The notes under the pieces were generated by a model. The model was given only the letters and a program-made list of their open reading frames with translations. It was not told the origin of the DNA and did no database searches. A program made the position numbers and the translations under genes. 64,000 bases of DNA from a virus, in IMG/VR virus record IMGVR_UViG_3300033141_003168, positions 1 through 64,000 of that record. One strand, 5' to 3'. Positions 1-64,000 of this stretch are shown here, piece by piece (positions within the stretch are counted from its first letter, which is position 1; every line of letters begins with the position of its first letter).

Positions 1-9487: not shown

Positions 9488-11884
9488 ATGGTTGCCGGAT
9501 CAATGGGAATGGGTCTTGTACTTACCTTTAAGGATTTCGCGTCTAAAGGAATGAAGACCGCCGAAAAGAATTTTGGCAAGTTAGACGATGCAACCGAACG
9601 CGGTATAAAAACTCAGAAGAGAGCGGTTATTGCTACAAAGGTTGGAGCGGGTGCAATGATTGGTGGGGCGGGTATTATATTCGCCTTGAAAAAAACTGTT
9701 GATGAATCAGCAAAATACAGTCATGCGATGACGAAGTTTCAAGCCGTTTCGGGTGCTACTACTAAAGCTGTTCAGAGTATGAGTAAAAATTTCCTTGAAT
9801 ATTCTGCGGCACTTCCTGTTTCCGCTCATGAGATGGCCGAAGTCGCTATGGGTGCTGCTCGAATGGGTATTTTTGCAGAACAAGGTCAAAAAGGAACAGA
9901 AGCGTTTTCTATTGCTATAATTGAATTAGGGTCGGTAATGGAAACGGTTCCCATTGATGAATTAAGCAGGAGTGTCGGGAAAATGATGGGATTATTTAGA
10001 ACGGCACCGGAAGACCTCGGACGGCTAACTTCTGCCTTACTCTATACTGCAAGTTCTTCTAAAGTTACCGAAAGCGAACTCTTGGATACTACCGAGGGTT
10101 TATTAGGACTTTCAAGAATGATGAATTGGACAGAGGCACAAACAATAGGAATGGCGGGAGCAATTGGTGATGCTGCAACTACATCTCAGGTAGGTGCGTC
10201 TGCGATGACTCGGTTCTTTTCTCTGATGGCTACGGACATGGATAAATTTGCTAAGTTTGTTGGAATATCCGAAGCGGAATTACGACAGAAATTTCGGAAA
10301 GATGCACCCGCCACGTTAGGATTGTTTATTGATAAATTAAAATCAATGAGTGGAACTGCGGATTTACAGTTAAAAGCACTTGATGAACTCGGCTTGGGAG
10401 GAGTTCGAGTTGGAAGGGCTTTAATGGGATTGGGTGGAATTCAAACATCGCTACAAGAAAAAATGGCTGCTGCCACTAAAAAGTTTGATGAAGGTACTTA
10501 TTCGCATGAACAGTTTTTGAAAGTAACAGAAAGTTTAACTTCAAAGTCAAAAACTGCTGCTGGTTCAGTGTCGAATTTAGGAATAATAATGGGGAAAATA
10601 TTAGAACCGGCAGTTATTAAAATAACGGATGCAGTTATTAATCTTTTATCATGGCTTATAAATTTGTCTCCCGCGACTCAAAAGGCAGTTACTTTTTTTG
10701 CGGCGGGGTTAGGTATATTTCTACTCGTAGGTGGCGCGTTAGCTGTCATGGGTGGCATGGCAACGTATGCCGCAGTAAGCATTGGTGGACTTGGAAAAGT
10801 TTTTATGTTCCTAAACGAAAGTACAATTTTGACCAGAGTATATCTTTCAGAGGTAGGAGACAAAATTGTTGCAACATCTAAAAAAGCTGCTCTTGCCGCA
10901 GCAACTGGTATTAAAAAATTTGCATCTTCCCTTGTAATGGCGGGAAAAAAAGCTCTTGCTTTTTCAATTACATTAATACGAAACGCGGCTGCGGCAGTAG
11001 CGTCTTTTGCGGTTACAATGGCTACCACGGCGGTTGCTGGAATAGTTGCATTTACGGCTGCTCTTGTACCCGCAATTGCAGGTGCTTGGGCATTTACAGT
11101 TGCTTTACTTGCAAATCCAATAACGTGGATAGTTCTTGGAATTGTGGCTTTGATAGCCGGAATAGTTTTACTTGTAATGAACTGGGATAAAGTTTCAGCC
11201 GCATTAGGTGTCGCTTGGGAATGGATGAAAAATGTTTTCTCGGTTATGTGGGAAGGAGTAAAGAAAATTGCTGTAGCAGTTAAAGAAAAAATAGGCGGGG
11301 CGTTTATAGCTATATGGGAAGGAATGAAGCGGGTAGCAATAGGAATTAAAGAATCTATTGGTAGTGCCTTTGCATGGATTTGGGATAAAGCAACAGGTTT
11401 AAAAGATAAAATAGTGGGAGTTTTTGAAGGAATAAAAACAGTAATAACCGGAATTTGGTCTACCGCAGTAAATGTTTTTAAATGGGCCGTTAATAAATAT
11501 TTAAGTTATCTTAATGTTCTTCTACTTCCGTTTAGAAAAATAGCACATAAAATTGGAATTACAATTCCCGAAATTCCTAAATTTGATGTTGGTGGCACTG
11601 TAACTTTATCACCTAATTTTGAAGCGGGAGCAATTCCAAGAGGTATTAAAGTTCCCGCCATGCTTGAAGCCGGTGAAAGAGTAGCACCGGTCGGAGCGGC
11701 GGGGGCGGAATCTCTTTCTTCTCCATTTCGCCAGTCGTCGGGTGCGGAAATAAAAACGGTAGTAATTGAAATGCCAGTTTATCTTGACGGACGCGAAATT
11801 TATAGATCAATTAAAGAAGTTGCCTACGAAGAGGCGTCGCAAAACTTCTCAGTAAAGGAGAAGGTCGGAAGGGGAACTGAATAA
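9488..11884 (+). CDS. Tail tape measure protein
   Basis: 798 aa, Ala/Gly-rich helical; TP901-type N-terminal core; 'LLANPITWIVLGIVALIAG' and periodic Trp repeats. Confidence 0.9.
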   Translation: MVAGSMGMGLVLTFKDFASKGMKTAEKNFGKLDDATERGIKTQKRAVIATKVGAGAMIGGAGIIFALKKTVDESAKYSHAMTKFQAVSGATTKAVQSMSKNFLEYSAALPVSAHEMAEVAMGAARMGIFAEQGQKGTEAFSIAIIELGSVMETVPIDELSRSVGKMMGLFRTAPEDLGRLTSALLYTASSSKVTESELLDTTEGLLGLSRMMNWTEAQTIGMAGAIGDAATTSQVGASAMTRFFSLMATDMDKFAKFVGISEAELRQKFRKDAPATLGLFIDKLKSMSGTADLQLKALDELGLGGVRVGRALMGLGGIQTSLQEKMAAATKKFDEGTYSHEQFLKVTESLTSKSKTAAGSVSNLGIIMGKILEPAVIKITDAVINLLSWLINLSPATQKAVTFFAAGLGIFLLVGGALAVMGGMATYAAVSIGGLGKVFMFLNESTILTRVYLSEVGDKIVATSKKAALAAATGIKKFASSLVMAGKKALAFSITLIRNAAAAVASFAVTMATTAVAGIVAFTAALVPAIAGAWAFTVALLANPITWIVLGIVALIAGIVLLVMNWDKVSAALGVAWEWMKNVFSVMWEGVKKIAVAVKEKIGGAFIAIWEGMKRVAIGIKESIGSAFAWIWDKATGLKDKIVGVFEGIKTVITGIWSTAVNVFKWAVNKYLSYLNVLLLPFRKIAHKIGITIPEIPKFDVGGTVTLSPNFEAGAIPRGIKVPAMLEAGERVAPVGAAGAESLSSPFRQSSGAEIKTVVIEMPVYLDGREIYRSIKEVAYEEASQNFSVKEKVGRGTE

Positions 11885-12555
11885 TGATCGGTAAAGGATT
11901 ATTTAAAAAAGAACTTGTATACGTTGATCCTTCACAAGTAGCGAGGCCGGTTTCTAAGTTCGAGTCGCGAAAACAAGGCGAAAAAGATTTAAAAAACTTA
12001 TCCAGAGCACAAGCGAGTCCAGAAGAACGCAAAGCCACACTGCCCGAAACTATTTCATTGTATGGTAAAGAGTGGCCCGTACCCATAAAAGGCGCACTCA
12101 TTGATGTTGAGTTTCCGTCTGATTATCTATCTTTTCACTTTAACCCTCCGAATCTTCAACAAACGCTCGTTGCAAACTGGACTGACATTCAGGCTCCAGG
12201 TTATCAAAGGCCGCTTATGCAGTGGACAAGCGGCGGGCCGCATACAATTCCTTTACGTCTTTTCTTTCTGGATTTCTGGAGGTACGGCGAAAACAGGATG
12301 GACGTTGAAGAAAGTTTGAATTGGATAATGACAAAAATGCAACCTCCGAAGGATGGTGGGAATTCAAAACCGCCTTCACTGTTGGCCTTAGAATGGAGTG
12401 GAAAATCGTTGACACCTCGCAATCCCGGTCAAGCTTCAGAAACTTTTGTTATACGCGATATGAAAATAGACAGATCACAATTTGATATTGAACTAATAAC
12501 GATTCGCGCAACAGTAGACTTAACATTAAACGAGTACATAGAGAGTGTGATTTGA
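11884..12555 (+). CDS. Tail tube initiator / CIS tube-like protein
   Basis: 'FHFNPPNL', 'PLMQWTSGG', 'PPSLLALEW', 'RATVDLTLNEY'; follows tape measure. Confidence 0.7.
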   Translation: MIGKGLFKKELVYVDPSQVARPVSKFESRKQGEKDLKNLSRAQASPEERKATLPETISLYGKEWPVPIKGALIDVEFPSDYLSFHFNPPNLQQTLVANWTDIQAPGYQRPLMQWTSGGPHTIPLRLFFLDFWRYGENRMDVEESLNWIMTKMQPPKDGGNSKPPSLLALEWSGKSLTPRNPGQASETFVIRDMKIDRSQFDIELITIRATVDLTLNEYIESVI

Positions 12556-12556
12556 A

Positions 12557-12862
12557 ATGCCGTCATTCAAAGGATCAAGATATGCAGGTTTAGATAGAAC
12601 GCGAGTTATAGAGGATCGCACAAAAACTTTTCTACATTTAAGAACCTTGCTTACCGAGGAAGGCTTTGATGATCCCAATGCAGTCGAGTATGTTGTTAAA
12701 GAGGGCGATATGTTGGACGCGCTTGCATATAAGTATGGCGGATCGGAAACTTTATGGTGGATTATTGCGGAAGTAAACGGATTACTTACACCGTTTGATC
12801 CGGTGCCGGGATCAAAAATATTAATACCATCACCAGAATATTTCAGGAGTAGGTCGGTATAA
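12557..12862 (+). CDS. LysM-domain baseplate protein (gpX-like)
   Basis: 'YVVKEGDMLDALAYKYGGSETLWWIIAEVN...PGSKILIP'. Confidence 0.85.
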   Translation: MPSFKGSRYAGLDRTRVIEDRTKTFLHLRTLLTEEGFDDPNAVEYVVKEGDMLDALAYKYGGSETLWWIIAEVNGLLTPFDPVPGSKILIPSPEYFRSRSV

Positions 12863-12863
12863 C

Positions 12864-14303
12864 ATGGACAGACGAAGGCCACTATTTAACGTCAGGGTCG
12901 AACAAACAAAGGTTGAGACTATATCATCATTGGGTGCGGCAATAAAATCCGTTAGATACGAAGAGGGAGCCGATAAACCTGATTCTGTGTCCATTGAAGT
13001 AATAAACGCAAATCCTATCTTTCTTAGTGATCCCAAAGCAGCAGAAGGAATAATTATATCTTTAGAAATGGGTTACGAAAATGAGATGGAGGATTTTGGT
13101 AACTTCAAATTAAAAAGACCTAAATATGATTTTCCCGCAACCGGTCACATTGCGTGGACGTTTCAAGGTGAACGCGAGGAAGAGGCAAAGCTTTCTATTA
13201 GTCAAGAACGTCGTCAATTCAAAGGAAAAACAGACGCGGAGATTGCAGGCATAATCGCAAAAGAACAGGGCTTCAAAACTAAAACCAAAGACCCGGCAAC
13301 AGGCAAACAAGTTTCCACGATTGCGGCGACTCCCGGTAAGCCTCGAACTATAACCATTACCAACAAGACTTGGATGGAATTTTTAATGTCGAGGGCGAAG
13401 AAGTACGGGTATCAAGTTTGGGTTGATGGTGACATACTACACTTCGAGCCGATAAAAGATGTACCGATTCTCAACAAGGCCGGTAAAACGCAATATTTGA
13501 AATGGATAAGTGGCGAACGTGGATCACTCAGATCATTTGCGATAAAAGATGATTCAAGCGGAAAGGCCGCAAAGGTAAAGGCAACAGGCATCGACCCAAG
13601 TTCAGGATCATCATTTGAACAAGAAGGTGATCCTCTTCCTAAAACCGGTGGAGCGGCGGGTGATTCAGTTGCTAAAGTGAAACCGCCGCGTAAAACTGTT
13701 CGACCGGTTTTCGGAGGACAAGCGACTGCGACAGTAAAACCCTGTAAATTTGTTAGAGAGGTTTATTCAGAACAAACTACAGAGCAAAATAAAGCTTCAA
13801 TTTTAACTAAAGAAGAAACAGCAACTGAACAAGTTATGAGACAATCCCGAATGATGTGTACCATGAAAGGGCCCGTTCTTTTTGTTAAAAATGAAGCGGA
13901 ATCAGAAAATGACATAACCGCAAAACAAATTAGCGAAGCAAAAGCGCAGGCTTCGGCGTGGTCAATAGAAGCGACTGCGGTTCCGGTAATAGGATTATCA
14001 TGGATTAGAAAAAATAGAACTATATTGTTAGAGGGTATAGGTAGATTTACGGGGAAATGGCTTATTACCGCCTCGTCACATTCAATAGATGCACAGCAGT
14101 ACAGTACGAGCTTCGAGGTCAAAACTTACAGGAGTAAGAGGCCGCAGGCACAACGCAATCGCACTTTCCGAAAAAAAGAAAAAATAAAAGATAAAAAAGG
14201 AAAAGTTAAAACAAAAGTTACAAAAAGCAAAGATGTTGCAGAACCCGGAGAAATAAAAGGTTATTTTTGGATTGATACAAATAAATTAATAGAAAGTTTC
14301 TGA
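12864..14303 (+). CDS. Baseplate hub protein (late control D / gp27-like)
   Basis: 'SLEMGYE', 'TDAEIAGIIAKEQG', 'FLMSRAKKYGY', 'GIGRFTGKWLITASSHSI'. Confidence 0.8.
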   Translation: MDRRRPLFNVRVEQTKVETISSLGAAIKSVRYEEGADKPDSVSIEVINANPIFLSDPKAAEGIIISLEMGYENEMEDFGNFKLKRPKYDFPATGHIAWTFQGEREEEAKLSISQERRQFKGKTDAEIAGIIAKEQGFKTKTKDPATGKQVSTIAATPGKPRTITITNKTWMEFLMSRAKKYGYQVWVDGDILHFEPIKDVPILNKAGKTQYLKWISGERGSLRSFAIKDDSSGKAAKVKATGIDPSSGSSFEQEGDPLPKTGGAAGDSVAKVKPPRKTVRPVFGGQATATVKPCKFVREVYSEQTTEQNKASILTKEETATEQVMRQSRMMCTMKGPVLFVKNEAESENDITAKQISEAKAQASAWSIEATAVPVIGLSWIRKNRTILLEGIGRFTGKWLITASSHSIDAQQYSTSFEVKTYRSKRPQAQRNRTFRKKEKIKDKKGKVKTKVTKSKDVAEPGEIKGYFWIDTNKLIESF

Positions 14304-14305
14304 TA

Positions 14306-15106
14306 ATGAGTGACGATCTTTTTGACAACTATAGAGGCAAAGTAATTGCAAACGCAGACCCCGAACAGCGCGGCCGCTGTATTTTACAGGTTGATGAAGT
14401 TCTTGGTCAAGGAATTTATACCGAGTGGGCCGAACCAGAAGGAGTGCAAGCAGGGCCGGGAGGCAATGTCGGCAAGTGTGACGTGCCACCTACGGGAGTT
14501 ACTGTATGGGTTAGATTTAAAGATGGAAATGTCAATCGCCCGATTTATTCTCGTAACGGATGGAGTCCGAATCCCGCCGCACCTTATCATTTGCCGAACC
14601 GCGCATTAGGAAAAGACCAGGGAGTTACGAAGGGTGACGACAGTTTCACGAACGCAAACGACGCAACGATCAATGAACCCGCCGATCCTTTTGCGGCTGT
14701 TTATCCGTCAAACAGAGCATTTCAAACAGAATCTGGACACATCATTGAGTACGATGATACGCCCGGTAACGAAAGAATTCACATATACCACAAGTCTGGT
14801 TCGTTTCAAGAAACGCATCCTGACGGTACGGTCGTTGTAAGAACGGTTTTGCAAAAATATGAAATCATAATTGGTGACGATAATCTTCATATCAAGGGTA
14901 CAAAGAACGTGACTATCGAAGGCGACCTTAATGAGTATGTAAAAGGTAACGTACATCGGAAAATTGATGGAAATGTGACCGAAGATATTACAGGATCATA
15001 TATTAAAAATGTTGATAAAACAAATACAACTAATGCCAACGGTCAGATTACTGAAAATTCAAATACGGGTATTGCAAATAACAGTGGAAATAACACACAT
15101 AATTAA
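14306..15106 (+). CDS. Baseplate central spike (gp5/gpV/VgrG-like, no lysozyme domain)
   Basis: 'YRGKVIANADPEQRGR', 'VWVRFKDGNVNRPIY', 'TESGHIIEYDDTPGNERIHIYHKSG', VxGN beta-helix repeats. Confidence 0.9.
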   Translation: MSDDLFDNYRGKVIANADPEQRGRCILQVDEVLGQGIYTEWAEPEGVQAGPGGNVGKCDVPPTGVTVWVRFKDGNVNRPIYSRNGWSPNPAAPYHLPNRALGKDQGVTKGDDSFTNANDATINEPADPFAAVYPSNRAFQTESGHIIEYDDTPGNERIHIYHKSGSFQETHPDGTVVVRTVLQKYEIIIGDDNLHIKGTKNVTIEGDLNEYVKGNVHRKIDGNVTEDITGSYIKNVDKTNTTNANGQITENSNTGIANNSGNNTHN

Positions 15107-15118
15107 GGAAGGTCAATT

Positions 15119-15388
15119 ATGCCAAGTATAGCAAGATTAGGAGATGGTTCGAGTCACGGAGGTAGTGTAATTTCTGCGAACCAAAATGTTAAAACCGCAG
15201 ACGGAATCCTTGTTGCAGTTCAAGGCGCACTTCATTCTTGCCCCATTCCCGGTCATGGTGTTACTGCTTTTGGGAGTGGAAGTCCTGTAACTTCGGCAGA
15301 GGGAAAGGGTGTTGTGAGAGTCGGTGTAGATGCGTGTGGATGCGGCGCAGTAGTGGTAGGTGGAAGTCCTACAACAAGTACAGGATAA
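15119..15388 (+). CDS. PAAR-domain spike tip protein
   Basis: 'MPSIARLGDGSSHGG', 'HSCPIPGHG', 'VVRVGVDACGCGA'. Confidence 0.9.
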   Translation: MPSIARLGDGSSHGGSVISANQNVKTADGILVAVQGALHSCPIPGHGVTAFGSGSPVTSAEGKGVVRVGVDACGCGAVVVGGSPTTSTG

Positions 15389-15399
15389 GGAAATTAAAA

Positions 15400-15816
15400 A
15401 TGTCATTAGAACAATGTTATCAGGATTGGTTGGATGCGTTGACGCAAGGGGCGCGGGATAACCTCGAAGGCGTGTTGGTAAATATAATTGATGAACCATT
15501 GGGCGCACTCAACGACGCTTATGATTTATTACAAATACAACTGTCGGCATTGCAGGCACAATTAAATATTTTGCAGGCAAGGACTGGTTCGATAAATTTA
15601 GTGATAGGAGAATTGCCGATACCGGGTTCTTGTATAACGCTTGACGATGATATGACTAACCTGCTAAACTCAGTACGAAGCGATTTAGATACACAGGCGG
15701 TTAAGATGCAAGGAAGGATCGCCGCAGTAAATGGTGACTCGGCAATAATACAAAGTCAGATCAATACGAGAATTAGTAATACGACAGATGCAGAAAATCT
15801 AAAATTTTGGGAGTAA
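15400..15816 (+). CDS. Hypothetical coiled-coil protein in baseplate operon
   Basis: Start moved to ATG 15400 (after AAGG) so it does not overlap PAAR. Confidence 0.55.
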   Translation: MSLEQCYQDWLDALTQGARDNLEGVLVNIIDEPLGALNDAYDLLQIQLSALQAQLNILQARTGSINLVIGELPIPGSCITLDDDMTNLLNSVRSDLDTQAVKMQGRIAAVNGDSAIIQSQINTRISNTTDAENLKFWE

Positions 15817-15819
15817 CAA

Positions 15820-16230
15820 GTGGCAGAATTCAGACCTAATTTCGTCGGCAACGGTTTTAACTTTCCTATTGAAACTTCGCCGCAAGGAGAAATTGAAAAA
15901 CTCAAGAGCGAAACACCTGAAAACCAAGCTGAACGAATCAAACAGTCAGTTTTTCAAATCCTTAGTACCAGAGTGGGTGAAAGATTTTTTCTTCGCGATT
16001 TCGGTTCAAGACTTCACGAACTTGTTTTTGAACCGAACGATATTGTACTCGTAGGCATGGCCAGACGGTTTGTGATTGAGGCTATAGAAAAATGGGAGAA
16101 GCGGATTATTATTCAGAACGTCGAGATACGTTTAGATCGAGACAACAGTATGTTTTTTGTTTGGGCTGACTATGTAATTCGAAGTACAAACGTAGCGGGA
16201 AATCTTGTTTTTCCTTTTTTTCTTTCGTGA
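15820..16230 (+). CDS. Baseplate wedge protein gp25/GPW
   Basis: 'IKQSVFQILSTRVGERFFLRDFGSRLHELVFEPND', 'AIEKWEKRI', 'NLVFPFFL'. Confidence 0.92.
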   Translation: MAEFRPNFVGNGFNFPIETSPQGEIEKLKSETPENQAERIKQSVFQILSTRVGERFFLRDFGSRLHELVFEPNDIVLVGMARRFVIEAIEKWEKRIIIQNVEIRLDRDNSMFFVWADYVIRSTNVAGNLVFPFFLS

Positions 16231-16256
16231 CTTTTACATAGGAGATAACACAAAAA

Positions 16257-16287
16257 TTTAATTACTACGGAAACCGGATTAATTAAA
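16257..16287 (+). repeat. 31-bp imperfect palindrome, copy 3
   Basis: tttaattactacggAAAccggattaattaaa. Confidence 0.95.
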
Positions 16288-16305
16288 TTATAAAACGAGG
16301 ATAAT

Positions 16306-17997
16306 ATGGCAGAACAACTTGCACCACTTGATTATACAAGCAGGGATCAAGAATCCATTTTTAACGACATGAAGGATAGGATTCAATTTTATGTTAAGGA
16401 ATGGACTGACCAAAACGAAACCGATCCCGGTATCTGGTTATTAAGATTATTTTCGGGTATGGGCGATGTTTTGCATTGGTACATAGATCGCATGGTTAGT
16501 GAAGGGTTTCTTCCCACGGCAATTACAAGATCGAGTGTAATAAAACTTTTGAAACTAATTGATTACACACCTGATTCTGCGATACCGGCTACAGTTGATC
16601 TCACTTTCACACTTGCATCAACACAAGTGGAGGACGTTATAATCCCGGCAGGTACAGAATGTCAAACACCATCAGGCGGAACGGAAACTGCAATTTTGTT
16701 TGAAACGTTAGTGGAATTAACAATTGCCGCAGGTTCTTTGAACGGTACGGTGTCGGCGGTAGAAGGGCAAACTTTAAGTGAGGATTTGGGCGTTTCGGAT
16801 GGTACACGGTATCAAAAATATATTCTTGCCGATTCAAGTATTATTGACGGTACAGTTCACATTTTTGTAGACGAAGGGTCAGGCGAAGTCGAATGGACTG
16901 AGGCTGAATCATTTGCAGGCAATGGGCCTACAGCAGAAATTTTTGTTCTCGAACTAACATCAGACGAACAGGTGCAAGTCGAATTTGGTGATAATGGGTC
17001 GGGGGCCGTACCCGCACCTAATGCTTCTATCAGGGCCGATTATAGAATAGGTGGCGGTGATGTAGGTAATGTTGGTGCTGAAACGATTACCGAGTTAAAT
17101 GATACGATATATTTGTTACTTGTTCCGATTTCGGTTTCAGTAAATAATGATACCGACGCGACAGGTGGACTTGATGAGGAATCAATCGCAGATTCTAAGC
17201 GCAAGGGGCCACGTTCGCTTCGTACTCGTTGGGGTTTAGTGACAGAAGAGGATTATCAGGCGGCGGCAGAAGGTGTTGACGGAGTTGCAAAAGCTCATGC
17301 GGAAGGGATAAATTACCGTGAAATAAATGTTTATATTGCGCCAGGCGGTGGTGGCATGCCTACGACTCAACTTAAACAAGATGTATTTGATTTTATTGAG
17401 TCAAGAAAAATTGTTACCACGAAAATAAATATCCTTGATCCTGAATACGTAGAGGTTGACGTTGAAGGCACGGTTTACATTTTTGATAATTTTACTCAAG
17501 CTGATGTTGAAACGGCTGTACTGGTTGCGCTTACAAGTCATTTTAGCTTTGAAAATCGTAGTTTTGGACAAGATGTTTATCTATCAGATATTTATGCTGT
17601 TATTGATAACGTTCCAGGAGTTAATTATGTTGATCTTACTAAAGAAACAATGGTTCCGGAAGTTAATTATATATTGTGGAGTTCTGACGCGACAATTGGT
17701 ACTTTTGTAATTACCAATGATACTGCTAATGAGACGTGGACTATTGAGTTTTTCAGTACGACGTTCAGGGTAACGGGTGCAGTTGCGGGATTGCAAACTA
17801 ATATAGGATCACTTAATGCTCCTTATTTTGTTGATGATTCTTCATTTGGATTTACAATATCTTCTGGTTCTCAGACTCCGGTAACAGGTGATAATGCGAC
17901 TGTACGCGCGGGGCCGCTATTGGATAATGTTGAAATTCTCAGTAATGAGATTGCCACCGGTACAATACTTCTTACTTTTGTAGGCGGTGCTGGTTAG
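16306..17997 (+). CDS. Baseplate wedge protein (gpJ/gp6-like)
   Basis: 'LDYTSRD', 'EWTDQNETDPG', 'FGDNGSGAVP', 'YRIGGG..GNV', 'GGLDEES', 'VTEEDY'. Confidence 0.9.
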   Translation: MAEQLAPLDYTSRDQESIFNDMKDRIQFYVKEWTDQNETDPGIWLLRLFSGMGDVLHWYIDRMVSEGFLPTAITRSSVIKLLKLIDYTPDSAIPATVDLTFTLASTQVEDVIIPAGTECQTPSGGTETAILFETLVELTIAAGSLNGTVSAVEGQTLSEDLGVSDGTRYQKYILADSSIIDGTVHIFVDEGSGEVEWTEAESFAGNGPTAEIFVLELTSDEQVQVEFGDNGSGAVPAPNASIRADYRIGGGDVGNVGAETITELNDTIYLLLVPISVSVNNDTDATGGLDEESIADSKRKGPRSLRTRWGLVTEEDYQAAAEGVDGVAKAHAEGINYREINVYIAPGGGGMPTTQLKQDVFDFIESRKIVTTKINILDPEYVEVDVEGTVYIFDNFTQADVETAVLVALTSHFSFENRSFGQDVYLSDIYAVIDNVPGVNYVDLTKETMVPEVNYILWSSDATIGTFVITNDTANETWTIEFFSTTFRVTGAVAGLQTNIGSLNAPYFVDDSSFGFTISSGSQTPVTGDNATVRAGPLLDNVEILSNEIATGTILLTFVGGAG

Positions 17998-17999
17998 TT

Positions 18000-18389
18000 A
18001 TGAATGAAACTAAATTTGTAACTTCTGTAACTGCAAGGCGGGGATTTGAAGGGCCGCAAATTATTTTGAATTTTAACATGCCCGCAGATGCAGTTGATTT
18101 TGTTAGGGTAGTTCGAAAAATATACGACTATCCGGTAGTAGAAAATGATGGTGTACTGGTTGCGGAAATAACAGGCGTACCGGGTGAAGAAAAAAATTAT
18201 ACGGATTTGGATATAACAGGTGGAGAAACATTCTATTATCAACTGATGTCATTTGTCGGAGGCGCTTGGTATTTTGGACCTACGACTCGCGTTAAGTCTT
18301 TAGCGTTACAGTCGGGCACATTTGAGGAACGACTTTGGAATACCGTCACCGACATTTATCAAATACTCGATGAGGTTGGTTTATCATAA
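18000..18389 (+). CDS. Baseplate-associated protein (FN3-like)
   Basis: 'VRVVRKIYDYP', 'YTDLDITGGETFYY'; position in operon. Confidence 0.5.
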   Translation: MNETKFVTSVTARRGFEGPQIILNFNMPADAVDFVRVVRKIYDYPVVENDGVLVAEITGVPGEEKNYTDLDITGGETFYYQLMSFVGGAWYFGPTTRVKSLALQSGTFEERLWNTVTDIYQILDEVGLS

Positions 18390-19231
18390 TGAAACCAGTA
18401 GGCGAACGACTCGCGCCGGTTATCGATTCGACGGGTGAAATTTTTAACCTTCACGAAACTGGTGAACTCAAATATCAATTGCGTCGTGTCTTGAAACTTT
18501 TTGGACTTGAATTAGATGAAACTATCGGCCTTATTGATAACTTTTCAAACATGATTGACGTTGATAAATCTGATTCAGATTTATTGCCGTACATTGCTAA
18601 TTTACTCGGTTGGGAAATTAATAAAGACATTCCAATAACGGCGCAACGCCGCGAGATAAAAAACGCGGTTGCAACGTACAAACGAAAAGGAACTAAAGAA
18701 GGAATAAAAACCGCCGTTGCCGCAATCATAGGAGTCGATCCAGTTATAGAAGAAATGCGGTATCGAGTTTTAGAAACTTACGATCCTGAAAAATTCATAG
18801 CCAGAACTGATGAACCGTTAGTGTGGATTAACAAGGGTTTACCGGAAGACACGAACCATTACACGCCATGTCTTAATACCGGATGTATTTATAATATGAA
18901 CTCGTTTGTAATTTTTATTGAGATACCATTGCCGGAACCACTTACACTTTCAAAAACAGAAAAAATAGATCGCCTCATGTTACTTTATAACCCAATTAAC
19001 ACGGAAGCTTTCATAGTTTTATTCGACATAGTACAAGACGAACTGTGGAATGTTGCTGTCGAGGTTGTTGATGAAGATGAGGATGAATGGGAAGATATTG
19101 AAGCGGTTTTCCTTACGGAAAATATTTTTATTACCAATGACGAAGACCATGAAACAAACTCGGAGGAATCGTGGATTTACATTTCTTGGTTTACTGAATG
19201 GTCAGAAGATGAAATCATAGATGCACCATAA
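18389..19231 (+). CDS. Baseplate wedge protein (P2 gpI / Tail_P2_I-like)
   Basis: 'LLPYIANLLGW', 'RREIKNAVATYKRKGTKEGI'. Confidence 0.85.
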   Translation: MKPVGERLAPVIDSTGEIFNLHETGELKYQLRRVLKLFGLELDETIGLIDNFSNMIDVDKSDSDLLPYIANLLGWEINKDIPITAQRREIKNAVATYKRKGTKEGIKTAVAAIIGVDPVIEEMRYRVLETYDPEKFIARTDEPLVWINKGLPEDTNHYTPCLNTGCIYNMNSFVIFIEIPLPEPLTLSKTEKIDRLMLLYNPINTEAFIVLFDIVQDELWNVAVEVVDEDEDEWEDIEAVFLTENIFITNDEDHETNSEESWIYISWFTEWSEDEIIDAP

Positions 19232-19243
19232 AGGGAGGTACGA

Positions 19244-19774
19244 ATGAAAGACGCAAAGGAAACGGCAATAAAAATTTACGGTGAGTTCAAGGATGAAATG
19301 TATGAACTCGTAGACGGGGAGGAAATTCTCGTTTTAAAAACACCGTGGAAGACAAATAAAATTGTAGTAGGTATGTCAACACTTGTTGCAATGTTACTTG
19401 TGGACGAAGCCGGATTTTCAGGGATTCAGTTCCACGCTCTCGGTCATGGTGACTCGTCATGGGATGTAACAGTGCCGGAAGCTGATTTTACTGATACCAT
19501 ATTATACAATGAATATTACAGGAAATCACCCGACTCAATTCAGTACGTTGATGAAACCGGCGCGCCTGTTGTGGGATCGACAAATAGAATACTTGTCACC
19601 ACAACTTTTGATTTTGGTGAAGGCACCGGATCAGTTCGAGAGCATGGAATTTTTGCAGGTAACGCAACGGTCACACTCGATAGCGGAGTGATGTTGAATA
19701 CCATAAGGCATAAGGAAATCTATAAAGGAGCCACAAGGAAACTGATTCGCAGGATTCGGTTTACCTTTGGTTAA
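19244..19774 (+). CDS. Tail fibre attachment / baseplate protein
   Basis: 'NKIV', 'ALGHG', 'EYYRK', 'VREHGIF', C-terminal 'IRFTF' typical of tail-collar-fibre-like proteins. Confidence 0.65.
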   Translation: MKDAKETAIKIYGEFKDEMYELVDGEEILVLKTPWKTNKIVVGMSTLVAMLLVDEAGFSGIQFHALGHGDSSWDVTVPEADFTDTILYNEYYRKSPDSIQYVDETGAPVVGSTNRILVTTTFDFGEGTGSVREHGIFAGNATVTLDSGVMLNTIRHKEIYKGATRKLIRRIRFTFG

Positions 19775-19792
19775 TCGGGGAGGTAAAGAATA

Positions 19793-21871
19793 ATGGCAAG
19801 AAAATCGAGAGACACTTTTGATGTGACTAAACGGCGAGATAATGTTATTGCGCAAACTGGTACGCCTGTCGTTGATGCAGACAGAAATGAAATGTACGAC
19901 ATTCTCAGGGAACATTTAAGAAACGCAGTTGAGAATGCTTTTGGTAACGCTGCGGTTGGTACAAGCTTTAATGTTGTCCAGAGCGGTACGGATACCACAA
20001 ATAACTTTGCTTTTCAGCCGGGGCCAGGTTTCATGCTTAAAGGTTATCAGATTAATATAACCGCAGGTGTCGAGTACAAAAACCAAACAATTACTGAACT
20101 TGCATCTGTAACCGCAATCGGCGCCGATGAAATAACGGCAGTTGATAAAAATTGGATAGTTGATGAACTCATAGGTGTTGAGATCACTTTCACTTCGGGA
20201 GTGTTGAACGGAAACTCATACACCGTTCTTAGCAACACCATAAATGTAATAACGCTCGATACTGATGTTGAAGCCCTCGGCGCACTTGTTGAGGATCGGT
20301 TTGAAGTCGGTGTGCATGATCTGACAACTCCAATTTCGCCTCGAACGGATGAAGTGTATCTTCACTTGTGGGAGGAAGAAGTTAGTGGATATGATGATCC
20401 TACCATCGTCGATCCTACAATTGGTATCTGGTTGGACGACGCATTGTGTAGGCGGACTCAGTTACGAGCGGTCGTGCAAGTTGCCGAGAACGGAACTACG
20501 CCTTCGGATACTTCAACACATTTTTACATTCTCATTGCGACACTGGACAGAATAGCAAATGACGATATAGTGACAGGCGAAATTACTGACGAAAGACCAA
20601 CAGTTGCAGGCCCGATTTCTGCGCTTGTACACAATTTACTTGCGAACTTGCAAGGTGGCAGTCCTGCGGGTGGTTATTACCACATGATAGATTCACAGTG
20701 GGATGCGATTGAAAACGCGCCCACAACACCAAGTGCTTCAAATCCGTTTACGACTGTTGCTGATGTTACCGGCCTTGTTGGAAACTGGCGTGGTTCAGTT
20801 CAAGCCGCAACGGATTTACCTTCAACGGGAAACACAGACAAAGACATAATCTTCGTTGAGGACGACGAAACAATGTATTGGTGGAACGCAGAAGGTGTGG
20901 ATCAAGGTTCGCCGTATTATAAATGGTATCCGATTTCGACAGTTTCTACAGCGTGGCACGACGCGCAACATTCTGCTATTTATAATTCCGCACTCGCTAT
21001 TACTGCGGATCAAGCGGGCAACACAACTATTGGAACTCACATGGCGGATAAAGATGCGCATCAAGCAGGACTTCAGGAAATACTCGGAGTAAATGGTGTT
21101 TCAACAGGTTTTAAGGCAGACATTACATATTCAGCTACTGGCGCTCCTGTAATAAAAGGATTTCACAATCCCGGTTCCGGAACTGGTATTGGGCTTGAAG
21201 GTGCTGCGGGACTGGCAGCAGATCCCGGATTCGGAGTAAAAGGAATATCACAGGCAGTTAACGGCGCAGGAATTTTTGGTGTTGGTTTGGCTGGAAATAG
21301 TGATGGTGGATTGTTTGATGGTTCTGCCGGATCGGGAATTGACGTTAATTTGGTTAATGGGACTATAGGTGGTGCAGGCACAAGACCATCTTACAAGGGT
21401 AGCGCGATTGCTTTGTTAAGTGATGTTGCTCCAACCATCGGCGAAGGAGATATATTTCTGTTCGGAAAAGTTTTTAACAGCAATTGGTACTCCGTTTCTA
21501 AAACGGTAGCAGAAATGGGTACTATGGAAATTGTCATACCGGCAGATACAACCTTAAAAGGTGTCAAGATAGAGGTTTGTGCTTTATGTTTGTTGGTCTC
21601 AGGCCAGGCCTCATCATCTATTTTGAACATTACTGTTGATGAAGCGGGAGTTCCAGGCATTTTAGCAACCGATGAATATACCGTAACATGGCACAGCACT
21701 GCCAGTGGAATATCAGCATCGGAAGACAAAAGGGATCAGGCAAAAATTATGTATTATTTGACAGCGGACGGATGGGATGGAACTGTTGTGAATAAAATTC
21801 AAATCGGCCCGTATACCGCATCCACCACAGGAATGGGAAATATAATGCTTGCAGTTTCAGTGCTTATATAA
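19793..21871 (+). CDS. Tail fibre / receptor-binding protein
   Basis: N-terminal 'SRDTFD...QTGTPVVDADRNE' and 'VYLHLWEEEV...DP' (DUF6519-like); Gly-rich central repeats; last gene of tail operon. Confidence 0.7.
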   Translation: MARKSRDTFDVTKRRDNVIAQTGTPVVDADRNEMYDILREHLRNAVENAFGNAAVGTSFNVVQSGTDTTNNFAFQPGPGFMLKGYQINITAGVEYKNQTITELASVTAIGADEITAVDKNWIVDELIGVEITFTSGVLNGNSYTVLSNTINVITLDTDVEALGALVEDRFEVGVHDLTTPISPRTDEVYLHLWEEEVSGYDDPTIVDPTIGIWLDDALCRRTQLRAVVQVAENGTTPSDTSTHFYILIATLDRIANDDIVTGEITDERPTVAGPISALVHNLLANLQGGSPAGGYYHMIDSQWDAIENAPTTPSASNPFTTVADVTGLVGNWRGSVQAATDLPSTGNTDKDIIFVEDDETMYWWNAEGVDQGSPYYKWYPISTVSTAWHDAQHSAIYNSALAITADQAGNTTIGTHMADKDAHQAGLQEILGVNGVSTGFKADITYSATGAPVIKGFHNPGSGTGIGLEGAAGLAADPGFGVKGISQAVNGAGIFGVGLAGNSDGGLFDGSAGSGIDVNLVNGTIGGAGTRPSYKGSAIALLSDVAPTIGEGDIFLFGKVFNSNWYSVSKTVAEMGTMEIVIPADTTLKGVKIEVCALCLLVSGQASSSILNITVDEAGVPGILATDEYTVTWHSTASGISASEDKRDQAKIMYYLTADGWDGTVVNKIQIGPYTASTTGMGNIMLAVSVLI

Positions 21872-22221
21872 AAAACAACAACTCAATGATTTTTTTGTAT
21901 AATTAATATCACGTTTTATTTGTTAAGGCTTTTTAATCAAAATGTTTGAAATTTTTACTTGCGAGTAAATCATTTGCAAAACGTCCAAGCACTATTTGTC
22001 AATGTATAATTAATAAAGTTTTATAACAATTCTAACAAACGATTTTAGCCCTTGCCGATATAAACAACGTGCAAGGGTTTTTCGTTGCGTGGGCGCACCC
22101 TGACACGTATTAAAAACAAGTCTGTGCCGTATGCTCACACCCATTGTTTGAATTGTTGAGAGTTATTGAACGATTTCTTTCAGATTACATTCTACACGAG
22201 CATTAGTCAAAATTCCCAAAA

Positions 22222-22252
22222 ATAAACTACTACGGAAACCGGGGTAATTAAA
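22222..22252 (+). repeat. 31-bp imperfect palindrome, copy 4
   Basis: ataaactactacggAAAccggggtaattaaa. Confidence 0.95.
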
Positions 22253-22359
22253 ATGCGCTTAGAAACATTAGCTAATAACGTCGCGTTACCGCAACACATT
22301 TAAGACGGAAACACAAAAATGCTTGGTTTTATATAGCTTTTTTATTTTTTGAAAATGTG

Positions 22360-22388
22360 TTTACAAATGTCACTACAAACTGTATAAT
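22360..22388 (+). promoter_or_regulatory. Sigma70-type promoter pointing into the non-coding region
   Basis: TTTACA (22360-22365), 17 bp, TATAAT (22383-22388), AT-rich upstream tract. Confidence 0.7.
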
Positions 22389-22394
22389 GAATGC

Positions 22395-23465
22395 GATTGA
22401 TTGAACATTGAAAAATGCCGTAAGCAACAAGGCAGAACGGATCAGGAGCGGGGCGCAACGCACACAAGTTATAGTAATCAGTTTAGTCCCCATAGAAAAA
22501 CGATTCGATAAGCAACAAACTGTTACCTGTAGCATCGGACATGATGTTAAATGTTACAGACCGGTTGCGACGTTTTGATATTTGCTCAGGAAGCTAAATA
22601 TCATTATCCGCAGTTGTAAAATTAAATCGACCCCGACGCGAGGCGCAAACGTATGATTCCCCGAAAGGGATAAAATGATCTTCCAGAAAGATCAACACCG
22701 AACGTTCTGAGAGTTTATGAGATAACAGTGAAACGAAAATAAAGTTTCTGCTTACGCCCATACAGGACAACGTAAACCGGATAAGAAAATTAAGTGCGTG
22801 ATTTGGAATGTCGCACCTGTGAGTAATCCTTACGCGACGGGATCGCGGGACGAAAGCCTTAATGAAAGCCCACGTTTTCAGCGAACTGGAGGTTCAACGA
22901 AAATTAAATATAATTCATTAGCAATGAATGTATAGTGCGCGGACATAAGGGACAGGCCGAGAATATAAAGCAAAAACAAGTAAATTGTTTCCAGAGTATT
23001 GAAAGCGGCACAAGTAGCAAGGCCGACAAACTTATCACGAACAACACTTAACGGTACCTGAAAATACACAAGATGCACGGTGATCCGCTTGGGAGCTTCT
23101 TTTTCTCTAACAGGATAATAGTTTACGTTGTTATATAGAGGCCATAAGTTTCAGTGAGATTTGTCTGGTAAACAAATTTGACAGTGCGACCTGAGATAAA
23201 TGGCAGAAACAAATCGAAACAAGTTTTTAGAAATATGAGAAACGACAGAATGAGTGCATAGGCACAACGGCGATTGAACGCGGTGGCGGTGGAAAATAGA
23301 TTCTGTATTTCGTTTCCTACAGAAAACGGAAATCGGTTTTAATAAAAATGTAATTATACCCTGCGCCGATTCTGAGAAAAGTTTTTCTTTTTTTATTTTC
23401 GGCGCAGTCATAATTATTTTTCAAAAAAGTTTTCGCGTGGACGGTTTTTTTCCGTCCGCCTTTTT
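22395..23465 (+). ncRNA. Candidate large (~0.9-1.1 kb) structured non-coding RNA, family unassigned
   Basis: No + strand ORF of 60 aa or more; promoter upstream, terminator downstream; many local hairpins and an 11-bp perfect long-range helix (22767-22777 with 23121-23131). Confidence 0.65.
23437..23465 (+). terminator. Rho-independent terminator
   Basis: gtggacgg-ttttttt-ccgtccgc stem-loop followed by cttttt. Confidence 0.6.
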
Positions 23466-23620
23466 GTCTAGGTTTTTTCTGAGAAATTTTGTTCTGAGAA
23501 ATTTTCGTTATCCGTTTTTGTAAACGTGCTATATGTTTTTATTAATCTTTATGTCCTTGACCTTGACCTTGACTTTAAGTATTAATACTTCCGCACGCAT
23601 AAGCGCGCACGTACACGCAC

Positions 23621-24004
23621 GTGAGAAAAAAAGAAAAAAAGGAGAGAAAAATGAAAAAAGAAACAAAAGCGTGTGAAAATTTAACTGGTGTGAGACTTAA
23701 AAAACTTCTCCTGCGGGAAATTATTTCAGAAATTCAGCGGTACATGAAAACAAAACTTCTGGAGTTTCAAGGCGAAATGTACACGAATCCGAAAACGGGA
23801 GACGTTGTTCTGGAAGGATTTGCTCAGTTTAAAAAACGCAAGAAGATTTTCTGGACAGCGATTTATTCACAATCCGGAGAAAATATTAAATGCGAATTTG
23901 TTGGTTTTTCTCAGGATTTCCACGAAGCGCACAGAACGATTAACGAATTTTATACCGGATTCTGGAAAAAACAGTTTGACGAGGAGGTGGAGAAAATCGC
24001 ATGA
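23621..24004 (+). CDS. Hypothetical protein
   Basis: ORF with SD AAGGAG before ATG 23651 (likely true start). Confidence 0.55.
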   Translation: MRKKEKKERKMKKETKACENLTGVRLKKLLLREIISEIQRYMKTKLLEFQGEMYTNPKTGDVVLEGFAQFKKRKKIFWTAIYSQSGENIKCEFVGFSQDFHEAHRTINEFYTGFWKKQFDEEVEKIA

Positions 24005-24590
24005 GTGATGAGAATGAATGGATTGAGGGTTGGGAACAAAGGAAAAAAAGGAATACATTGGTTTGATAAATTTGTAGTGATTGCGGTCGAACAATTATCA
24101 AAGGATCCTCCTTACAAAGGATTATCCCACTACAAAATTTATAAGAAAATCTGTGAGATGGCTGAAATAGAATAAAAAGACAATGGTGTTCTTAATAATT
24201 GTAAATATCAAAACGGAATTATGCACATGACAAAGCAGGGCGCAAAATCCTTGCATTTATCAAACAATTTAGGAATTCGTAAATATTTTCCTATACTCCA
24301 ACGCACACATGTGTGCGATCATGCACATTAATTTGATTACCATTTTTTTTAGTTGGATAGCAAGCTATCTTGTCAGAACAATCTGAAAAAATTCATTAGT
24401 CATGATGAAGGGCAGAATCGGCATTGCCCGATGAAAAAGTATAGCTATTGTTTCTGCAATGAAGCAAGCAATAATGACAAAGATGACAAAGCCAATGAAG
24501 AAAAGACATCCCATCGTATGATAGCTCATTCGTGTTACTCCTAATAATTGGAGTTCAACTTACGCACGTGTTTTCCAATATGCAATACGC

Positions 24591-24854
24591 CTATTTTACC
24601 AGGACGCCCATTTTAACTGCCGAGAAGAACATAACGTAACCGCAGTTATTACATGCCATGTGAATGACGGGGAGTCCGTTTACAATATCGAGATTCGTCG
24701 TATCACCATCTTTCTTTAAGGTCGGCAGAAAACTTATTGAACCGGTTGACCATTCGTTGGAATTGCATTTGTCGCATGTATCCTTAATACATTTAGAATT
24801 GAGCCATTGCTGAACTTTAGCAGAATCTTCTGGTGATAAGCTCATATCAGCCAT
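24591..24854 (-). CDS. Small zinc-ribbon protein (IS cargo)
   Basis: CDKC...CNNCGY; SD AAGGAG on - strand. Confidence 0.65.
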   Translation of the reverse strand: MADMSLSPEDSAKVQQWLNSKCIKDTCDKCNSNEWSTGSISFLPTLKKDGDTTNLDIVNGLPVIHMACNNCGYVMFFSAVKMGVLVK

Positions 24855-25189
24855 TTTGTTTCTCTCCTTATTTAAATTTCAAATGTGAGGTAAATTTCAT
24901 GCTATCTAAAATCGACAAAATCAACAAGTTCAGAGAACATGTCGAAAACACGTACAATAATTGTCCGGCTGATCGACCTTCACCCTCAGGCTGTTTCTGC
25001 GAAATCCTCTGTTATGAGTTTCATTCACAACCGATCAATCCACGCATGAGGATAAAGACAGGCAATGACGGTTTTGAAACGGGACTCACATTCAAAGAAC
25101 TCGCCGCTAAGTGGGGCATCAGCGTTACGTTTCTCGGCGAACTTATTGCGGATCATTGCAGAAGACTCGACAAAGAGCAGTCGATTTAG
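24833..25189 (+). CDS. Hypothetical protein with HTH-like C-terminus (IS cargo)
   Basis: 'GLTFKELAAKWGISVTFLGELI'; true start likely ATG 24899. Confidence 0.5.
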   Translation: MISSYQPFCFSPYLNFKCEVNFMLSKIDKINKFREHVENTYNNCPADRPSPSGCFCEILCYEFHSQPINPRMRIKTGNDGFETGLTFKELAAKWGISVTFLGELIADHCRRLDKEQSI

Positions 25190-25341
25190 TTGCTTAACCT
25201 CTTACAATGGGCGCACTTCGGTAGGCCACCAGTTCCCGATACTTTGTTTTCAGGTTCGATGTTGTTTCCTTCAGTACACTTATCGTTGTCGTGGTAAACG
25301 TCTTTAGTCTTCTTCGAATGAAACGGCGCTACTTTTCCCAT
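25186..25341 (-). CDS. 51-aa His/Cys metal-binding protein (IS cargo, below ORF-track cutoff)
   Basis: MGKVAPFHSKKTKDVYHDNDKCTEGNNIEPENKVSGTGGLPKCAHCKRLSN; SD GGAGG upstream. Confidence 0.65.
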   Translation of the reverse strand: MGKVAPFHSKKTKDVYHDNDKCTEGNNIEPENKVSGTGGLPKCAHCKRLSN

Positions 25342-25593
25342 AACAATATCCTCCATGTGTGGTTTGGTGCAATTCCAATGTTAAGAGAGATGTTCCAAAA
25401 GGGTCAAGCAACCCCTAATATTATTTAGTGCATATAAGTACTTTGACGTAAATTATCTGGTTGAAAACTAAAAAAAAGGATGTGTTTCAACGTGAATAAT
25501 AAGAAACGCAGAAGAGACATTTTTGACAGAGGGCGCTCATCACCGTATAATCCTCACAAGAAAAAATCCGTGGAAAGAAAGAGAAAAATTCCG

Positions 25594-26319
25594 GTGACTG
25601 TTTGCATTGCTGCTTTATGTGAAGAAGGAAGTTTGGTAATTGGCGTAGCAGATAAAGAGGTGACCGATAGTGTCATAAAATACAACTTGCCAAGAGGAAA
25701 ATTGTTTCCTATTGTGAAGCAGAAGATAAGTATGATGATTGCAGGGGATGTAAGTCTCCAGACAGAAATCTACCAGAGATTAAAAAGAGATGTTGATTCA
25801 CGCTTAGAGCAGAATGCGGACGAAGATATTCCAGTTAAAGAAATCGCCTATCTGTATGATCGATATATGAGAGAGATTCCGGGTGAGAATAGCGAAGAAG
25901 AAGTTGAAATCCCTGATGTCGCAGCGATAGTTGCAGGGTTTGATTCTACTGGCGGACACATTTGGGAAATTCAAAGCGGAGCCGAAACTCCACGATGCTT
26001 GGATTTACCCGGATGTGCGGCGATAGGTATAGGTGGTGAAATTGCAGTATTACAACTTAAACGATTTCAACATACTCCAGACATGCCATTCACTCAGGCG
26101 TTGTTGTTGTCATACGTGGCAAAGAGGCGTGTGGATGAAATGATGCTTGGTATCGGAGAGCATACTACAATAAATGTTTGGGGACCGGTGCTTCCAGATA
26201 AATGTGGAATTGGCTTGGAAGACGAATTAGAAGAACTGTACAAGTACATAGTTAAGAAAGAATGGGAAATAATGGGGGATGCTGCAAATCAACTGGAATC
26301 TTTTTGCAGAGATTTTTAA
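25594..26319 (+). CDS. Proteasome beta-subunit-like Ntn-hydrolase (IS cargo)
   Basis: GTG start gives M-T-V-C-I-A-A; 'VIGVADKEVT', 'MMIAGD', 'IVAGFD', 'AIGIG'. Confidence 0.6.
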   Translation: MTVCIAALCEEGSLVIGVADKEVTDSVIKYNLPRGKLFPIVKQKISMMIAGDVSLQTEIYQRLKRDVDSRLEQNADEDIPVKEIAYLYDRYMREIPGENSEEEVEIPDVAAIVAGFDSTGGHIWEIQSGAETPRCLDLPGCAAIGIGGEIAVLQLKRFQHTPDMPFTQALLLSYVAKRRVDEMMLGIGEHTTINVWGPVLPDKCGIGLEDELEELYKYIVKKEWEIMGDAANQLESFCRDF

Positions 26320-26463
26320 AAAAGTTGAAAATTATTATATTCTCAACAGCGAAAAGTAGAAGTTGTCGCAGTAAATCAAACAGAAAAGAACATCAAAAAA
26401 TATTTCTTAAACAGAAATAATCGTTTGTAAGAATTTGTAACGACATCCATATTTGCATTTCCA

Positions 26464-26643
26464 CGCGGGATTCATGGTACATTTCATCACGTTTCAAAAC
26501 AGCATCTTGATAGATATTGCGATGAATTTTCATTCAGATGGAATTTCAGAAAAGTAACAGATGGAGAAAGAGCAGAAGAAGCCGTTAAGAATATGGAAGG
26601 AAAACGGCTGCAACTGAAAAATCTAATGGGTTGGGTTGATTAA
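26464..26643 (+). pseudogene. IS1595/ISXO2-like transposase, C-terminal remnant
   Basis: 'RGIHGTFHHVSKQHLDRYCDEFSFRWNFR...GKRL'; N-terminal part absent (in-frame stop at 26428). Confidence 0.85.
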
Positions 26644-26986
26644 AATGAGGAAATTAGAAAAGAAACTTATATGGTTGTCTTTTGATCTCAGTATTCGCGG
26701 GAATTATGAATCTGTATTTCAGTGGTTAGATTCCCATGAAGCGAAAGAATGCGGAAATTATACAGCAGTTATGGCATACCCATATACAAATGACCTTAAA
26801 GAAGAACTACTGACGGATTTACATGCGCATATAGAATTTAAGAAGCACGATAGAGTGTATTTGGTTTGCAAGAGCGAAGAGGGGAAGTCGCGAGGGACAT
26901 TTATAGTTGGTGGAAGAAAAGCTGCGCCTTGGGCTGGATACGCCATATCCGAGGAAGAAGATGATGAATTAGAAATTGAGGATTAG
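26636..26986 (+). CDS. Hypothetical protein, putative partner of the PIN nuclease
   Basis: 'IWLSFDL...Y..VFQWLD' ferredoxin-like pattern, acidic tail; abuts the PIN gene. Confidence 0.55.
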   Translation: MIKMRKLEKKLIWLSFDLSIRGNYESVFQWLDSHEAKECGNYTAVMAYPYTNDLKEELLTDLHAHIEFKKHDRVYLVCKSEEGKSRGTFIVGGRKAAPWAGYAISEEEDDELEIED

Positions 26987-27449
26987 TTGTTATATGTCCC
27001 AGTACAGATATATTTTAACAGATGCTTGTTTTTGGATAGGCGTTTGCGATTCCGGCGATAAATATTCCGATGATGCAACGGAAATGTATGAAAAAATTAA
27101 AATGGATAATAATCGCAAACTTATAATACCCTGGCCCATTATGTATGAAGTGTTAGCAACCAAAAGCTTTAAGCGAAAGCACATGATTTATAAATTCAAA
27201 GACGCAATAGACGAAAAAAGAAATGTGGAATTCATATTAGATGAAAAATATAGAAAAACTGCACTCATAGATACTTTTGAAAATGCTACAAAAAGAAAAA
27301 TTAGTTTGGTAGATACGGTAATGAGAAATATGCTTGTAGATTCTGATGTACATTTTGATGCTTTAATTACTTTTAATTACGAAGATTTTGTAGACATCTG
27401 TACTCTTCACAAAATACCCATTTGTAATACCGCATTGGAGATATATTAA
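26976..27449 (+). CDS. PIN-domain (VapC-like) nuclease
   Basis: 'ILTDACFW', 'IMYEVL', 'ISLVD', 'LITFNYEDF' acidic PIN residues. Confidence 0.75.
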   Translation: MRISCYMSQYRYILTDACFWIGVCDSGDKYSDDATEMYEKIKMDNNRKLIIPWPIMYEVLATKSFKRKHMIYKFKDAIDEKRNVEFILDEKYRKTALIDTFENATKRKISLVDTVMRNMLVDSDVHFDALITFNYEDFVDICTLHKIPICNTALEIY

Positions 27450-27450
27450 A

Positions 27451-27603
27451 GTGAAAAAGAAAAAGCAAACCGATAAGAAAACGGAAAACAAAACAAAATC
27501 CAAACGCAGTAGACCAATATCACTACATCCATTAACCCCGGAAGAAGCGTTGGGCGCATTTATGAAAACGTCCGCAAAGAAAAAGAAGAAAAAGAGGACT
27601 TAG
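27451..27603 (+). CDS. Small basic protein near the IS end
   Basis: 'SRPISLHPLTPEEALGAFMK', 50 aa, Lys-rich. Confidence 0.4.
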   Translation: MKKKKQTDKKTENKTKSKRSRPISLHPLTPEEALGAFMKTSAKKKKKKRT

Positions 27604-27672
27604 AACGGTATGGAGTATGCTTTGTCATGTGCATAATTCCGAATATCAAAATTCAGTTTCATAGGAGACTTT

Positions 27673-28380
27673 ATGTTAAAAATAATTTTTAATTACAAAA
27701 AAAGTTTAAAGACTTGTTGTGTTTCCGGCATCGTGATAGACGACATGTTTTATTTAATCAAACAGGCTTCATCATCTGAAGGAGTAAAATTTACTCCTAC
27801 AATACTTGATCCTTCCGGATTCGAAAGGGAGAAATATTACAGAAAAAGTTTGAAACGCGATTTTTCAGTTTTGTATTTGGGTAATTTGTTCACAACGACA
27901 AGAATTTTATATGCGAATAATTTGTATGCCACTTCGGAGGTAAAAGAAATACTAACGTCGGAAATTGATTTTACGGTTCACAAAACGGAACGCCTGACGT
28001 TTAGTTATAAAGATTCTGCGGAGAATGTATTTTCATTGGTGCGTAACCTTGCGACATTTCAAATTTCAGAGGATGTTGTAGCGCAGCGGATCGGGCGCGT
28101 TTGCGAACTGACAAATACAAAATTTCTTGGAACGCCGGAAGAACATATTAGTAAGTTACTTCGGATTAACAATTCAATTCCGGGTTTTAATTCGGCTATG
28201 GTCAAGGCAATACATGGTGACTATAACGCGCTTACCAAAATAAGTTCAAAATGGTTTAAATCCTTATCCTCCGTGAACACTAATCTTCCGGATAAGAGAC
28301 AAAAACGTACAAAACATAAAAAGAAAGAACGCGAGTGGTGTTTTTATCCGTCTGATCCAAGAAAGGAAATGTATGAGTAA
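27673..28380 (+). CDS. Hypothetical protein
   Basis: 235-aa ORF, SD AGGAG. Confidence 0.5.
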   Translation: MLKIIFNYKKSLKTCCVSGIVIDDMFYLIKQASSSEGVKFTPTILDPSGFEREKYYRKSLKRDFSVLYLGNLFTTTRILYANNLYATSEVKEILTSEIDFTVHKTERLTFSYKDSAENVFSLVRNLATFQISEDVVAQRIGRVCELTNTKFLGTPEEHISKLLRINNSIPGFNSAMVKAIHGDYNALTKISSKWFKSLSSVNTNLPDKRQKRTKHKKKEREWCFYPSDPRKEMYE

Positions 28381-28729
28381 AAAACGAAATCAAAATAAGC
28401 GGCGGGAAAAACGCGACGTACCGTTTCTTAGCAAACAGTTAGGGCGACAATTATCGTTCATAATGTGGCAACTTGAAAACAACGTACAAATTATTCAGCG
28501 TAAGTCGAATAACTCAACGGATCGCGGCTACACAGTACAGAGTGCCAAGTGTGATCTTATTTCTCTGAAAAACAGATTACGGATTTTACTTCAGCGGATT
28601 CCGCGTGGTACAATTTTATTTCTTAAAGACGGTACGCGAGTCAGCGTAGAAAAAATTGAAGGATTTATTTTAACTGTTACTGACGGTTCAAACTCTAAAG
28701 GCGTTTTGATAACAGAAGTTGATTTATAA
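28373..28729 (+). CDS. Hypothetical protein
   Basis: 118-aa ORF, SD AAGGA. Confidence 0.55.
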   Translation: MSKKRNQNKRREKRDVPFLSKQLGRQLSFIMWQLENNVQIIQRKSNNSTDRGYTVQSAKCDLISLKNRLRILLQRIPRGTILFLKDGTRVSVEKIEGFILTVTDGSNSKGVLITEVDL

Positions 28730-28741
28730 TTTTTCAAAAAA

Positions 28742-28966
28742 GTGAGGGCGGCTATGAGCAAAGAGGGAATGTTACGGTTTTATGCAAAGAACGAAAGTGC
28801 ATGTAATTCTTTAATAGACCTTAGCAATGTCATTAAAGAAAAATATCCAAAATTATCCGAAGTTGACATTAATCTGATCTTATTTATGGCGTTAAGGTCG
28901 CAAAACATGATAAAAAATGTAGTACGAGTGATTGAAAGGCCGGGTACTGTTAAGACGGTTTTTTAA
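28742..28966 (+). CDS. Hypothetical protein
   Basis: 74-aa ORF whose stop lies inside palindrome copy 5. Confidence 0.5.
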   Translation: MRAAMSKEGMLRFYAKNESACNSLIDLSNVIKEKYPKLSEVDINLILFMALRSQNMIKNVVRVIERPGTVKTVF

Positions 28967-28992
28967 TTAATCCGGTTTCCGTAGTAATTAAA
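28962..28992 (-). repeat. 31-bp imperfect palindrome, copy 5 (inverted)
   Basis: tttaattaatccggTTTccgtagtaattaaa, exact reverse complement of copy 1. Confidence 0.95.
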
Positions 28993-29018
28993 TTCCCGAA
29001 AAAATAAGGAGATATTTT

Positions 29019-30227
29019 ATGAGTAAAAAAGAATTCAGTTTAATTTTTGATGCAAAAGAATTGCGTGATGCCGTAAACATTGTAGATAAGGCTGTAGATT
29101 TTAGGAGTCGAATTCCGATTTTAAGAAATTTACTTTTTCAGTTTGATGAAGATGAAGTTACTATTTCGGCAACGGATCAGAAAATCTGGATAAGTTTGCA
29201 AATGGAGATTTTAGTAGATAGTGGAATTTCGTTTGACGTAACTGTGCCTCAAAAGATTTTTCAAAATGTGCTCAAGGGAAAAAAGGGAGATATTGATTTT
29301 TCAGTTTTACAAGATTCGGATGGTTGTCTGGAAATTAAAATCGGTGACATTTCTATACAAGGAATTGACGCGGAAGATTTTCCTCCCGTTCCACAATCAG
29401 ACAAAGATAATAAAGACTTCAAGAAAATGAATTTTGCAATTAGCAAAAAAATACTGAAAACCGTTATTGATAAAACTATACTTGCAACGAATGTGAATGA
29501 TCCTCGCATGTGGACGAACGGAGTTTATTTTACGGGTGACAGTTTTACGGCAACTTGCGGAAATATATTATTTTCATTGATAACCGAAAATCATTCGATA
29601 CCAAAAGGTTTTGATTTATTAGTTCCGGTCAGAACATTACAATTGATTTCGGGCATAATCGGGAAAAAGAAAAGTGATTTGGAAGGTGACGCAATAGTAA
29701 TATTACACACAAACATGAGCGTAATGTTTTTTCTGGATCATACACAGTTTGGAAATGTTAAATTGATAAGTCGTTCACTTTCTACAAGATATCCAAATTG
29801 GAATAAAAAAAGCGTTAATCCTGATTATCGTAAGAACAATTCTTGGTATGTTACTTTTTCTTGTGAAGAGTTGAGACAAGTATTAAAAAATGCATTACCG
29901 TTTTCGGAAACAACTCACAAATATGATAACAAAATTACACTTACTATCGAAGCGAATAAAAAAATAGCAACTATTACCGCAGATGAAACAGATGCAGGTA
30001 AATTCAAAAAATCTATTGAAGTAGAAGTTGAAGGAGAAATAGCGGATCATGCAAAATCAAATCCGTTTATAATTAATTTTAATGCTCAATCTATGTTAGA
30101 CATTTTAAAACTACCCGAAGAAGTTACTGAAATTGATTTGCGGATTCGTAGTGCAACAGATGTGATCAAGGTCGTTACGTCTTATGAAGGCATAGCAGAA
30201 GAAACATGCTTATTGGCAGTAATCTAA
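29019..30227 (+). CDS. dnaN: DNA polymerase III beta sliding clamp
   Basis: 'IPILRNLL', 'ISATD', 'DAEDFP', 'NGVYF', 'SRSLSTRYPNW', 'INFNAQSMLDIL'. Confidence 0.8.
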   Translation: MSKKEFSLIFDAKELRDAVNIVDKAVDFRSRIPILRNLLFQFDEDEVTISATDQKIWISLQMEILVDSGISFDVTVPQKIFQNVLKGKKGDIDFSVLQDSDGCLEIKIGDISIQGIDAEDFPPVPQSDKDNKDFKKMNFAISKKILKTVIDKTILATNVNDPRMWTNGVYFTGDSFTATCGNILFSLITENHSIPKGFDLLVPVRTLQLISGIIGKKKSDLEGDAIVILHTNMSVMFFLDHTQFGNVKLISRSLSTRYPNWNKKSVNPDYRKNNSWYVTFSCEELRQVLKNALPFSETTHKYDNKITLTIEANKKIATITADETDAGKFKKSIEVEVEGEIADHAKSNPFIINFNAQSMLDILKLPEEVTEIDLRIRSATDVIKVVTSYEGIAEETCLLAVI

Positions 30228-30234
30228 ACATGAA

Positions 30235-30265
30235 ATAAATTACTACGGAAACCGGATTAATTAAA
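30235..30265 (+). repeat. 31-bp imperfect palindrome, copy 6
   Basis: ataaattactacggAAAccggattaattaaa. Confidence 0.95.
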
Positions 30266-30289
30266 ATTGAAAGGCGGTGATTATAACCG

Positions 30290-30484
30290 ATGAATGAGAA
30301 AAGAAGCGGATTATCAAAAAAAGAAAGTTACATGCAACTTCGAATTGATTCTAAATTGCGTGAGCGATTAGACAAAACAGTGGTGTGGGGTTACAGGTCA
30401 AAATTCATTCGGCAAGCAATCACAGAAAAATTAGATAGGGAGGAAAAGGATGTCGCAGACAAAAGCAATTCGGAAGTTAATTAA
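30290..30484 (+). CDS. Ribbon-helix-helix (CopG-like) DNA-binding protein
   Basis: 'MQLRIDSKLRERLD....RSKFIRQAITEKL'. Confidence 0.7.
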   Translation: MNEKRSGLSKKESYMQLRIDSKLRERLDKTVVWGYRSKFIRQAITEKLDREEKDVADKSNSEVN

Positions 30485-32678
30485 AAAAGTGAATCGGATC
30501 GAAAAGGAATTAAACGGACGATTGATCGAACGTCACGAAGAAGTACACGGTACAATCGTTTGTTTGCTTGCCGAACAACACGGTCTTTTTATTGGACCGC
30601 CCGGTACCGGGAAATGCTATGGAAAAAATACGCCTATTTTGATGTTTGATGGGCGAGTGAAAAGTGTTCAAGACATTGTTGTTGGAGAGCGCCTTATGGG
30701 CGATGATAGTACTTCGCGCAAAGTCCTTAATACTACCGTGGGAACAGGTTTGCTGTATAAAATCATCCCTGTAAAAGGTGAGTCTTTTGTTGTGAATGAA
30801 GACCACATTTTATCGTTGGTTAAAAGCGGCAGACAAGTTCGGAGCCACGGGAAGGTTGTAGGCTATCGAGATTATGATAGAATATTTAATATTCCGGTTA
30901 AAGATTTTTTATCTATGCCGGATCAGATTAGATACAAGTTATATCGGAAAGGAGTTCAATTCCCAAGTAAAAGTATTGCAATTGACCCGTATATCCTTGG
31001 TATATGGTTAGGCGGTGGTTGTAAGTATAATGCGTCAATCACATCTTTTGATAAAGAAGTGGTTGATGAGATTTATCGATACGCTGATTTTTTAGGATTA
31101 CAAATTACCGCGACGAAAGAGAAAGGGAGATATGCAATCACGACTGGATATACTGGAAATCCGATACATAAATTTTCCTTTCAAAAGTTACTTCGTGAAT
31201 ACGGTTTAATAATGAATAAACATATTCCCGATAAATATAAGTATAATTCGCGGCCAATAAGATTAGAATTACTTGCAGGTTTGATAGACGCCGATGGAAG
31301 CAAAGAAGAAAAAAGTGAGATTTTAAGTTATACATGTTCGAATGAAAAACTCATGGACGATGCAATTTACCTTTGTAGATCATTAGGATTTGCTGTTTAT
31401 AAGAAAAGCAGAAATACGCGATGCAATGGGAAAGACTTTCCATCATTTAGAATTTCTATAAGTGGGGATTGTTCCGTTATACCGATCAAAATTCCAAGAA
31501 AAAAATGTAAGAAACGGAAACAAATCAAGAATCCATTTTTCACAGGCTTCAAGATTGAAGAGGTGGGGTTGGGTGACTATTACGGTTTTAGTTTGGACGG
31601 AAACCACCTTCACTTATTGGGTGATTTTACCGTATCTCACAACTCTTTACAAACAGAGCTAATCTGTGAAAGAATAACGGGTATAGAATACTTTGAAAGA
31701 CTCTTAACGAAGTTCAGCACTCCTGAAGAATTATTCGGGCCGGTATCGCTTCCGAAACTGAAAGAAGGAAAGCATGAACGCATTCTGAAAAACATGATGC
31801 CCGTTGCGCACGTCGCGCGGATAGACGAAATATGGAAAGGTAACAGTTCGATTCTTAACTCGCTGCTATCTCTAATAAATGAACGGGTATTTTACAACGG
31901 TACAAAAGGAGTGTTCGCCTCACCATTGATTTCAATTTTCGGTACGTCAAATGAAATGCCGGAAAGCGACGAACTTTCTGCATTGTATGATCGGTTTTCA
32001 CTGCGGTATATGGTCGATTACGTCGGGGAAGATTCATCTTTCAAACGACTGTTACAACTTAATGGCGCAGGGTCAAGCAAAATAACGAAACTAAAGTTTG
32101 ACGAATTGTGTGTTCTGCATGAATACAGGATGGGTGAAGTTAATATCGGTTCCGATATTTTGGACATGGTGCTTCAATTACGCGGTCAGTTGAAACGTGA
32201 CGGGATTACAGTTTCGGATAGACGTTGGAGAACCGCGTTAGACATTTTGAAAGTAGAAGCAATGTTGCAAGAACGCAACGATGTTCACCAAGACGATCTT
32301 GAGATACTCGCGCACATGTTATGGAACCAACCTTCAGAGAAGAAGCAGGTAATGAGCGCGGTCATGCAAATATCCAACCCGGCACTTATGAGGGCAATCG
32401 AAGTGAAGGATGTGTGCGCAGATGTTTATTCAAAAGCAATGAGCGCACCGGACGACGAGAAGGACGGGTACGGTATCGAGGCGAATAAGAAACTCGGAAC
32501 CGGTATTAAAGAATTAGAAGGACTCGTAACAGTTCATCAGTCGAAAAGATTGGGTGAAATCATTAGTCAGTTGCGGAGATGGAAGTCAGAGGTTTTACAT
32601 CATTGTCTTGGGATTTCACCAATGGAAGACGAAGATGACGACGAGGAAATCGACGATGAAGCGGAGGTTCTGGTTTAA
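30450..32678 (+). CDS. RavA/MoxR-family AAA+ ATPase with intein
   Basis: 'GPPGTGK[intein]S', 'LLTKFSTPEELFGP', 'IDEIWKGNSSILNSLL..INER', 'SNEMP', 'ALYDRF', 'VSDRRW'. Confidence 0.9.
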   Translation: MSQTKAIRKLIKKVNRIEKELNGRLIERHEEVHGTIVCLLAEQHGLFIGPPGTGKCYGKNTPILMFDGRVKSVQDIVVGERLMGDDSTSRKVLNTTVGTGLLYKIIPVKGESFVVNEDHILSLVKSGRQVRSHGKVVGYRDYDRIFNIPVKDFLSMPDQIRYKLYRKGVQFPSKSIAIDPYILGIWLGGGCKYNASITSFDKEVVDEIYRYADFLGLQITATKEKGRYAITTGYTGNPIHKFSFQKLLREYGLIMNKHIPDKYKYNSRPIRLELLAGLIDADGSKEEKSEILSYTCSNEKLMDDAIYLCRSLGFAVYKKSRNTRCNGKDFPSFRISISGDCSVIPIKIPRKKCKKRKQIKNPFFTGFKIEEVGLGDYYGFSLDGNHLHLLGDFTVSHNSLQTELICERITGIEYFERLLTKFSTPEELFGPVSLPKLKEGKHERILKNMMPVAHVARIDEIWKGNSSILNSLLSLINERVFYNGTKGVFASPLISIFGTSNEMPESDELSALYDRFSLRYMVDYVGEDSSFKRLLQLNGAGSSKITKLKFDELCVLHEYRMGEVNIGSDILDMVLQLRGQLKRDGITVSDRRWRTALDILKVEAMLQERNDVHQDDLEILAHMLWNQPSEKKQVMSAVMQISNPALMRAIEVKDVCADVYSKAMSAPDDEKDGYGIEANKKLGTGIKELEGLVTVHQSKRLGEIISQLRRWKSEVLHHCLGISPMEDEDDDEEIDDEAEVLV
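30615..31643 (+). mobile_element. Intein with LAGLIDADG homing endonuclease (343 aa)
   Basis: Starts CYGKNTPI, ends 'GDFTVSHN' followed by Ser; internal 'LLAGLIDADGS'. Confidence 0.92.
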
Positions 32679-32715
32679 GGCAGTTTGACAATACGCAACA
32701 GTAGGAGGCGCAAAC

Positions 32716-34230
32716 GTGGAAATGGAATTAGACAAAAACACGGTCAATAACGACGCATGGGATTTAGGTACTTACGCAAACCTCGAAAAGGACTCCGACG
32801 TACTACAAGAGGTTTCGAGCGAAGGTACGGATACATTAAATACCTTTCCGCACTTGATGGAAGACTTGTTTTCATCATATTTTAAGTTCGCGCCGAAAGT
32901 GAAAGAAGAGGTTTCTTCGGAAGTAAGTCTGAACAAAAGCCTCATCGAGGAAACCATGACCACCAGTGAATACGGCAACTTGAGAATGGCAACACAGTTA
33001 GACGAATTCAATTCGGCAATGGCAGTTGCGGTGACCTCAAAGGAACTCGTAGAAAAGATCAGAGAATCAAGCGAACTTTCAGAGGCGGCGCGGGACGCGA
33101 ATCAAGTGAACGCATTGTCCACAGAACAGGCCGACATTGACGCAAGCCTTGAGTCGTTAAGAGACTTGTTAAAAAACAAGCTGAAAAAACCTTTAGAGAA
33201 CAAATTGAAAAGGAAGCAGGGGCAGTTACAGAAGGACGCGAAGAAATGTTCATCTCAACTTGCCGCAAGTGAGAAGCAAATGCAAAAGTCCATAAGCGGG
33301 ACACGCGACCAACAACGGGTAGCAATGAGGGCGGCGGTTCAGGCCGCGTCAGACAAGGTAGATGAAATGTCGCAACAGTGTGACGCATGGGGCAGTGAAC
33401 CGGGTGCGATTACTAAGATGCCATTGGGCCAAAAAATTGCACTTGCGAAAAGGTTGTCAAACGCCGACAAGTTAAAAAAGATTGCTGAGTATGCGGGGCG
33501 TATAAAGAACATCGCGTTTCGTAAACAACAAACAAGAATCAAACGTGGTGCAACAGAAATAGAGTCCATTGAAACCGGCAACGACTTGGGTAAGATGTTA
33601 CCAAGTGAACTCGCACTTTTAACACCGGAACTTGAAGACGAATTTCTCCGTAAATATTCCGAGAAAGGATTATTGCAATACAGCCTGAACTCGAAAGAGA
33701 AATTAGGTCGTGGGCCGATGGTAGTTTGCATTGATACTTCCGGTTCGATGAGTGGTCAACGGGAGTACTGGTCAAAGGCCGTCGCACTCGCACTTTCGAG
33801 TATTGCAATAAAAGAGAAACGAGGGTTTGTTTTGATCTTCTTTTCATCTGGTAGTGATTGTGTTGAATTTGAGTTTCCCATAGGCGGGAAAGATCGACTT
33901 CAAAACATGATGTCTGCAATGGAAACATTTATCGGTGGCGGTACGGATTTTGAAGTACCGTTGGTGAGGGCCATGAGTTATATTGAAGGTTCGGAATACA
34001 AGAAGGCAGACATCATTTTCATTACCGACGATGAGTGTGATGTTAGTGATAGCTTTGCTAAAGAATTTGATGCCCTAAAAGAAGAAAAAAGATTTTCTTG
34101 CTTTGGAATTTCGGTGGAAGCTTCGCATAACACGCTTGATACTTTTTGCGACAAAGTATTTCCTATTCACGAAATGGCAAACGACGTGGCAGTGTTGGAC
34201 GGTTTATTCAGTGTAGATTATTCAAAATAA
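32716..34230 (+). CDS. vWA-domain protein (ViaA-like partner of the AAA+ ATPase)
   Basis: MIDAS 'CIDTSGSMSG', 'GGGTDFEVPL', 'ADIIFITDD'. Confidence 0.88.
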   Translation: MEMELDKNTVNNDAWDLGTYANLEKDSDVLQEVSSEGTDTLNTFPHLMEDLFSSYFKFAPKVKEEVSSEVSLNKSLIEETMTTSEYGNLRMATQLDEFNSAMAVAVTSKELVEKIRESSELSEAARDANQVNALSTEQADIDASLESLRDLLKNKLKKPLENKLKRKQGQLQKDAKKCSSQLAASEKQMQKSISGTRDQQRVAMRAAVQAASDKVDEMSQQCDAWGSEPGAITKMPLGQKIALAKRLSNADKLKKIAEYAGRIKNIAFRKQQTRIKRGATEIESIETGNDLGKMLPSELALLTPELEDEFLRKYSEKGLLQYSLNSKEKLGRGPMVVCIDTSGSMSGQREYWSKAVALALSSIAIKEKRGFVLIFFSSGSDCVEFEFPIGGKDRLQNMMSAMETFIGGGTDFEVPLVRAMSYIEGSEYKKADIIFITDDECDVSDSFAKEFDALKEEKRFSCFGISVEASHNTLDTFCDKVFPIHEMANDVAVLDGLFSVDYSK

Positions 34231-34257
34231 ACTACTACGGAAACCGGATTAATAAAA
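34227..34257 (+). repeat. 31-bp imperfect palindrome, copy 7
   Basis: ataaactactacggAAAccggattaataaaa; contains the vWA stop codon. Confidence 0.95.
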
Positions 34258-34272
34258 AAAGGAGAAAATATT

Positions 34273-34818
34273 ATGTCTAAATTTGAAATTGTAGTTTACG
34301 CAGTGAAAGAAATTATGGTTAACAGCACCGAAGAGGGTGCGGAAGTTGGAGAAAAAGAACTTAGTTTTCAAAAATTTCCTATAGCGTCTATTGTGTATTC
34401 TAAGGCAGTAGTTCTGGCGAGTTATGATCCTCGCGAAGTGTACTCTGTAGGTGTATCCGTAATGTCTGCAAAAGACAATCCCTGCAAGAAAACAGGTAGA
34501 GTGATAGCATCACAAAGGGCTATCGGTGTGCTACTCGCAGACAGGAATAACGGTGCTTATAAGAGACACGCCGAAGCGTACAAGAAGGATCGAAGCGTGG
34601 TGCATAAGAATGTGCGTGTTATCACCGAACTTGAAGGTATTGTGGATGTACGTTTTTTTAGTTATACACTTGTGAGCGCAAGCGGGAAATATTATTTTAC
34701 AACCGCAGATTTTGCTGTGCGCATAAATTTTATTTTTGGCGCATTACTCAAACCGGAGGATGTACCGGAGAAAATAAAAGCCGTGCTGGATAAGAAAACG
34801 GAGGTCGCTAAAAAATGA
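34273..34818 (+). CDS. Hypothetical protein
   Basis: 181-aa ORF, SD AGGAG. Confidence 0.6.
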   Translation: MSKFEIVVYAVKEIMVNSTEEGAEVGEKELSFQKFPIASIVYSKAVVLASYDPREVYSVGVSVMSAKDNPCKKTGRVIASQRAIGVLLADRNNGAYKRHAEAYKKDRSVVHKNVRVITELEGIVDVRFFSYTLVSASGKYYFTTADFAVRINFIFGALLKPEDVPEKIKAVLDKKTEVAKK

Positions 34819-35678
34819 GCAAAGCGTTAACCGAACTACAAAAATCAATAGGCAAACATTCACTGTTAGGATCAATCGTGTACTGGTCATTTCATGATGT
34901 AGACATACCGGCAGACGAATTGCAAATGGCCCTTAATGCATACGATCTTGATTTAAAAGTTGCGAATGTTTCAGATCGCCGTGCGCTGACGAAAGCGTTA
35001 GGAATTTTGAAACGCGCCTCAAAAGATAAGTTAATAGACAAGATCATCGAGGACGAAGATCAAGTTGTGTATGCAGTGTTGGACAAAGCCGTTGATTATA
35101 AGGAAATGGAATTGAACGTCGAAAATCTTAATGCGGTAATTTTCGACAAGGCCACAAAGATACTTGAATTCAAGAAAAATGGTGACGCAATTTCTACCGA
35201 AGTCGAGGAGTTGTTTTATAGTCTTCAAGGTACATATAACGCGGAGGACATGAGGCGGTTGGTTAAAACCTTTATCAAGCGACTTGGAGGTCTGACCTTA
35301 CGAGAACGTGGCGGTGTTTATTTTGTTCCGGTTACAGCATTGACGGAAGTTACAAAATTGAGTAAACTTGTCGATGCCCAATTTTCAGATTCCTACGTTG
35401 CGTCATTGGGAATCATTGACACAACAAAAACCAAAGCCACAGTGGAACGGGACTTCAATCGTGAGATGGTTTCGGAGATAGAATCGGCGGCAAATGAACT
35501 TGTAACGCTTCTTGGTAGTAATGATGAAGTCAGGGCGTCGTCGCTCGAAGTCAGACTAAAAAGATACAGGTTCATGCGGGACAAGGCTGAAATGTATGCC
35601 GAACTTTTACAGGCTGACTCAGGAGTGTTGTTTAAAAAGATACGCAAGATGGAAAAGATAGTTACGGAAATGTTATGA
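34815..35678 (+). CDS. Conserved phage protein (DUF6744/DUF3150-like)
   Basis: 'LLGSIVYWS', 'LRERGGVYFVP', C-terminal coiled coil with 'YAELL'. Confidence 0.6.
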   Translation: MSKALTELQKSIGKHSLLGSIVYWSFHDVDIPADELQMALNAYDLDLKVANVSDRRALTKALGILKRASKDKLIDKIIEDEDQVVYAVLDKAVDYKEMELNVENLNAVIFDKATKILEFKKNGDAISTEVEELFYSLQGTYNAEDMRRLVKTFIKRLGGLTLRERGGVYFVPVTALTEVTKLSKLVDAQFSDSYVASLGIIDTTKTKATVERDFNREMVSEIESAANELVTLLGSNDEVRASSLEVRLKRYRFMRDKAEMYAELLQADSGVLFKKIRKMEKIVTEML

Positions 35679-36421
35679 TTGAACCGAACAACACAAAAAA
35701 GAAAACATGTCCGACCTGCGGAAATTCATTTGAAACTGAACATGGACAAAAGAAGTATTGCAATGACGACTGCTGGCCTTGTCGAAGCAAGACGTACTGG
35801 AAGCCGGGAGGAACCGGTGTTAAGAAAATGTTACAAGACGAGGCGCGGCGCAAACGGTACGAGAGGTTGAAGTGGTACATAAAATTCGGTTTGAACCAGT
35901 CTGAAATCGCGAAGGAGGAAGGTTTATCACGACAACGAATTTCTCAGTTAATTAAACGGTACGATTTGTATGAACTGTACCTCGATGTTAAACGAAGTTT
36001 GTCTGCTAAATTTTGTAGTAGGTGCGGTAAACTTATAGAAGATAAAACGGTACTTGCGATTAATTGTGTTGATTGTTCTCCGATTCCGATTATGGAACCA
36101 CGTCCATGCAAAGGTTGTGGGCGTAGTATTACAACGGCAAGTTGGGGTTACTGTCAAACGTGTTACCGTAAGTACGGGCCGAAAAACAAAACGTGTTCTT
36201 TATGTGGCGCAAAAACTGTAGTTCTTTTAGGCAAAGGTTTATGTACTGTGTGTTATCAGCGGTTATATCACAGGGCCAAAGTTGCGGCAAACGGCGGGGT
36301 ATTAATTCCGCGTAGAATTGTAACCAATCAGGAACTTAAAATTTGCGAGGAGATGAAAAGCGAGATGCTTTTAAGCCCTAAACGGAAAGGGGGTAGGCAT
36401 AAACGCACGACCGTTAGATAA
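35675..36421 (+). CDS. HTH and multi-zinc-finger protein (putative regulator)
   Basis: 'GLNQSEIAKEEGLSRQRISQL' and many CxxC pairs. Confidence 0.65.
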   Translation: MIEPNNTKKKTCPTCGNSFETEHGQKKYCNDDCWPCRSKTYWKPGGTGVKKMLQDEARRKRYERLKWYIKFGLNQSEIAKEEGLSRQRISQLIKRYDLYELYLDVKRSLSAKFCSRCGKLIEDKTVLAINCVDCSPIPIMEPRPCKGCGRSITTASWGYCQTCYRKYGPKNKTCSLCGAKTVVLLGKGLCTVCYQRLYHRAKVAANGGVLIPRRIVTNQELKICEEMKSEMLLSPKRKGGRHKRTTVR

Positions 36422-36448
36422 AAGTTAGTAATGAAAGGAGCCAATAAA

Positions 36449-37489
36449 ATGGCAAAGAAAAAAGTAGCAAAGAAATCAAAGGTAAAGACTGGAACAAAGA
36501 CGACAAAAAAGAAATCAACGGGAGCAAAAGCGACAGAAAAGAAAGTCAATAACGTCGGGCCAATTAAACAAGTTGATCCGAAAGAATTAAGTATTCACAA
36601 ACTGAATGCAAAATTCTTTGGCGCGATGGGCGCGGACGAGTTTGCGAAATTAAAAGACGACATCAAGGCAAACGGAATTCGCGTACCGCTTATTGTAACA
36701 AAGGACATGGAGATCATCGCGGGCAAGACAAGGTTGAAGATTGCGAAGGCACTCAAGTTAAAAGTGGTGCCGGTTACAATCGTCGGGTTTCCCGATGAAG
36801 AAGCAGTAGCAAGAGCCGTTGTGGGCGACAACATCCTCCGCAGGCAACTGATAAAGTCCGAGAAAGTTCGTATCGGTAAAGAACTTGAAGTCATGTTTAA
36901 GAAAACCGGTGGGGTTGAGAAACCCGGCAGGCCGAAGAAGGACAAAGCAGGTAAAGCAAAAGATCAGAAGAAAAAAGTCGGTGCGAAATATGTGAAGACT
37001 GGTAAAACCGCCGCCGATAAAGCAGCGGAAGAAATGGGTATTTCGCCTACACAGTATCAGGACACAAAACGCGCCGTCAAAGTTCCGAATGAAGTTGTGA
37101 AACGGCTTGACGCAGGCGACATTTCAATTACTCTTTCAGGTTCGATTTCCAAACTGCCGCCCGAAGGCAAAAAGAAGGCTGCGTCGATTTGCAAGAAAAC
37201 GGAGAATAAAAAAGTCTTGAAAGAGATGTTGGAAGCTCTTGTAAAATCGTTTACAGGCGAGGACGCAAACGCGGACAAGATCGTAAAGAAGGCAAACATC
37301 CTCAATGCAAGACTTCTTGATTTCATCGACAACGACTTAGCGCCGGTGTGGGCCAATGTTTCTGAAGGAAAGAGGACGGAATTTATCCAGAGTTTCAGGC
37401 AGATTCAAACTCGAATCGTCAAGATGAAAGAGGACGTGAATGGCGACAAAAAACCCGCAGACAAAAAGAAGAAAAAAGCGAAGAAGTAA
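36449..37489 (+). CDS. ParB/Srx N-terminal domain protein
   Basis: 'LKDDIKANGIRVPLIV...IIAGKTRLKIAKAL', 'DNILRRQL', HTH 'AADKAAEEMGISPTQY'; start placed after AAGGAG. Confidence 0.8.
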   Translation: MAKKKVAKKSKVKTGTKTTKKKSTGAKATEKKVNNVGPIKQVDPKELSIHKLNAKFFGAMGADEFAKLKDDIKANGIRVPLIVTKDMEIIAGKTRLKIAKALKLKVVPVTIVGFPDEEAVARAVVGDNILRRQLIKSEKVRIGKELEVMFKKTGGVEKPGRPKKDKAGKAKDQKKKVGAKYVKTGKTAADKAAEEMGISPTQYQDTKRAVKVPNEVVKRLDAGDISITLSGSISKLPPEGKKKAASICKKTENKKVLKEMLEALVKSFTGEDANADKIVKKANILNARLLDFIDNDLAPVWANVSEGKRTEFIQSFRQIQTRIVKMKEDVNGDKKPADKKKKKAKK

Positions 37490-39533
37490 AGCAGTAATAA
37501 AGTTTCAACGAGTAGATGATTATGTGTGGGTAGCGTTTCCTTACGACGAGGAAATTCTTGCAGAGGTACAAAAGGTTGAGGGGCGAATTTGGGACGGACA
37601 AGTAAAGCAGTGGAAGGTGCCCGTTGAATGTTTTAAGGAGTTACATCATTACACCAAAGGCTTTCAACGGGAGTACGCGCCGAACCTGCTTGCACCACAC
37701 CTGTTTATCTCAGATCGCTACCCTTACCAGTTGCGATTACACTCTTTGAGTAAAAAGACTCGCGCACAAATCAAGGGTGAATATAAAACCGATCAATTCG
37801 GGATCATTAAACCCGGTCAAGCCATAAGGGCTTTGAAGTCCAGTTCGTTCGTCGTAGACGATCAGAGGGCTATTATGGACTTCATTGAATTGTTACACAA
37901 GGTCAGAACTTCCGTACCCAAAGCACCGGGGATAATTAGGACAGGCAAAGCGTTATTTCCTTATCAATATAAACCCGTCAATACGATGTTAGCCTTCAAG
38001 AGAATAATCGTTGGCGACGAGATGGGATTAGGAAAAGCCGCCTACGGAGTTTTCGCTTTTGCACGATTGCTTTTTCTCAAAAGGATTTCACGTTGTCTTG
38101 TAGTTTGTCTTTCGAGTAAAAAGTATGACTGGCGCGACGAGTTCGATTTTTTCACTAAAGGAATTTCAACGGCAGTTGTTGACGGCGACAAGGTGAAGCG
38201 AACTGACATTTGGAACGGTACGCAAAATGTTACCATCTGCAATTACGAACAACTGGTTAGTGATTTTGGTGAATCGACCACACAGTTTTGGGATGTGGTA
38301 ATGGCAGACGAGATTACTAAGATCAAATCTTTCAAGTCGAAGCGCACTAAGGCTTTTCGTAAATTAGAATCAGAATATCTGTGGATGTTTTCGGGTACAG
38401 TTGTCGAGAACAATTTGTATGAGTTATATAATGCCTTGCGAATATTACATCCCACAAAACTTGAACCTGTTCGACAGTTCGGTATGCGATATGTTAAGCA
38501 AGATCAGTGGGGTGGTATCAAAGGGTATCGTAACATGGACGAGATCAGGGCAAGAGTTCAAGGTATTGTAGTCAGGAGGTTTCGCGAAGATAAAGAGGTT
38601 ATCACAGGTGGCCTCGACAAACAACCCACGGTACACGACGAAGACCCCATCATCGTTGATTTGTGTCCTGTCACACAACGACTTTATAATGCAGTGTCGG
38701 AGGATATGCGCACGACGGCGAAAGCTGCAAATAAATTTGCCCGTGAATTTGGCGCGATGAACCGACTAATTGCAGAACTGATTGAACAACGCGACGAGAT
38801 AAAAAGGATCAAGGTGAAAAAGAAAGTCACAAGGAAAATCAATCGGCTTACCGAAACAATCGAACCAATTAGGAAAGACATGATGGAATTGAGAGGCGCG
38901 ACGGTTTCCTTGTTTACCTTGTTAAGGCAGATTGGGGATTCGCCTTTTTTGTTGCATGACTCGAACGCGGAGGTTGCGGAGAAGTATCAAATCGAGTATC
39001 TTTCAAAATCAGAAGAAGCGCACTCAACGAAGCTTCACAAGTTAGTGTGGTTGTTGCAGGAGGAAATTCCCGAGGGCGCGAAGGTCATAGTGTTCTCGTG
39101 TTTTGAAAGGATGGTACGAAGGATCGCACAAGAATTGAAGTCACACGGTATTACTCGAATGACAGTGGACGGATCGTTAGGAGCAGATGCAAAGTATCAA
39201 AGAGTGCAATCATTTAAGAAACGGCGTACTCGCATCCTTGTCGCTACTGATTGTTTGGCCTACGGCCAGAATCTACAAGAGGCTCAGTATATTGTGAATT
39301 ACGACTTACCTTTTAATCCCGCTGTGTTGCAACAACGCAACATGAGAAATAATCGTGGTGTAGCTACCATGTTTGATGATTTATATATTTATAATTTAAT
39401 TGCCAACACTCCGGTTGAGTTGCGTGTTCTTGAAGTCCTAAAGCCCAAGGTCGAAGTTTCTAAACAGGTGTTCATGTCCAAAAAGAGACAAGGGTTTGGT
39501 TTCAAGGGAATAGTTAAACTCTTGGAAATTTAA
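37440..39533 (+). CDS. SNF2-family helicase-like protein
   Basis: 'GDEMGLGK', 'NYEQL', 'DEITKIK', 'SGTVVEN', 'KVIVFS', 'GQNLQEA', 'NYDLPFNP'. Confidence 0.85.
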   Translation: MATKNPQTKRRKKRRSKAVIKFQRVDDYVWVAFPYDEEILAEVQKVEGRIWDGQVKQWKVPVECFKELHHYTKGFQREYAPNLLAPHLFISDRYPYQLRLHSLSKKTRAQIKGEYKTDQFGIIKPGQAIRALKSSSFVVDDQRAIMDFIELLHKVRTSVPKAPGIIRTGKALFPYQYKPVNTMLAFKRIIVGDEMGLGKAAYGVFAFARLLFLKRISRCLVVCLSSKKYDWRDEFDFFTKGISTAVVDGDKVKRTDIWNGTQNVTICNYEQLVSDFGESTTQFWDVVMADEITKIKSFKSKRTKAFRKLESEYLWMFSGTVVENNLYELYNALRILHPTKLEPVRQFGMRYVKQDQWGGIKGYRNMDEIRARVQGIVVRRFREDKEVITGGLDKQPTVHDEDPIIVDLCPVTQRLYNAVSEDMRTTAKAANKFAREFGAMNRLIAELIEQRDEIKRIKVKKKVTRKINRLTETIEPIRKDMMELRGATVSLFTLLRQIGDSPFLLHDSNAEVAEKYQIEYLSKSEEAHSTKLHKLVWLLQEEIPEGAKVIVFSCFERMVRRIAQELKSHGITRMTVDGSLGADAKYQRVQSFKKRRTRILVATDCLAYGQNLQEAQYIVNYDLPFNPAVLQQRNMRNNRGVATMFDDLYIYNLIANTPVELRVLEVLKPKVEVSKQVFMSKKRQGFGFKGIVKLLEI

Positions 39534-39559
39534 TTACTACGGAAACCGGATTAGTTTTC
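39529..39559 (+). repeat. 31-bp imperfect palindrome, copy 8
   Basis: tttaattactacggAAAccggattagttttc; contains the SNF2 stop codon. Confidence 0.95.
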
Positions 39560-39575
39560 GGAAAGGAGGGACACG

Positions 39576-40073
39576 GTGGCAAAGGTTGATAAGGCGTGGT
39601 GTATAAAAGAGTATCTTGAAATCGCGAGGGAAGAAGTGAAGATTAAAATCAGGAAAGAACGACTGGCAACGGCAATACAAAAACTCGCGGATAAGTTTGA
39701 CAAAGGTACTCCGAAAAATGCAACGCGCAAGTTTGAGGTAGTACACGGTAACAGGAAATACCGTTGCTCCAAAATAGCAAGGTCAACAACGATAGCACTG
39801 TCGGGTGTTGTTGAGGATGTGTTGGGTAAGGAAGCGAAAAACTTTAAAGTTGCAATCGTTAAGGTCGATGACAAATCACTGTCAGGCGATTGGGCCGAAA
39901 TTCCTAAAGAGGCAAAGGTTGCCTTAAAGCCCTACACGAAAGTCAAAAAGGAATACGACGTTAAGAAATTAAACGACGCATTTCTGAAAGGTGACATTAC
40001 CAAATCGCAACTTGTTTCAATGACAGAAGAGGTGGTTGTGTATAATGTCAAAGTTAGTGTTTTAAAGAAGTAG
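39576..40073 (+). CDS. Hypothetical protein
   Basis: 165-aa basic ORF, SD AGGAGG. Confidence 0.6.
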   Translation: MAKVDKAWCIKEYLEIAREEVKIKIRKERLATAIQKLADKFDKGTPKNATRKFEVVHGNRKYRCSKIARSTTIALSGVVEDVLGKEAKNFKVAIVKVDDKSLSGDWAEIPKEAKVALKPYTKVKKEYDVKKLNDAFLKGDITKSQLVSMTEEVVVYNVKVSVLKK

Positions 40074-40108
40074 CGGTACTATAAAAACGAAGAGGAGCCA
40101 GAAGACAA

Positions 40109-41041
40109 ATGGCAACAGAGAAAAAGAAAAGCAAGAAAGTAATTAAGGACGTAAAGGCAGGCGCGGCAGTAAACGTAGAACAGAAGGACAGGATCGGCGC
40201 AAGATCAACCATGCGAGTGAACTTGGGAAATTATTGCCACACAGATCAAACAGTGTGGGTTGATCTTCCGGTAGGTTTTACGGAAGACGAACTTGCGGAA
40301 GCTCTCGCAGGTTCGCGCAAACAACTCGACGGCCTCAACGATGAAATCCAGGCCTTCTTAAAACGGGAGAATCTTTCGATAGGCGACATTCCTGAAGAGG
40401 ATGAAGAGGATGAAGAAGAAGATGAAGGCGAAGAAGAAGACAACGGCGAAGATGAGGAGCCGGAGGAAGATGGGGAAGACGACGAAGAAGAGGAAGAGGA
40501 AGACGAAGAAGGTGGGGAATCCATGACCCGCGACGAGATGGAAAAAAAGAAAGCCTCCGAATTGCGGAAAATTGCAAAGGGTCTCAAACTCGAAACAACG
40601 AAACTCGTTAAAGTTGACCTTATCAACTTGCTTGAAAAACATTGGGCCGAAGGCGGCGACGAAGACGAGGGTGATGAGGACGACGGCCTCGACGAAATGA
40701 CTCGCAAGGAACTCAAAGCGTATGTCAAGGAAAACGAACTCGAAGTGAAGTTCACGAAAAGCAAAACCGAAGAGGACATAGTTAAAGAAATTCGTGATCT
40801 CGAACCGGAAGAAGAAGAGGAGGAAGAGGAAGAAGATGAAGAAGGCCCGGACGAAGACGACCGTCGCGAAGAACTTGAATCCAAGAAGACCAAAATCGCG
40901 GAAGTAAAAAAGATTGCACTTGAACACGGCATTAAAACCAAGGACAAGAAACGTGCCCAGTTAGTCGAAGAAATTCTCGCCGCCGAGTTTGAAGAGGAAG
41001 ACGAAGATGAAGAAGAGGAAGACGACCTGGTCGAAGTTTAA
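40109..41041 (+). CDS. Highly acidic protein with three small helical (Rho-N/HeH-like) modules
   Basis: Long E/D tracts separating 'ELRKIAK..KVDLI', 'MTRKELKAY..EDIV', 'EVKKIA..AQLVEEIL'. Confidence 0.6.
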   Translation: MATEKKKSKKVIKDVKAGAAVNVEQKDRIGARSTMRVNLGNYCHTDQTVWVDLPVGFTEDELAEALAGSRKQLDGLNDEIQAFLKRENLSIGDIPEEDEEDEEEDEGEEEDNGEDEEPEEDGEDDEEEEEEDEEGGESMTRDEMEKKKASELRKIAKGLKLETTKLVKVDLINLLEKHWAEGGDEDEGDEDDGLDEMTRKELKAYVKENELEVKFTKSKTEEDIVKEIRDLEPEEEEEEEEEDEEGPDEDDRREELESKKTKIAEVKKIALEHGIKTKDKKRAQLVEEILAAEFEEEDEDEEEEDDLVEV

Positions 41042-41052
41042 GGAGAAGAAGG

Positions 41053-42309
41053 ATGACGCAAACGAGTGGAAGTATAGAGAGTCGGGTTTTAAGTGCGGCA
41101 GTGAGGTTGAACAAAATCGACTATCTGACCACACGGTTGCGCGAGGAACATTTCACCGGTGTCAATCGGAAGGTGTTCAATTACTTGTTGGAGAAGTGGA
41201 GTCGCCATAAGGCGGCTCCCTCCTTCAAGTTTCTCCGCGAAAAATTTCCGACGTTTGAAGTAGCGTCGCCCAAAAAGTGCAAGGACTTTGAATACCTGAT
41301 TGAAGAATTAAGCGAACGCGCCACCACTGCGACGGTAGCAGGTTTACTTCGCGAGAGCGCAACGATGTTATCTCGCCTCCACGATGAAGGGAAAGTACTC
41401 GAAGTTTTAGATTTTCTCGAATCAAAAATCAGGATTGCGCGTTCACTCAGTATGTCGGGTGAAGCGTTTAAAATGAAAGAGAGGGCGGGCGATTTTATTA
41501 CCAACGACTACAAGAACATTGTTAAGATGGATGGGATGTTGGGAATACCTTTCGGGATCGAAGCGCTTGACGGAGCCGTTCACGGTATGAAGGATGGCGA
41601 ATTGATTGCGCTCTTAGCTTTTGCCGGTGAGGGCAAAACGTATCTTAGTCTTTTGATTTCAGGCTTGTTGTGGCAAGCGGGATACAACGTCGCGTTCTTC
41701 TCACTTGAAATGGACGCGGAGACAGTAGCGCGTCGGTTATATGCAGTTATGGCAGGCGTGTCGGTCGAGGATTATTTATCCGGCGTTTTATCAGATGAAG
41801 AGGTTGACAGGATAGAGGATTTTGCACAAGAGGCGAGTACATGGGACGCGGAACTTATCCTCGACGACGATCCCATCCTCACGAATTCAATGATGAAGTC
41901 AAAGTTGCATGAGTACGGAGTTGACGTAGGTATTGTCGATTATCTGACACTCATGCAAGGTGACCCGACATTAAAAGGTCACATACAGTTTGACGAGTTG
42001 GTGAAAGGTGCAAAATTAGTTGCGCGTGAATTGGGAATCCCGATTCTTGTAAACGCGCAAGGGACTAAAGACTCAGGCGAATCAAAAATACCTCCGAAGT
42101 TAAGTCAGGTGGGAGGTGGTATGCCATTGTCAAAACACACTGATGTGGTAATATCGTTTTGTAGGATCGGGCCGAACTACACAATAGCGATCCGCAAAAA
42201 CAGGAACGCATTATTACAACCCACGATTCGCCTTGTCTGGTCATTGACAGACGGAACAGGACTGCTTTGTGAAAGTACGATAATTCAGGATTTCAATACA
42301 GACATTTGA
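41053..42309 (+). CDS. dnaB: Replicative DnaB-like helicase
   Basis: 'AGEGKT', 'FFSLEM', 'IVDYLTLM', 'KLVARELGIPI', 'IRKNRN'. Confidence 0.85.
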   Translation: MTQTSGSIESRVLSAAVRLNKIDYLTTRLREEHFTGVNRKVFNYLLEKWSRHKAAPSFKFLREKFPTFEVASPKKCKDFEYLIEELSERATTATVAGLLRESATMLSRLHDEGKVLEVLDFLESKIRIARSLSMSGEAFKMKERAGDFITNDYKNIVKMDGMLGIPFGIEALDGAVHGMKDGELIALLAFAGEGKTYLSLLISGLLWQAGYNVAFFSLEMDAETVARRLYAVMAGVSVEDYLSGVLSDEEVDRIEDFAQEASTWDAELILDDDPILTNSMMKSKLHEYGVDVGIVDYLTLMQGDPTLKGHIQFDELVKGAKLVARELGIPILVNAQGTKDSGESKIPPKLSQVGGGMPLSKHTDVVISFCRIGPNYTIAIRKNRNALLQPTIRLVWSLTDGTGLLCESTIIQDFNTDI

Positions 42310-42327
42310 GAAAGGAGTTTACCAAAA

Positions 42328-43242
42328 GTGGGAATTACCAAAAAGTCAGGGAAAGGCAGGTCGGCCAAAAATAAAGGCGACGACAAAATGCCGGTTCGAC
42401 CTAAAGGCATGTCGTTAGAAGATTTTAAGAAGTACAATAAAAGCGAAGAGGCGAAAGGCGGCAAGTACAAAGATTTCCGTAAGAACCATCAATTCACGCC
42501 ACCGCCCGATTCGACTTCATGTGTTCGCTTTATGACAGACGGGCAAGACGCATATTATTATCGCGGCTTTACCCATGAGATTTTTAGCGGTACGAAAAGT
42601 TATCGCGAGTTTCTTTGCCGCAACGATGAAAAAGGAAAGGGTGATTGTCCGGCCTGTAAAAAAGGCGTACCGCGAAAGTTCTTTTCCGTGTGTGCGATTT
42701 ACCTCAAGTGGGTAAAAGACGACGATCAAGAAAAGATCGCGGAGTACAAGTACGGGAAAGAAACCCGTAAGCTGAAAGGTTTTAAATACTGGAGTCATTC
42801 GCGGACGGTGATGAAGCAGATTGCCTCTAAGATCGGTTTGAAAGGATTGAAGGGCCGCGACTGGTTTGTGGTTCGAGAAGGGTCAGGTATGAATGATACG
42901 AAATATTCACTCGAAGGTGACGATCTCTCCAAATTTAAGAAGAAAGTGACAAGCAAAAGTCTTGCGTTCTTCGATAATTATATCAACGGCTTGAACAAGT
43001 CAGTGAAGGAGATCAAGGCAATGATTAAAGGCTGGGAGCCGCAGGAGAGTGATGCGCTTCCCGACGAAGACGACGAGAGTGAGTTTGACGACATGAACAG
43101 GAAGCAGTTAAAGAAATTCATTCGTGAGTACGACGAGGAATTTAAATTTTTCAGTTCTCAGTCGGACGACGATCTTCGCGAAACTGCCGCAAAACTTGAA
43201 GCAGACACGGACGGTGACGATCTCGAAGAAGACGACCTGTAA
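42328..43242 (+). CDS. Single-stranded DNA-binding protein (gp32-like)
   Basis: 'VRF', H..C..CPAC zinc site, 'REGSGMNDTKY', acidic tail; between helicase and primase. Confidence 0.7.
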   Translation: MGITKKSGKGRSAKNKGDDKMPVRPKGMSLEDFKKYNKSEEAKGGKYKDFRKNHQFTPPPDSTSCVRFMTDGQDAYYYRGFTHEIFSGTKSYREFLCRNDEKGKGDCPACKKGVPRKFFSVCAIYLKWVKDDDQEKIAEYKYGKETRKLKGFKYWSHSRTVMKQIASKIGLKGLKGRDWFVVREGSGMNDTKYSLEGDDLSKFKKKVTSKSLAFFDNYINGLNKSVKEIKAMIKGWEPQESDALPDEDDESEFDDMNRKQLKKFIREYDEEFKFFSSQSDDDLRETAAKLEADTDGDDLEEDDL

Positions 43243-43254
43243 AGGAAAGGTTGA

Positions 43255-44196
43255 ATGATTTTAAGTACTTCTACACCCGAAGATGTTTTACATTTTTACG
43301 GAGTATCGACGCGACGGGCCAGTGGCGAACTTTCTTTTATGTGTCCATTTCATCCCGATGGTTCTTATTCGGCTTCAATGAATATTAATACCGGGTTATG
43401 GATTTGCCATTCATGTGGTGAACGAGGAAATATTTATCAGTTCATTGCAAAACAAGAAGGAACATCAATCGCCCAAGCCGAGGAAATGGTTTTTGCGCCG
43501 TCACTAATAATGGCAGGTATGCTTTCGGAACCAGAGGAAGAGGAGGATCGGAATGTTGTTAAGGTTTCCGAAGTCCCATTACCCAGTTACGCGAAATTGT
43601 ATTTTATGAATCGTGGCTTTTCGCTTTTAACATTGAAAGGTTACGGTGTGACTTACGACAGGAACAGCGACAGGGTGTTACTTAAAGTTTCAGACAGTCG
43701 GGGAAACGTGGGAGGAACAATAGGCCGCGCACTTACGAGTAGATTAAAACCGAAATATCTTTTTTCTAAAGGTTTGAAAAAGGGTAGATTTTTATTCGGT
43801 CACGCGCAGGCTTTGCGTTCTTGTATCGGCACGAGGAAATCAAAAGTGCTTCTCGTTGAAGGCCCACTTGATGCAATGAAGGCTGCGCAATCGAGGTTCC
43901 CTGCCGTTGCAGTAATGGGAGCGATTGTTTCCGAGGCGCAGGTGTCGTTACTCGCTTCATCGTTTGATTATGTTTATATCGCCGCCGATGTTGACCCGGC
44001 AGGTCGGGAACTTGAACGTCAAGTAATAACCGTACTGGAGCCGATTTACGGAAACAGGTTGAAGGTAGTGCCGTTGTTACAGAAAGATGTTTGCGATTGT
44101 ACCCATGAAGAGTTAAGGGTTGCAGTCCGAAGTTCCTATTCGCCCCTTGTGTACGATATTACAGAGATTACAGAGGCGCGAATAGCGGAGGCATGA
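43255..44196 (+). CDS. dnaG: DNA primase (CHC2 zinc finger + Toprim)
   Basis: 'CPFH', 'CHSCG', 'PKYL', 'LVEGPLD', 'AADVDPAG'. Confidence 0.88.
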   Translation: MILSTSTPEDVLHFYGVSTRRASGELSFMCPFHPDGSYSASMNINTGLWICHSCGERGNIYQFIAKQEGTSIAQAEEMVFAPSLIMAGMLSEPEEEEDRNVVKVSEVPLPSYAKLYFMNRGFSLLTLKGYGVTYDRNSDRVLLKVSDSRGNVGGTIGRALTSRLKPKYLFSKGLKKGRFLFGHAQALRSCIGTRKSKVLLVEGPLDAMKAAQSRFPAVAVMGAIVSEAQVSLLASSFDYVYIAADVDPAGRELERQVITVLEPIYGNRLKVVPLLQKDVCDCTHEELRVAVRSSYSPLVYDITEITEARIAEA

Positions 44197-44374
44197 AGGA
44201 TATTTTATTTATGTTTATATTGGGATATGCGCAACGAAACACGCCGCGAACAACCTTAACGTCGTGAGAACGTGTTTTCGTTGCGTAAATCGCCATACAG
44301 AGCGCAATTACTGTACCTGTTGCGCCTTTACGTTGTACAATAACGACGGTTAAAGAATTGGGGGTGACAATAAC

Positions 44375-47300
44375 ATCGTTAAGTTAAGAAAAATAAAAGG
44401 ATGTCGCCGTTGCGAATTGCGCGAAGGGGCGACACAAGTAGTCACAGGGCGAGGGCCGAAAGACGCAAAGGTGGTTATTATCGGCGAAGCACCGGGCAAA
44501 GAGGAAGATAAGAGCGGCAAACCTTTTGTGGGCCGTTCAGGAAAACTTCTTTCAGAAGCTTTGAAAAATTCGGGGTTGAAAGAAAAAGATGTTTACATTT
44601 CCAACGTAATAAAATGTCGCCCTCCAGAAAATCGAACACCGACTCGTGAGGAAATTGGTCTGTGTAAAAAATGGCTTGATCTTGAACTCGATCTTATTAA
44701 ACCGGATTTTATAATGACACTTGGAGAAACGGCAATGTTTCGGTTGCTTGATTTTAAAGGAATCGCATCGAGGCGCGGTAAGGTACACAGGTCGGCGGAA
44801 TACGGAAAAGTGTTTGTTACCTATCATCCCGCCGCTGCACTACGCAACGTGAACCTCAAGAAAGTTTTTATGTCAGACGTTGCGCGATTTGTGCGATTAG
44901 TAAAAGGTAAAGTTCGTAAACGTGAAAAGCTTGAGTCTATAGTTTCGATAAAAGGAACAGAGGATAAAAAATTAGTACACCTTCACGTTCACGACGAGTT
45001 TAGTGTGTTGGACGGTTGCGGTAAGGCAGAGGAATTTGTTGGGGCCGCGAAAAGGTTGGGCATGGGTACACTCGCGACAACGAATCACCGATCTATTAGT
45101 GGAGTGCCATCGTTTCTCCGAGCCTGTGACAAAGGTGGCATTAAGCCCATCGTCGGTTGTGAGATCGAAGTCGTTGATGATATGTATTTCAAAGACAAAT
45201 CAACGCGAGGTAAAGCGAGACATTTAATTACGTGGTGCGATGGGCAACAGGGATATGATAATTTATTGAAACTTGTTACTTTGTCAAATGTTGAAGGATT
45301 TTATTTTAAGCCGCGAGTCGATTGGGATATGTTGAAGAAGTACAAAGATGGACTCGTTTTTGGTACCGCTTGTTTAGGTGGGCCGCTTTGCAAGGCCATC
45401 ATGGAACCGGATGAACCAGACCCCGATAAGGTTGCAAAGCGATTAAAAAAGATTTTAGGGGATAACCTTTTTGTTGAAATTATGGCAACAGACCAACCCC
45501 AACAACGGCAAGTAAATAAGGCATTGATAGACATTGCGAAATACCACAAGATGCCACTCGTTGCAACGGTAGATGCGCATTATCCTACGCCACGGTATGC
45601 AGACGTTCACGACATACTCCTGATGGTGCAAATGAATAATACGATCAGGCATACTAACAGATTTAAGTTTGATACAAAACAACTGTATTTGATTCCTTCG
45701 GGCGAAATGAAAACACGTTTACTCGAACAAGGATTACCACCCGACGCAGTTAGAAAGGCAATGCGAAACACGGTAGTGATCGGCAAGACATTGAGTACGG
45801 TAAAGATTCCCAAGCTGAATGTGAAGGACGCGCTTCCAGCCTCGAAGTGGAAAAACGAGTTTAGGGTTTTTGAGAAACGGACTATGGCAAAATGGAGGGC
45901 ATACAAGAAAAATGTTTCTAACGCAAAACGGTCTCGATATATAAAGAGGTTTAAATATGAGTTGGAAGTTATACAAAGGCATGGACTCATTAATTACTTT
46001 TTAATAACCACCGACATTATTAACTATTGCAAAGCCGAAGGCATACGAACAGGATCACGCGGAAGTGCGGCAGGTTCGTTAGTAGCTTTCCTTTTCGGGA
46101 TCACAAAAGTTGATCCGTTAGTTTATGATTTAATGTTTGAAAGGTTCCTTGGGCCGGAACGGTTGCAGTCAGGATCGTTGCCTGACATTGATTTAGACAT
46201 AGATTATACGCGACGTGAAGAAGTCATTAAGTATGTTTGTGATAAGTACGGTGAAGATCACGTTTCTCCATCATGTACGTTTTCAAGGATGCGCGGAAAA
46301 GCGGTTTTAAAAGACGTTGCGAGAACGCAATGTATTCCTGTGAAAGAAATAGAAGCAGTGACGGAGTTAATACAGAGTGAGAAAGAAGACGAATCATCGG
46401 AGGAAATATTTTCAGTTATCGAGGACGCGGTTCAGCAGTTTGAAGTGTTCAGGAAGTTTGAAAAGAAGTATCCGTTAGTAGTTCGTGCGGCTCTGAAATT
46501 AGAAGGTCAGGTTCGACATTTGGGCGTTCATCCGGCAGGGTACTTCATTACGAACAGTAAAATTTCTGAAATCACTCCTATCATAAAAACCGGCAATCGT
46601 TTTGTTACTGGTTACGAGGCGAGCGACCTTGAGAAAATCGGACTTACAAAATTTGATTTTCTTGGGCTTCGTACACTGTCGGTCATAGAGCAGGCATCGA
46701 AAACAGCGAAGGTTAATATTGACGACATACCTACCGACGACGAAAAAGTTTATTATTCATTTTCGCAAGGACACACACGAGGCATATTTCAGTTTGACGG
46801 CGGTGCAACGCGACTCCTGAAACAATGGCACTCACAAAGCATCCTCGACCTAACAATGGTCAACGCGGCGAACAGGCCAGGGCCGTTGCAGTCCGGTATG
46901 ACAAGACGCATTATGGATGATAGAAATGAGCGTCCTGTAGATCAACAGAATTCCGCGTTGGAAGAACTGTTGAAAGAAACTCATGGTGCTTTGATTTACC
47001 AAGAACAGGCTATGAAAATTTTACGCGAAGTTGGTGGCTTATCGTTGCTTGATGTAGATAAAGTCCGCAAACTAATTGCAAAGTCAAAAGGTGTTGCTGA
47101 AATTGAAAAACATAGATTAAAGTTTGTTAAGGGTGCGCGGAAGAATGGATTTACAAAAACTGACGCGAACGATATTTTTAGTTTTTTATCGGAATTTGGT
47201 GGGTATGGGTTCAATCGCAGTCACGCGGCTGTTTACGCCTATCTCGCTTATCAGACAATGTGGTTAAAAGTTCATTACCCTGCGGCTTTTATTGCGGCTT

Positions 47301-48133
47301 ATCTTTCAGTCCACACGGGTACGCAAGACATTACGTTGTTGGTTTCGGAGGCGTTGCGATTAGGAGTTAAAATATTGCCGCCGTCGATTGAAAAGTCTGA
47401 CGTAGGATTCAAGTCAGGTAAACGTGCGGTGCGCATTGGTTTGGGATCAGTACCATATATTGGCGTGGGTGCGGCGAAGGAGATTTTAAACAATCGGCCT
47501 TTTACTTCATACGGTGATTTTCTCAATCGTGTGAACTTGGGGAAACTTAATGCAAGGGCCGTTAAAATTTTAGCAGAGGTGGGAGCGTTTTCTTTTCCCG
47601 GTATTTCAAATCGTACCATTGCCGAAAAGCACCAAGATATTATTGAAGTAAAGAAAGGGTTAGAACCTGACGCGAAAATTAAGATAAAGAATTTATCGGA
47701 GTATACGGAAGATGAATTTTTGCAACAACGCGGTGGTCGATTAGGATTGCCACTTGGTCTTTTGAAACTTTCAGAATTCAGAATGAAAATTCAGGCCGAA
47801 GGAGACAGGGCAGGGAAGTCGTCAAAGAAGTTTCGGCTTGTAACTGGTCTTGATGTTGACTTGCGCTCAGACGATCTTATCGTCGTTGCGATTAACTCGG
47901 TTCGAGAACACAAAACAAAGAATCGGGATTTAATGGCGTTCCTGTCAATCGCAGATGAGACAGGAGAGCGCGGTGTCATAGCGTGGCCCAGTACTTATGA
48001 AATGTGGAAACAAGATTTAAAGGTAGGGAATATAATTGCATTTCGCCCGAAAGTAAAAGACGGTGAATTATTTATGGAGGCGAATCGGAAGTTCAGATGT
48101 TTGCTCAGATCAAATACAGAAAAGGAGGATTAG
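44375..48133 (+). CDS. dnaE: Family-4 uracil-DNA glycosylase fused to DNA polymerase III alpha (DnaE); start probably non-canonical, upstream of TTG 44417
   Basis: UDG4: CRRC, 'GEAPG', 'PFVGRSG', 'KCRPPENRTP', 'TYHPAA'; DnaE: 'HLHVH..FSVLDG', 'RGSAAGS', 'PDIDLD', 'KFDFLGLRTL', 'YGFNRSHA', C-terminal OB fold. Confidence 0.92.
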   Translation: MVKLRKIKGCRRCELREGATQVVTGRGPKDAKVVIIGEAPGKEEDKSGKPFVGRSGKLLSEALKNSGLKEKDVYISNVIKCRPPENRTPTREEIGLCKKWLDLELDLIKPDFIMTLGETAMFRLLDFKGIASRRGKVHRSAEYGKVFVTYHPAAALRNVNLKKVFMSDVARFVRLVKGKVRKREKLESIVSIKGTEDKKLVHLHVHDEFSVLDGCGKAEEFVGAAKRLGMGTLATTNHRSISGVPSFLRACDKGGIKPIVGCEIEVVDDMYFKDKSTRGKARHLITWCDGQQGYDNLLKLVTLSNVEGFYFKPRVDWDMLKKYKDGLVFGTACLGGPLCKAIMEPDEPDPDKVAKRLKKILGDNLFVEIMATDQPQQRQVNKALIDIAKYHKMPLVATVDAHYPTPRYADVHDILLMVQMNNTIRHTNRFKFDTKQLYLIPSGEMKTRLLEQGLPPDAVRKAMRNTVVIGKTLSTVKIPKLNVKDALPASKWKNEFRVFEKRTMAKWRAYKKNVSNAKRSRYIKRFKYELEVIQRHGLINYFLITTDIINYCKAEGIRTGSRGSAAGSLVAFLFGITKVDPLVYDLMFERFLGPERLQSGSLPDIDLDIDYTRREEVIKYVCDKYGEDHVSPSCTFSRMRGKAVLKDVARTQCIPVKEIEAVTELIQSEKEDESSEEIFSVIEDAVQQFEVFRKFEKKYPLVVRAALKLEGQVRHLGVHPAGYFITNSKISEITPIIKTGNRFVTGYEASDLEKIGLTKFDFLGLRTLSVIEQASKTAKVNIDDIPTDDEKVYYSFSQGHTRGIFQFDGGATRLLKQWHSQSILDLTMVNAANRPGPLQSGMTRRIMDDRNERPVDQQNSALEELLKETHGALIYQEQAMKILREVGGLSLLDVDKVRKLIAKSKGVAEIEKHRLKFVKGARKNGFTKTDANDIFSFLSEFGGYGFNRSHAAVYAYLAYQTMWLKVHYPAAFIAAYLSVHTGTQDITLLVSEALRLGVKILPPSIEKSDVGFKSGKRAVRIGLGSVPYIGVGAAKEILNNRPFTSYGDFLNRVNLGKLNARAVKILAEVGAFSFPGISNRTIAEKHQDIIEVKKGLEPDAKIKIKNLSEYTEDEFLQQRGGRLGLPLGLLKLSEFRMKIQAEGDRAGKSSKKFRLVTGLDVDLRSDDLIVVAINSVREHKTKNRDLMAFLSIADETGERGVIAWPSTYEMWKQDLKVGNIIAFRPKVKDGELFMEANRKFRCLLRSNTEKED

Positions 48134-48304
48134 TTATGATTTTAAAACTTTCATCGCAGTAACATTCGCGAGTATATTTTCATTGATTGCTATATATTTA
48201 CCGCATCTTTATAATTTTGCCATTTTTTATCTTTTATTTATGATAATAATTTTGCAGTTAAGCCCGGACGAATAATGAAGTATTCTTAAAACAGAAAAGG
48301 AGAA

Positions 48305-48874
48305 ATGAACATGGGATTTGACTTAGGAGATTTGAAACGACTTGGCAAGAAGGTTTTGAAGAAGGGTGGCGCACCGATATTAGGTACATTACTCGGTGGG
48401 CCTGCCGGTTCGATTGCGGGAGATATTCTTGGTAATTTGTTTGGCGGCGACAAAAGTGCAAAGGAAATTGAAAAACTAATTGACACCGATCCTGCCGCTT
48501 ACGCAAAACTCAGAGAATATGAAATGAAACACAAAGAGGCGTTACAGCAACTTGAGATTGAAGAAAAGAAAATGTATCTTGTCGATATTCAATCAGCGCG
48601 GACACGTGAAGTAGAATTTGTAAAAGTAACCGGAGGACGTGATTGGTTTCATACTATTGTCGGTTCACTTGTGGTTGCCGGATTTATGGCAACTGTGGTT
48701 ATTTCTTTTAAGATTGTGCCGCCTGTGGGATCGGAACGTCTCATTGGAATTTTAATAGGTACACTTGGGGCCGGATTCATTCAGGTGTTAAATTATCTTT
48801 ATGGTTCTTCAAAAGGTAGTGCCGACAAGGCGAAAACACTTGAACGAATTGCCGCGAATGGCAGCGGAAAATAA
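48305..48874 (+). CDS. Holin-like membrane protein
   Basis: 'APILGTLLGGPAG', 'DIQSARTRE', two TM helices, 'YLYGSSKGS'. Confidence 0.65.
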   Translation: MNMGFDLGDLKRLGKKVLKKGGAPILGTLLGGPAGSIAGDILGNLFGGDKSAKEIEKLIDTDPAAYAKLREYEMKHKEALQQLEIEEKKMYLVDIQSARTREVEFVKVTGGRDWFHTIVGSLVVAGFMATVVISFKIVPPVGSERLIGILIGTLGAGFIQVLNYLYGSSKGSADKAKTLERIAANGSGK

Positions 48875-48901
48875 ACTACTACGGAAACCGGATTAATTAA
48901 A
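48871..48901 (+). repeat. 31-bp imperfect palindrome, copy 9
   Basis: ataaactactacggAAAccggattaattaaa; contains upstream stop codon. Confidence 0.95.
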
Positions 48902-48903
48902 TT

Positions 48904-49281
48904 TTGAAAAAAAGGGAAAATGTTAAAATGCAAAAGGTAATAGCAATCATAGCGATCGGTGATAAAGAATACGAAGAGGAATTGACGGTTGAAAGTCTTG
49001 ATTCGCCGGAAGATGCCGTTCGGAAAGTAATAAAATTTTTTAATCAAGTCGAGAAAACAAGATATGGAAAAAAAGCACAATTGCGTCGTTTTGTCTGCAT
49101 CAAAGATTTGGGCCGCGAATATGAAGATCATGACTGGGATAAAGTTAATTTCGTTTCTCTGCCTGACGGTTCAGATAGATGGAAGTGTAAGAAATGCGGT
49201 CAGGTTATCAAACGGGTTTTAGGACAAGGATTTGAACACGCTAAACCGTGTAAGCTAAAACAACCTGAGAAAAGAAAGTAA
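48904..49281 (+). CDS. Hypothetical protein with C-terminal zinc ribbon
   Basis: 'HDWDK...WKCKKCG'. Confidence 0.55.
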   Translation: MKKRENVKMQKVIAIIAIGDKEYEEELTVESLDSPEDAVRKVIKFFNQVEKTRYGKKAQLRRFVCIKDLGREYEDHDWDKVNFVSLPDGSDRWKCKKCGQVIKRVLGQGFEHAKPCKLKQPEKRK

Positions 49282-50058
49282 ATGAGCGCAACAAAGAAAT
49301 TGGATCAAGATGTACAAGATATTTTTTCAAAGTGTACTATTCAAGGTAACGTAGTGTTGTTGCCCGAAGGCCAACTTGAACGGGTGATATATGTGAAAGT
49401 TGATAAGGCGTTGAAAGCACTGGGTGGCAAGTGGAACCGCAAGTTAAAAGGTCATGTATTTTCACAAGGCGAAGACCTTCATGCGTTACTGGGGCAAGCA
49501 ATCAAGTCGGGCGAAGTAATTGACAAAAAACAACTGTTTCAGTTTTATGAAACGCCTCGATCACTCGCGGAACGTGTAGTCGAACTTGCAGAAATAGAGG
49601 AAGGAATGTTAGTACTCGAACCCTCTGCGGGTGGTGGTGTAATTGTCAACGCAGTATTAGCGAATACTGAGGCAAGGGATATTCTTGCGATTGAATTGAA
49701 CAATTTTTGTTGTGATAACATGAGGAATTTGTTTCAATATGAAGGCTCCAGAGTGACTATCATTCAAAATGATTTTCTTGAAACTAATCCGAAGCCTATT
49801 TTCGACAGAGTTGTTATGAATCCTCCGTTTACGAAAGGTCAGTGTGTAAAACACATCCTTCATGCACTGAAATGCTTGAAGTCCGGAGGCAGACTTGTTT
49901 CGATTGCGAGTCCGGGAATAATGTTTCGGGAACAAAAACTGTATAAAGAAGTCAGGGCATGGATAAAGCGGGCGGGATTTTATGAAGAGAATCCCAAAAA
50001 TTCATTCAAACAGTCGGGCACGGCAGTAAACACGATCACAATAGTAGTTGAACGATAA
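49282..50058 (+). CDS. Amino (N6-adenine type) DNA methyltransferase
   Basis: 'QFYETP', 'VLEPSAGGG', 'VVMNPPF'. Confidence 0.8.
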   Translation: MSATKKLDQDVQDIFSKCTIQGNVVLLPEGQLERVIYVKVDKALKALGGKWNRKLKGHVFSQGEDLHALLGQAIKSGEVIDKKQLFQFYETPRSLAERVVELAEIEEGMLVLEPSAGGGVIVNAVLANTEARDILAIELNNFCCDNMRNLFQYEGSRVTIIQNDFLETNPKPIFDRVVMNPPFTKGQCVKHILHALKCLKSGGRLVSIASPGIMFREQKLYKEVRAWIKRAGFYEENPKNSFKQSGTAVNTITIVVER

Positions 50059-50072
50059 TAATCGGAGGCAAT

Positions 50073-51194
50073 ATGGCGAAGAAAAAATCTGTCAAGAAAA
50101 AGAAGAAGGCCAAAAAAGAAGTTGTTCTTACGGAACGAGAACAAGGCTTAGTCGAACGCGTCTTCGAACTCAACAAAACTTACGGCAAAGAAGAGGCATT
50201 TATTTTGCCGGGATCAGATGTGGTGTTCGGAAGTGTAAGGATGCAACCCACGGGCATACCGGCACTTGATAGAATGTTAGGTGGTGGATTTCCCGAAGGA
50301 AAAAACATTGAAGTATTCGGGCCAGAGGGTGGTGGGAAAACGACTCTTGTTCTAAATTATGTAGGTGAGAGGATGAAGGAAGACAAGATGTGCGTTTGGT
50401 TCGATGCGGAAGATTCCCTTGAAGTCCAGTGGGCAAAAAAGTTCGGGATTAGGGTTCAGAAACAACGCAAAGGTGAATCATTAAAAGATGCGTTAATTCG
50501 CGCAATCACTACGAGGTCATTGCTATTATGTAAACCTCAAGTTGGGGAACACGCCCTTGATGCAATGAAAGCGTTCTGCGGCTTTGTTGATGTGATGGTT
50601 GTTGATTCTGTTCCGGCATTGCAACCTATTGCAATGTTGGAAGCATCGAATCTTGACAATTTCATGGGACTAAAGGCGAGAATGATTTCACAAGGGATCG
50701 ACAACATTGTTTCTGTGAATAAGAAGAAAGACCCTTCAACGATAATTTGGATCAATCAGTTAACTACAAATATTGGTGGGTATGGTAATCCTGAAATAAC
50801 GCCGGGAGGAAAACGCCTCAAGTTTTATGCGAGACTAAGACTTGGAGTGCGGCAAATTGCGTTTGAGAAACTCGACAAAAAAAATCCTCGTCCCGGTCAA
50901 AGAATTGCTTGTTATGCAAAAAAGAATTCCTATTACCCGCCACACCGTAAGGCACAGTTCAACCTTATGTATAAGGGTCACTTTGATATTAAAGGTCAAA
51001 TTATTGATCTTGCAAAGGAGTATGAGATCATAGAACGCAAGGGATCATATCTTCACTACAGAGGAGAGAAACGGCAAGGCGATACTAATTTCAAAAAATT
51101 TCTTATCAGGAATCCCGACGTATATGCCGAACTTTTAGAACTTGTTGTTGAAAATATTAACGAGGAGATTGCAGATACGAAGGGAATATTTTAA
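50073..51194 (+). CDS. recA: RecA/UvsX recombinase
   Basis: 'LGGGFPEG', 'GPEGGGKTT', 'FDAE', 'VVDSVPAL', 'INQL', 'TPGGKRLKFYA'. Confidence 0.92.
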   Translation: MAKKKSVKKKKKAKKEVVLTEREQGLVERVFELNKTYGKEEAFILPGSDVVFGSVRMQPTGIPALDRMLGGGFPEGKNIEVFGPEGGGKTTLVLNYVGERMKEDKMCVWFDAEDSLEVQWAKKFGIRVQKQRKGESLKDALIRAITTRSLLLCKPQVGEHALDAMKAFCGFVDVMVVDSVPALQPIAMLEASNLDNFMGLKARMISQGIDNIVSVNKKKDPSTIIWINQLTTNIGGYGNPEITPGGKRLKFYARLRLGVRQIAFEKLDKKNPRPGQRIACYAKKNSYYPPHRKAQFNLMYKGHFDIKGQIIDLAKEYEIIERKGSYLHYRGEKRQGDTNFKKFLIRNPDVYAELLELVVENINEEIADTKGIF

Positions 51195-51220
51195 TTACTA
51201 CGGAAACCGCAGTAGTTTAT
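51190..51220 (+). repeat. 31-bp imperfect palindrome, copy 10
   Basis: tttaattactacggAAAccgcagtagtttat; contains the recA stop codon. Confidence 0.93.
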
Positions 51221-51233
51221 TTGAGGAGCAGTC

Positions 51234-51614
51234 ATGGCGAAAGGTTTTGATTGGTTAAAAAATTCAAGAAAGAAAAGGTCAATGTCATACCATAAGGGCA
51301 AAGAGGATGAGAAGGAAGGCGCGAAAAAATTAGGCATGTTTAAGACGAAAGGATCAGGCAATACAGGTGTTAGAAAAAATGATCTTTACGACGCGGTGTT
51401 CTGCGGCGAGTTAAAATGTACTGACGGGAAACAGTACACGTTACATCTTTCCGATTTGGTTAAACTTATTCAGTACGCGCATATCGCGAGTTCGATTCCT
51501 TATTTCAGGATAACATTTCGCAAGCCCAAAAAACGATCTTTTGTAATTATGAGGGAAGACGATTTTATTACACTCAAGGAGTTAGCAAATGGCAAAGAGT
51601 TCAGCAATGAGTAA
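51234..51614 (+). CDS. PD-(D/E)xK nuclease, Holliday junction resolvase-like
   Basis: 'E...A', 'GSG', 'ND', 'GELK' pattern. Confidence 0.6.
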   Translation: MAKGFDWLKNSRKKRSMSYHKGKEDEKEGAKKLGMFKTKGSGNTGVRKNDLYDAVFCGELKCTDGKQYTLHLSDLVKLIQYAHIASSIPYFRITFRKPKKRSFVIMREDDFITLKELANGKEFSNE

Positions 51615-52497
51615 ATTGATAAGGGCGAGTGAAATCGATCCCTTATCAGCATTACAACTTGACATAGTACAGAGTAAACAAGAATCGGTTCATGGGACGG
51701 ATGGTTTTTTTCATCCTTCCTCAATTTCAAAGTTCTGCAAACGATCACTTGTATTGCCATACCTGACAGACGACGACGGCAATAAGGTGGCAGAAAAAAT
51801 CATCACGCCTGACGCGAGGCTCGAAGAGGTTTTTGAAGTTGGTACGTTCGGTCACATAAGAAAACAACTTCGACTTGTTCATGCAAACCTCTGTCTTCAA
51901 TGGAAGCCGTTGTCAAAAAGAGAAGAGGCGTACAAGAAAGAATTATATGATGAGTATTGGTATGAACCTGCGTCGGTAATGACAGAATTATGGAACTTCG
52001 CGAAGGAATATTATTGCATCGAAGTATCCATGAAAGATGTTGCGGAAAACGTGAAGGGCCATTGCGATAGTATTATTTTATTCAAAGGCGGCTTTTGGTT
52101 TTGGGAATTCAAGACTTGGAATTCTTTTGCTTGGGCCAAATTGAATTGTGCGGAACTGCCGCATAGGATTCAGGCGATAACTTATATGAGGTACATAAAA
52201 AAGAAATATGGGAAGAAAACTTTTTACGGGCCTGACGGTGAAAAATACACCATGAAGGACGTGAAGGGTTGTAGATTTTGGTATGAGAACAAAGACACAC
52301 AGATCACAAAGCAGTACACGATTGCGTCTGATAAAGAATTAGAAAGGCGGGTAGTGAAAATGTTAGCGTCGGCGCATAAGTTTTTGAAGGCAAACAAATT
52401 ACCGAAACGTGTGTATCATAATAAAGGATCAAAGCCTTGTCGCTGGTGTGATTGGTCACATTTTTGTTTCGGTAAAGGGGGCAAGAAATATGTCTGA
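51589..52497 (+). CDS. Cas4-like PD-(D/E)xK exonuclease
   Basis: 'HPSSI..C', 'GTFGH', 'GHCD', 'EFKT', 'Q..TY', 'CRWC.....C' Fe-S cysteines. Confidence 0.8.
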   Translation: MAKSSAMSKLIRASEIDPLSALQLDIVQSKQESVHGTDGFFHPSSISKFCKRSLVLPYLTDDDGNKVAEKIITPDARLEEVFEVGTFGHIRKQLRLVHANLCLQWKPLSKREEAYKKELYDEYWYEPASVMTELWNFAKEYYCIEVSMKDVAENVKGHCDSIILFKGGFWFWEFKTWNSFAWAKLNCAELPHRIQAITYMRYIKKKYGKKTFYGPDGEKYTMKDVKGCRFWYENKDTQITKQYTIASDKELERRVVKMLASAHKFLKANKLPKRVYHNKGSKPCRWCDWSHFCFGKGGKKYV

Positions 52498-52990
52498 TAA
52501 ATACCAACCTTACAGAGACTATGCGGTAGGCGATAAGGTAAGAATTACTTCGGGGAGAATTGTTGATACAATTTCGCGGGCTTATGTTTTTGAAGACGAC
52601 AAAACCGCAACGTGGTTTGATAAAGATAAAGAATTAATTCTTAAAGGATTTAAAAAGCCACCGCGCCTAAAACGTGTTCACGTGGATGAAAATCTCAATC
52701 AGATTCCACAAAAACTTGTTGCAAGATACCGCAGACCGTTTTTTATTACTTGGCACGAATCGAATCAAGCGATATATGTGGGATACGCAGTTAGACATTT
52801 GGGTGAAGTGGTTTACTGTGAGTATAATTACGGATATGAGTACAACAATGAAATCGAAAAAGGTGGCTATCTGAAGGAGCGACGAGTTATATTTCTTGCG
52901 AGGCTTCGGTTTTGTGAAAACGGTGAAGAACATCTTACATTTTTTGACGAGATACAAAAGGTCGCAGATACGGTAGAGGAGGTACAATGA
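52490..52990 (+). CDS. Hypothetical protein
   Basis: Start placed at ATG 52490 after GGGG. Confidence 0.55.
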   Translation: MSDKYQPYRDYAVGDKVRITSGRIVDTISRAYVFEDDKTATWFDKDKELILKGFKKPPRLKRVHVDENLNQIPQKLVARYRRPFFITWHESNQAIYVGYAVRHLGEVVYCEYNYGYEYNNEIEKGGYLKERRVIFLARLRFCENGEEHLTFFDEIQKVADTVEEVQ

Positions 52991-53589
52991 AGATTAAACG
53001 TAGTTTAGAAAAACAAAGGACGGGTCGCAAAAAGTCCACGGCAAGGAAGGCTTCAAAGATTACTCAGTTTTCGGAACTCGATTTGCAAATGCCTAAGAAA
53101 AAAGCGGAATGGAAAATACAAGACTTCGATGGACTCGCAGAAGGCATGAAGGTCGCGGAAAGAATTGGATTGCCGACGCCGAAGTCGCCAACGGTTGAGG
53201 AGATCGACTGGCCGGGAGATGCACTTCCCGACGTATCTTATAAAGTGTTATCACAACTATTGGGGCAACTTGGTGAATTATCAGCTTATGCCTCATGGTT
53301 ACTCTTTGTTTCGGAGGCCGAAAGGGAAGCGTGGGAGGCGAAATATGTATATGCGTTAGAGCAACGTGTTTTGAAACACGAAAACGCAGGCTATCAACAA
53401 CGCAATCATGAACTTCGCGAAGCACTTGCAGACGGGGAACAAGATGTGAAATACAGGTTGAAAAGATTTTTAAGAGCATCGGCACTTGTGAAAATCATAG
53501 GTGGTTTAGTAGCGACGTATGACAATTACTACACGAAGTTGAGTCGGGAGTTAACAATGAGGGAGGCGGGGTGGCGAAAAACTCGTTAA
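52987..53589 (+). CDS. Helical protein, possible recombination mediator
   Basis: Coiled coil ending 'LSRELTMR'; between Cas4-like and RuvC. Confidence 0.45.
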   Translation: MKIKRSLEKQRTGRKKSTARKASKITQFSELDLQMPKKKAEWKIQDFDGLAEGMKVAERIGLPTPKSPTVEEIDWPGDALPDVSYKVLSQLLGQLGELSAYASWLLFVSEAEREAWEAKYVYALEQRVLKHENAGYQQRNHELREALADGEQDVKYRLKRFLRASALVKIIGGLVATYDNYYTKLSRELTMREAGWRKTR

Positions 53590-53606
53590 CGCGGAAAGGA
53601 TAACAG

Positions 53607-54215
53607 ATGTCTGAGAAAAACACGCTAAAAGTTATATCGGTTGGTTTTGATCCCGGTTTTGGCAAAGGCGGGTATGCAATTACTTACGGCGAAAAAGCAC
53701 CGGGTAAACCGTGGAAGGCGCGAGTAATAGAATTTAATTATTTTAAGACCGATATTTCTAAGGCAAAGGGAAAAGGTCTTATTCGCGTTTCAAGCGACGA
53801 TCAGCGCAGGCTTGATGAAATATTAAAAGTAATCCTTTACGTTGCGGACAGGGCGACTGAGGCGCGGGAGAATGCAGGTGCGCAAGTAGTCATTGCCGGG
53901 ATGGAATGGTTCACACCTTTTAAGTCAGGTGGCAGAGGGTGGACGGCTGTACTCACGGTGGGAATGGTTTATGGATTATTCAGAACCCGCGCGGATCAAT
54001 TTTACGTTCATCTTAATACAGACATTAAAAAAGATTTCGCCGGAAAAGCAAAGGCTTCAAAAGAAGAAGTGATACAACTGGTTCAAGAGAAGTTCGGAAT
54101 CGACGAGTTTGAAGGTGCAAAAGAACTACGGGAGCATCAGGCAGATGCAATCGCAGTAACGATTTTGAATCTGTACGAGTACGACAAAATAATGAATCCT
54201 TTAGGGAGGGTATAG
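53607..54215 (+). CDS. ruvC: RuvC-like Holliday junction resolvase
   Basis: 'VGFDPG', 'GME', 'IKK..AGKAKASKEEV', 'HQADAIAV'. Confidence 0.8.
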   Translation: MSEKNTLKVISVGFDPGFGKGGYAITYGEKAPGKPWKARVIEFNYFKTDISKAKGKGLIRVSSDDQRRLDEILKVILYVADRATEARENAGAQVVIAGMEWFTPFKSGGRGWTAVLTVGMVYGLFRTRADQFYVHLNTDIKKDFAGKAKASKEEVIQLVQEKFGIDEFEGAKELREHQADAIAVTILNLYEYDKIMNPLGRV

Positions 54216-54216
54216 A

Positions 54217-54828
54217 ATGGAAGAAATCAAACGTGTAAAAGACCCGGCAAAATTATTGATTAAAACTGGTTTGTTGTTTGAAATCAACAGGCGAGTGTTA
54301 CACCCGTTCGGACTTGCAATGGAAGTGATAGTGGTTGACAAGGCCGAAGAGTTCAAAGAAGAACTTGCAGACATTGAGGCGCAGATTGCGTATTGTAAAA
54401 TGGTGTCCGATACCGCGATCTTAAAACAAATGGTGGACAGGCATCGTGCTATGAATAAAATGCTTTTGGAATTTCTCGAACTCAAAAAGCAGTCGTGGTG
54501 CGGACGCATCGGTGGGATATGGGATTATCGCGACGATCCCGAAGGCATGTTGTTTCAAGAAGAGACGTTTCAAACGGGTGTCGAAAAGTTTGATAAATTC
54601 CTAAAGGGATTCGGAAACAAAAAAATCCAACAACGAAAAAAAGTTTTAGGTTTTGTCCTGCAAGGAGAAGAAAATACTAAGTTGTACCGCTACCCATGCA
54701 AAAATCGAGAACAAGATCATTTTCGTAAGTGCGAAGGTTGTGGTGATGAAGCGACTAAAGAAGATTGCGACGGAGTATCATTATGTCAGGAATGTTATGA
54801 TGAAATGAAGAATTTTTTTAATCTGTAG
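54217..54828 (+). CDS. Conserved phage hypothetical protein
   Basis: 'GLLFEINRRVLHPFGLA', 'IWDYRDDPEG'. Confidence 0.6.
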   Translation: MEEIKRVKDPAKLLIKTGLLFEINRRVLHPFGLAMEVIVVDKAEEFKEELADIEAQIAYCKMVSDTAILKQMVDRHRAMNKMLLEFLELKKQSWCGRIGGIWDYRDDPEGMLFQEETFQTGVEKFDKFLKGFGNKKIQQRKKVLGFVLQGEENTKLYRYPCKNREQDHFRKCEGCGDEATKEDCDGVSLCQECYDEMKNFFNL

Positions 54829-54850
54829 CTGATTGAAAAGAGGTTGACAA

Positions 54851-56407
54851 GTGGCAAAGAAAAAACGCAATGAACAGGGTGAGTTCAGTTTCAAAGTTTC
54901 AAAGCACGATGTACAATTGATAAAGAAGCTCTACAAGAAACCTTTGAAGGAGCAAAATGCGGGTGCGTGGATCGAGGTTAACAAAGGTCGTGTCTATTTA
55001 TATCTTTGCACCTCGGCACGTCGGCGCACACAACGGCGTATAAGGTTAACGTGTAAAGCGAAAGGTCAGGGCATGGCGCACATACCACACGATTTACCTT
55101 CCCGTTTAGAAAGTTGCAAAGTTTCATTGAGTGGTGGCAAATTAAAACTTGGTCTCGATGAATTCAAACAGGCTGCGGCAATCAAGGAAGAACTTGAGGT
55201 GGTGAACATTTCAAACGAAACATTAGTTTACAAAGGCAAGTTAGGCGAGTTGCGCGAAGCAATTCAGTATGCGACTTCGTTTCTATACGAAGATGACGGT
55301 ACGGCAAAGAGTGATTGGTACGGCAATAGCCCAAATCTTAAAGAAGCTTTACCAAGGGCGATACAGTTTTACGATGATAAATGTTATTGTTTAAATAGTT
55401 ACTACATGGTCGTTTATAAAGTGTGCGGAATAAAGAAATCGTTTACACTGAATAACGCCGCGCATAAAGATTTTCTCGCGACGACTAAATCATTGAAAGC
55501 ACATTTATCCGATAATACTATAGTGAAGATATTTCTTACAGACGACAATGGCAAAGGGCAGGGCGGTACGCCACCTTCAAACGCTTTGATTTCGCAACCA
55601 TACGTTCTGCGGATCGGCAAACACTATCAATATTATTATGAAACATTTAAACTCAAACCGGACTGGTACAGCCGGAATTTTGAAAGGATTATGGGGACGC
55701 AAACAAGATATATATGGAGTGCGGAGTTTTCTCCGAACAAGATTCTCGAACCGATAGAAAAGTTTAAAAAGGAAATAGTGGAAGCATTAATGATTGCTGA
55801 TTCGGAATTAAAAAGTGCGAGCGCAAGGAAAATTTTTGAAAGCGAATTTCCTTTCATAAAATTTGGGATTCATTGCCACGACATTTTGGAAATAAAAGTT
55901 GAAGCACAATCAAAATTTTCAGAATTGTCGAATTCATTTTGCGAAAAAAGATGGAGAATTAAAGGCAAAAATAGTCTTGTCGCTTCCGGACTTGAGAAAT
56001 TTTTGTATCCTTTTGAATTCACTTTGAATCGAGGCTACGTTAACAAAGTGTTTTCACATCGTAAAATTCAGAACGGCAAGTTCCGTTTATATTATCTTGG
56101 CCCATTTCAACCAGTGGTTTTTAAATGTGACGGATTAAAAGGTGGGATTATGATAGTGGGGACGGGATTAGAGAGTCGGTTTGATAAAAGGTTTATGGAA
56201 CATGGATACGCGGGGCCGTTCAGATTGGGCGAAAATGTAATTGGGATGAATCTTAAAGGGGCGACAATAGAAGGTAAAGTTATTGAATTAGGACAATTAC
56301 TAACGGTTCAAGATGACGATTGCGAAAGGCGTTTTGCGATGTTTGGTTCGGCAGTTTCGCAAGAACCTAAGTACCCGGCAAACTTCAGGTGGAGAAATGA
56401 AGGTTAA
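54851..56407 (+). CDS. Hypothetical protein
   Basis: 518-aa ORF, SD GAGG. Confidence 0.6.
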   Translation: MAKKKRNEQGEFSFKVSKHDVQLIKKLYKKPLKEQNAGAWIEVNKGRVYLYLCTSARRRTQRRIRLTCKAKGQGMAHIPHDLPSRLESCKVSLSGGKLKLGLDEFKQAAAIKEELEVVNISNETLVYKGKLGELREAIQYATSFLYEDDGTAKSDWYGNSPNLKEALPRAIQFYDDKCYCLNSYYMVVYKVCGIKKSFTLNNAAHKDFLATTKSLKAHLSDNTIVKIFLTDDNGKGQGGTPPSNALISQPYVLRIGKHYQYYYETFKLKPDWYSRNFERIMGTQTRYIWSAEFSPNKILEPIEKFKKEIVEALMIADSELKSASARKIFESEFPFIKFGIHCHDILEIKVEAQSKFSELSNSFCEKRWRIKGKNSLVASGLEKFLYPFEFTLNRGYVNKVFSHRKIQNGKFRLYYLGPFQPVVFKCDGLKGGIMIVGTGLESRFDKRFMEHGYAGPFRLGENVIGMNLKGATIEGKVIELGQLLTVQDDDCERRFAMFGSAVSQEPKYPANFRWRNEG

Positions 56408-56666
56408 CTTCGAGGTAATAGAGTCGGATTTATGCGCATATAAAGTACAGGCGATCTTTTGTGGGGTCGTAGTGATCTTTAAGTTTAATCAAGCTAAACC
56501 CCAGGTGTTCGAATCTTGCGTTTGCGATACTAATGGGATTGACCTTGGACCGAAAATTCACAAGGATAATGAATTTAAAAATTTCGTAGATGCAGTAATA
56601 GATCGGTTTTTTCACGAGGTAGCCGAACCAAGACAGAAACGAATCTTCAGTTTTAAAATAAACTAA
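56397..56666 (+). CDS. Hypothetical protein
   Basis: ATG 56397 after GGAG. Confidence 0.45.
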   Translation: MKVNFEVIESDLCAYKVQAIFCGVVVIFKFNQAKPQVFESCVCDTNGIDLGPKIHKDNEFKNFVDAVIDRFFHEVAEPRQKRIFSFKIN

Positions 56667-56672
56667 AAGGGA

Positions 56673-64000: not shown

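What the first reader, a model, noticed from the sequence alone, without database searches (positions are those of the whole stretch)
22360..23465. Candidate previously undescribed ~1-kb structured non-coding RNA with its own promoter and terminator
Seen: in an otherwise tightly packed genome, 21872-23620 has no credible ORF. A near-consensus promoter (TTTACA-17-TATAAT, 22360-22388) points into it and a GC stem plus T tract (23437-23465) closes it. Between them is a dense run of helices with A-rich linkers: tgatattt/aaatatca (22576-83/22596-603), ccc-GAAA-ggg (22660-69), tgatctt/aagatca (22676-94), gtgcg/cgcac (22794-816), cgcga/tcgcg (22833-47), attcatt/aatgaat (22913-29), atttgt/acaaat (23159-77). 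Nested long-range helices include acaacgtaaac/gtttacgttgt (22767-77/23121-31; 11 bp perfect, extendable outward by gcc/ggc and ctta/taag), aagcgg/ccgctt (23003-08/23085-90) and possibly tgccgt/acggcg (about 22416/23267) closing the ends. Known: phages carry large RNAs of this size class (GOLLD, ROOL). Inference: this is a large multi-domain RNA. I cannot match it by eye to RNase P, tmRNA or group I/II introns, and no tRNA, reverse transcriptase or HNH gene is adjacent, so it may be a new class. Palindrome copy 4 lies ~110 bp upstream of the promoter and may regulate it.
Basis: partly seen in the sequence, partly recalled or inferred. Interest (0 to 1): 0.88.

Follow-up and report, generated by a model that had tools for sequence, protein, structure and literature searches.

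The report
New 1-kb structured phage RNA gene
The largest gene-free gap of this uncultured 110-kb phage is most likely a gene for a folded non-coding RNA of about 1,070 bases; its promoter, invariant core blocks and base-paired helices are kept in the one distant relative I could fetch, and it matches no catalogued RNA family.

Summary
Window 21872-23620 has no credible ORF under genetic codes 11, 4 or TAG=Q. An 11/12 sigma-70 promoter (22360-22388) points into it and a strong intrinsic terminator (23437-23465) closes it.

I found one other lineage: L004/L097/L098, about 99% identical to each other, from a phage whose proteins are 31-77% identical to this one. It carries a colinear ORF-free homologue in the same position, with the identical TTTACA-17-TATAAT promoter and invariant blocks of 8-15 nt.

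The consensus fold of the two sequences is far better than column-shuffled alignments (-115.9 against -72.7 +/- 7.4 kcal/mol, 0 of 100 shuffles). It is also better than the reverse strand (-85.7). Five coding control alignments gave z of +0.24 to -1.27. Nine uninterrupted helices carry two or more compensatory double changes.

Rfam gives nothing for either lineage. There is no conserved coding signal, no tRNA in the window and no reverse transcriptase in the genome.

Limits: only two lineages, no expression data, a provisional fold, and no canonical terminator in the relative.

Verdict: a real new family of large phage non-coding RNA, of the GOLLD/ROOL kind but not homologous to them. Its function is unknown. 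The scan has flagged other large phage RNAs on other DNA, but none resembles this sequence.

The parts
22340..22359 (+). A/T-rich tract directly upstream of the -35 hexamer (UP-element-like)
   Evidence: Read from the sequence. The equivalent stretch in L004 is also A/T-rich. A UP-element function is inferred.
22360..22388 (+). Sigma-70-type promoter TTTACA-17-TATAAT; inferred start near 22395
   Evidence: 11 of 12 matches. Both hexamers and the spacing are identical in L004/L097. The same TTTACA-17-TATAAT type sits in front of ordinary genes at 73087(+), 79111(-) and 82975(-) of the genome.
22395..23434 (+). Body of the non-coding RNA (about 1,040 nt; about 1,071 nt to the end of the terminator)
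   Evidence: Colinear homology with L004:13371-14418. Alifold energy -115.9 against -72.7 +/- 7.4 in shuffles, and -85.7 for the reverse complement. No conserved ORF. Single copy in the genome.
22421..22754 (+). Domain I, closed by the long-range helices 22421-26/22749-54 and 22433-39/22703-09; holds invariant GGAUCAGGAGCG (22439-50) and AGUGAAACG (22727-35) and variable hairpins
   Evidence: Each closing helix has two double changes. The domain-wide consensus z is only -1.7 because the interior aligns poorly. Single-sequence z is -3.1.
22766..23132 (+). Domain II, closed by 22766-77/23121-32 (12 bp) stacked on 22778-82/23083-87; holds hairpin 22833-47, the conserved GAAA loop at 22848-58, and invariant UCGCACCUG (22811-19), GUUUCCAG (22987-94) and AAGUAGCAAGGCCGA (23012-26)
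   Evidence: Four and two double changes in the two closing helices, and two in hairpin 22833-47. Domain consensus z -6.1, 0 of 100 shuffles, reverse complement clearly worse. Invariant blocks listed.
23141..23204 (+). Domain III, a long hairpin (23141-45/23200-04 and 23149-54/23191-96)
   Evidence: Six double changes across the two stem segments. Consensus z -5.8. Single-sequence z -3.4.
23205..23350 (+). Variable 3' region with a conserved small hairpin GUGC-AUAG-GCAC (23254-65)
   Evidence: Consensus z for 23211-23425 is -3.5.
23351..23416 (+). Long conserved 3' hairpin (core 23361-69/23399-407) followed by conserved GCAGUCAUA
   Evidence: Inverted repeat I2. Kept in L004 with one double change and two wobble changes. 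Not a canonical terminator in L004.
23418..23434 (+). 3' tail (UUUUCAAAAAAGUUUUC) that may pair with 22409-22415 to close the molecule (tentative)
   Evidence: Alifold pairs UGAAAAA/UUUUCA in the window and UGACAAA/UUUGCA in L004, with one double change. The register is ambiguous. The motif AAAAAAGUUUU is present in both lineages.
23437..23465 (+). Intrinsic terminator (window lineage only)
   Evidence: 8-bp stem with 6 G-C pairs, then a T tract. No equivalent in L097.

Best explanation
Window 22360-23465 is a free-standing gene for a non-coding RNA of about 1,070 nt.

Shown:
- The stretch is non-coding.
- It is homologous and colinear between two phage lineages whose proteins are only 31-77% identical.
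- It keeps an identical sigma-70 promoter in both.
- It keeps a plus-strand secondary structure through compensatory substitutions. That structure comprises two large domains closed by long-range helices, a third hairpin domain and a long 3' hairpin.
- Between the helices lie invariant, mostly unpaired blocks of 8-15 nt.

Inferred:
- The host RNA polymerase starts near 22395 and, in this phage, stops at the intrinsic terminator at 23437-23465.
- The RNA folds into a compact particle whose invariant single-stranded blocks and the conserved GAAA loop form the tertiary core or a binding surface.
- It acts in trans during infection through its architecture, as a scaffold or decoy for a protein or as a self-assembling particle of the ROOL/GOLLD kind, rather than by short antisense pairing.

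My odds: about 0.85 that this is a conserved structured RNA element on the + strand. About 0.6-0.65 that it is a stand-alone, trans-acting RNA. Within that, roughly one third each for an architectural or self-assembling particle, a protein-binding RNP component, and a ribozyme.
For: No ORF under three genetic codes. The best tblastx E between lineages is 0.22, stops occur in all frames of both, and only 7 of 22 indels are multiples of three.

Homologue in conserved synteny: tail fibre, then the RNA, then a small conserved protein. The promoter hexamers and spacing are identical. The same promoter type is used for ordinary genes elsewhere in the genome.

Alifold consensus energy is -115.9 against -72.7 +/- 7.4 (n = 100, minimum -98.0). 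The reverse complement gives -85.7. Five coding control alignments give z from +0.24 to -1.27.

Nine uninterrupted helices of 5 bp or more carry two or more double changes, against 2.5 +/- 1.2 (maximum 6) in shuffles. The longest helix is 12 bp against 6.6 +/- 1.1. By domain, consensus z is -6.1 (II), -5.8 (III), -3.5 (3' part) and -1.7 (I).

All three SNPs that fall in predicted pairs among the 99%-identical variants L004/L097/L098 keep the pair.

Single-sequence stability: z -2.98 for the window RNA and -2.05 for L004.

Rfam gives no match for either lineage at E up to 10. There is no tRNA in the window and no reverse transcriptase in the genome.
Against: No transcript evidence of any kind was available.

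Only two independent sequences exist, so R-scape-type statistics are impossible, and RNAalifold on two rows favours covarying pairs. The count of double-changed pairs alone is only z = 1.5 above shuffles.

When the window's own full minimum-energy fold is projected onto L004, the changed pairs stay canonical no more often than in slid controls (41% against 35-43%). So only a subset of helices is supported.

Forcing the shared helices costs about 50 kcal/mol relative to each sequence's own minimum-energy fold.

The first single-sequence z was only -0.86.

The relative has no canonical terminator between the RNA and the next ORF. In the window no sigma-70-like promoter was detected between the terminator and the next gene. 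Co-transcription with the downstream genes therefore cannot be excluded.
Confidence: 0.68

Rival explanations
1. It is a very long structured 5' leader of the downstream block of small genes (23651 onwards). It would act in cis, for example by regulated termination or antitermination at the hairpins at its 3' end, rather than as a separate RNA.
For: It has the same orientation as the downstream genes. The L004/L097 lineage has no canonical terminator between the RNA and the next ORF. In the window no sigma-70-like promoter was found between the terminator and the start codon at 23651. Two successive hairpins (23361-407 and 23437-59) end the element.
Against: The window has a strong intrinsic terminator. 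The first downstream ORF differs between the lineages: L004 has an extra 85-aa ORF. About 1 kb with three domains closed by long-range helices and 15-nt invariant blocks is far beyond known leaders or antiterminator RNAs, which are about 70-200 nt (from established knowledge of HK022 put and EAR). Conservation stops right after the 3' hairpin and tail.
Confidence: 0.15
2. It is an origin-associated transcript, a structured pre-primer RNA of the ColE1 RNA II type, or another replication element at the border between the structural and early/replication modules.
For: It lies at a module border in the largest non-coding gap of the genome. It has a strong constitutive-type promoter.
Against: No iterons or repeated boxes lie inside it; only short repeats occur near the terminator. 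There is no turn in cumulative GC skew. The nearest recognisable replication gene, the sliding-clamp-like protein, is 5.5 kb away and the polymerase is 21 kb away. The plus-strand-specific compensatory pairing over 1 kb with invariant single-stranded blocks is not what an origin needs.
Confidence: 0.05
3. It is not a functional RNA. It would be conserved DNA (regulatory sites) or decaying gene remnants, and the apparent structure would be an artefact of aligning only two sequences.
For: Only two lineages are available. Overall identity in the global alignment is just 45%. The full single-sequence minimum-energy fold is not preserved.
Against: Column shuffles that keep the conservation pattern never reach the observed consensus energy (0 of 100). 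Coding controls treated the same way give z near 0. The signal is strand-specific. The 12-bp helix spanning 343 nt keeps all pairs through four double changes. No trace of a frame is shared.
Confidence: 0.08

Closest known systems
GOLLD RNA (Rfam RF01998)
   Same: A large (about 800 nt), multi-domain RNA without an ORF, carried by phages and prophages. It is expressed as its own transcript and its function is unknown. It has long-range closing helices and conserved unpaired stretches. Cryo-EM shows RNA-only multimers (bioRxiv 10.1101/2024.12.08.627333, listed).
   Different: No match to the GOLLD covariance model at E up to 10 in either lineage. This RNA is longer, at about 1,070 nt. No tRNA genes are nearby; GOLLD often lies beside them (from memory). 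It was found in only two lineages of one uncultured phage clade.
ROOL RNA (Rfam RF03087)
   Same: A large ornate non-coding RNA, often phage-associated, of unknown function. It was found by comparative genomics (PMC5737381, listed) and forms RNA-only cages.
   Different: No covariance-model match. ROOL is about 580 nt, so this RNA is nearly twice as long. No sequence motif is shared.
OLE RNA and other large bacterial non-coding RNAs (HEARO, raiA), RNase P RNA, group I and group II introns, tmRNA
   Same: The size class and the mix of compensatory helices with invariant single-stranded blocks.
   Different: None of their Rfam models matches at E up to 10. The element has its own promoter and no flanking exons. 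No reverse transcriptase is present in the genome, and no HNH or IscB-type partner gene is adjacent.
Cis-acting phage RNAs such as HK022 putL/putR, and the ColE1 RNA II pre-primer
   Same: Promoter-proximal structured RNAs of mobile elements that act through their fold.
   Different: These are about 70 nt (put) or 550 nt (RNA II), with simple stem-loop sets (from established knowledge). This RNA has three domains closed by long-range helices over about 1 kb, and a terminator of its own in the window lineage.

Membership tests
GOLLD (RF01998) | Match to the family covariance model (sequence plus structure) | tested here: not met
   cmscan of window 21700-23800 and L004 13200-14520, both strands, E up to 10: no GOLLD row. 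No hit at gathering threshold in the whole window.
GOLLD / ROOL | Frequent adjacency to tRNA genes in phages and prophages (typical, not strictly defining; from memory) | tested here: not met
   ARAGORN finds no tRNA or tmRNA in the 64-kb window.
GOLLD / ROOL | RNA-only homo-oligomeric cage | not testable with these tools
   Needs native gels, SEC-MALS or cryo-EM of the in vitro transcript.
ROOL (RF03087) | Match to the family covariance model | tested here: not met
   No ROOL row at E up to 10.
RNase P RNA, tmRNA, group I and II introns, OLE, HEARO | Match to the respective Rfam covariance models | tested here: not met
   None listed at E up to 10 for either lineage. The only weak rows are terminator-like sRNA models: rli42 at 34 bits against an 80-bit cutoff, over the two 3' hairpins.
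Retroelement template RNAs (retron msr/msd, DRT/UG-type non-coding RNAs, group II introns) | A reverse transcriptase gene in the same element | tested here: not met
   PF00078 has no match in the complete 110-kb genome at E up to 0.01, and the tool's control genomes do give matches.
Large structured ('ornate') non-coding RNA, as a kind and not a homologous family | More than 500 nt without conserved coding capacity | tested here: met
Large structured ('ornate') non-coding RNA, as a kind and not a homologous family | Secondary structure conserved through compensatory changes, specific to one strand | tested here: met
   The limit is that only two independent lineages are available.
Large structured ('ornate') non-coding RNA, as a kind and not a homologous family | Expressed as a discrete transcript | not testable with these tools
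   No sequencing run was listed. Only the conserved promoter and the window's terminator speak for it.

The most novel reading that the evidence does not exclude
This is a free-standing, trans-acting RNA of more than 1 kb with a defined tertiary fold, possibly multimeric or catalytic. That would make it a new class in the ROOL/GOLLD league and longer than either, encoded by an uncultured clade of 110-kb phages.
Probability: 0.4. Interest if true: 0.82.

Novelty: new variant of a known kind. Interest (0 to 1): 0.68.

Why it matters
Few RNA classes above 500 nt are known in bacteria and phages apart from rRNA, RNase P and introns. The recent finding that GOLLD, ROOL and OLE build RNA-only assemblies made each new class a target for structural and functional work.

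This candidate is longer than any of them. It has clear boundaries, a consensus-type promoter, invariant core blocks and long-range helices that hold up in comparison with a relative. It can therefore go straight to in vitro transcription, chemical probing and cryo-EM.

It also marks a phage clade with at least 75 detectable baseplate homologues in public assemblies. A family alignment could be built from these to test the fold statistically.

Tried and rejected
Searches for more homologues:
- Scans of IMG/VR with the tail-fibre protein, the baseplate wedge, the clamp, two protein alignments and two conserved RNA patterns found only the contig of L004. The 86 hits to the 15-mer alone were chance, as shown by nhmmer.
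- The single metagenome scan with GTTTCCAG-N10-25-AGTAGCAAGGCC gave 11 loci. Only two were real, L097 and L098, and both are about 99% identical to L004.
- The genome-contig scan gave only relatives at 27-28% identity, without the RNA.
- GenBank phages show no DNA match to either RNA. Their proteins reach 33% identity or less.
The contigs of the 75 wedge homologues at 30-74% identity could therefore not be fetched.

Expression: no sequencing run was listed for window 20500-25000, and no RNA holder was listed.

Ideas rejected:
- A Ro60/Y-RNA link suggested by a weak Ro60-vWA hit in 32716-34230. The protein is the vWA partner of a MoxR ATPase, and no TROVE or Ro60 match was found in Pfam or PDB.
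- Pairing of the invariant GUUUCC with the dispersed CGGAAACCG palindromes. The relative lacks those palindromes.
- A retroelement template. The genome has no reverse transcriptase.
- Extra copies in the genome. There are none.
- The conserved downstream small protein as an RNA-binding partner. It has no family hit. Its AlphaFold model (pLDDT 72) is a generic alpha+beta, NTF2/cystatin-like fold with no PDB match at E of 0.001 or below.

Methods that did not help:
- mafft-qinsi was not usable because MXSCARNA is missing.
- A home-made structure-aware pairwise alignment only improved the consensus energy to -129.

Full report
**Setting**

The window is the first 64 kb of a 110,331-bp IMG/VR phage record. 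Its 'terminal repeat' is only 114 bp, so it is probably an assembly overlap of a circular or permuted genome. The genes are almost all on the + strand. They include a tape measure, baseplate wedge and tail proteins upstream of the finding, and a sliding-clamp-like protein, a MoxR-type ATPase and a DnaE-like polymerase downstream. Cultured phages are at most 33% identical in these proteins.

**The observation**

Between the stop of a 692-aa tail-fibre-like gene (21871) and the next start (23651) there is no credible ORF under codes 11, 4 or TAG=Q. It is the largest ORF-free stretch of the genome.

The promoter TTTACA-17-TATAAT lies at 22360-22388 with 11 of 12 matches. It is preceded by an A/T tract. 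The terminator lies at 23437-23465, with 8 bp, 6 of them G-C, and a T tract. The same TTTACA-17-TATAAT type precedes ordinary genes with short leaders elsewhere in the genome, so it is a promoter type this phage really uses.

On the window alone the folding-energy signal is modest. The z-score is -0.86 for 22395-23390. It is -2.98 once the full 3' hairpin is included (22395-23434). By part it is -3.1, -0.6, -3.4 and -4.1.

**A relative**

The tail-fibre protein has one homologue cluster, at 48% identity. Its IMG/VR contig (L004) has the same gene order. The proteins on either side are 39-77% identical upstream and 31-65% identical downstream.

Behind the fibre gene and an extra tubulin/FtsZ-like ORF, L004 has an ORF-free stretch that aligns colinearly with window 22340-23434. 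Both promoter hexamers and their spacing are identical. Blocks of 8-15 nt are invariant:
- GGAUCAGGAGCG
- AGUGAAACG
- UCGCACCUG
- CGAAAGCC
- GUUUCCAG
- AAGUAGCAAGGCCGA
- GCAGUCAUA

The sequence between these blocks is largely randomised, and overall identity is 45%. A metagenome scan with two of the blocks recovered only two more copies, both 99% identical to L004. One of them lies on a 109.7-kb contig. So there are two independent lineages.

**Not coding**

The best tblastx E between the two versions is 0.22. Every frame of both has 7-25 stops. Only 7 of 22 indels are multiples of three.

**Conserved structure**

RNAalifold on the sequence-only MAFFT alignment gives -115.9 kcal/mol. One hundred column shuffles that preserve the gap and conservation pattern give -72.7 +/- 7.4, with a best value of -98.0. 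The reverse complement gives -85.7. Five coding alignments from the same two phages, with 54-65% DNA identity, give z from +0.24 to -1.27 under the same procedure.

Nine uninterrupted helices of 5 bp or more carry at least two double (compensatory) changes, against 2.5 +/- 1.2 (maximum 6) in shuffles. The longest helix is 12 bp against 6.6 +/- 1.1.

The best-supported pairs, in window coordinates:

| Helix | Size and double changes |
|---|---|
| 22766-77/23121-32 | 12 bp, spans 343 nt, four |
| 22778-82/23083-87 | two |
| 22421-26/22749-54 | two |
| 22433-39/22703-09 | two |
| 22833-37/22843-47 | two |
| 23141-45/23200-04 | three |
| 23149-54/23191-96 | three |
| 23361-69/23399-407 | one |

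By part, the consensus z is -6.1 for domain II, -5.8 for domain III, -3.5 for the 3' part and -1.7 for domain I, whose interior aligns poorly. Among the near-identical L004/L097/L098 copies, the three SNPs that fall in predicted pairs all keep the pair.

**What does not fit**

- Projecting the window's own complete minimum-energy fold onto L004 shows no excess of preserved changed pairs: 41% against 35-43% in slid controls. Forcing the shared helices costs about 50 kcal/mol against each sequence's unconstrained optimum. The global model is therefore provisional.
- With two rows, RNAalifold picks up many 'compensatory' pairs even in shuffles: 57 against 47 +/- 7.
- The relative lacks a canonical terminator after the RNA.
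- The window shows no sigma-70-like promoter between the terminator and the next gene. A cis-acting leader role therefore cannot be dismissed.

**Comparison with known families**

No Rfam 15 family reaches its threshold in the window. With E up to 10 on the 2.1-kb region and on the L004 homologue, nothing from GOLLD, ROOL, OLE, HEARO, RNase P, tmRNA or the introns appears. Only sub-threshold terminator-like sRNA models show up, over the 3' hairpins.

There is no tRNA in the window, no reverse transcriptase in the genome and no second copy. A catalogue of 10,006 candidate viral structured RNAs from IMG/VR contains only motifs of 29-151 nt and requires three or more unique regions (PMC10690425). 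Full-text searches found no description of such an RNA.

**Interpretation**

The best explanation is a free-standing gene for a structured RNA of about 1,070 nt. It would be transcribed by the host polymerase from a strong promoter. It would fold into two large domains closed by long-range helices plus a hairpin domain and a long 3' hairpin, with invariant purine-rich single strands and a conserved GAAA loop as the likely tertiary core. It would act through its architecture.

It is of the same kind as GOLLD and ROOL but is not homologous to them. Its function is not shown. The leader, origin-transcript and artefact rivals are weighed in their own sections.

**Earlier notes of this scan**

Other agents reported other large phage RNAs on unrelated DNA. 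No look-alike of this sequence is on record. The '31-bp palindrome' noted on this window is a dispersed repeat with 15 copies in the genome, one of them at 22222-22252. It is absent from the relative's loci and so is unlinked to the RNA.

Noticed in passing
window 30450-32678 (and L097 4746-6011): The MoxR-type AAA+ ATPase gene is interrupted by an intein: a Hint domain plus a LAGLIDADG homing endonuclease at residues 56-338. The homologue in the relative is 421 aa and lacks the intein. The next gene (32716-34230) is its vWA-domain partner.
   Followed up: partly
L004 12016-13206: The relative carries an extra 396-aa ORF between the tail-fibre gene and the RNA gene, with a weak Tubulin/FtsZ GTPase-domain match (PF00091, E 2.9e-7, just under the cutoff). 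The window phage has nothing at that position.
   Followed up: no
window 21896-22085: Two identical copies of TGTATAATTAATA lie at 21896 and 22003, 107 nt apart. They are followed by a hairpin and T tract (about 22050-22085, CCCTTGC...GCAAGGGTTTTT). This may be one or two small transcripts, or the terminator of the tail operon. There is only a weak isrJ-like Rfam row (E 0.58).
   Followed up: no
window 22222-22252 and 14 other sites in the genome: A dispersed palindrome with the core CGGAAACCG has 15 copies in the 110-kb genome, mostly at gene boundaries. None occurs in about 30 kb of the related phage (L104, L097).
   Followed up: partly
window 23608-23623; L097 about 1861-1877: A small G+C-rich hairpin (CACGU-ACACGC-ACGUG; in the relative CGCGUACACGCGCG) sits just upstream of the Shine-Dalgarno sequence of the first gene after the RNA in both lineages. 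It is a possible translational or processing signal. Three CCTTGA repeats lie at 23555-23575.
   Followed up: no
window 23370-23495: Direct repeats of TTCTGAGAAA(A/T)(G/T)TTT lie at 23370 and 23477, with a further partial copy at 23493. They flank the terminator. The first copy forms part of the conserved 3' hairpin.
   Followed up: no
whole genome (G000): The 'direct terminal repeat' is only 114 bp. This looks like an assembly overlap of a circular or circularly permuted genome rather than a true long terminal repeat.
   Followed up: partly
window 25523-25551: A perfect 12/12 sigma-70 consensus (TTGACA-17-TATAAT) lies inside the annotated start region of ORF 25480-26319. The real start of that gene is probably further downstream.
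   Followed up: no
window 16306-17997: The baseplate-wedge protein has at least 75 homologues at 30-74% identity in Logan, ENA and JGI assemblies, on contigs of up to 270 kb. The phage clade is therefore much broader than the two lineages I could fetch.
   Followed up: partly
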